Under the pieces are notes generated by a model. It was not told the origin of the DNA, searched no databases, and was given only the letters and a program-made list of their open reading frames with translations. 64,000 bases of DNA, taken from NCBI GenBank assembly GCA_964247055.1, contig OZ176055.1, positions 2,232,001-2,296,000 on the forward strand, written 5' to 3'. The translations under genes were made by a program, and so were the position numbers. Below are positions 1 through 64,000 of this stretch, piece after piece. Every line of letters starts with the position of its first letter. The stretch's first letter is position 1. This DNA comes from Paragordius varius. Taxonomy: Eukaryota > Animalia > Nematomorpha.

Positions 1-663
1 TGTCACATTGAACATTAATATCTAATATCATATCGTGGAATACACATAAAAATAATATTTAACATGTTTTTTTACTATATACATTTGTAAAGTTAAAGCA
101 ATTTTATGCATTTAACACAAAGATAAATTATTTTTAAATTACTACATAACATCCAACAAAAGACCACCCGAGTAATTTTTTGATTATCTAATGCTAATCA
201 TGACACTAAACCCAAATTAAAATCGTAAGTTAAACAAAAAATATCATTTAATAATTTTACAATAGCAACTAAAAAGGCATGGAATGAATTATTTAAACCT
301 CTTTCATAAAAATAATTTTAAATTTGAAGCGGGAAACAAGGCCGGTAAGGTTCAATGAATATGCTTGTTATGAGAAATGAATCCCTCACAAACATTAAAC
401 AAGATTTATGCATTTTAAAGCATAATATGTAAAAATTCATATGCTAAAATTTCACCATAATGTTTTTGATACGGATATAATATGAAACATTTTTAGTTTA
501 TTTAAAATATGAAAATGAAACTACATAGGTGGGACATTTAAATTAAGTATTATAGATACCAATGAAAAATAATCAACTGATACAGTTTGAACAACTTAAA
601 ATACAAAATCAAACCGTTTCTATTTAATTCAATTCCTTTACCATTTTGTGTTATAGTGTAATG

Positions 664-2588
664 CAGTGATACTAACCGCGGCCCGCGAGCCGCATGCGGC
701 CCTAAGAGAGATTTAAAATTGCCCTATCACTATATTGATAATTAAATTATTTTTTTATTAATGAATTTTAAAATGCACATAAAATTTCGCTTATTATAAT
801 ATTAATTTATTTTCTTCAGATTTACTTTTGGTAATTTTAGTTTTTACCCAATTCGAAATGTAGAAAAATTTTCCTATATTAAAATGATTTCAAAATTTTG
901 GCACACGTCTATTTATTTTCTTTATTTTGAAATTTTTATTGGATTCCTTTTTTGTATTTAAGCAAGCTTTTCGCCAAAACTTGCATGTACATATTCTTTT
1001 CATTGCTATCCTGCATCATTTTTTATAACTCATTCCCATAAAATATTTTGCAAATAAACATTAAATTTTAACCTGTTTTTTATAGCATAAAATTAAATTA
1101 TATTCCTATTTTTTGAAAAAATTTACATAATATTTAAACATAAATTCAAATGATGACATATAATGCTAAACAACGTAAATTATCCGATAAAAATTTCCCT
1201 TTAAAAAAGAATGGGAAGAAAAATTCTTTGTCTATTTAAATTTTTGCCAATGAATAATACCACTAAAGGAAGTGATTTTCTCAAAAGAATTAACACTTTT
1301 TTAGATAATAATGGTAGAAATTGGTTTCGATCCGCACAGATGGCTGTCCCTCTATGAAACCAAAGGATTATTCTTCTTTTGAAAAACAAATATAATTTGC
1401 AAAATATTTTATCCTTTCACTGCTTTATTCATCAGAAAAACTTGGTTTCGCGGTAAAAGATGAATCACTCAATAAATTAATTAAAACGGTTGTGGATATA
1501 GTTAACCATATCCGTGGCAGAAATTCTACCGCCGTAAATTCAAAAACCTTCTGAAAGATATCCACAGTGAGTCTGATGATATTCTTTTGTACATCGCTGA
1601 GATATGGCTAAGCCTTAGCGAAGTATTAAATAGATTTTTTGTTTTAAGACATGAAATTCTATCATTATAAAAGATAACAGAAAGTTTGACGAGAAAATTA
1701 ATAGTGACAAATGCTGGGTTTTGCCTACCTTTGCAACATTACTTATAAACTTGGTATTTTTAATACGTCATCAAGGGAGCAAAATAACAATTTAATTTGC
1801 TAATCAAATATTTGCTTTTGAAGAAAAATTTATTATATATAAACAAGATTGCATAAATAAACACTCCTATATTTTTCAACACATACCGCGGAGACTAATT
1901 AATAATAGACAAATCATTTAACATTTTTAGCTAATGAGATGAAATTTAGATTTCAAAAATTAAGAAATATTAAAAAATGCTTAAAATTCGTTGAAAATCC
2001 ATGGCATATGGATATATTCAATATTAAGCAACTTGAGCATTTCGGTTTCAGGCTATCATTGAAGAATGTAGATTTCAAAAATAATTCCAATTTGGAGACT
2101 ATAATCAAGGAGAATCATAGAGAAGAAAGATATGTAGAGTTGTGGCAAGATTGGCCAAATAAATATGAAAATATAAAAAAATGTCCTCAAATCCTAACTG
2201 TTTTTCTTTCAACTTACACGTGTGATATGGCATATTCCAAAATAAAATATGTCAAGAATATACAAAGAAATCGCTTAACCGATGATCATATCGACGACGT
2301 ATTAAGATTGGCCTGTCATGAGGCGAAACCAAATTTGTCAAAAAACATTGGTTAATATCAAAATAAAAATTGTTATCAAAATATTTTAATTTTTTAAACT
2401 AAATGGTGCACAACGAGTTTTTAGCTGGATTTACATGCGATCCGCAAAAAAATCATTGTGCCGATTTAGAGTATAAATATGTGCATATATGTTAAATAGA
2501 TATGGAATATTTGCCATTATAAGGTTCATGGCCCTCAAAAAAAATATATTTTATTTGGCCCGTCAAGTTTTTTTGGTGAGTACCACTG
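664..2588 (+). mobile_element. Degenerate hAT (Charlie/SPIN/GTF2IRD2-like) DNA transposon
   Basis: TIRs CAGTGATACTAACC (664-677) and the reverse complement of GGTGAGTACCACTG (2575-2588) match at 12/14. Perfect 8-bp TSD GTGTAATG at 656-663 and 2589-2596. Subterminal GCGGCCCGCG motifs. Internal transposase remnants. Confidence 0.93.
1430..2355 (+). pseudogene. Broken hAT transposase remnant
   Basis: Fragments in several frames: VVDIVNHIRG, LLYIAEIWLS (degenerate LLLHTEVRWLS) and AYLCNIT. ORF 1939-2355 carries the C-terminal dimerisation-type motif FLSTYTCDMAYSKIKYVKNIQRNRLTD. Confidence 0.85.
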
Positions 2589-2618
2589 GTGTAATGTGTA
2601 TCATGGTTCTTAATATTA

Positions 2619-5575
2619 TTAATTCTTATTATTAAATTTTTTACCTTTTATTACATTCGGAGATTTGCTGTTTGTCGGGATACCAACCTTATCACTATTC
2701 GGTTTATGGGGATTTTGGATTTTAAACGATTTGAATCTTGCTGCTAAAGCTTCATCTAGCATATATTTGCACAATATTAAATCTCAAATAATAATAATAA
2801 ATATCAATCATTAAAGCGTATTTATGCAATCAAAAGAATTTATAAGAAATTTAATAGCAAAATGTTTTTGATATCAATAAAAATAAAATATATTCCTTAA
2901 ATAAAAGTTTTAAATTTTTACCAATTTTGTTAAACTCATATGACTCACCCTTTGGGTCATCAACAGATGGATTGAATTGTTGATCCTTGTTCTGATACTC
3001 GTTTGATATTAATTTCCAATCCCTATCATTGTCACTGGGGTCAAACTTTTGGTTGGTCGACCTATCCGCTCCATATCGTCGATTACCACCTCTCCGTTGA
3101 TTCGTTCGTCGTGAAGAAGATCGATGTTTAGGAGGTTTTTTTCCACCATAATACTCCCTATCTGTAACTTGTAATCCTTCATAAGTATTTAACGTATTAT
3201 CGATTGGGGGACCCTTTAAAAATGTATCCACACCATGATGAGATTGACCACCCTGAAAAGCTGTACCCATAAAGTTCCTGGGGCTAAAACCTTGATGTCC
3301 ACCGCCCCATTCCGCCCCCATATCCCTGCCTGTGCCTGGAATAAAACCAGGGATTGCACCTTGGGTTTGAGTGTAATCGATCGATGAGTGAGGTATCATA
3401 CCTCCAACGTTGGGGATTCCTATTATATTGCGATTCAAAATTAAATAAAGGCCAAAAATCTGTCTAAACATTAGTTTTAAATTATATTTAACCATGTTTT
3501 TGATAAAATAATTAAATTAAACCATTCATATTTATTGGTGATCCTCCTTGTTGATGTAGGGGGAAATGTACTGGGTTATCGTATCCAGGTGGTGGTTTTA
3601 AATATTGACCTGCGCTAAACTGTTGATCTGGACCCTTAGCGTGATCAAAATAAAACGGCGGCATTATTTTTTTTACATAATGACCTGGATCAGTGTTTTG
3701 CAAAGATTCATCCCCAGGATTTAGGTGATAAGGGAAGTTAGGATTTTGATACACCATAGAATTGCGTTCTCTAGGATCCTTGGGCGGTCCATCCACTCCT
3801 GTTATAAATCTCGGGTCTAGCGGATGATTTCCAAACCGATCACGCCTTTTGGGGCCATAAGGGTTATGACTTGGTGGAAAATATCCATCAGGACTACTGT
3901 CATAAGGATGGGGACTGCCACCTCTTCTCCTTCCCATCCCACGCCTGCCATTGTCATATCCCCGGCTCCGAGCTCGTTCATCCAAATTATTATTGATCAT
4001 AACGTCATTCATTTCATCATCTTCATCGCCTCTTTGAGGCTGAGGGCGTCTCCGTCTTTGCTGGGCATATTTGGCTCTTTCACGTCTCTCCTCTTCTTCG
4101 GCTTGTTGCCGACGTTGTTGTTCCACCGTAGCCAAATACGGTCTTATGTGATCGGGGACAAAGGGTCCACCCCCACCCTGCGCTCCTAACATTTGATCTC
4201 CGCCACCGCTAGAACCTAGACGTCCACCTCCCATTCCTATCAAGGGATGCAAGGGTGATGGATGTACTTGAAGTCCAGATCCTCCACCACCTCCCATATT
4301 CAAACCCGATAAACCTTGACCCACCATGGATGTCGGACTGAATCCGTTCTGTATGGCTGACATTAGACCCTGATTAGGGCTTGATGGTATGAGTCTGCTA
4401 GCAGCGTTATGTTGTTGATTATTATTTTGGGCATTAAGAGCGGCTTGGGGATTGGGGGTTGATTGTGTCGGTACCGGTGTTGAAGGGGTAGAAGGGATAA
4501 CTTTTTTATTCGTGTTATCTGGCTTTGATTTTGGGCCGGTATTGATCCCCGCTTTTTCCTTTGCAGCTTTTTCGGCTTCTTGTTTCGCTTTTTGTCGTTC
4601 ATTTTCTTTTTCAAGTACTTGGAAAATAGGAGAGTCGCGACTAAAAAAGCCTCCTTTACTTAGTAAACCTGTGGGGATTGGGTTGTTTAACCCTAATTCC
4701 CCAATTAATCCCGGGCCAGAATCTTTATTTGATCGTTTAGATACGCTATTGAGATTTGTTTCGTTTTGACTCTTTGATTCTGACATAAATTGTTCGTCGG
4801 TGAATTCACGTAATATTTTATTAGAGTTTATTGAATCATCATCCATCATGTTCTCCGACTTACTGTTAGCATTTAAGTGGCGACTCATGTGTCTGATCGG
4901 TTTTTCGCTTTTTTTATTGTTTAATTTTGCTGTATTCATATCTGAACTTATTGTGAATTCAAAAATGCCTTCATTACTAAGACTGGGTGGTTTGTTGTTA
5001 AGATTCCTTCCTTCCCCTGAACGCTTAAACAAAATTGATGAATTAGGATAGAGTAAGTGTACATTTGGTACGAATGCCGATTCCAAATCATTGGTTATTA
5101 CATTTATTTCGTCGGAAATGATTTTATGTTCTTGGCCATATATCTATAATAGAATAAATATATTATATTTACGGACCACGATATTTTATTATATACCACA
5201 ACTTTTGAACCTTAACCATATTATAAATAAAGGATGAATGTCTAACTATCAAAAAGTTTTTTAAAAATAAATCCCACTAAGAGCTTATTACCTTAGGATA
5301 CGGCGGTTAGACGGTACATGCCTAGCCGAAAGTTATTTTTTGTAAAATATTTAAATATCTCGCAAACGTACAAGTTTTTTTAAATAATTCATAAAGAGGT
5401 TATATGGGTTGTATTTTGGAAATATTTTATTTCAAATTATTGTAACCAAATGTTAGTTTCTTACTTAGAAAGCGTCAAAAAATTAATTAAAAAACTAAAA
5501 TATGTAATTATTGATTACCTGAAACCAGAATTTTACATATACTGTCCAAGCAAAAAAAATGTGCAGTAGCCCCAT
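2619..5575 (-). CDS. Secreted low-complexity Gly/Pro/Asn/Arg-rich protein of unknown family (about 770 aa, 4 coding exons)
   Basis: Exons 5575-5519, 5143-3523, 3419-2922 and 2755 (or 2782)-2619. All have GT-AG boundaries with consistent phases (0,1,1). Exons 1+2 give the signal-peptide-like MGLLHIFFAWTVYVKFWFQIYG-QE. ORFs 3512-5086 and 2851-3495 are exons 2 and 3. The 3' end is uncertain: there is a possible donor AAG|GTAAAA at 2645/2644. Confidence 0.8.
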
Positions 5576-6338
5576 ACTTATAACAAGTATTAGGTATAAA
5601 AGGTAACGATGATATTTTAGTAAAAGCAATATAGGAGGGAGGACAAAACCCAATTAAAATTGATTACTGAATATTTAAATTAATTTTTTTTAAAATAAAA
5701 AAAAAATGTGATGAAAGCATAAAGTTAACGGATAATCTAAATTAAAATATTTTTGTTTCATTTTCAAAACAATAGGATAAAAATTGTGATAATATTTTAG
5801 TTTACATTTATTTTCCAATTAAATCCATACAAATATGTTTAAATTTAGAGGTGTCATATTTTCTTCAATTTCATTCACAAGTTTCATATAAATGGCTTAA
5901 TAATGTTATAAATATTTTGTCAAAATAATTAAAACAAAAAAAAAGTTAAATTTATCATGGATATATGTGACCTATCATTAGACATATATAGTTAAAAACA
6001 CTTTTTCGTATATACATTAAAAAAATTATTTTTGATCATTATTTAGTTTAATGAACTTTATCAATCGATAAACTAATATCAATTAAAAAAGATAAAAAAT
6101 AATGAATTAAAACCGTTTTTTTTCTTTATAATAAAACTATGTGACTCTAATTGAATTAATAAACAGTTAAATCATTTTCGAAAAAAATCATTTTTTCCTG
6201 CTTCTTTAACCTATGTTCCTTCTGACAAAAACAATACACAAAGACCAATTTCCTTTGTTGATATGAGTTTAATAGTTTTTTTACATATAATGTTTTATAC
6301 TGCATATAAATTAAAAAAATGATTAAAGGATATATATA

Positions 6339-7375
6339 CCATTTTTGATACAAAAACAACATTTTTTCAAGCAAACACAGCAATTTTTGTAAAATTAAAA
6401 ACATTTTTTTTATTTAATGACAATTTAATTATTAAATTTAAATAATTTAATTTTAGCGTTGAATTAAGTATTTATTTAATTTAAATATTGTAATTTAATT
6501 TTAGCGTTGTAATGATTTAATTGTTTTATCATTAATATTTAATGGTACATGATTTTAAGCATTTTAATTTTGCCCATATATTGCATTAAGTTTATATTAT
6601 AGTTTTTCTTTTACAACTTTAGTTCGTCTATAATCAATTTACGCAATTCGCTCTTCAAGAGAGTCCCTGAATATTTAAAGTTGTCCCTTAAAGTTGCTTA
6701 CATTTTTTGCAGTTTGCATACAACCGTAATATTTGTATGTAATTATCTATTTTTTAAAATTTAACCTAAAATCTTTATTTAGTATTTATTCATTTAAAAT
6801 TAATATTTTTATAGTAAAAACAACTTATTTGTTTAACTATTTTTTTTAATTTAAGTATTAAAAACATTGAATTTTTAAACCAAATATTACAATCAATAAC
6901 CAACAAAATTTAGATATTTTTAAATATAGTTAAATTTTTTTATATAAATAATAAGGATATACGGATCTTATAAAAAAAAGCTGGTATTCATTTAAAAGTT
7001 TGAAAATAGGTATAAAATGATAGGATAGATTGAAGAAACAACTTTAAATTTTCAAGCACACTCTCAAATTATATAAATTGATTGTAGGTGAAGCTAAATA
7101 TAGTAAAAGATTTAGTATAGATAATGCAAATTATAAGCAAACCATTAAATATTGAAGATAAAACAATAAAAATTATATATCAACGCTAAAATTAAATTAT
7201 ATTTACTTAAAATTATAAAAGTATAATTAAATTGTCATAAAATAAAAAAATGTTTTTATTTTAAATTGTTGTTTTTGCTTGAAAAAATGTTGTCTTTGGT
7301 TTAAAATACGTTGCGTTTGCTTGAAAATATGTAGCCTTTGCTTGAAAAAATGTTGCGATCCATATATTATAAAAT
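6339..7375. mobile_element. Old foldback/MITE of the TATA|CCATTT clade (family I)
   Basis: Left end TATA|CCATTT at 6339. Arms 6340-6500 and 7180-7370 are degenerate inverted repeats. The right arm has 21-bp units such as TTTGCTTGAAAAAATGTTGCG. The right terminus is eroded. Confidence 0.6.
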
Positions 7376-8445
7376 TAAAAATTTAAGGACTCTATTAAAA
7401 TGGCAAAACCACAAATTGTCACATTAGGTCGAATTATAGAAAAATATTTTTTTTAAAAAAATACGATGTAGGATTGGATGTGTAGCTACGGTCAATATTG
7501 AAAACAATATAAATCTAAACTTTGTTTTATATTGTTTTCTGATAAGGTTTAATTGGTTTACCCCCTTATGCATGTACCATTGACCTTTCCCTCCCAACAT
7601 CAAAACATTCTCTAATAATAAGTTTCCTAAAATTTAATATATAAAAAGCGATCCATTTAACCAAAAAATTAAAGGTTTCATATTAACTGATTTCTCTCCA
7701 CTTACAATAACCTCAGATTATGTCTTGATAGGAGTGATTTTTTTTCAAATCGGCAAATTTTAATATCAAAACTATTTGCTAATTGTCTTAACTTAATTAG
7801 TTTCCGGGTGATGGTTTATTATAAGAAGATTAATTAAGAGCTAGAGCCAATATGGGTTAAATAGTTTATTTATATTACGATGGGGTAATCATATAGATTT
7901 GGTGTAATAATATGCACTGTTACACTTTTCTAAAAAAAATCTCATGGAAAACTATGATATATTTTACAATTTAAATCTTAGAACCAGGGTAGGTTAATAA
8001 ATACAAGAAAGCCAATATACTCTAAAATTTATTAATGATATTGTTGATAATCGGATATAATATATATAGTAAATATATTTCTCTGGTAAGAGTTGTCTTC
8101 AAAAGGTATGTATTATCAATACAGGAATAACCAATTATTTAAAACTAACATGTTAGAATATAAGTGTGAATAATGAATGTTAAAAATAGGATATAGATAC
8201 ATTTCTAATGCTACTCTAATATGTGGGGGGGGGGGTATAGGTAGTATCAAAAAAACGTATAAATATTTCATTTATAACCATTTTATCCGTTTAGATTTAT
8301 TGATTTATATCAAAATTTATAAAATTGTAATTAATTTTTTCAAATACTTTATATATAATATTATATTGTTCATAAATGTATTATAGTGTGTATGATAAAT
8401 TTATAAGGCAATTGGCAATGATTTGTATTATACGATATATATATA

Positions 8446-8672
8446 CAGTAAAAAATTGAAATTATACGGACAAAACGAAAAAATATACATACAAATATTT
8501 TTTGTTCACTTGATTATTTCAATAAAACTCATTAGTTTAATCGTATGTGTATCAAATACAGATGTAATGGGAAATCTCATAGATTGTTTAGAAAAGTATG
8601 GTTTTTTCTTTTGAAAAAAAATATTTGTCTTTATATTTTAACGTTTTCTCTGTATAGTTTCAATTTTTACTG
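8446..8672. mobile_element. Tc1/mariner-like MITE (family L)
   Basis: TIR CAGTAAAAA(A)TTGAAA(T/C)TATAC at both ends, preceded by a TA run. A degenerate relative lies at about 45025-45315. Confidence 0.6.
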
Positions 8673-9352
8673 CATTTATTAGATCTAAACAATGAATAAA
8701 ATATCAATCTCGTCACTTGATTATGGTAAAGTTAATCAAACAATTACACTGAAAAAAAAATAATATGGCAAATGTATTAGAGTATATAAGGGGAGTTGGT
8801 ATACACAGACATAACTGTATAGTCCAACAGTAATAATTGTATAGAGAATTAGTTATATGTATACTAATATATATATAATAAATAAATTATTTAAAATTAC
8901 TAAAAGAATTGATTTTCTCAGGGAATTACAACTACAATTGATATGGGTGTGGTATTGTTTAATTTAGTTAAAGGAGGGGAAAGTTTTATAAACTAAAAGA
9001 TATAAATTAATTTTAAAAGATAAGATATTAAAATCACTCGGTATATATCATATTTATCTAATAAGCTAACATAAAAATAGTTGTAAAAAGAAAAGAGTCA
9101 TTTTATTTTAACTAAAAAAAGTGATTGATTCTGCGATCAATATATGTATGTATATCACATCTAACAATACAATTAATTAATTTAAAATCAGGGGGTGTAC
9201 TCTGTTTTTGTAATAACGAAACTAGTTAAATAATATGATGTATAAAAAAATAAACATCATCTTGTTTTTTTCCAAAAACCGTTCAAACAAAAGTTAGGCC
9301 GACTAATTAAGAGTGTAGGACCCTTTATATGATACTACCCCTAGAAGGAAAA

Positions 9353-21536
<12,184 letters not shown>

Positions 21537-21799
21537 TTTTAAGGCAGTATATCAAAGAACAAAAATCTCATATCAAAACAAACAAAATGCTGAGTTTCGG
21601 TGTAATAAATAAGCGATTCAATCCATACGGTACGATAAACAAACAAAACGAAATTTAAATCAAAAGTTATAATATTTAAATAATTATACGTACAGAAGAT
21701 TTTTGTTATAATTTAGAATAATAATTTAATACACTATTTAATATAAAGAATGCCTGATATTTGATAGTTTAGGATATATATTTGTGTAAAAAAATTTTC

Positions 21800-22341
21800 A
21801 TCCTGGGGTATCTACATAATTAAAGATATAACTTTAAAAATTCAAGGAAACGGTTTAAAATATATACTTCTATCATAATGCAAAATTTATAAATAAGCTA
21901 AAATATCTTAATATTTTGTTTTGAAAAAAAGGTTTTATGTCAAACTACCTCGACGCGATTTTTATTTTACAAATTTTTGCGAAATATCTTCTTCAATTAA
22001 TTTTAAGGGTAAAATTGAAGCTAATTTATTTATACATCTAACATTAATAGAAATAGAGAAAGCGGTTTATTTTGTATTATTTTTAAATTTTACCTTTGCA
22101 CACATCTCACGTTGACTAAATTTTTACCTTTCAGTTTTAGGTTAAAATAAGTAATATCAAGTATTTTTGAATGAAATTTTTTATATATTTCGGTTTATTA
22201 ATATGTTATATAAGTGCAAAATTTTACCATGGCTTCGATTCCTTCCATATTTTTTAAAGTATTTGATTTCAAACAGGCCTGGGGTATCCAAATACCCCAA
22301 TTTGAATCGAAGGACTAAAATGGGTGCGTTGTATCCAAGTG
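21800..22341 (+). mobile_element. piggyBac-like MITE family A, copy with eroded 5' end
   Basis: Colinear with the 24268-24849 copy; ends GTATCCAAGTG|TTAA. Confidence 0.75.
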
Positions 22342-22349
22342 TTAAATAT

Positions 22350-22906
22350 GTTATCACATTCATTTTAGTCCTTCATTGGGGTAGTTGGATACCTCAGGCC
22401 TGTTTAAAATTAAATACTTTAAAAAGTATGGACCCAATCAAAACCATGGCAAAATTTTGCACTTATATAACATCAATAAACCGAAATATATAAAAAATTT
22501 TATTTAAAATACTTGATATTACTTATTTCGAGCTAAAACTGAAAGGTAATTTAGTTAACGTGACATGTGTCAAATTGAAAAATTATAAAATAATACTAAA
22601 TAAATCGCTTTTTCTATTTCTATCAATGTTTAATTTATATAAAAAATAAGCATTAGTTTTACCCTTAAAATTAAATGAAGACGATATTTTGCAAAATTTT
22701 TGTAAAATAAAAATGGCGTCGAAGTAGTTTGAGATGACACTTTTTTTCAAAACAAAATTTTATCAAGATATTTTGGCATATTTATATAATATTTATCAGG
22801 ATAGAAGCATAAATTTAAAATGGGACCGTTTCCTTCAGTAGTTTTTTAAAAATTTTAATTTTAATTTAGTCTGGGGTATTTAGATACCCCAATTTGAATT
22901 GTAGTG
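22350..22906 (-). mobile_element. Family A copy, inverted, tail-to-tail with the previous copy
   Basis: Reverse complement of family A; ends ...TTTGAATTGTAGTG|TTAA at 22906. Confidence 0.8.
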
Positions 22907-23451
22907 TTAATTTTTTATGGAATATTTTATAATAATTTTATTTTGTCATTTTATAACAATGATGCCAAAATATGAAAAATGTAATATCTTAGTATTTTTT
23001 ACGGAATATCCTGAAAAATTTCGAAATGAATGAGCTTTTTTAAAACTATAAATAATACCATTTTGGGTATGATGCCACGATGCCGTTGTTATTATTTATA
23101 GATAAATACCTAAACTCATTCATTATCATGTTAATAAATAAATACTGTGGCTTTAAGTTACTTATAAAATGTGAACATAAAAATGAAATAGAATATAGCA
23201 TGATTGGTGGGTGCTTTTTGTTGTACCCCGTAATTTTTAAAAAATATCACGATTGTGTTAATCCAGACATATTGGAGCTTCATCATATCACACAGTGTCA
23301 GCATATATATCCTGATTATAAATATATATATATTTATATATATATAAAAAAAATGCAGAATTTTTATTATTTTTAAGCGGTACTAATGATACAAGAAAAT
23401 TTTCACTGTTCTCCGCTCGAGCAAACGGCAAAATTTGCGGACATTAAATGA

Positions 23452-23610
23452 AAATTTTGATTCAGCTAAACTCTTTTGTAAATAAACCAAGTACAAAAAT
23501 TTTATTTTTAAAGGGCTCCGAAACATTAAAATAAAAATTTAGATTCAGCTAAACTCTTTTGTTAAAAAACTAAGTATAAATTTTATTTTTAAAAGGCTAC
23601 GAAAGTCATA
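23452..23610. repeat. Two-copy direct tandem duplication of about 90 bp
   Basis: GATTCAGCTAAACTCTTTTGT...ATTTTATTTTTAAA occurs twice in tandem. Confidence 0.7.
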
Positions 23611-23743
23611 ATTTTTTATTTATATGATTGAGTTAGCCCAGTTAAGTTTCGATTACATGCACCGAATTCTATTACATCGAAACTTTTTATTGGTTTGGAA
23701 TTGTAAAAAATAATAATTTTACCATAACGCACAAATATTTTAA

Positions 23744-25030
23744 CACTCGATTTAAATTGGCGTATCTAAATACCCCAGACAATATTTATGTTGACTACTA
23801 AAAGAAACGGTTTCAATATTAAATATATGCTTCTATCCTAATAAAAATTAAATAAAAGTCATCAATAAAATTTAGGTTGGAAAGTCCGTATCATACTACT
23901 TGGGCGCCATTTTTATTTTACAACCTGCAAAATATCGTGTCAAATTGGAGTTTCTAAATATCCCATATATTTAAGTTAATATTTCTTAAAAACTATTAAA
24001 GGAAACGGTCAAAATTTATAAATTCTTGCTTCTATCCAAATAAATATTATATAAATAAGTCATATTTTAATAAAATTAAGTTTGAATAAAGGGGTATATC
24101 AAACTATTTGGACGCCATTTTTATTTTACAACATTTTTGCAAAATATCGTGTTTATTTAATTTTAGGCCTCAAATTTAGTTTTTATGAAAGTAAAGTGGT
24201 ATATTTTGCATTATTTTTTGATTTAGCTTTTGCACATATAGTGGATAAATTTTTACCTTTTATTTAACACTTCGATTCAAATTGGGGTATCTAAATACCC
24301 CAGACTAAATTTAAATTAAAATTTTTAAAAAACTACTAAAGGAAACTGTCCCAATTTAAATTTATGCTTCTATCATGATAAATATTATATAAATATGCCA
24401 AAATATCTTGATAAAATTTTGTTTTGAAAAAAAAGTTCCATCTCAAACTACTTCGACGCCATTTTTATTTTACAAAATTTTTGCAAAATATCGTCTTCAT
24501 TTAATTTTAAGGGTAAAACTAAAGCTTATTTTTTATATAAATTACATCTAACATTGATAGAAATAGAAAAAGCGGTTTATTTTGTATTATTTTTTAATTT
24601 TACAATTTGACACATGCCACGTTGACTAATTTTTTACTTTTCAGTTTTAGGTCAAAATAAGTAATATCAAGTATTTTTGAATAAAATTTTTTATATATTT
24701 CGGTTTATTAATGGTATATAAGTGCAAAATTTTGCCATGGTTTCGATTGCTGCCATACATTTTAAAGTATTTGATTTTAAACAGGCCTGGGGTATTCAAC
24801 TACCCCAATTTGAATCGAAGGACTAAAATGAGTGTTTTGTATCCAAGTGTTAATTCTGAATAAGTAATATCAAGTATTTTTGAATAAATTTTTAATTAAT
24901 TTTTTAATTTTATGTAAGTGCAAACTTTTATGGTTTCGATTTATATTTTTTTAAATATTTAATTTTCAAGACTGAAACATCTAACTATCCCAATTTGAAT
25001 CGAAGGACTGAAATGATTTGCATCCTAGTG
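23744..25030 (+). mobile_element. Old family A copy interrupted by a younger family A copy
   Basis: Begins TTAA|CACTCGATTTAAATTGG, follows the A consensus to 24263, resumes after 24853 and ends ...CATCCTAGTG. Confidence 0.75.
24268..24849 (+). mobile_element. piggyBac-like MITE family A, reference copy (582 bp)
   Basis: TTAA at 24264-24267 and 24850-24853. TIR CACTTCGATTCAAA / CACTTGGATACAAA (12/14). A 19-bp internal inverted repeat TTCGATTCAAATTGGGGTA lies 3 bp from the left end and 30 bp from the right end. Confidence 0.88.
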
Positions 25031-28000
25031 CAAGGACATCATGTGATCTTTTAATTTCGCGAACACATATTGAGGTAGTTTTATACAGAGCTCAATCTTG
25101 TAAATAAACTATTCTAAGGTTATTAAATTATGATATATTTTTCTCCATTATATAAAAAAGCCTTTATTATTTGTCTTATGGTGTATAATATTTGTACAGC
25201 TCCAAAACTGAACTAAACAGAGCTTTTAAAATCAATATAATCAAGTTTGGTAAAGTGCAACCTTAAACTTTACTTAAGTTAATTTTTGGAATCCAAAAAA
25301 CATATATATGCCTATTGTATTAGCGATTCAAAAAATTTTAAGGAAAAAAATGCCTATAAAAAATTTTGAGAATAGAATTTTTTTACAATTTTACAATTTA
25401 GAATAATTTAATGTATGAAACTATGTCCACAAAAAAACCTGATGAAATATATATATTCTGACAAGAAAATATATCAGGATATCAAGGTGTTTTCGGTTTT
25501 GGTACTTACGAGTGATAATAAGAGTGTTATTTAAGCTTTTGTGGCAAGTGCTCCGTATCAACTAGCAAAGTTTGCTCAATTTTTTGTCAAAAATAATGAA
25601 GGTATATCAGATATTACATATAAAATGTAAATTATCAAAGATAATTTAATGTGCGCCGCGAAAGTCACAGTTTTTTCGCTCTCCTAAAATGCGCTAGTCA
25701 TCTTCAAATATACGCAAAAGATCGCCTGATAAATTTTTGCTAAATTTCGATATCAACTAAAAATATTTTTTAAAAAATGCATACTCTTTTCCAAAATTTA
25801 GCAAATATAGCGTATATATTTTAAGTCATAATGCAAACGGTTTATAAACGCTTTATGATATTATAAAAACACATTTTCTATATAAATTGATGCTGATCTA
25901 TCGCTTCAGAATTTTAGATTAAAGGTTCGTTGGCTTTCAAAATTGGGTGATTTTCGTAAAAAATTATATATATAATATACATTTGAAGACGAACACATAA
26001 AATTGGTTCAGCATCATTGAATTATATAGAAAAAGTGTTTTTGGATCTTAGAACGTACTTATACCGGCATCGCTTTATATAGTATAAAGTAAAAATTTTG
26101 CTAAAAATGTTTGTGAAAAGAGTATGCATTTTAAATTTTTAGTTATTATCAAAATTTAGAATATATTTAAACATGCAATACCGGCATTTTTTCGTTCCAA
26201 GCCAAGCAATATAATTTGGGATTTGAAATCAACATCTAGATTTTTTGAATTTTTTTATTTTCAGGTATAGTTTACGATATACTTAATAATATTTTTTGAA
26301 TTAAAGTTTCTAGCTTTCATAAAAAAAATATAAAAATGTGCGAAAATTTCATTTTATGATATAAAGCAATTACCACAAAAGTTTAAATAACTTTTATATC
26401 ACTTGTAGAGGCAAACCTACAGCAATTTAAAATTGATACATTTTCTTACCAGAATATATCTATTTAATTCGGTTATTTTTTTATACCTCCAATTTTTAAA
26501 GCAGTGTTATGCTCCGCCTAGAGAAAGCATAATTCTATATTCTGTCATTCGATAATACCTTAAATACTTATTGGGACATTTAAATTTCTGGGATACAAAA
26601 CTATAACAAAAGGTCATGAAAGTTAATCATAACGAGTGATTCAAATGTTCAGCATCATCAATTTATATAGAAAAAATAGTTATCTAAAAGTGCTTTTTTA
26701 TGGCCTGAAATATTATTTGATGCTATTTAGAATATAATATTTGAAAAAAAACATCTATCATATTTAGCATCCCTTAAAACAAGAAAAAAATGCGGTTCTT
26801 TCATTAGTGAGTACCCTGTTATGCTTCAAAACATAATTCGCTTCACCAAAATTTTGCTTTGAATTATTTAATCTTTCGAATGGTAGTTAGTAATTTGAAT
26901 CAATCTGAATTAAAAGTTATTTGTCTTTATATGATCAAAATTTCAACCCATATATATAGAAATACAGACAAACTTTATCATATGAATTATTTTAGTATGA
27001 GCATGATTAGGCTTAAAATAGTATAATTTAAAATCTTTAAAAAATCTTTTTATCAAAAGTATTTTACTTAGCGGATGCTATGCATAGTTATCTGTAAATT
27101 TATTACATAATCTTAAAGATCAAAAATTCCTTAAACTATATAGTCTTAAATTTAAAATTATAAACCTTCCTAACAATTAATATTGATGAGATAGTAATTT
27201 AAAAAAACAAAAAATTAAAAAGGGCTGTTTTGAATGACATAAAAAACCTTTTTATGTTATCTTTTTTAGACATTCACTGCCATTTAAACAAAATTTGAAT
27301 CCATTAGTTTTAAAAAAATAAACAAAGAAACGCTCTTCCTTCGCGGTTTGTCGCTTCCTAGCTCCAATATTAACTCTCGATGTGAATTAGTATGCATTTC
27401 TCGAATAATATATTACAAATGGGCATTAATTTATATTTTTTAAAAAAAATATTTTTAAGTCAAATTTAAGAATCAAATTATGAGAATTAGGTAGAATAAA
27501 TTTTGATTTAGATTTACTGTTAAATAATATAAAATATCCAAAAATGAAAAATCGAGTGAGAGAATAAGTTTTTGTCTAGTATTATTCAATGACCTTATTT
27601 TATTTTTTTATCTTTTTTACAAATTTAAAATTTTTGATATAAATTAACAGACTTGCATAATTTAACAAGATTTAACCAGCAAGCCACTAATCATAGAATG
27701 ACATAGCCAACTAACACAATATAAGACTATATATTTAAAAAATTATCCGGCCAAGAAATTTTATATAAATTTATATATGATATTAAGCCATCTAATTAAT
27801 GATAAATGTGCTTATGCCTACCAAATGAAACTAGTTTTATTATCATATTAAAAAAACTATTCTCTATATAAATATAATTAACATTGTTTATTCAATGCTA
27901 ATTGGATCCTAAAAAAAGAATTCGTGTATTATCCATACTCTCTTAATATCTATCTATTTAGCTAAACAAATAATTTTAACAAAATTTCTGCTATCAGGAT

Positions 28001-28147
28001 CAATATAATGTCCCATTACGTGAGCTATTATATTTTAGACCTTATACAAGACAATGATAAAAGTACAAGACGGCGGGAAAAGATAAAGCCGGTGCTATAC
28101 ATGATATTTGGAATTTCCCATAAACATTAAAAAAATGATATATCTAA

Positions 28148-28649
28148 CAGTTCGATTTAAATTGGGTATCCAAATACCCCAGACTAAATTTAATCAAAAA
28201 CTACTGAAGAAAACGGCTCAATTTAAATTTATGCTTTAATCTTAATAAAAATTATATAAATATGCCAAAATATCTAAATAAATTTTTTTTAAAAAAAATT
28301 TCCATATCAAACTACTTCGACGCCATTTTTATTTTACAAAATTTTTGCAAATAATTATATCTAACATCAATAGAAATAGAAAAAGCGGTTTATTTTGTAA
28401 TAACATTAATTTTACCATTTCACACACGTCACTTTGACGAAATTTTTACCTTTCGGTTTTGGCTTTAAAAAAGCAATATCAAATATTTTTGGATAAATAT
28501 TTTTATATATTTCGGTTTAATGTTATATAAGTGAAAAATTTTGCCATGATTTCGATTCCTTCCATACTTTTTAAAGAATTTAATTTAAAACAGGCCTGGG
28601 GTAGGCAATTTGAATCGAAGGACTAAAATAAATGTGTTGTATCTAAGTG
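28148..28649 (+). mobile_element. Family A copy
   Basis: Colinear with the reference copy, with small deletions; ends GTATCTAAGTG|TTAA. Confidence 0.8.
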
Positions 28650-28936
28650 TTAAAAGATGCTGACACCTCTGCTGCAAGCCAACGCACTACTACAATGCAA
28701 ACTGTTATATTATTAAAAAAGTGTTTTTAAATTATAAATGGCGCTTTCCGCACCCAAGAAAAGTTTATAATAAATACGTTCAAAAGGAGACCAAATAAAA
28801 AAATGTTTAAATCGATATTACAGTTTAATTGAATTTAAATAGGTGATGTTAATTTGAGTTCGATTTTGGATTAAAATAATTTAATGTAAAAATCAATAAG
28901 GTAAAAGAACCCAATAAAAAACATATGTTGTATATG

Positions 28937-30542
28937 CACTCTTTGCAAAAAATCTTTACACTTGGATACAACACATTTATTTCAATCATTCGATGCAAAT
29001 TAAGGTATGGATACCCCAGGCCTGTTAAAAATTAAAATTTTATTATATGGAAAGAATTGAAGCTATGGCAAAAGTTTGCACCTATATAAGATAAATGATC
29101 CGAAATATAGAATTCATTCGAAAATGCCTAATATTACTTATTTGGTAAAACTTAAAGGTAAAATTAAAGACAACATGACATTTGTGCAAATGCTAATATA
29201 AATAATAAAATTAAATTTTTTTTGTTTATATCAATGTTAAATATGATAATTAAAAAAGAAATTAAGTTTAGGCTTATCAAATAAAAACGATATTATGCAA
29301 AAATATTGTAAAATAAAAATGGCGTTTAAATAGTTTGATACGCTTTTTTTCAAAACCAAATTTTATTTAATTATTTCGGCCGTTTAAATTTGTACTAAAA
29401 TAGACGCATAAATGTAAATTGAGACCGTTGTTCAATAATTTTTTTAAAATATCAACTTATATATAGTCCGGGTTATTTTGATATCTTAATTTGAATCGAA
29501 GTGTTTACAAATTTTTTTTATTATATACTAGCGAATTTAATTGCCACAAAATTTTTTTTCCACCTTGTTTTTAAAATATTGAGAAAATCGAAAATAGTCA
29601 AATTATAAAAATTAACGATAATTAAAATAATAATAAAAAAATTGAAATAAATTTTATTATCATTTTAACGGATATTTACATTTTATAAATAGAAAATCAT
29701 ATAATTTAGTTTTTTTTATTAAAATATCAAAAAATCATGTTATTCTTTAACATATTTAATTTACAAAAAATATTTATGAACTGTATTTAAATAATTTTTA
29801 AAATTAGTTAGTAGCTAAATTCGCTATTATATTTTATCCAAAATAACTTATATATATTAATGAAATTGATAAATTATTTTTTCACTCTCTGTCATCTGAT
29901 TTATGAATGATAATTTTACTGTTTTATTTTGAATCAGGAACTGGAATGCAAACTATATAAATAAATACAAAAATTTACAAGTAGTGGAATAACTATAAAT
30001 GCATAAACAAACTTGTTGGTGAGATTAGGATTAATGGTTGATTTCACTACTTTTAAATTGTATTTAAAATATACTTTGTAATTCCAGCTCATGTAAGATT
30101 CCAAAATAAAACAGCAAATTTATACACTTATAAACGACATGACAAAATGAACAAATAAAACAATTTATTTATATTTTGATATTATAAAATATGAACGTTA
30201 AGATTTTATTAGTCAGTTTAGCTTGAAAAAACTAAAATGAACTCAGAAAAAAATTATATTAGGTATGTAAGGAAAAATACGATTTTATCTGACTTTCAAT
30301 AAAAACCGTAACGACATGATTCTACGCTAATAAAATGTATATAAATAACTAATAAAATAATTACAAATCTTAATATCTCAAGTTTTATCATTAATTGATT
30401 ACGCTTATTACCCTTAAGTTTTTTCTTGCCCAATTTCGATTTTCTCCCATTATTACAAAAGTGCACTAAATAAATTTGCGGCAAATAAAAATTCGCTGGT
30501 TATAAGCTATCTCAAAAAAATGTCATTTTTTTGCGCACAGTC
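28937..30542. mobile_element. Foldback family H copy carrying a nested family A insertion
   Basis: Ends CACTCTTTGCAAAAAA and TTTTTTGCGCACAGT. The interior matches the 42836-44024 element, including its palindrome centre. Family A occupies 28959-29503. Confidence 0.65.
28959..29503 (-). mobile_element. Family A copy, inverted
   Basis: Starts CACTTGGATACAACAC and ends GAATCGAAGTG. Confidence 0.8.
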
Positions 30543-30573
30543 TTTTATTAAAGTCTATATATATATATATATA

Positions 30574-33500
30574 CAGTATGCATTTTAATGTATGTTAAGT
30601 AATTTTATTGCCTGCCAAATAACATAAATGGTTTATCAAAAGCGTAAAATACTGACCCACGAAATTATTTCGTAGTACACATATGAAAGAAGATTGACGT
30701 GAGAATTAACATAGGCTTTAATTTGATGGATATTTTGTAATGTTAAATTTTGAGAATATTATAGCAATTTATGTTAACATTTGTAATATTGTTGTTACGT
30801 ATTTAGATGCGGAATTTTGTGGGTTTTTATCTTTGATAAATTAATAAATAGTAAAATACGTATTTTAAGATATTTTATGTTAATTATTCTTATTAATAAT
30901 AAATATTTTTCAACATGCTAAATACCTGTATTAATCAATATTAGTATTATAATTTTATATACGTGTTATTACTAATAACACAGGTAAATATATATTTGTG
31001 AAAATTTAAATAGATTTTAGATTTTTGACTTTTATGTTTTGCATTATTTTTATCAGGTAAAAATTGCGGTTTTTAATAAATTTCCTAAAAATTTAGTTTT
31101 TTATGTTTTTTAGGTTTTGCATTGTTAGTTGTAAATAATTACTACATATTTTGGACATTATAATAAATAGAGGTAAAAATTGCGGTTTTTAATATATTTC
31201 CTAAAAATTTATTTTATGTTTTTTAGGTTTTGCATTGTTAGTTGTAAATAATTACTACATATTTTGGACATTATAATAAATAGAGGTAAAAATTGCGGTT
31301 TTTAACAAATTTAGTAAAAATTTAGTTTTTTTTGTTTTTTAGGTTTTGCATTGTTAATTGTAATTAATTACTACATATTTTGGACATTATAATAAATACA
31401 GGTAAAAATTGTGGTTTTTAATAAATTTAGTAAAAATTTAACATTTTTGTGTTTTGTATCATTGTTATTTGTTATTAATTAAAATATTTTGAAAATTTTA
31501 ATAAATACAGGTGAAAATTGCGGTTTTTAATAAAAGTAAAAATTTAACATTTTTGTGTTTTGTATCATTGTTATTTGTTATTAATTAATAGATATTTTGT
31601 AAATTTTAATAAATACAGGTGAAAATGGCGGTTTTTAATAACGAGTAAAATTTCTAATTTTTTGTTCAACGTTGCTAATTTATTAAATATATTTTTTTAA
31701 ATTTTTAAGAAAATGATTTTTTTTGTTTTACATTGATAACCAATATATTAAATATAGTTAACATATTCCAGCATACAGGTAAAAATGGATGTTACGGTTT
31801 TAGGTTTGACATTTTAATTTCAAATCCAACCATGTATATTTTAACAAACACCTTATGTCACCAAAGATTGAAAATAAGATCAAGATATATAAAACATCTT
31901 GTAAAGTATCTGAATATCGCCAAATATAAATAAATTTATTTAAATTATAAATGTGTAATTATAAAAATATTCATAATATTATGTTTGAAATTAGCTTCTT
32001 CTTATTGATATTAATACAGGTAATTCGTTTCTAATATTGATAAACGATGAGTGTGTGTTCATGATAATCATAGCCAAAAATTAAATGTAGATAATCCTGA
32101 AAATTTCAATCACCATCATTTTCTGGGTATATTCTATCAACTAAAATATAAGATAGAAAGGTATTTTTAATATATTAGAAAATTGATACCTGGATTATAT
32201 AAGTATTTTTAACATAATTTTAAATATTGAGGGCTAAACATTCAATTAAAAGGGAACTAAATAAGGTTGACGTGGCTTTTTAACAACCAAATTTTCAAAA
32301 AAATATTTTCTTCATGATAAAAAATTCTAAAATAATATTTTTGTTTTTGCGTTTTTGTTCTATCATCCTAAACTATAATGAAAAACTATTCTTCACCAAA
32401 GCAAACAATGTTAGTGTTGCCTGCTTAGTTTTGGAAGTGCTGTTGCATTAGCTTTTGAAAAAAAAATTTTTTCTATTTTCTATTTGACGTCATTGTTTCA
32501 TATTTATAGTTTGGGATGGTAGAACGAAATATCATTTTTGAATTTTTTATCATGAAGAAAATATTTTTTTGCAAATTTAGTTGTTAAAAAGCCAAGTCAA
32601 CCTTATTTTGTTCCCTTTCAAACTTTGAATGTTTTAGCCCTCAATATTTAAAATTATGTTGAAAATACTTATATAATCCAGGTATCAATTTTCTAATATA
32701 TTAAAAATACCTTTCTATCTTATATTTTAGTTGATAGAATACACCCAGAAAATGATGGTGATTGAAATTTTCAGGATTATCTACATTTAATTTTTGGCTA
32801 TGAATATAATGAACGCACACCGCATCGTTTATCAATATTAGAAACGAATTACCTGTATTAATATCAATAAGAAGAAGCTAATTTCAAACATAATATTATG
32901 AATATTTTTATAATTACACATTTATAATTTAAATAAATTTATTTATATTTGGCGATATTCAGATACTTTACAAGATGTTTTATATATCTTGATCTTATTT
33001 TCAATCTTTGGTGACATAAGTTGTTTGTTAAAATATACATAGTTGGATTTGAAATTAAAATGTCAAACCTAAAACCATAACATCCATTTTTACCTTGCTG
33101 GAATATGTTAACTATATTTAATATATTGGTTATCAATGTAAAACAAAAAAAATTTAAAAAACCGCAAATCATAGTAATTTTTACCTGTATATATCAATGT
33201 ATCAAAAATATATTTAATAAATTAGCAACGTTGAACAAAAAAATAGAAATTTCATTCGTTATTAAAAACCGCCATTTTCACCTGTATTTATTAAAATTTC
33301 CAAAATATTTTAATTAACAACAAATAACATGATACAAAACACAAAAATGTTAAATTTTTACTAAATTTATTAAAAATCACAATTTTTACCTGTATTTATT
33401 ATAATGTCCAAAATATGTAGTAATTAATTACAATTAACAATGCAAAACCTAAAAAACAAAAAAAACTAAATTTTTACTAAATTTGTTAAAAACCGCAATT

Positions 33501-34335
33501 TTTACCTCTATTTATTATAATGTCCAAAATTTGTAGTAATTATTTACAACTAACAATGCAAAACCTAAAAAAACAAAAAAAAACTAAATTTTTAGTAAAT
33601 TTATTAAAAACCGCAATTTTTACCTCTATTTATTATAATGTCCAAAATATACAGTAATTATTTACAACTAACAATGCAAAACCTAAAAAAACAAAAAACT
33701 AAATTTTTAGTAAAAATTTATTAAAAACCGCAATTTTTACCTCTATTTATTATAATGTCAATATGTAGTAATTATTTACAACTAACAATGCAAAACCTAA
33801 AAAACATAAAAAACTAAATTTTTAGGAAATTTATTAAAAACCGCAATTTTTACCTGATAAAAATAATGCAAAACATAAAAGTCAAAAATCTAAAATCTAT
33901 TTAAATTTTCACAAATATATATTTACCTGTGTTATTAGTAATAACACGTATATAAAATTATAATACTAATATTGATTAATACAGGTATTTAGCATGTTGA
34001 AAAATATTTATTATTAATAAGAATAATTAACATAAAATATCTTAATATACGTATTTTACTATTTATTAATTTATCAAAGATAAAAACCCACAAAATTCCG
34101 CATCTAAATACGTAACAACAATATTACAAATGTTAACATAAATTGCTATAATATTCTCAAAATTTAACATTACAAAATATCCATCAAATTATAAAGCCTA
34201 TGTTAATTCTCACGTCAATCTTCTTTCATATGTGTACTACGAAATAATTTCGTGGGTCAGTATTTTACGCTTTTGATAAACCATTTATGTTATTTGGCAG
34301 GCAATAAAATTACTTAACATACATTAAAATGCATA

Positions 34336-34338
<3 letters not shown>
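30574..34338. mobile_element. 3.8 kb foldback element (family E) with arms of about 1.8 kb and internal 108-116 bp tandem arrays
   Basis: CAGTATGCATTTTAATG at 30574 and its reverse complement ending at 34338. Arms 30574-~32385 and ~32495-34338 are near-mirror images around a spacer of about 110 bp. Both ends abut (TA)n. The terminal sequence is shared with family F MITEs. Confidence 0.9.

Positions 34339-34373
<35 letters not shown>
34339..34373. repeat. (TA)n microsatellite
   Basis: Direct observation; abuts the right end of element E. Confidence 0.95.
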
Positions 34374-34376
<3 letters not shown>

Positions 34377-34619
34377 TTCCTCTCTCTTTTTTACGTAAGA
34401 TGTTTCAAAATCAAAGGGGCTATTTTGAATTGATTTTTTTAAAGATTTTAGTCTAAATTATATATGTTTAATGATAATTTTAAATTATTGATTGCATATT
34501 AAGATTTTAGTTTGTGTGACTCAGACTGTCAACAGCATAATCTTATGCATTTCCACTTTTTGAAAAATTATATGTAAATTAAAAAATTTAGTTGGATTTT
34601 GTATTTATAATCAACTATA

Positions 34620-34625
34620 TTTATT
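34620..34625 (-). promoter_or_regulatory. Candidate polyadenylation signal AATAAA of the microexon gene
   Basis: AATAAA on the minus strand about 30 nt downstream of the predicted stop at 34654. Weak on its own in AT-rich DNA. Confidence 0.4.
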
Positions 34626-34653
34626 ATGATTTAATAAGTAATAATTACAAGGA

Positions 34654-37024
34654 TTATATATTTGTTTTTGACATATCTGACGACAAATAATTTAATTCAC
34701 GATAGGCATCCAGAATCTATATAAAATATATATTATAAAATATATATCAATAAAAGAGAACCAAGTAATCTGTTTTCCAGAAATAACATACCGATTCCTC
34801 AGCATCTAGGATAAATAAAAAATTGTATTAAAATTTTTTTTTTACTTTATGCAACAAATGTTTTTTTTCGGGCCGGCTTAACACAATGTTGAACTTTATT
34901 TATAAAATAGCTAAAATAATTGTTTCGATTCTAAAAAGATGCACCATATTTCCTGTTTGGTCAGAATCAAAAAATTGTGCTTTTATGTCATAGGGGGGGA
35001 TGTTTATATATATTGGTAATTAAACAAAAACATCTTTATTTAATACTAAAAAATATATGGAAAATTTCAAATTAATACATAACTTTTTACATCAAAGTTA
35101 AAGGACATAAAATGTGTTAGATGTCAATTTTTATCGCAAAAATATCGAGATTTCTCGACAAATTTACAAATATTTACCTAACCATATTATAACTAACCAT
35201 AGAAGCCTGTACTTTATGTTTTTAATATAGTTTTTAATTAGATGCAGTAGAGTAAATTAAAGTGCTTTTCTCGAGTATACATTTATTTAGGTTGGCCTAT
35301 ATATAAAATAACTCAAGATGCCAATTAGGCTTTATATTATATTTTAATATTTATACCATTCAGTCAAAAGGAAATCTTTTTTACGCAATTTTTTTTTCAA
35401 CCGAACGTAACATTTTAACGGTGTTAAAAACGGGTTGCTTAATGGTATATATAAAAAATTATTCTGCTACAGAAATAGTAGGGTTTACTCAAAGTCGACA
35501 GATACAATTTTTCTGTAGTGCATTTTATAGGAAAAATGTTTTATATACCATTTGCACTTCAAGGTCCTTAAACACTTCAAGTTGGTTCCTGAACACTTCA
35601 AGTTGGCCCTTGATCATTTAAACTCGGTCCTTTGACTTTTTTTGTTTTGTTTTGATTTTATCAATCAAATCTTATATCATTCATCTATCATATCGTTTTT
35701 AACCTATTTTCAGTAAATTAACATAAAACTTACATCAATATCAACTTTTAATCATTAAACCATATATCTTTATTATTTCTTGAAATTATTTTAGATATTT
35801 ATAAATTTTTAACACGTGAAAAAATAAGTTTTTTGGCTTATTATTTAAAATTTTCAACTAAAAACATCTAGAGTCATTAATTTTGTTAAATTGGAAAATA
35901 TAGTTTGAGACAAAAATGTGTTTTTTGAATAAAAATTTATCTTTTTAAATGAATAAATATATAATAAATAAAGAAAATTAGGTTAAATAATAAAAAATAA
36001 ACATGCAAAAATTATGGTTAAATCAAATTAAAAAATTTTAACGACAAACTTGAAGTAAGGACCAATTTGAAAAGTTCAAGGACCTAAAAGTGTTCAAGGA
36101 CACTCTTAGAGTGAATGGTATATTATTAAAAGAGTAAACATGTTAAAAATAAAGTTTAAAAATATGTGTTTTTAAAATATATTAAAAATGATATTGGTAT
36201 TCATGCATATTGTTAGATGTAGAGAGATTATTTTGTCAAGAAATCTCAATATTTTTCTAAAAGCGTTAATACATATTTTGCCTCTCCTCAACAATTTTGA
36301 GGTCCAATGCAAAAAATGTTAGAGTTAATATGTTTTGCTACAATTCCATATATTTTATTGTAACACCCATAGATAATTTTTATTCCGTGAATAATATTTT
36401 ACACCATTTAATGTTGCAGGAAAAAGGTGATTCTCACCAAATGTGGATATATGGCGATATTTTTTAAGATTAAAAAAAATTATACATCAACAGGTATAAG
36501 CTGGTCATAAAATTTAAAAATCATTTATAAATACTGCTATAAACTAAACTTACCAGCCAATTCCTCTTCAATGGCGCCTGACATATTTTAATAAAAATTT
36601 ATTAATATTTTTATTGAGAATTTATGTAATAATATAGTATGCATTTTAATGGTTGCCTCACACTATAGTAAAGCAATTTGCAAAATAAGAGTTTACGAAA
36701 AAAAGAAGGGAAATTTTTATTTAACACTTGGATACAACACATTCATTTTAGTCCTTCGATTCAAATTGGGGTAGTTAAATACCCCCTGTTGAAAATTTAG
36801 TCTGTGGTATTTAGATACCCCAAAAATCAAAGTGTTAATATTTTGATTGCTTTACATTGTTGCTTGTGAAAAAGCAACCATTAAATTGCATATTGTAATT
36901 AAATGACATATTTCCAAAATTACATTGTGTAAAATTGTTTTTAAAATGGCAGTAGTCAAAAAAATTTCACGCCAAATGGATTTTTAAAAAAACTAGTATG
37001 GTTACCTCCCTCTCCTTCAGCTAT

Positions 37025-37060
<36 letters not shown>

Positions 37061-38439
37061 TGCATTACATAATAAAAAAATCTTTTTATCAAAAAACCAT
37101 TTTAACAAATTAAAAAATATTTCTTATCGAGATAATATAAGTTCTATCCCTTAAGATGCTATAATTAATTAATTAATATGTTAAAGTTTTATGAATAATT
37201 TATAATTCTATTAGTGAGGATTAAATGGGTATTATTTGATAAAAATTAAAAAAATTAAATTCATAAATATAAACGTAATTTACCAATTCCCTGTATGACA
37301 TCTAAAAATGCACAATAAATAATATTTATATATTTAAAATTTGTAAATTTCAAAAAAAAAATTTCGCTAACCCTATTTGTAAAAAACAATTTATTTAAAA
37401 GCAATGTACATTTAACAGGATAAAATAGACTAAACTTAAAATGGAGTTTCATAATTATTACTAAAAAAAGTTAAACTAGTCTATGTTTATTTCATATTTT
37501 AAGTTGAATTTATTTTATAAATTATTATTATACTTAAACACAATTTGTCATTTATTAAGGCAGTTTTTACAATAGTCGTAGATTAAAATAGAAGATATAA
37601 GGAGACTTCGATTCGACAATCCAAAAACTAAGTTGTTAAAATTAAATTTGCTATTTTGCTCATGTTTTAATAATGTGTACAATTTTTCTTTGCGGGAGCA
37701 AATTAAATTAATGTTTCTTTTGATGAGGTAAAGTTTGAATTAGCATATATATAAAGGAAAACTAAGTTGCTACGCCAGTCATCAGTTATATGTGATCAAG
37801 TTAATCAAATGTTATAAGTACTGGGTGCATGTAATTTACAATATTAAATTTTATTGAAAAAATTGATGGTATTGTTAGACTCGTGCTACTCGTTCATTAT
37901 TTGTTGCAAGATAGATAGCAGACAACAATGAGCATTATAGAGTCATGTATCCTTTATTTAAAAAAAATTTTTTTCGTTAAATGGGAAATATCTGGTAAAT
38001 AATGGAAAAAACAAGAGCTTTATGGTAATTATTAACTTTTTTGATGAATATGATATTGTTAATACCATAGAGCTCTTGATTTTTCCATTCTTTAACAAAT
38101 TTTTATACCCAATTTACGAAAGGAAATAAATTTTTGATAAAATAAAGGATACATGACTGTAAAAGGGTTAATAGTTATTATATTCGCTTTTTACTGCTAA
38201 TATTTTGTCTGCTTATGTTATTTGGCAATACAAATAAGCAAATGTATATTTACTAATACTGTAATAGTGATCCCCTATGATGAATCAATTATATTTATAT
38301 ATCGGATTTGAACCCATAAATCTTAAGTGAAGGGAATGATAAAAAGATAAATGTTTATACCTTGAATATTGATGGCTAAAATATTTGTTAAATATAAATA
38401 ATAATACCTCCTCCGATCTCTAGAGCCACAGAAATATAT

Positions 38440-38513
<74 letters not shown>

Positions 38514-41500
38514 ATTTCCCAGTCAAATAAAAGTGTCCCTAGTCAATCGAAACGTTTTCCGAATCAATCGAAACGTTTTCCCAGTCAACCGAAACATTTT
38601 CCCAGTCAATAAAAACATTTTCCCAGTCAATAAAAACGTTTTCCCAGTCAATACGGTTTTATTTTTGATGATAAATATCAAAACAAGAATATAAAAACAA
38701 CTTTTAACCATTATCAGCGTAATATATGGAGATAATTTTTTATTAAAAACACAATTATTAAATGACAATTTTTCTAATTATATTCCAGTGTACAATCATT
38801 AATGACTTATTCTTTAAAAGTTATATTTTTGGAATTTGAGTTAAGATATTTTTTATTTTATCGATGGTTCGCATTAATATTTGCGGAACGCTTCACAACA
38901 GTTTATAAATATGTCAGGTTCGTCGATAAAAATACTGTTGGAAAAAACAACTAAACGAAAATTATTTTGATAAATGTTTTTGATTTAAAAATATTTAATA
39001 AAAAGGATATTTGACTAATACAAGGGTGTCCAACTAAATACCCTCGCGGGCCGCATTTTTAATTCAAAAAGCACACGGTTCCCCATTCAAAATATATACG
39101 GGCATTCACCTAATTTTTCGATTAATAAGATTATAAAATACAAACACAATATAACAATTTTTTTAATTCATTAGCAATTTAAAATCTTCATTCATAATAA
39201 TTGCGTAAGAAATACAAATATTACTAAAATTTTGTGGGCATATTTTTGCATATGGTTTTCCAAATTTTTTGCGGCCCGCGCAAAGATACTCGGAAGGCCG
39301 CCTTAGGCCCCCAACCAAATGTTAAATAGTATAAAATTTATGTTTAAGATCCAATATAAAGTGTTAAATGACCTTTGTGAGGTATATTTTTATAAATTTT
39401 ATTATTTCCTCCGTAACTATAGATTTTTTAAGTTAGCCGCAAATATTAATGCGAACCATCGATAAAATAAAAAATATTATCTTAACTCCAATTCCAAAAA
39501 TATAACTTTTAAAGAATAAGTCATTAATGATTGTGCACTGGAATATACCTGGAAAAATTGTCATTCAATAATTGCGTTTTTAATTAAAAATTATCTCCAT
39601 ATATTACACTTATAATGGTTAAAAGTTGTTTTATATTCTTGTTTTGATATTTATCATCAAAAATAAAAACCTTTTTATTGACTGGGAAAACGTTTGGTTG
39701 ACTGGGAAAATGTTTCGGTTGACTGGGAAAACGTTTATTTAGACTGGGAAATGGTCTATATATATACATGTACACGTATCGAATAAAGATATATACCATA
39801 AATATATGTCTCAAATTTACCCTTAAATACTTCAAATTACCCTCGATTTCAAATTCTTCCTTAACATTCATCCACGCTTAAAAATAAAATTTTTGCTATT
39901 GTTTTTTTTTTGAAAATAAGATTTTAAAATAATACATTCAAAAATAAGATATTTCGAACAGATGTGTCCAATACAAATATTTTTGCAAATTGATTTTTTT
40001 GGTTTTATTATTATTTTGGATGATATCTTTTAAATAATCGTAAATATTTAATTAAACAATTTTTTATTTTAACATTCCATAGCATTTTTGCGTACCGAAT
40101 AAAGCGTGTTGGACATCGCTGTTTATATTATAAATAATTATAACTCTTTCAGTCAAAAGTAACATTTTTAACAAACGCAACTTCAAGCAAAAAGACAAAA
40201 TGTTTTTGCTTAAAAATATATTGCGTTTGGTTATAAAGTATAGCTTTTAACTGAAAAATAGTATAGTTATTAACTCAAAAACACATTTTTTGGATTAATT
40301 CAAAATGTTTAAAATTAAATTAAAAATATTTTGATAATTTTTGAAATGTTTAGGGGTTTAAAGGTGTTTTTGGAATAATTTTTAAGTGTAAATGGTATAA
40401 TACGAACAAATTTACCATCATCGATTGCCCCTAAATGGGAATATATAATTTATATAGGTAAAAATACAATAAAGTATTAGTGAGTTTTACCAACTCAAGG
40501 TCGACATTTTATCGCCAATTTTTTTATTATTAAAAATCGAAATAGGACAAATTTAAAATTGAGTCAATCAAAGGAGTTAAACTAAAATAGGAAAAAAATT
40601 TATCTTGAAAAAACGAATGAGTTTTATATAAATTTTATTAATGTACGCGAAACGATCTGTTAAGCAACTGTTTTATCTAGATTCACCTTAAAAAAGAAAA
40701 TATATTAAGTTAATAATAATATAAGATAATAATTTTTTGGTAATATATATAAATTTTATCTGTAATTTATCCACTACCCATATTTCATTAATAGAATCAT
40801 TAAAAAGTTGAATAAAGAAGACATTTCATACCTGGAATATTTTCATCTATTTAAAGACAAAAAATTAAAATTATGAATTTATTAAATCCTATAGTTCCAA
40901 TTAATTCTCAATTAAAAGATTTTAGGATATTTGAATTAATCAAACATATAGCGCTTGGCACCAATACAAAAAAAATTTCCAACACTGGCACATGTGAATC
41001 ACTTTTTGCATCAAAAAGCTACACAAATCCTTTAAAATTTCTAGGTTATGTGTTTTTTTGAAAATGATTCTCGAAAATAGACTGAAGCATGATAGTTTTG
41101 TTAGTATGCTCTTTTTTAAAAATATTTTCTTAATTGCATTTGGTGTGTGCTTGCTCAAAAGGGACTTTACTGTACCCAAAATTAATCAATTTAAATTTTA
41201 TTGACAAAATCAACTATTATTAACAGTTTAAAAATATATAATAAGTTTTAGCTGTAAAATATAATCTCATTAACTTGAATTTTTAAGGACTTGTTCCATG
41301 TTGACAACTATATATATGTATATATATATATATATATGTACATTAGGGAATTATTGTGCTTAATTAAACATTACAAACCTTCTTCACCAGTTGTCTCCGC
41401 CGCTTCTATTATTGATTGATTAAATTAAAACCAAACCTTCCAGGCCTAAATATATATAAATATATATTGGGGTAAAATTAATTTTTAATGTTATAGAGTG

Positions 41501-44500
41501 CATAGAAGTCCTACATCTTTTAAAAGATTAACTAAAGCGATAATTAAAACGACAAATTAAATTTAATAAAATTTATATACCATATATATTATGTAAACAG
41601 GATTGGGTAAAATTTTCAATATATTTTATTGTTCTTTGGTACCCGTAGGTTAACAATTTTAAGCCAAAATATTTAAATTAGCCTAATATAAAAAGGGGAT
41701 TTTATGTACAAATTTTAATCGTTATATAATCTAATAACACGTTTGAGAGCAGTGCCTTTAACCTCTAAAAATTGCCAAGAAATTATTTTTACCCTCTTAT
41801 TAACACGGATACATATGGTTTGTGTCCAAATTCGTTACCTTAAAAATCCAATCCGGATATAATGTTAGTTTCGTAAAAATATAATGAACAAAAACCTAAC
41901 ACTTGTATAAAAGATATTAATTTTCCCCTAAAATATGTGTAATTTACTTTCGATGATTGTTGAAGGCTCAGAAATATCAGGATTTACGGTGGGGGTATGA
42001 TATTCAACTAAAATTAGGTTTTTTTATACTGTAAGGTGGTTCATAAGGGAATGGATTACCTAAATCCATAAAAAAATTAGTTTCTCTCCCATTAATAATT
42101 AATTGTGATAGAAATAAAATCAAACGTATAGTTTTTATAGCAGAATCTGTGCTTAAATAATTTATTGTGTAGTAACGTGAGCATGTGCGTTATTCTATCT
42201 ATACAGTACTATTCTACAAACTGAGTTTGTGATTAATTTTAATATCAAGACATTATATGATCAAATTTCCTTAAATATAAAGGGACTCAGTGTTTTATAT
42301 AAGCCAAAAGACATTTAAGCCGGCTAATTCATCGAGAGACTTGAAGGGTTTAGCAAATGATCTAAATCCGTGGTGTTAAAGTCGTGGCCCTAAAAGTGCT
42401 TTTTATAGCCCTGAGTTATTAGTTTAATATTTTGACGTATACTTATTTTGGGTAAAATTATATGCAAATGTGTCAAGCAGCTAAAAATATTATTTGCGGC
42501 CCATTGGTGAGTACAGTGATCTTAACTCAGCATTTTTATCAGATCCATTAAATAAATGTTATATGCAATACACTTATAATTACAGTATTAGTAAGTATGC
42601 ATTGCTAGAAAGTTATCAATTATTGCCAAATAGCTTATACAACAAAGAGTAGTATTATTGTCTTATTGTTATTTTTTCCCTTTTTACTATTAAAAGCCAA
42701 TAATAATTCTGTTTGCTGTAAATGTTATTTAGCACTAATTAAAAACTTTCTAGCAAAATATAGTTACGCATACTGTAATACAATTTTTAGTTTTATACAT
42801 ACGATCAACTTAATATAAACAGAACAACACATTAACACTGTGGGCAAAAAAGAGGGTCATTTTGATTTAACTAAAAAATTTTTTCTCATGAGATTATAAC
42901 CAGCGTATACATTTGCTGCAAAAATTTATATTTGTTGACAACCTAGTTTTTGAATTATAGAGAGAAAATCGAAATCGGGAAAAAAGTGAAAATTAAGGAT
43001 AATTCAAAAAATAATAAAATTTGAAATATTATGGTTTATTATTTTAGGAAATATTTTCAAATATATTTCTAAAATCATATAGTTAGGGTTTCTATATATT
43101 TTCAGCTCAAAAGATGGCGTTTTTCTTTTAATACACTTAAAAGACAAAAAAATTATATTAAAATAATTTTTCTATTTACTAGCTTAACTCACTATTAAAA
43201 TCTTAACATCCATATTTTATCCAGTAAAAAAACTTGTATATAAAAATAAAACCAAAATATTGTTTTTTATTTTTACATTTTTTTGGCATCTGGTTTGTGA
43301 GTGAGTGTATAAAATTATAGTTTTATTTTAATATATCTTACATGAGTGCAAACTATGTATAGAATTTATGAAAAATAAGAATTTAAATTAGTGGAATATC
43401 AACCAATCCGTACAAATTCTATTCAAATATTAATTTGCATAGAACAGACTTGTTACAGTTTAAAGATTGTTGGTTGATATTCCAAATCCTTTTTTGCATA
43501 AATTATATACTTAATAATTGCCACTCATGTAAAAATCCTAAATAAAACAGTATATTTTTATACACTCACAAACCAGATGACAAAAAAATGCAAAAATAAA
43601 AAACAATATTGGTTTTATTTTAATACATAAGTTTTACTGAATAAAAATGATGGTTAGGTAGTTTTTAATAGTGAGTTTAGGTAGTTAACAATTCAGAAAA
43701 ATACTATTATTTTTTTATTTTTTAGTTTGATAAAAGAAAAACGCCATCTTTTGAGCTCATATTTTATACAAACCCTATATATTTGATTTTAACTATTTAT
43801 GTATTGAAAATATCTCCTAAAATGATAATAAACGATAATATTTCAAATTTTATCATTATTCTTGAATCATTAATTTTCCTTAATTTCCTTTTTTGCCCGA
43901 TTTCAATTTTCTCTCAATATTTCAAAAACTAGGTTGTTAATAAATAAAACATTTTGCGGCAAATTAATCGCTGGTTATAAGCTATCTCATCAAAAAATTT
44001 TTGTTAAATTTTTTGCACACAGTGTAATAATCAAACAACACAAAGGCAATAATGAAATGCATTCGTTGTGGTTACGTAATCATACATGGAAATTATTACA
44101 CGAAAATATTTTTTATATATGATTTAACAAATTGACATATGTAAGAAAACAACTCAAAGTCACTTATTAAGTATGGTGTAACCCAGAGGTGTCCAACACG
44201 CTACGCGGCCCTTAAAATTATATCGGCAGCCCTCCGCAAGCATTAAAATACCACATCACAAAATTTTATCATTGAAAAATGAATTTTTATAATTTTTAGT
44301 AAAAATGTGAATAATTGTTTTATTGAGTACAGTCTTAGTTTGAAATGTAATAAAATTGTTGATGTACATAAATAGAGTGTGGCATGTGAGATTTTCAAGG
44401 TGAAAATAAGCTTATTAAGTTATTTTTGTTGGACACCCCTAATAATTATCATGGATAAAAAAAACATCGGATAGGTGTAATTGCATAAAAATTAATTGGG

Positions 44501-45313
44501 ACTTACTCCGATCTATAATAAGGGTATAATGTAGATAAGGGAATAAATAATTCTAACTTACGTGTTGATCGTAGTTTATCAAAGATAATGACTAATAAGA
44601 GATGGGAATATTATTAAATGTATGTAAATTGGTTAATTTTGTGCTAATTTGTGATAGATAAAATTTAACTGACTATAAATATATATTTTAAATTAAGTTT
44701 TATAATATTCTATAGATTTATCAATAAGGTTTAAATTTTTACTGGTTATCATAAACCATTACAAAGATAAAAATAAGCAACTGTTAAAACATTTCTTTAA
44801 CACATAAAATTTATCATAATCGCTAACAACACTATAAAAAATTTTAATGACTATATGTTTAAGTATTATTCTTTTTTATACAAGAAGTTAGTTTATGTCA
44901 GTCAACCAAAACAGTTTAAAAAAATATTTATTGTTTTTTTAATATAAGGAGGGACTAGCGTTTTAATTTAAGATATTAATAAATACCCAATGAAGGTGCT
45001 GTAAAATTAATTTAATCATATATATATTTATATATAAATTGAAATTTACGGACAAAACGTATAAAAACAAATTTTTATTTTAAAAGATAACCATACTTTT
45101 ATAACCCCTAATTTATCCTATAAAAATGATTTAATTACATTTGTAAAATTTATTGATTGTTACCAATATATATGTCATTTCATTGACAGTTTTAAACAGT
45201 TAGTTATATTTAAAAAAACAAGATATAAATATTATAATCTTTTGAAAAAAATTGTCTTTATTTGTTTTGTCCGTATATTTTTAATTGTATATATATATAA
45301 TTTTAATTTTTAC

Positions 45314-45357
<44 letters not shown>

Positions 45358-48300
45358 AATGTTTTACCTGAGTCAACTTTAAACCAAAATATTGTAAATT
45401 TGGAATTTTGTATATAAAAAATATAATTAGAATATTAACATACTTTCACCTATAATAAATAAAATTTATCAATTAAATATTGATACGTTTTGTCCTCGTT
45501 GGTGGCACGCTTCCATCCAACTTTTTATTGTCTTCTTAAAAAAATAAATAGAAACTAACAATGTTTTGTCTAAATTAATGATAAATTTCATTATTTCAAA
45601 GATTATATTTTATCAATGTTGTCATTAAAACAAAAGTCTAATAATTATATAACCTTTATTTTTTATAGCCATTTGCACCATGTGATAAAAATCTTCTGCC
45701 TGGCCTATAAGTAATAATATTAATAAAAATAATAGCAGGAAAATAATTTTAGAATGAGTGATACTTACCAGAACCACCAAATATTGTTGCTACATCATAA
45801 ATATCCATATAAAAAATAATTTTGTAAAATCGCCCCTATAAATATCAACCTCCTAGGAAGTTTTTGCCTTCATATAATAGTTATCTCATTTTGATAATCA
45901 TGCATTTTTCTGACATTTAATAAAGTAAAAGCAATCATAAAATTGTTTATCGACTGCTAGGCTTCAAATTCTGGCACTCCAGGCATTTAGTGTAAAAGAC
46001 CGGCGCCTTCCCTATTATTTTTAGGACTGAAATAAACATATATGGGGATGTATCAGAAAAACTTTCAAACTTTTATTATCACGGATTTTATTTCATAACT
46101 ATTAATTTTAAATTTGCAATATATTTTTTGACTCACAATTTACCTAATATTATATATATATATATATATATATAACAGTGGCCATATCATTTGTTAACTC
46201 GGTCTTTTTTTCCTATTAACGATTTAAGATATACAGCAGGGGTGGCCAACGAGGTGACCGCGGTCACTTTCGTGACCGCGACAACTCAAAAAGTGACCGC
46301 CTGAAAATATTTTTTTTTAAAAAATTTTATTGATTTTTTTCGGATAGTTGGCTACTTCTGAGCGAATTTAAATTTAAAATACAAAAAAATACGGTTTAAA
46401 TTAAATAAAACGTCTAAGAAAAGGGTGTAAAAAAATTATTTTATTAATTATAATTCATATGTTTTGGAGCATTTGCATTAAAACTTAAAATCAGTCATTT
46501 CCCTTGAATATATCAAAACTTTGAGCAAAGCTTATTCATAAATCAGAAGCATAATCGTGAAGTTAGATTTGATTTGATACACCAAAAGTAGGTTTTTAAA
46601 ACTTATATTTTAGAATGAGCCAAAAAAAGTTGTACAGATACAAGAAAGATTGGGAGCATGAATACTTTTTTATTATGATAAATGAAACATGCACCTGTCT
46701 AATATGTAATAGTACTGTTGCTTTGCCCAAAAAGTCAAATATTGAAAGACATTATAGATCTCTGCATCCACATTACTCCAAAAACTACCCCTTACAAACT
46801 CAAGAACGCAACATTAAAGTAAAGGAATTAAAAGAACAATTATCCGCCTCACAAAATAGCATACTTAAATACAACAAAGACTATAAAAATGCTACGATTG
46901 CTTCATTCAAGGTAGCGGAAATACTCATTCAGAACAATAAGCCATTCCAAGATGGTGAAATATTTAAAGAAGCCTTTATTAGCGCTTGTGATATTTTATT
47001 TGAAATAATATTATGACAGCTATTAAAAGCATAAGCTTATCGAGAAATACCGTTATGCGCAGGGCTGATTATGAAATTTTACATGAAAATATTAATAACT
47101 GTATTTTTTTTCCTTGCAACTCGATGAGTCCACCGATTATGTTGGAATCGCCCAATTATGCATTTTTATTCGTATGATATTTAGTGATTTATCTGCAAAG
47201 GAGGAATTATTAACTATAATACCTCTCCACGAACGAACCAGAGGGCAGGATATTTTTGATTCTTTTTATAAATTTATCACAGATACGAAACTTCCCATCG
47301 TAAAACTCGCATCTATAACTACTGATGGAGCTCCAGCTATGATTGGCGTTAACAACGGCTTTATCGCTTTATGTAAAAATCACAGTGCATTTCCCAAGTT
47401 CATTGATTACCATTGTATAATCCATAATCAAGTTTCATGTTCAAAAGTTTTAAAATACCATCATGTAATGAACCCCTGTTTTAAAATTGTTAACGCCATT
47501 CGAACAAAAAGCTTGTCCCGCCACCAATTTCGAATTTTGTTAAATGAGTGCGGCGTGGAATATGGAGAACTTTTATTACATACTGATGTAAGGTGGTTGA
47601 GTCGTGCCGCATTTTTAATTAGATTTAGGCAACTTTTACCACAAATAGAAATTTTTTTAGAGAATTCTAAATTTTCATACCCTGAATTGAAAGATCAAGA
47701 TTGGCTGCTTGATCTTGCATTTTTATGCGATATCACGGAAAAATTGCATAAATTAAACATCCAATTACAAGGAAAAGATAAAACAATAATGGATATGATG
47801 GGTGCTTTAAAATCTTTTAAGGAAACACTAACAGTAGTAGAAACACAATTAAAAAACCGAGATTTAAAACATTTTTTTAATCTGGCAGCGGTGTCTGAAA
47901 AAATAGAGAATCTCTCTTTTGAAAAATATGCAGATGATATTGGTCATTTTGAAAAACGATTTTCATCTATAAATAAACTTGAAGACATCGCTATTTTTTT
48001 ATCATGCCCATTTAATAATAATAATAATGTTGAATATATTGCTCAAAAACTCAGCCACTTTCTTGGTGTACCAAATTTAGCAGAGTTGGAAGAGGAATTA
48101 ATAAATGTTAAATGCGATATCCATCTAAAATCATTAGGATCAGATATATATAAATTTATAAATAAAGATAAATACCCCCATATTTGGAAAACCGCTGCAT
48201 TATTCAATTCTTTTTTTGGATCCACATATTTATGTGAATCGGCTTTTTCAATTATGAATGCTATCAAAACTAAACAGAGGTCACAATTAACTAATAAACA

Positions 48301-50142
48301 TTTAGAATCATGTTTGAGAATTGCTTTGACTTCATTTGAACCTAATTTAGATAAACTTTCTGAATTTTTTCGCAGTCGGGCGTTTTAAATATTTTTTTCT
48401 TTATTAAATATGGATTTTTATCGAGTTGTATTTTCGCTTAGGAAAAGGCCGATTTACTAAAAAATATGTGGATAGAATTAAAACTGATACAATTTTAATG
48501 TACTCTTATTTATGTTCAAATTATGGTTCTAAATTGGAATGCTATTTTTTATTTCTTTTATTTTTTGTATCATAATGTATTCTCCCCTGTAATTTCAAAT
48601 GCATTGTTAAATTTTTATATTGTAAAATTTGATATAATAGAAATTTAATAAATAAATATTTTGAAGTGTTTTATGTTGGTTAAAAAATTAAGGTAGTTAA
48701 TAACCCGTTGTCTTTTAATTAAAATTATTTTTGTATTTGGTTGATAGATAAAAAAATTACAATTTTAAAATGGTTTAAACAAGTCACTCTAATCTGTAAA
48801 GCAGGTATATACATCATTTAAAGTGTTGATTGAGTTTTTTTGATAAATATTTCTGGGTGACCGCGAACTCTTTTTTTTAACAAAAAAGCCAAAAAAAAGC
48901 TCGCGACAAAAAAAGTTTGGCCACCCCTGATATACAGTATGCATAATAGTTGCTTATTTACTACGGTTGGGCAAATTGTTACATTTGTGTATGAAAAAAA
49001 GAAAGGAAAAAATTTTTTATTAACATTTTTTTTTCAATACACTCTTGTGTTGATAATTAACCAACTATAGTGTGAAATAAGCAACCATTAAAATACTGTA
49101 ATTAATAGATTTGTTAAACAATTTTCATAACATACATACATGTATAAGACACTTTAAAGTATTTGGTTATATTCTGTTTGCGTTTGTAAATATTCATTTG
49201 CATAGTAGTGGAATCTATTGAAAGATACATCATATGAGTAATTGTTAATTAAACATATCTTTTCATGATTATACTGTAGGGCTGAGGGATAATAGCTTTG
49301 TCAATTATAGCATAATTTTTAGTTCTAAGTTGTTTCTTCAATTCAGATATTTCCATATCTGAAAAAATAAATAAATAATATCAATTTGTATTTAGACATA
49401 AATAATATGTATGTGCATTAGATTTTAGTTTAAGCAAATTATCAATATGATATTTTCAGTAATGAAAAATATTAAACTACGTGGTAAAAAATCAAAAAAT
49501 AAAGTTTAATGAAATATATATCATTCAATAGCTGAAATCATGATAATGAATATAGATTGGATATTTGCATTTAAAATACCAGAAAAAAAGTTATTTGAAT
49601 ATTTCTATTATTAGCCAAAATCAAAAAATCACATTTTTAATGCATATTAGTCAAATTAAATTAAATATAAGAGATGAAATAGTGTCGACTAAATTTTATT
49701 AATTCTAAACGCAAAATATTATCAAAAATTTTGATTACAAGGTAAAAAATCGCACTTTGGCGTCAAATTAGGATTCACAAAATTTATCAATAGGTAATAT
49801 AAAATTTGAATTTATAATCTAATATATATTACCCAATATATTGCCTTAAAAGTCTTAAGCCTTATGTAAAAAAAAATTTTCGATTTGCACCAAAGCGGAA
49901 GCTGCCTATAACTTTTACAAAACATCCCTCATATATACTAAAATTTTTTCCATACAATTCGATGCAGAAAAAAGGATCTATCATCTGAAATTTTTGATTA
50001 AGGGAATTGTTTTACCTGAAAATCTTGATTATATATTTTTTGGCGCCATTTTTGCTTTTATACTGGCCTTAGTGCATAAACCCTAATCAATAATTTAGAT
50101 GATAGATCTTTTTTCAGATCGAATTGTATGGAAAAAAGTATT

Positions 50143-50185
<43 letters not shown>

Positions 50186-52014
50186 GTTTTGTAAAAAATA
50201 TACGCAGCTTCCGCTTTGGTGCATTATCAAAAAAAATTATATAAGGCATTATTTTTTGAAGGCAATATGGGTACTTAGAGTCAATATATGAATCTTTTAC
50301 CGCATATTAATGAATTTTTATGTTTCAAATTTGACACCAAAGGGCGATTTTTTAGCTTATATTTATAAAAAATCTTTCTAGGGGCCTAAAAAATGTAAAT
50401 CTTTGATAATATTTTGAGTTTAAAAATATCCCAATTCTATAAACTAATACTATTAGACGTCTTCATCCATTATATTTAATTTTTATGCGATAAAAATGCG
50501 ATTTTTTGATTTTGGCTAACAAAAAAATTTAAATAACTTTAAATATTCATTACCCTGAAGCTTTTAGCTATTGAATAATATATTGCACCGTGTTATATGC
50601 TAACTAAAGGTATGAAAAAATAATTTTAGTTTTATTCATATCAATGTTCAGCAAATACAATAATCTCTGTGTTTTAAATGCCATTTAACAATAAAAAACT
50701 AGGGGGTATTTTTACTTATATATTATATTATATATTTATTTCATTTTACATAATATGAAAACATATTGGGGTAAATGGAAGCCATATTGTAAAAAATAAT
50801 AAAATTAAATAGATTTTTTTTACCAAAATATATATTAGAATTATTCTTATTTATACCCAACTAAATGCAATACTTATTTAAAAAGCCGCATGAAAACAAT
50901 TTAATTTATTAAACATCTCTTTCACATACTTTTACGGGAATAAAAGAATTTATATTCTTCCATTATATAAATAGTTTTGGGTTCCGCATCTGTTTTAACG
51001 CTTTTAAATAGGTAAGGCCATAACATATCTATTTGTAGATAGATTTATAATTTTTACCTTTGGAAGCATTAATACTTTTGTTGAATTTATTGAAAATTGG
51101 AAAAACATAAGCAGTGCATGAATCCAAACAGGAGTTATTTGTTACGTTGAAGTAGAAAGGCGCATCAAGAAACTGCATACATATAAACATTAATGGTTTT
51201 ATCGGTCTTTTAATTTGTTATAATATATAAATAAGTGAATTGATTTTGATAATCAATAAATGTCTATATCAGAAGTGTTCAATACGCAGCCCTCCGATAC
51301 TTTATGTGCGGCCAAAAATAATATAACAAAATATGAGCAAAATTTATATTTATTAAAAAAAAATTCTAAATATATCTATCCGTTTGGCAAGATCTAGAAA
51401 AAATTGAAATATTACGTTGGTATTTTGCATTCTTATATTTAAAATATATTATTTATAAATGCCCAGATTTTTATCAAATTAGCCTGCGTTGGCAACCCCT
51501 GGTCTAAATGATTGTACGGAAAAATGAGAATTAAATATATCATTAAATAGCTAAAAGCTTAAGGATAATGAATAACGTTATGATAGCGGTTTATAGATAT
51601 AAAAAATATATTGATTTTTCTTATATTGGAATGGCATTTCTGTACTACATATGGTCAAATAAACTTCAATACAATAGAGAAAAACCGATTCATAAGGATA
51701 ATAAACGCAACGAAAACTTAAATATCACAGGGTCGTTGAAGGGAAAAAAATCGCTCTTTGGAGTCAAATTTTAAAATGTCATTTGCTATTTATTTGTAGA
51801 GATTTCTCCCACAAAGTTTATCCAATATACGCGGTATAAAATGATTCAATGTTTAGTGGAAAGGCTTAATAAAAAAAAGAATTTTGATTATTTGTACGGA
51901 AGCGGAAGTAGCGTATAATATTTATAACCTAAAAGATATATAACAAATATTTCTATGCAATTCGATGAAAGAATTAATCTATCGCTTCAGTTTACTAATT
52001 TTGGAATTTTTCAT
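34654..52014 (-). CDS. Putative secreted glycoprotein with a microexon-encoded acidic C-terminal tail (micro-exon gene-like); unknown family
   Basis: Predicted exons: 52014-51996 (uncertain), 51716-51673, 51639-51577, 51172-51058, 51028-50930, 49358-49275, 49214-49140, 46011-45955 (weak donor), 45834-45769, 45704-45654, 45534-45487, 45449-45444, 45376-45368, 44998-44987, 44780-44763, 44591-44562, 44512-44507, 42146-42126, 42007-41948, 41445-41437, 41405-41379, 40846-40832, 40430-40416, 39876-39841, 38419-38408, 38375-38361, 38274-38260, 37301-37284, 37020-37006, 36577-36554, 34805-34792, 34716-34654. All are AG/GT bounded and join into one open frame: MKNSKIIFVAFIILMNRFFSIKC-HSN...FNVTNNSCLDSC...VPPTRTKR-EIDSAPSL...SLEEAAETTGEEDENIPGAIDDAWMNVKEEFEIEEIGGAINIQGDHYYNVIQGIAEGEGGAIEEELADAEESILDAYRELNYLSSDMSKTNI*. 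Confidence 0.68.
35548..36118. mobile_element. TATA|CCATTT-clade MITE family C, copy 1
   Basis: TATA|CCATTTGCACTTC...GTGAATGG|TATA, with degenerate 21-bp units (AACACTTCAAGTTGGTTCCTG-like) in the arms. Confidence 0.8.
36635..36895. mobile_element. Family F MITE containing a nested mini family A element
   Basis: (T)AGTATGCATTTTAATGGTTGC at the left and GCAACCATTAAATTGCATATTG|TA at the right. Confidence 0.75.
36725..36834 (-). mobile_element. 110-bp internal-deletion derivative of family A
   Basis: TTAA|CACTTGGATACAAC...CAAAGTG|TTAA; both family A ends are joined directly. Confidence 0.82.
37935..38167. mobile_element. Palindromic MITE with a canonical piggyBac-type right end
   Basis: Arms AGTCATGTATCCTTTATTT / AAATAAAGGATACATGACT; the whole element folds back. 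Right end AAAAGGG|TTAA; left terminus eroded. Confidence 0.6.
38434..38511. repeat. (TA)n microsatellite
   Basis: Direct observation; abuts the left end of element B1. Confidence 0.95.
38512..39754. mobile_element. Foldback family B copy 1 (TATA|CCATTT clade)
   Basis: CCATTTCCCAGTC...GACTGGGAAATGG. Inverted arms with 21-bp units (CCCAGTCAATCGAAACATTTT). The spacer carries a hAT-type end CAAGGGTGTCCAAC at about 39022. Confidence 0.88.
42836..44024. mobile_element. Foldback family H (about 1.19 kb, almost entirely palindromic; Tc1/mariner-like ends)
   Basis: CACTGTGGGCAAAAA...TTTTTGCACACAGTG|TA. The arms mirror each other up to a centre near 43410. Confidence 0.82.
44184..44441. mobile_element. 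hAT (Charlie-like) MITE
   Basis: CAGAGGTGTCCAAC...GTTGGACACCCCTA with a subterminal GCGGCCC. The TSD is not preserved. Confidence 0.65.
46237..48929 (+). mobile_element. Nearly full-length hAT transposon (Charlie/SPIN/GTF2IRD2-like), 2693 bp
   Basis: Perfect 13-bp TIR CAGGGGTGGCCAA. Perfect 8-bp TSD ATATACAG (46229-46236 and 48930-48937). Subterminal GTGACCGC repeats. Confidence 0.96.
46615..48388 (+). pseudogene. hAT transposase with two frameshifts
   Basis: BED-type finger CLIC...ERHYRSLH; LDES (D), TDGAPAM (D), HCIIH (CxxH), VRWLS and TYLCES (E). The frame changes near 47010, where a deletion precedes MTAIKSISLSRNT in another frame, and again in the T-run at 47104-47111. Confidence 0.9.
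48935..49098. mobile_element. Family F MITE whose left end was the hAT target site
   Basis: TA|CAGTATGCAT...GCAACCATTAAAATACTG|TA. Its first bases form part of the hAT TSD. Confidence 0.8.
49480..50600. mobile_element. Degenerate foldback element of about 1.1 kb
   Basis: Mirror segments such as GCACCAAAGCGGAAGCTGC / GCAGCTTCCGCTTTGGTGC and CATACAATTCGAT / ATCGAATTGTATG. Centre near 50040; ends not resolved. Confidence 0.65.
51270..51501. mobile_element. hAT (Charlie-like) MITE
   Basis: CAGAAGTGTTCAA...TTGGCAACCCCTG. TSD GTCTATAT / GTCTAAAT (7/8), close to the Charlie NTCTAGAN target preference. Confidence 0.75.
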
Positions 52015-53313
52015 ATCCAAATGCCTAAATCAATAGCAAAAATGGCATTACAATAACAGCTTTTGGGTTTTAGTACTGCACAAATTATAAAACTGATTAT
52101 ATAGATCTTTTCTAAGTCAATTTTGTATAGAAAGTAATTATATATAAATATATATATATACCATTTCCCAGTCTAAATAAACGTTTTCCCAGTCAATCGA
52201 AATGTTTTCCCAGTCAATCGAAATGTTTTCCCAGTCAATAAAAACATTTTCCCAATCAATAAAAACGTTTTCCCAATCAATCGAAACGTTTTCCCAGTCA
52301 ATCGAAACATTTTCCCAGTCTATCAAAACGTTTTCCCAATCAATCGAAAGGTTTTCCCAGTCAATAAAAACGGTTTTATTTTTGATGATAAATAGCAAAA
52401 CAAGAATATAAAAATAACTTTTAACCATTATTAGCGTAATATATGGAGATAATTTTTAATTTAAAATACAATTATTGAAGGACAATATTTCCAAGTATAT
52501 TCCAGTGCACAATTATTAATAAATTATTCTTTAAATGTTATATTTTTGGAATTTGACTTAAGATAATATTTTTTATTTTATCGATGGTTCGCATTAATAT
52601 TTGTGGCTAACTTAAAAAATCTATAGTTACGAAGGAATTAAATATACCATTTTTATCACAAAGGTCATATAACAGTTTATATTGGATCTTAAACATAAAT
52701 TCTACCCTTTTATAATATTTAACATTTGGTTGGGGCCTAAGGCGGCCTTCCGAGTAACTTTTGCGGCCAGCAAAAAATTTGGAAATCCATATGCAAAAAT
52801 ATGCCCACAAAATCTTAGTAATAATCATATTTGTTACGCAATTATTATGAATGAGTCTATTAAATTGGTAATGAATTAAAAAAAATTGTTATATTGTGTT
52901 TGTATTTTACAGTCTTATAAAATTATGTGAATGCCTGTATATATTTCGAATGGGCAACCGTGTACTTTTTGAGTTAAAAATGCAGCCCGCGAAGGCATTT
53001 AGTTGGACACCTTGATTTAGTAAAATATCCTTTTTATTAAATATTTTTAAATCATAAACATTTTTATCAAAAAAAATTTTCGTTAAGATATTTTTTCCGA
53101 CAGTATTTTTATCTACAAACCGGACATATTTAAAAACTATTGTGAGGCCTTCCGCAAATATTAATGCGAACCATCGATAGAATAAAAATATTATCTAAAA
53201 ACATCTCAAATTCCAAAAATATATACTTTTAAAGAATAAGTCATTAATGATTGTGCACTGAAATATACTTGGAAAAATTGTCATTCAATAATTGTGTTTA
53301 AATAAAAAATATA

Positions 53314-55368
53314 CCATTTCCCAGTCTAAATAAACATTTTCCCAGTCAATCGAAACATTTTCCCAGTCAATCGAAACGTTTTCCCAGTCAATCGAAACAT
53401 TTTCCCAGTCAATCGAAACATTTTCCCAGTCAATCGAAACGTTTTCCCAATCAATCGAAACATTTTCCCAGTCAATCGAAACGTTTTCCCAATCAATCGA
53501 AACATTTTCTCAGTCAATAAAAACATTTTCCCAATCAATAAAAACGTTTTCCCAATCAATAAAAACGGTTTTATTTTTGATGGTAAATATTAAAACAAGA
53601 TATAAAAATAACTTTTAACCATTATTAGCGTAATATATGGATTTTATTTTTTATAAAAACACAATATTGAATGACAATTTTTCCATATATATTCTAGTGC
53701 ACAATCATTAATAATTTATTCTTTAAAAATTATATTTTTGGAATTTGAGATGTTTTTGAGATAATATTTTTTATTTTATTGATGGTTCGCAATAATAATT
53801 GCCGAACGCTTTAAAACAGTTTTTAAACATGTCAAATTTTTCCATAAAAATACTGTCGGAAAAATATCTAAATTTAAAAATATTTAATAAAATTTGACTA
53901 AAACAGGGGTGTCTAACCAAATGGCTTCGCGGGCCGCATTACTTGAAAAGCACGGCGTTCCGCATTCGATATATTTTATAAATAATTTTTCGATTAGACA
54001 TAAGACTGTAAAATACAAAAATATAACAATTTTTTTTAATTTGTTACCAATTTAATAGACTCATTTAATTGAGTAAGAAATATAAATATTACTAAGATTT
54101 TGTGGGCATATTTTTGCATATGGATTTCTAAATTTTTAGCGGGCCGCACAAAGATACTCGGCAAGCCGCGTTGGGGACCCGATGAACCAAATGATAAAAT
54201 TAAAGTAAAATTTATGTTTAAGATTCAATATGAAGTGTTAACCTTTGAGATAAAATTGATATATTATTTTTATTTTTAATATTTCATCCGTAACTATAGA
54301 TTTTATAAAGCCGCAAATAATGCGAACCATCAATAAAATAAAAAATATTATCTTAACACTTCGATTCAAATTGGGGTATCTAAATACCCCAGACTAAATT
54401 TAAATTAAAATTTTTAAAAAACTACTGAAGGAAACGGTCCCAATTTATTATGCTTCTATCCTGATAAATATTATATAAATATGCCAAAATATCTTGATAA
54501 AATTTTGTTTTGAAAAAAAAGTTCCATCTCAAACTACTTCGACGCCATTTTTATTTTACAAAATTTTTGCAAAATATCGTCTTCATTTAATTTAAAGGGT
54601 AAAACTAAAGCTAATTTTTTATATAAATTACATCTAACATTGATAGAAATAGAAAAAGCGGTTTATTTTGTATTATTTTTTAATTTTACAATTTGACTCA
54701 TGTCACGTTGACGAAATCACCTTTCAGTTTTAGCTTAAAATAAGTATCAAGTATTTTTTTAAAAAAAATTCATATATTTCGGTTTATTAATGTTATATAA
54801 GTGCAAAATTTTGCCATGACTTCAATTCCATCCATACTTTTTTAAGTATTTGATTTTAAACAGGCCTGGGGTATCCAACTACCACAATTTGAATTGGAGG
54901 ACTAAAATGAGTATGTTGTACAAGTAAAACATCTCAAATTCCAAAAATATAATTTTTAAAGAATAAATTATTAATGATTGTGCACTAGAATATATATGGA
55001 AAAATTGTCATTCAATATTGTGTTTTTGTAAAAAATAAAATCCATATATTACGCTGATGATGGGTAAAAGTTGTTTTATATTCTTGTTTTGATATTTATC
55101 ATCAAAAATAAAACCGTTTTTATTGATTGGGAAAACGTTTTTATTGACTGGGAAAATGTTTTGATTGACTGAGAAAATGTTTCGATTGATTGGGAAAACG
55201 TTTCGATTGACTGGGAAAATGTTTCGATTGATTGGGAAAACGTTTCGATTGACTGGGAAAACGTTTCGATTGACTGGGAAAACGTTTCGATTGACTGGGA
55301 AAACGTTTCGATTGACTGGGAAAATGTTTCGATTGACTGGGAAAATGTTTATTTAGACTGGGAAATGG
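53314..55368. mobile_element. Foldback family B copy 3, nested in B2 and carrying a family A insertion
   Basis: TATA|CC...GG|TATA with long 21-bp arrays in both arms. Confidence 0.88.
54357..54925 (+). mobile_element. Family A copy inserted at a TTAA inside B3
   Basis: TTAA|CACTTCGATTCAAATTGGGG at 54357. The B sequence resumes after about 54925. The right end is degenerate. Confidence 0.85.
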
Positions 55369-55604
55369 TATAATATCCTACTATTAGCTGATAATGGTTC
55401 AAAGTTGTTTTTATATTCTTGTTTTGATATTTTATCATCAAAAATAAAACCGTTTTTATTGACTGGGAAAACGTTTTTATTGATTGGGAAAACGTTTTGA
55501 TTGACGGGAAAATGTTTCGATTGACTGGGAAAACGTTTCGATTGATTGGGAAAATGTTTCGATTGACTGGGAAAACGTTTATTTAGAATGGGAAATGGTA
55601 TATA

Positions 55605-56194
55605 CCATTTGCACTTCAAGAGTGTCCTTAAACAATTCAAGTTGGTCCTTGAACAATTCAAGTTGGTCCTTGAACAGTTCAAGTTGGTCCTTAAAATTTA
55701 TAAATTTTGATTTAACCATAATTTTTGCATTTATTTTTTTATTTTATTATTTATTAACCTAATTTTCTTTATTTATTATATATTTAATAATTTTTCTTAT
55801 TGAAAAACCACTTTTTTGTTTAAAACTATTTTTTTTCAATTTAACAAAATTATTGACTTTTAAATGTTTTTAATGAAAAATTTTAATTAATAACCCAGAA
55901 AACTTATATATTTTTTCATTTCGTGTTGAAATCTTAGAAATATCTAGATTTATTTTAAGAAATTAATAAAGATATACGGTTTTTCAAAGATTAAAAGTTG
56001 ATATCGATTTAAAATTTATGAATAATAGAAAATAGCTTAAAAACAATAAAATAGACGAATTATTTTCGATTTGATTGATAAAAGTAAAATCAAAACAAAA
56101 AAGTTAACGGACCAACCTGAATTGTTCAAGGACCAACTTGAATTGTTCAAGGACCAACTTGAATTGTTCAAGGACACTCTTGAAGTGCAAATGG
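55605..56194. mobile_element. TATA|CCATTT-clade MITE family C, copy 2
   Basis: TATA|CCATTTGCACTTCAAGAGTGTCC...GGACACTCTTGAAGTGCAAATGG|TATA, with about three 21-bp units AACAATTCAAGTTGGTCCTTG per arm. It abuts B2 across TATATA. Confidence 0.88.
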
Positions 56195-56585
56195 TATACT
56201 TGGTTTTTTAACAAAATTTTGTGAAAGCGTACTTCCTACTATTTCGAGTCATATGGAAACGCTTTTAGATATAAAACCCTTTTTCTATATGATTTGATGA
56301 TGTTAAACACTTTCATCACCTCAAAATTTTATGAAGGTTCGTTGATTTTAAAATTTGTTGAATTCTTATATAAAAACACAATTCGAATTGACATAAATTT
56401 TATAAGAAACAATTACCTTAATCGAAATTCTGAAGTGATAGAAATGTTCAGCATCATCAAATTAATAGAAAAAGTGTTTAATATATATATTATATTGGGA
56501 CCGTTTCCTTCAGTAGTTTTCAAAAAATATTAAATTAAATTTAGTGGGTATTTAGATACCCCAATTTGAATCAAGTGTTAATATA

Positions 56586-58108
56586 CCATTTCCCAGTCTA
56601 AATAAACGTTTTCCCAGTCAATCGAAACATTTTCCCAGTCAATAAAAACATTTTCCCAGTCAATCGAAACATTTTCCCAGTCAATCGAAACATTTTTCCA
56701 GTCAATTGAAACGTTTTCCCAGTCAATCGAAACATTTTCCCAGTCAATCGAAACGTTTTCCTAGTCAATCGAAACATTTTCCCAGTCAATAAAAACATTT
56801 TCCCAATCAATAAAAACTTTTTCCCAGTCAATAAAAAAGGTTTTATTTTTGATGATAAATATCAAAACAAGAATATAAAAACAACTTTTAACCATTATTA
56901 GCGTAATATTAGGATATAATTTTATATAAAATCACAATTATTGAGTGAAAATTTTTCCAAGTATATTCCAGTGGACAATAATTAATGACTTATTCTTTAA
57001 ATGTTATATTTTTGGAATTTGAGTTAAGATAATGTTTTTTATTTTATCTATGGTTCGCATTAATATATGCGGCTAACTTAAAAAATCTATAGTTACGGAG
57101 GAATTAATGAAATTTTTTAAAAATATACCATTTTTATCACAAAGGTCATTTAACACTTAATATTGGATCTTAAACATAAATTTGACGCTAATTTTATAAT
57201 ATTTAACATTTGGTTGGGGGCCTAAGGCGGCCTTCCGAGTATCTTTGTGCGGGCCGCAAAAAATTTGGAAAACCATATGCAAAAATATGCCCACAAAATC
57301 TAAGTAATATTCATATTTCTTACGCAATTATTATGAATGAATCTAATAAATTGGTAATGAATCAAAAAAAATTGTTATATTGTGTTTGTATTTTACAGTC
57401 TTATAAAATTATGTGAATGCCCGTATATATTTCGAATGAAGAACCGTGTGCATTTTGAGTTAAAATGCGGCCCGCGAAGGCATTTAGTTGGACACCCTTG
57501 CTTTAGTCAAATATCCTTTTTATTTATTTAAATCAAAAACATTTTTATCAAAAAAAATTTTCGTTAAGATATTTTTTCCGACAGTATTTTAATCGACAAA
57601 CCGGACATATTTAAAAACTATTGTGAAGCGTTCCGCAAATATTAATGCGAATATCAATAAAATAAAAAATATTATCTTAACTCAAATTCCAAAAATATAA
57701 CATTTAAAGAATAAGTCATTAATGATTGTGCACTGGAATATACTTGAAAAATTGTCATTCAATAATTGTGTTTTTATATAAAATTATATCCTAATATTAC
57801 GCTAATAATGGTTAAAAGTTGTTTTTATATTCTTGTTTTGATATTTATCATAAAAAATAAAACCGTTTTTATTGACTGGGAAAAAGTTTTTATTGATTGG
57901 GAAAATGTTTTTATTGACTGGGAAAATGTTTCGATTGACTGGGAAAACGTTTCGATTGACTGTTCGATTGACTGGGAAAACATTTCGATTGACTGGGAAA
58001 ACGTTTCGATTGATTGGGAAAATGTTTTGATTGACTGGGAAAATGTTTCGATTGACTGGGAAAATGTTTCGATTGACTGTGAAAACGTTTATTTAGACTG
58101 GGAAATGG
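56586..58108. mobile_element. Foldback family B copy 4
   Basis: TATA|CCATTTCCC...GGGAAATGG|TATA, 21-bp arrays, and the same spacer as B2. Confidence 0.9.
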
Positions 58109-58116
58109 TATATTAA

Positions 58117-58645
58117 CACTTGATTCAAATTGGGGTATCTAAATACCCACTAAATTTAATTTAATATTTTTTGAAAACTACTGAAGGAAACGGTCCCAAT
58201 ATAATATAATTCTATCCTAATATAAATTATATAAAAAAGACAAAATATATAATTTTGAAAAAAAAAATCCATGTCAAACTACTTTGACGCCATTTTTATT
58301 TAGATAATTACAAAATATCTTCTTTATTTAATTTTAATAAAATGGAAGCTAAATGTTTATCTTAATAACGGCTACTATGATAGAAATAGACAAAGTTGTT
58401 TAAGCCAATGCACAAATGTCTTATTGACTAATTTTTAACTTCAGGTTCCCTAAAATAAGTAAGATCAAGTTTTTATAAATAATTTTTTTATATATTTCGG
58501 TTTATTAATATTATATAAGTGCAAAATTTTGCCATGGTTTCGATTCCTTCCATATTTTTTTAAGTATTTAATGTTAAACCGGTCTGGAGTATCCAATTAC
58601 CCCAATTTGAATCGAAGGACTAAAATAAATGTGTTGTATCCATGG
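58117..58645 (+). mobile_element. Family A copy adjacent to B4
   Basis: TTAA|CACTTGATTCAAATTGGGG; colinear with the reference copy; right end degenerate. Confidence 0.8.
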
Positions 58646-58762
58646 TAAAAAATTCATACTATCTTACAGACAATCAATATTTTCCCTCAATTAAAAATAC
58701 ACTATAAATATATTTATAAATATGACATAAACATAATAACAGTGTGTTTAAATATCTTATAC

Positions 58763-61218
58763 CGTTTGATTCAAAATCGGTTTTGTTTTCTGTTGTGTTT
58801 TTTTATCGATCACAATGGCTAAATATTTAGTGGTGCTATTATGAAACTTTGGTGTTTCAAAATTAATTTTCCAACCTTGGTGTGTTAGGGTCGTTGTAAT
58901 ATCTGTCAGATGCAAACAAAAACAAATGTTGACTCTAATTAAACATTATATTGTCATATAGATGAGTTAATAGTAGAAATTATAAAGAGAATAATTCTTT
59001 GCTCCAACTTTAAAGTATTACTTTTTGGGTTTTATATCTTTGACGATTTAAAACTTGAAAAAATTTTTTGCCGCTAACTTCGTATGATTTTTTTAATAAT
59101 GAAATATATATTATGGTTAAACAATGTAAATAATAAATGCTCTCAGGGAACATATTATTAGCAGAAACCTGATATATTTTTATTATATATCAGCTTGTAT
59201 TTTGGAACTATACCAATTTGACGCTAGGAGTTTTAAAACTGTAAAAAGTATAAATTTTATAATTTATGAAAACGATGTTTGATAATTAAATTTTAACCAA
59301 AATATCTTTCAAAACTGTAGTTTATTTACAAAATTGAGTAGGGTATAAATCTACCCTATATCTAGGATAAAATCAGATAGATATGAAATCGTTAGCCAAT
59401 GTGCTCCTTGCTATAACGTGCAATCTAACTTAATATAAAATTAGCGTATAGCTCCATTAATTTTTTGATGTGTTTTAGTAGTAAAAGACGTTAATATTGC
59501 ACGATTGAAAAAATTACATTATTAATATTAAAAATAATAAAACTTTATTCCAAGATGCCATAAAATTTGGATACGCTTAAACTACATATTTTTGAGTTAG
59601 GGTTGTTATGCTACCAAAACATTAAAATGTTCAATGGGTTTTTAGTAAAAAGGTATAAAAAACACCAAATTTTGTTTTGTCAAATTTATTACAACAGTTA
59701 TGAAACCTATCGTTAAAATATTTCTGACCTGAGAAATTAAGCCAACATAAAAATAATACCAACCCTCCTATACTATTAGGAAATATACATAGATTGTAAC
59801 CCCTTTATAACAAATATATAATAGTAGCGTAAATCTCGTGCTGCTACGCAGCCCGAGGAAGTCTTTCGGACTTCTGGGGGGGTTTCGAAGTTTGGATTTG
59901 AATGGGTCTACCGGTTTTCCGGTACCAGATCACAAAGTTACATGAGGAATTAGTTTTTTAGCGGGTAGCTCCTTACCCAGCAGCTATCATTAAAGAAACG
60001 CCTGACTAAAATTTTTGCCTTTTAACAGGCAATACGAAAAATCCTTATCGAATTTTTAGAGTCTCATACCTTGGGCAAGAAAATAGAATCAAAAAATTAT
60101 TTTTGTGGACTTTGTTTTTTTTTGAAAAAAATGGTATTTTACGGGGGTAGCGGGTAAAAAGAGGGCCTAAATCAAAAAAGTGAGTCGACTATGTTCAGCG
60201 CGATCAAAAATAAGTAAACAAAAATTATATTTGAAATTGAATAGTCCAACACGTTCTCCAAAAAATTGACTTAACCCATTTTTAACACGGGGTAGGCCCG
60301 AACTGGGGACCTAATTCCAAAAAAGGGCGAAGCTATTGTCGGGACATTCATTAATGATTATATTTTTTCGATATTTGGATTTGATTGGGTTCACCGGTTT
60401 TCCGGAAACAGATCACAAAGTTACATGAAGAATCATTTTTTGCGGGTAGCTACTTACCCAGCAGCTATCATCAAAGAAACGCCTGACTAAATTTTTTGCC
60501 TTTTAACAGGGAATACGTGGAATTCATATTGAATTTTTTACGGTCTCATACCTAGGGCGAAAAATAGATTTAAAAAATTATTTTTGTGGACTTTGTTTTT
60601 TGAAAAAATGGCATTTTACGGGGAGAGCGGGTAAAAAGAGGGCCTAAATCAAAAAAGTGACTCGACTATGTTCGGCGCAATCGAAAATAAGTAAACAAAA
60701 ATCATATTTGAAATAGAATGGACCAACACGTTCTCCAGATTGTCTCAAAGACACGATTTTTGAATACCTCTGTTTTCAAAAAAAACCCGTTTTTCACACG
60801 TGGGCCCGAACTGGGGGCCTATTTCAAAAAAAGGGCGAAGCTATTGTCGGGGCATTCATTAATGATTATATTTTTTCAAAGTTTGGATTTTAATGGGTCT
60901 ACCGGTTTTCCTGTACCAGATCACAAAGCCAGCATTTTCCATTTTTATAAATATATAGATTAAATTATATTAAATTTCAATTAACATCAAATTCTATATA
61001 ATTAACAATATTGTACAAGTAATTTAAATAAAATGGATAAAAAGCTTATTTTTTGAGTTACTATAGAGCCTTCTCAACATGTATTAAGATGTATGATTTT
61101 AATTTTGGATAGGGCCTTATTTAAAAATAGTGGTAATCTACTCTATATGGCTAAACTTTACACACGAGGGAGGGCTAGTGTAAATGCAAAATGTTTTTGA
61201 TATTAATCAGCCATAGTA

Positions 61219-61251
<33 letters not shown>

Positions 61252-62334
61252 TATTTCGAATAACTTTATTAAATTTTGTGTAAAAATACAAGATTTGTAG
61301 TTAAGATTAATATTTATAAAGATATAATATTAAAACACTTACTAAAGCTCTCAAATGGCGCTATAATATAAATAAAATTAATACCTTAACGAAAAATAAA
61401 TGGAGTATTTTTTATTTTACCAAATTTCAGAAATCCTGTAGCTGTAAAATCTTTTCCAGGAGTATGAAGAGTTATGTTAATTTCATAGGACCCCGATCTT
61501 GGAAATTGGACAGTAAATATATTCTGGAAAATAATCAAGAATATGTAGCATATTGTGTCTCATTATAAAATATAATAAATTAGCAAATTAAAAAAGAAAT
61601 GCAACTATATATATTTATGATTGATTTTGAAGTCGGAATCGCTGGTCATAAAATTTATGTTGTTTTTATCAATACACAACATATGTTTATAAAATTTAAA
61701 TTTTAACGTTTTACAGTTTCAATACAAAAGTCAAAATTTAAATAAATGAAATCTAGCATCCGTAGTAAATTTCATGGGACTGAAATTTCATATGGGTTGA
61801 AGGAAACTTTAAAAATTGAGGTAGACACAGTAGAACAACTGGCAGGGGGAAAGAGTCCAGTTAAAAACAATTTATTATTTTTGAGCAGCAAATTTAATAG
61901 GATAAATATTAATTTTTAAGTATCTCTAACGGTATGCATTACTAACACCAAAATTTACTCAAATCATAGCGTTTTACATAATATAAAATTAACATACTTT
62001 TTTAAGAGTTTGGCTGGCAATCATATTTTGACTCTCATCCTGGAAGATGTAAGATATTGCCGTAATCACAGGTAATGTAGTGTTAACTAAAAAATCACGT
62101 TCAAGACCCCGACCATACACTATGAGTCCTATTTCAACATTTTCTGCAAGCAGTGATATATATTTTCATGTGTATTTTTTTCAAAACAAATTTAGCTATA
62201 TATGAAAACTTTATAATAAAAATGAAAATTTCGCTTTTTTTTATATTATATACAGCGTGCTAATACTAACCGAGGCTTTTGGATAGATATCCATTCAGGA
62301 ACAATAGGCAAGAAAGAATAGTAATTGATGGCAT
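58763..62334 (-). CDS. Putative secreted glycoprotein (beta-rich, possibly PKD/Ig-like N-terminal domain) with short symmetric exons; 3' end not found
   Basis: Exons 62334-62271, 62143-61998, 61523-61421, 61360-61343, 58902-58876 and 58789-58763 join in frame with GT-AG ends: MPSITILSCLLFLNGYLSKSL-ENVEIGLIVYGRGLERDFLVNTTLPVITAISYIFQDESQNMIASQTLKKNIFTVQFPRSGSYEINITLHTPGKDFTATGFLKFAPFESFNITTTLTHQENKTDFESN. Signal-peptide-like start and four N-X-T sequons. Confidence 0.68.
59824..60959 (-). mobile_element. Non-autonomous Helitron-like element with internal 480-510 bp tandem repeats
   Basis: Minus strand: A|TCTATATATTTATAAAAATGG 5' end at 60959. 3' hairpin CTCGgGCTGC-GTA-GCAGCaCGAG, then ATTTACG-CTAC|T at 59824. 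Inserted between A and T with no TSD. About 2.1 tandem units start near 59884, 60366 and 60876. Confidence 0.78.
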
Positions 62335-62390
62335 TTTCCGATTAAAAATAGCGAGAAATAAAATTTCAAAAGTATTTTTTATTAAAACTT

Positions 62391-63567
62391 AGTGCTATAT
62401 ATACATATAAATGAATATACGATTGATTGTTGAAGCAAAATGTTGACGTCTGTATTTTTTAGTAATGTGTAAAACAACATTGAAAAACAACATTTACAGG
62501 TAGTATATTTAGTTATAAACATATCGCCGTATAACAATATAACTCCATTTAGATTTCGATTTTTTACTGATTGATTAGTTATACCAGCTAAGCTATATTA
62601 TTAGGGGCTGATAAATTAAAGTTAGATATTTAATGTCTATAAAAATAGAAAACTGGTAATTTTTATTGCGTGTGTGAGTCAGAAACGTTCTGTTTATAAT
62701 TTATTAGTATTTGGCATTCACCAATTTTTTGGATATTAAATTTAGGTATGTAAATATTTATCTGGGAAAATTAATTATCTTATTTTTAAATACAATAAAA
62801 AATCAATAAGCAATAATAGTTCAAAACTCGTGTATTTTAATATGTTATTTTTCCTTTTATTAACGATTATATATATAATTTTACAGTAGCGTATGGAGTA
62901 AAAAATTGTTAGTGCAAAATAAAATAAAAAAACACTTTTTAAAAAAAAACAGGGGGATATTATGGATAGTTTATACAAAATTAGGGGACATTGATATATG
63001 TAAAAAGTGCGCATTTTTTTAAATTAAAAATAAGTGTAACATAATTTCCCAGATAAAAAAGTTAAATTTTTATTTCATGGTAGAATTATATAAATTACAC
63101 CGTATGGTGAATAATAATCTCGTATGTTAAAATAGAAATAGAGAATGCAATTGTTTAATTAAATACATTAGTGTTTTAAAACTATATGGAACTGTATACT
63201 ACAATTATACAAAATAATAAAAATAACTTGCTTTTCTCGATCTATTAAAAACTGAATATGCGTGGGGTGAAAAATAAACGTATTTTTAAAATTTGGGATT
63301 TTTTGTATTAAAAAAATTACAACAGTTTACTTGTTAACACTTGGATACAACATATAGCTTAGCTGGTACAAGACTAATCAATCAGTAAAAAATCTAAATC
63401 TAAATGGAGTTATATTGTTATACGGCGATATGTTTATAACTAAATATACTACCTGGACATGTTTTTCAATGTTGTTTTACACATTACTAAAAAATACAGA
63501 CGTTAGTTAGATTACAACATTTTGCGTAAACAATCAATCGTATATCCATTTATTTGTATATATAGTA
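62391..63567. repeat. Inverted repeat pair (arms of about 200 bp, spacer about 750 bp), probable MITE/foldback
   Basis: 62395-62600 is the near-perfect reverse complement of 63351-63565 (e.g. ATCGCCGTATAACAATATAACTCCATTTAG). A 15-bp family A end stub (TTAA|CACTTGGATACAACA, 63338-63352) abuts the right arm. Confidence 0.75.
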
Positions 63568-64000
63568 ATGTGACCAGATCGGCTGTTTTTCGCAGTACAG
63601 TACTGAATTTTCAGAAAAAAAACTGCGACTGTACTGCGCCCACTTTTATACTGCTTTTTGAAATTAAAAAAAATCAATTTTTATAAATATATATTAATTA
63701 CCTTTTATTTATTCAAAAAAATTATTTTAGAATTTGATATAGTATCCACTGTAAAATAACCTCATAATTTGTAAAGAAAGTGTTCATTTTTCGGTAAAAA
63801 ACTAAGATTGGCCTATTTTTAATCGGTTAATATTTATTTTCTGCTCGAATTTACATAAAATTGGATTTTGGATCGGTGAGTCTGCTTATGATCAGCCTTT
63901 CGCGCAGTGGTGAAACTATAAATTACGGGCTCCACAGTAAGATTCAGGTAATGGCTCTTTCACCCAGGGCTTTCAAAAGAGGTGCCTCAATATTTAATTA

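Follow-up and report, generated by a model that had tools for sequence, protein, structure and literature searches.

The minus strand of the window (the whole stretch of DNA analysed, 64,000 nucleotides) carries between 42069 and 34654 what is probably a real protein-coding gene, in which nearly all of the last 13 to 14 predicted exons (42069/42059 to 34654) are micro-exons. The supported core comprises exons of 40/30, 60, 9, 27, 15, 15, 36, 12, 15, 18, 15, 24 and 14 nt, followed by a stop exon and an AATAAA (Table 1). The predicted exons run from 9 to 60 nt, and the internal ones are multiples of three, with boundaries predicted to fall between the first and second bases of a codon (phase 1). 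Eleven internal exons of at most 36 nt and one of 60 nt make up 260 of the 363 coding nucleotides of the core model; 12 internal exons open at the second codon base, and three core exons open with the same (G)-A-I motif. Introns measure 22 to 1,748 nt, the long ones being filled by foldback transposons and three being 22 to 32 nt long; retention of the shortest brings in a stop codon, and an intron of 31 nt lies downstream of the 9-nt candidate exon. An in-frame ATG or an acceptor bounds the core model at its 5' side, and a stop codon and AATAAA bound it at its 3' side. This run of tiny symmetric phase-1 exons yields an open, strongly coding-like frame with an acidic tail. The AG-(3n)-GT islands of the lengths given in a preliminary description of this DNA do exist on the minus strand, all open in phase 1, and the 14-nt exon, stop exon and AATAAA are as it described them.

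Table 1. Predicted exons, introns, signals and candidate islands on the minus strand, in window coordinates
Feature	Position	Strand	Remarks
Exon A1, 67 nt	45769..45835	-	ends in phase 1; donor CTG/GTAAGT; good splice sites
Exon A2, 51 nt, phase 1-1	45654..45704	-	raw score 4.3; codon score in top 11%
Exon A3, ends at in-frame stop (...RTKRINI, stop)	45472..45534	-	codon score in top 1.3%
Seven proposed upper islands (6, 9, 12, 18, 30, 6, 21 nt)	42341..45449	-	not supported as exons
Upper island, 6 nt	45449-45444	-	
Upper island, 9 nt	45376-45368	-	
Upper island, 12 nt	44998-44987	-	
Upper island, 18 nt, two candidates	44850-44833 or 44780-44763	-	
Upper island, 30 nt	44591-44562	-	
Upper island, 6 nt	44512-44507	-	
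Upper island, 21 nt	42361-42341	-	
Exon absent from the preliminary description	42030..42069	-	30 nt from acceptor 42059, or 40-nt first coding exon; codon score in top 0.3%
In-frame ATG of the 40-nt option, MDLGNPFPYEPPY	42069	-	
GT-AG intron, 22 nt	42008..42029	-	CTAAT ten bases before AG
Phase-1 exon, 60 nt	41948..42007	-	best single exon; 11.9 bits vs -4.4 and -3.0 in other frames
Candidate exon, 9 nt	41437..41445	-	weak individually; 67% GC, YAG acceptor, G at -1, donor GTT
Phase-1 exon, 27 nt	41379..41405	-	8.0 bits
Phase-1 exon, 15 nt	40832..40846	-	from chain search
Phase-1 exon, 15 nt, G-A-I-D-D	40416..40430	-	from chain search
Phase-1 exon, 36 nt	39841..39876	-	acceptor AAG; raw score 4.8
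Phase-1 exon, 12 nt	38408..38419	-	5 nt from a 1.3-kb foldback transposon; 32-nt intron next
Phase-1 exon, 15 nt, A-I-N-I-Q	38361..38375	-	raw score 5.0
Second 15-nt exon proposed there, doubtful	38260..38274	-	A at donor -1; 0.6 bits
Phase-1 exon, 18 nt	37284..37301	-	raw score 4.6
Phase-1 exon, 15 nt	37006..37020	-	raw score 11.3
Phase-1 exon, 24 nt, G-A-I-E-E-E-L-A	36554..36577	-	raw score 9.1; donor CTG/GTAAGT
Exon of 14 nt, frame shift from phase 1 to phase 0	34792..34805	-	codon score in top 1.1%; acceptor tract 75% pyrimidine; donor TCG/GTATGT
Terminal coding exon, 20 codons and TAA	34654..34716	-	codon score weak, top 19%
AATAAA	34620..34625	-	29 nt past the stop codon

Support for the core (42059-36554) came from a blind dynamic-programming chain search that combined codon log-odds, trained on a kinase gene in the same window, with three splice features; the scoring features were picked after the region had been read and were then applied alike to both strands and to the controls. 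The best symmetric chain lay on the minus strand, comprised eight phase-1 exons and scored 23.0 bits; the plus strand scored 0, and neither the other phases nor 300 Markov simulations exceeded 6.2 bits. The core chain was the top-scoring window outside known coding DNA, and its 7.4 kb held 12 loci of at least 4.5 bits, compared with about 0.3 per kb in controls. Summed over the core, the codon score was 49.8 bits versus -16.2±10.1 for length-matched, open AG-3n-GT islands (z=6.6), a value attained by none of 20,000 length-matched island samples. The remaining two frames of the core exons gave 6.1 and 0.4 bits, or 11.5 and 25.0 bits when stop codons were ignored, so that the frame preference was still there. 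The spliced coding sequence scored 65.4 bits in frame versus -7.1 and -9.9 out of frame, with GC contents of 0.56/0.35/0.33 at codon positions 1/2/3. The splice sites show a consistent pattern as well: G stands at donor position -1 in 10 of 11 core exons (background 0.21), a feature that had played no part in the selection of islands for the preliminary description, A stands at +3 in 9 of 11 and a pyrimidine at -3 in 10 of 11, and the T content upstream of the exons is 0.52 versus 0.37. Core donors are similar to those of the kinase gene, and none of the core exons overlaps a repeat mapped in the window.

Could the islands be chance AG...GT matches in AT-rich DNA, with no gene behind them? The preliminary description itself admitted favouring lengths divisible by three, chance keeps short exons open about 60% of the time, and outside evidence was lacking in the data searched: RNA runs under the same species label contained 0.00 of the sampled words from 40300-45900 or from the terminal exon, and a collection of 5.8 billion proteins held no protein of 48-152 aa matching either half of the product. 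Against this, the strand-, phase- and frame-specific signals of the core withstand both the blind and the matched controls, and we consider an origin by chance improbable. Less probable still is the gene as originally proposed, a single unit of some 20 micro-exons from 45534 to 34654 that passes through the upper islands and encodes a secreted or host-facing protein that exon skipping would diversify. All of its islands are present and open in phase 1, the splice sites are decent at 44998-44987 and 45376-45368, and the architecture permits skipping. On the strand and simulated-sequence control, however, the core stood far above the plus strand and the simulations, whereas the upper islands lay at background density (1 per 3.4 kb); their summed score of 1.8 versus -4.9±5.7 (P=0.13) is likewise at background, G occupies donor -1 in 2 of 7, and the sole one to score well alone (44998-44987, 6.6) is the number that chance expects. 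The 18- and 21-nt islands are ambiguous, with several candidates each, and some of these lie inside foldback/MITE arms (42579-42779; 44183-44200), and the statement that no exon falls within a transposon holds for the core. The internal donor at 45487 that this model requires in exon A3 is weak (C/GTATCA, with no G at -1), and the insertion of about 50 aa would part the A exons from the region of the FPYEPP motif. The run of 20 consecutive exons is therefore reduced to about 11 that are supported, 7 at chance level, 1 that is doubtful and the 48-nt exon with its weak internal donor.

The 5' end of the gene is less firmly placed than its core. Exon A1 has a possible start ATG at 45808 (MDIYDVATIFGGS) and a modest codon score (top 13% of open windows), and it is an evenly balanced matter whether A1-A2 (45808-45654) are spliced straight to the acceptor at 42059, which would give a 146-aa product. 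Exon A3, for its part, may be alternative or terminal, or else it may close a separate 50-aa ORF. The latter option belongs to a reading with two genes, a three-exon ORF from 45808 to 45472 (50 aa, ending RINI, stop) and a micro-exon gene that begins at its own ATG at 42069. That ATG is in frame within an exon of high codon score, and there is a TATA-like GGGCTATAAAAAGC at about 42412-42399; among the A exons, A3 scores highest on codons and carries the stop, and the A exons alone show nothing E2-like in Pfam or PDB. However, several small ATGs would precede 42069 on a transcript from near this TATA-like box, one of them by 22 nt, both A donors match the phase of the well-formed acceptor at 42059, and a 50-aa ORF without a homologue is a weak gene candidate. 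We therefore regard two genes as a minority possibility, one to be taken more seriously than either chance or the full 20-exon model.

The product of the core gene is predicted to have about 120 aa, or the 146 aa mentioned above with A1-A2. It is very acidic (32 D+E versus 3 K+R, pI ~4), contains no cysteine and falls on the disordered side in a charge-hydropathy analysis. Neither candidate start, 45808 (MDIYDV...) or 42069 (MDLGNPF...), is followed by the hydrophobic core of a signal peptide, hydrophobic stretches within the first 30 aa reaching at most 3 residues and 1 residue, respectively, and no signal-peptide-like first exon was found upstream outside transposons. Because the product is acidic, cysteine-free, predicted to be disordered and without a signal peptide, we read it as probably intracellular, and the proposal of a secreted or host-facing protein is left unsupported.

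E2 ubiquitin-conjugating enzymes of the CDC34/UBE2R and UBE2G types have acidic tails or loops. A possibility that is compatible with our preferred gene model, though we hold it only tentatively, is that the product is a degenerate, catalytically dead relative of the E2/UBC fold with a C-terminal acidic tail made by micro-exons. Positions 51-81 of Pfam UQ_con (PF00179) match residues 1-31 of the model starting at 42069 (E=0.031, 14.3 bits), the exon at 42030..42069 bearing the first half of this weak E2-like motif, and 8 of 8 weak PDB matches are E2 enzymes (E 0.3-1.3). The PDB alignments pair NPFPYEPPYIEYHTPTVNPDI with the YPxxPP...HPN region, ungapped over the junction of the 22-nt intron, and one extends into the A exons; FPYEPP...TP..NPDI aligns ungapped to E2-C and E2-T. 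Like the acidic-tail E2s, then, the product has a YPxxPP-like motif that is spaced from the HPN loop as in E2s, and a very acidic region after it. Unlike them, it lacks the HPN triad and the catalytic cysteine, whose positions are taken by NPD and Ile, and its match is sub-threshold: 14.3 bits is below the Pfam cut-off of 27 bits and drops to 12.9 bits once the A exons are added, and the E-value corrected for four Pfam queries is ~0.1. Neither the A exons alone nor the tail alone gave a match, the C-terminal E2 helices were undetectable in the product, and no exon for the N-terminal helix was found at the locus.

How exons this small might be recognized is suggested by their composition. We propose that they are defined by strong sites, a YAG acceptor after a T-rich tract and a G/GTA donor, together with a purine-rich body, and that the phase split would fall after base 1 of a GNN codon since the donor favours G at -1. 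GNN codons (D, E, G, A, V) constitute 45% of all codons and 10 of the 12 junction codons, and we attribute the uniform exon phase to this GNN-rich composition combined with the donor preference for G at -1. Every junction codon begins with G or A, and therefore the skipping of any exon would introduce neither a frameshift nor a stop. Skipping could thereby vary the length of the tail, and combinatorial isoforms are possible in principle, judging from the sequence.

What is known of micro-exon genes comes mainly from secreted effectors of flukes, tapeworms and aphids. The likeness to schistosome micro-exon genes (MEGs) that was drawn in the preliminary description stands at the level of architecture. 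Schistosome MEGs have very short exons divisible by three, most commonly of 15 nt, with far longer introns, are hard to annotate and allow frame-neutral skipping (PMC10526429). Here too the coding sequence consists mostly of short 3n exons between long introns, within the MEG range of 6-81 bp, and 15 nt is the commonest size. In contrast to MEG proteins, the product has no N-terminal signal peptide, lacks the hydrophobic FL..F..W motif, shows no sequence similarity to them, belongs to no Pfam family, and has an acidic, hydrophilic character in place of a "sticky" one; three of the introns, moreover, are only 22-32 nt long. In aphid bicycle genes the numerous small internal exons all begin at the second base of a codon (PMC9168663), an intron phase class shared with the locus, but bicycle proteins have a signal peptide and paired CYC motifs, of which this cysteine-free product has neither, and the two are dissimilar in sequence. 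A further parallel is offered by symmetric phase 1-1 exons that encode intrinsically disordered segments (PMC3632108). The exons described here are likewise of phase 1-1 and encode a segment predicted to be disordered, although they are far shorter and more numerous than typical modules, and shuffling between genes is not in evidence.

As a single locus, the gene is of limited value until RNA confirms its splicing. A broader interpretation, which we think rather unlikely and offer as speculation, places the locus within a micro-exon architecture that spans the genome, evolved independently in a third animal lineage (possibly a horsehair worm) and extends beyond secreted effectors; at this locus it would form the acidic tail of a protein that is intracellular and perhaps E2-derived, with introns down to 22 nt. 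If true, micro-exon genes can arise from a general regime of intron gain and splice-site use on GNN-rich coding sequence, not from selection for antigenic variation, and skipping would yield a tail of tunable length. A well-supported micro-exon gene for a non-secreted acidic protein in another animal lineage would by itself broaden the architecture beyond "parasite variation systems" and reveal a gene class that standard gene finders overlook in such genomes; the introns of 22-32 nt strengthen the case for such a broader view.

The downstream run of candidate micro-exons on the minus strand, from 42069 or 42059 to 34654 (the core), is probably a real micro-exon gene of 13 to 14 exons, judged by codon usage and splice signals. 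The preliminary description had proposed a chain of 20 symmetric phase-1 micro-exons extending further upstream. We rebuilt these islands on the minus strand and located most of the lengths unambiguously (see the table); the 18- and 21-nt upper exons have no unique site, with several equally poor candidates apiece. About half of the chain stands: 11 exons are supported, one is doubtful and seven are at chance level, while in the remaining 48-nt exon the acceptor and coding sequence look real but the internal donor does not.

Codon log-odds were computed from 1,773 codons of the open reading frames of a SIK/MARK-like kinase gene in the same window against the trinucleotide frequencies of the window's non-coding DNA, and local splice sites were learned from seven certain introns of that gene, whose donors read GTA(T/A), with position -1 occupied by G in five of seven. 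Both strands and all three phases were then searched blind, by dynamic programming, for the highest-scoring chain of symmetric AG...GT exons; the score combined codon log-odds with three splice features and subtracted 6 bits per exon. In phase 1 of the minus strand, the best chain over 34654-42100 had eight exons and 23.0 bits, and all eight are in the proposed list or adjoin it. On the plus strand the same interval scored 0, and no other phase exceeded 6.2 bits, which was also the maximum in 300 Markov simulations. Among 228 sliding strand-and-phase windows, scores above that of the core occurred only over the kinase gene. The core holds 12 loci of at least 4.5 bits in 7.4 kb; the control density per strand-phase is about 0.3 per kb. 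Selection bias in the original list was addressed by a matched null, in which islands were picked alike (AG, length divisible by three, GT, open in phase 1, equal lengths). The 12 core exons total 49.8 bits against -16.2±10.1 for this null (z=6.6), a value reached by none of 20,000 samples. The signal is specific to the frame, with 49.8 bits in phase 1 versus 6.1 and 0.4 elsewhere (11.5 and 25.0 when stop codons are ignored), and the predicted spliced coding sequence scores 65.4 bits in frame versus -7.1 and -9.9 out of frame, with GC contents of 0.56, 0.35 and 0.33 at the three codon positions. Several features that were not stated as grounds for the original selection also distinguish the core exons: the donor -1 position is G in 10/11 (background 0.21), the acceptor -3 position is a pyrimidine in 10/11 (background 0.51), and the upstream sequence has a T content of 0.52 versus 0.37 and is depleted in G. 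A simple island count (15 versus 5) and a listing of GC islands were too unspecific and were superseded by these scored tests.

The upper part of the proposed chain, between 45449 and 42341, does not pass these scored tests. The blind chain there has one exon and 0.6 bits, the density of loci (1 in 3.4 kb) equals background, and the proposed exons do not stand out from the matched null (P=0.13). Several of the possible picks fall inside hairpin or MITE arms, and leaving the 48-nt exon as proposed would require the donor C|GTATCA. Within the core, the proposed exon at 38274 scores 0.6 bits, and its donor -1 base is A.

Coordinates of features in the window, including the unambiguously located exons of the preliminary description
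Feature	Coordinates	Strand	Remarks
Kinase gene, SIK/MARK-like	~21535 to ~2854	-	multi-exon
hAT-type transposon	46615-48388	+	between micro-exon gene and upstream DNA; two ORFs
Exon A1	45769-45835	-	
Exon A2	45654-45704	-	
Exon A3	45472-45534	-	ends at in-frame stop (RINI*)
48 nt	45534-45487	-	upper
6 nt	45449-45444	-	upper
9 nt	45376-45368	-	upper
12 nt	44998-44987	-	upper
30 nt	44591-44562	-	upper
6 nt	44512-44507	-	upper
Overlooked exon	42059-42030	-	if entered from upstream exon
Overlooked exon	42069-42030	-	if first coding exon
22-nt intron	42029-42008	-	GT-AG; CTAAT at -10
60 nt	42007-41948	-	
9 nt	41445-41437	-	
31-nt intron	41406-41436	-	GT-AG; splits 9/27 exon pair
27 nt	41405-41379	-	
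15 nt	40846-40832	-	
15 nt	40430-40416	-	
36 nt	39876-39841	-	
12 nt	38419-38408	-	
32-nt intron	38376-38407	-	GT-AG; splits 12/15 exon pair
15 nt	38375-38361	-	
15 nt	38274-38260	-	
18 nt	37301-37284	-	
15 nt	37020-37006	-	
24 nt	36577-36554	-	
14 nt	34805-34792	-	closing exon
Stop exon	34716-34654	-	closing exon
AATAAA	34625-34620	-	
Foldback (long inverted repeat)	38487-39779		fills intron
Foldback	42911-43964		fills intron
Foldback	42579-42779		fills intron
Foldback	37935-38164		fills intron

An exon overlooked in the preliminary description lies just upstream of the 60-nt exon, across a 22-nt intron, and could be the first coding exon because it has an in-frame ATG at 42069. The gene model that starts there is predicted to have 14 exons, 363 coding nt and a product of 120 aa. 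It requires removal of the 22-, 31- and 32-nt introns, since reading through them gives stop codons. These short introns have CTAAT/TTAAC-like branch motifs 10-16 nt before the AG, and their neighbours are introns of 263-1748 nt.

Where the gene begins depends on the three exons A1 to A3 (45835-45472), whose splice sites are good but whose coding signal is modest (codon scores in the top 13%, 11% and 1.3%, respectively). We give roughly even chances to a transcript in which A1 and A2 are spliced directly to 42059, a phase-compatible junction that yields a product of 146 aa. A3 carries the stop pointed out in the preliminary description and may be an alternative terminal exon, and it is also possible that the A exons form a separate ORF of 50 aa, for which Pfam gave no match; the exons alone gave none in PDB. 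The in-frame ATG and a TATA-like box at ~42412-42399 favor independent initiation at 42069, whereas ATGs upstream of 42069 argue against it. The TATA-like sequence, GGGCTATAAAAAGC (~42399-42412, minus strand), may be a TATA-box promoter ~340 nt before the ATG at 42069; GC content is locally higher around it, and a CCAAT occurs ~100 nt upstream. The proposed 21-nt exon is located just downstream of this sequence.

The predicted product of the model starting at 42069 has 32 acidic and 3 basic residues, a pI of 4.05 and no cysteine, and charge-hydropathy analysis predicts that it is disordered. A (G)-A-I motif opens three core exons, which suggests that internal exon duplication may have occurred in the gene. 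GNN codons occupy 10/12 junctions and make up 45% of all codons. The uniform exon phase could arise because the G preferred at donor position -1 would open a GNN codon, one for D, E, G or A. Skipping any exon of the model would keep the frame and create no stop; thus, the combinatorial isoforms envisaged earlier are compatible with the structure, but their occurrence is unsupported. RNA runs carrying the species label contained 0.00 of the words sampled from 40300-45900 and from the terminal exon, and read-run searches with words of the locus matched DNA runs only. The suggestion of a secreted or host-facing protein is unsupported: neither start (45808 or 42069) is followed by a signal peptide, and a search for a signal-peptide exon upstream to 53000 gave only transposon or satellite ORFs.

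The 87-aa tail and an 87-aa N-terminal joined piece had no homologues among proteins of 48-152 aa in a large collection, and the tail alone gave only noise in Pfam and PDB (Rifin, E=0.48; DUF7553, E=0.5). In Pfam, a weak hit aligns residues 1-31 of the model starting at 42069 with UQ_con (E2 enzymes), positions 51-81; at 14.3 bits (E=0.031) it stays under the 27-bit cut-off. PDB gave eight weak matches, every one an E2 enzyme, in which FPYEPP...TP..NPDI is aligned with the YPxxPP...HPN region ungapped across the 22-nt intron junction. The E2 HPN triad is NPD in the product, and the position of the catalytic cysteine is Ile. Adding the A exons to the query did not raise the score, and a search upstream to 53000 for an exon encoding the E2 N-terminal helix again gave only transposon or satellite ORFs. 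We regard the E2 resemblance as a tentative lead that probably will not hold. Resemblances to complexin and PP1 inhibitor-2 were dropped, as Pfam gave no such matches.

The window is clearly animal nuclear DNA, strongly biased towards A and T (21-35% GC per 2-kb bin). The kinase gene has at least seven clear introns within the kinase domain (donors GTATAT, GTAAGC, GTATTG, GTATAA, GTATTT, GTGATT and GTTTAG) and long N/Q-rich low-complexity exons. One ORF of the hAT transposon (133 aa) encodes a Spin-doc/BED-like zinc finger (PF18658, E=1.7e-10), and the other (424 aa) encodes a hAT dimerisation region (PF05699, E=1.8e-4). Foldback elements with a 21-nt TTTTCCCAGTCAA... satellite are common in the window. 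The largest intronic one carries tandem 21-nt TTTTCCCAGTCAA(T/C)... units, which are present again on both strands at 52-58 kb and give rise to long spurious ORFs (WENVSID / FPSQSK repeats). A GC-rich palindromic island at 46235-46300 on the minus strand (GCGGTCAC...GTGACCGCGGTCACC), isolated in AT-rich DNA ~400 nt upstream of A1, could represent either the end of a transposon or a regulatory element. At 61992-62165 on the minus strand, an isolated open stretch of 58 codons with moderate GC and coding-like sequence has no Pfam match and may represent an exon belonging to a different gene. Apart from this stretch, a proposed second micro-exon gene at 58763-62334 is mostly transposon-derived GC-rich islands. 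Rfam and tRNA scans of 33000-47000 revealed no RNA genes.

A literature search found no description of micro-exon genes in horsehair worms. The micro-exon genes of schistosomes have short exons divisible by three, most commonly of 15 nt, and long introns (PMC10526429), and the locus shares each of these properties, including the commonest exon size. The bicycle genes of aphids are built from exons of a single phase (PMC9168663), as is the locus. Unlike both, it has neither the signal peptide nor the motifs by which each family is recognized. Thus, the Paragordius varius locus is structurally like the micro-exon and bicycle gene families while being a member of neither.
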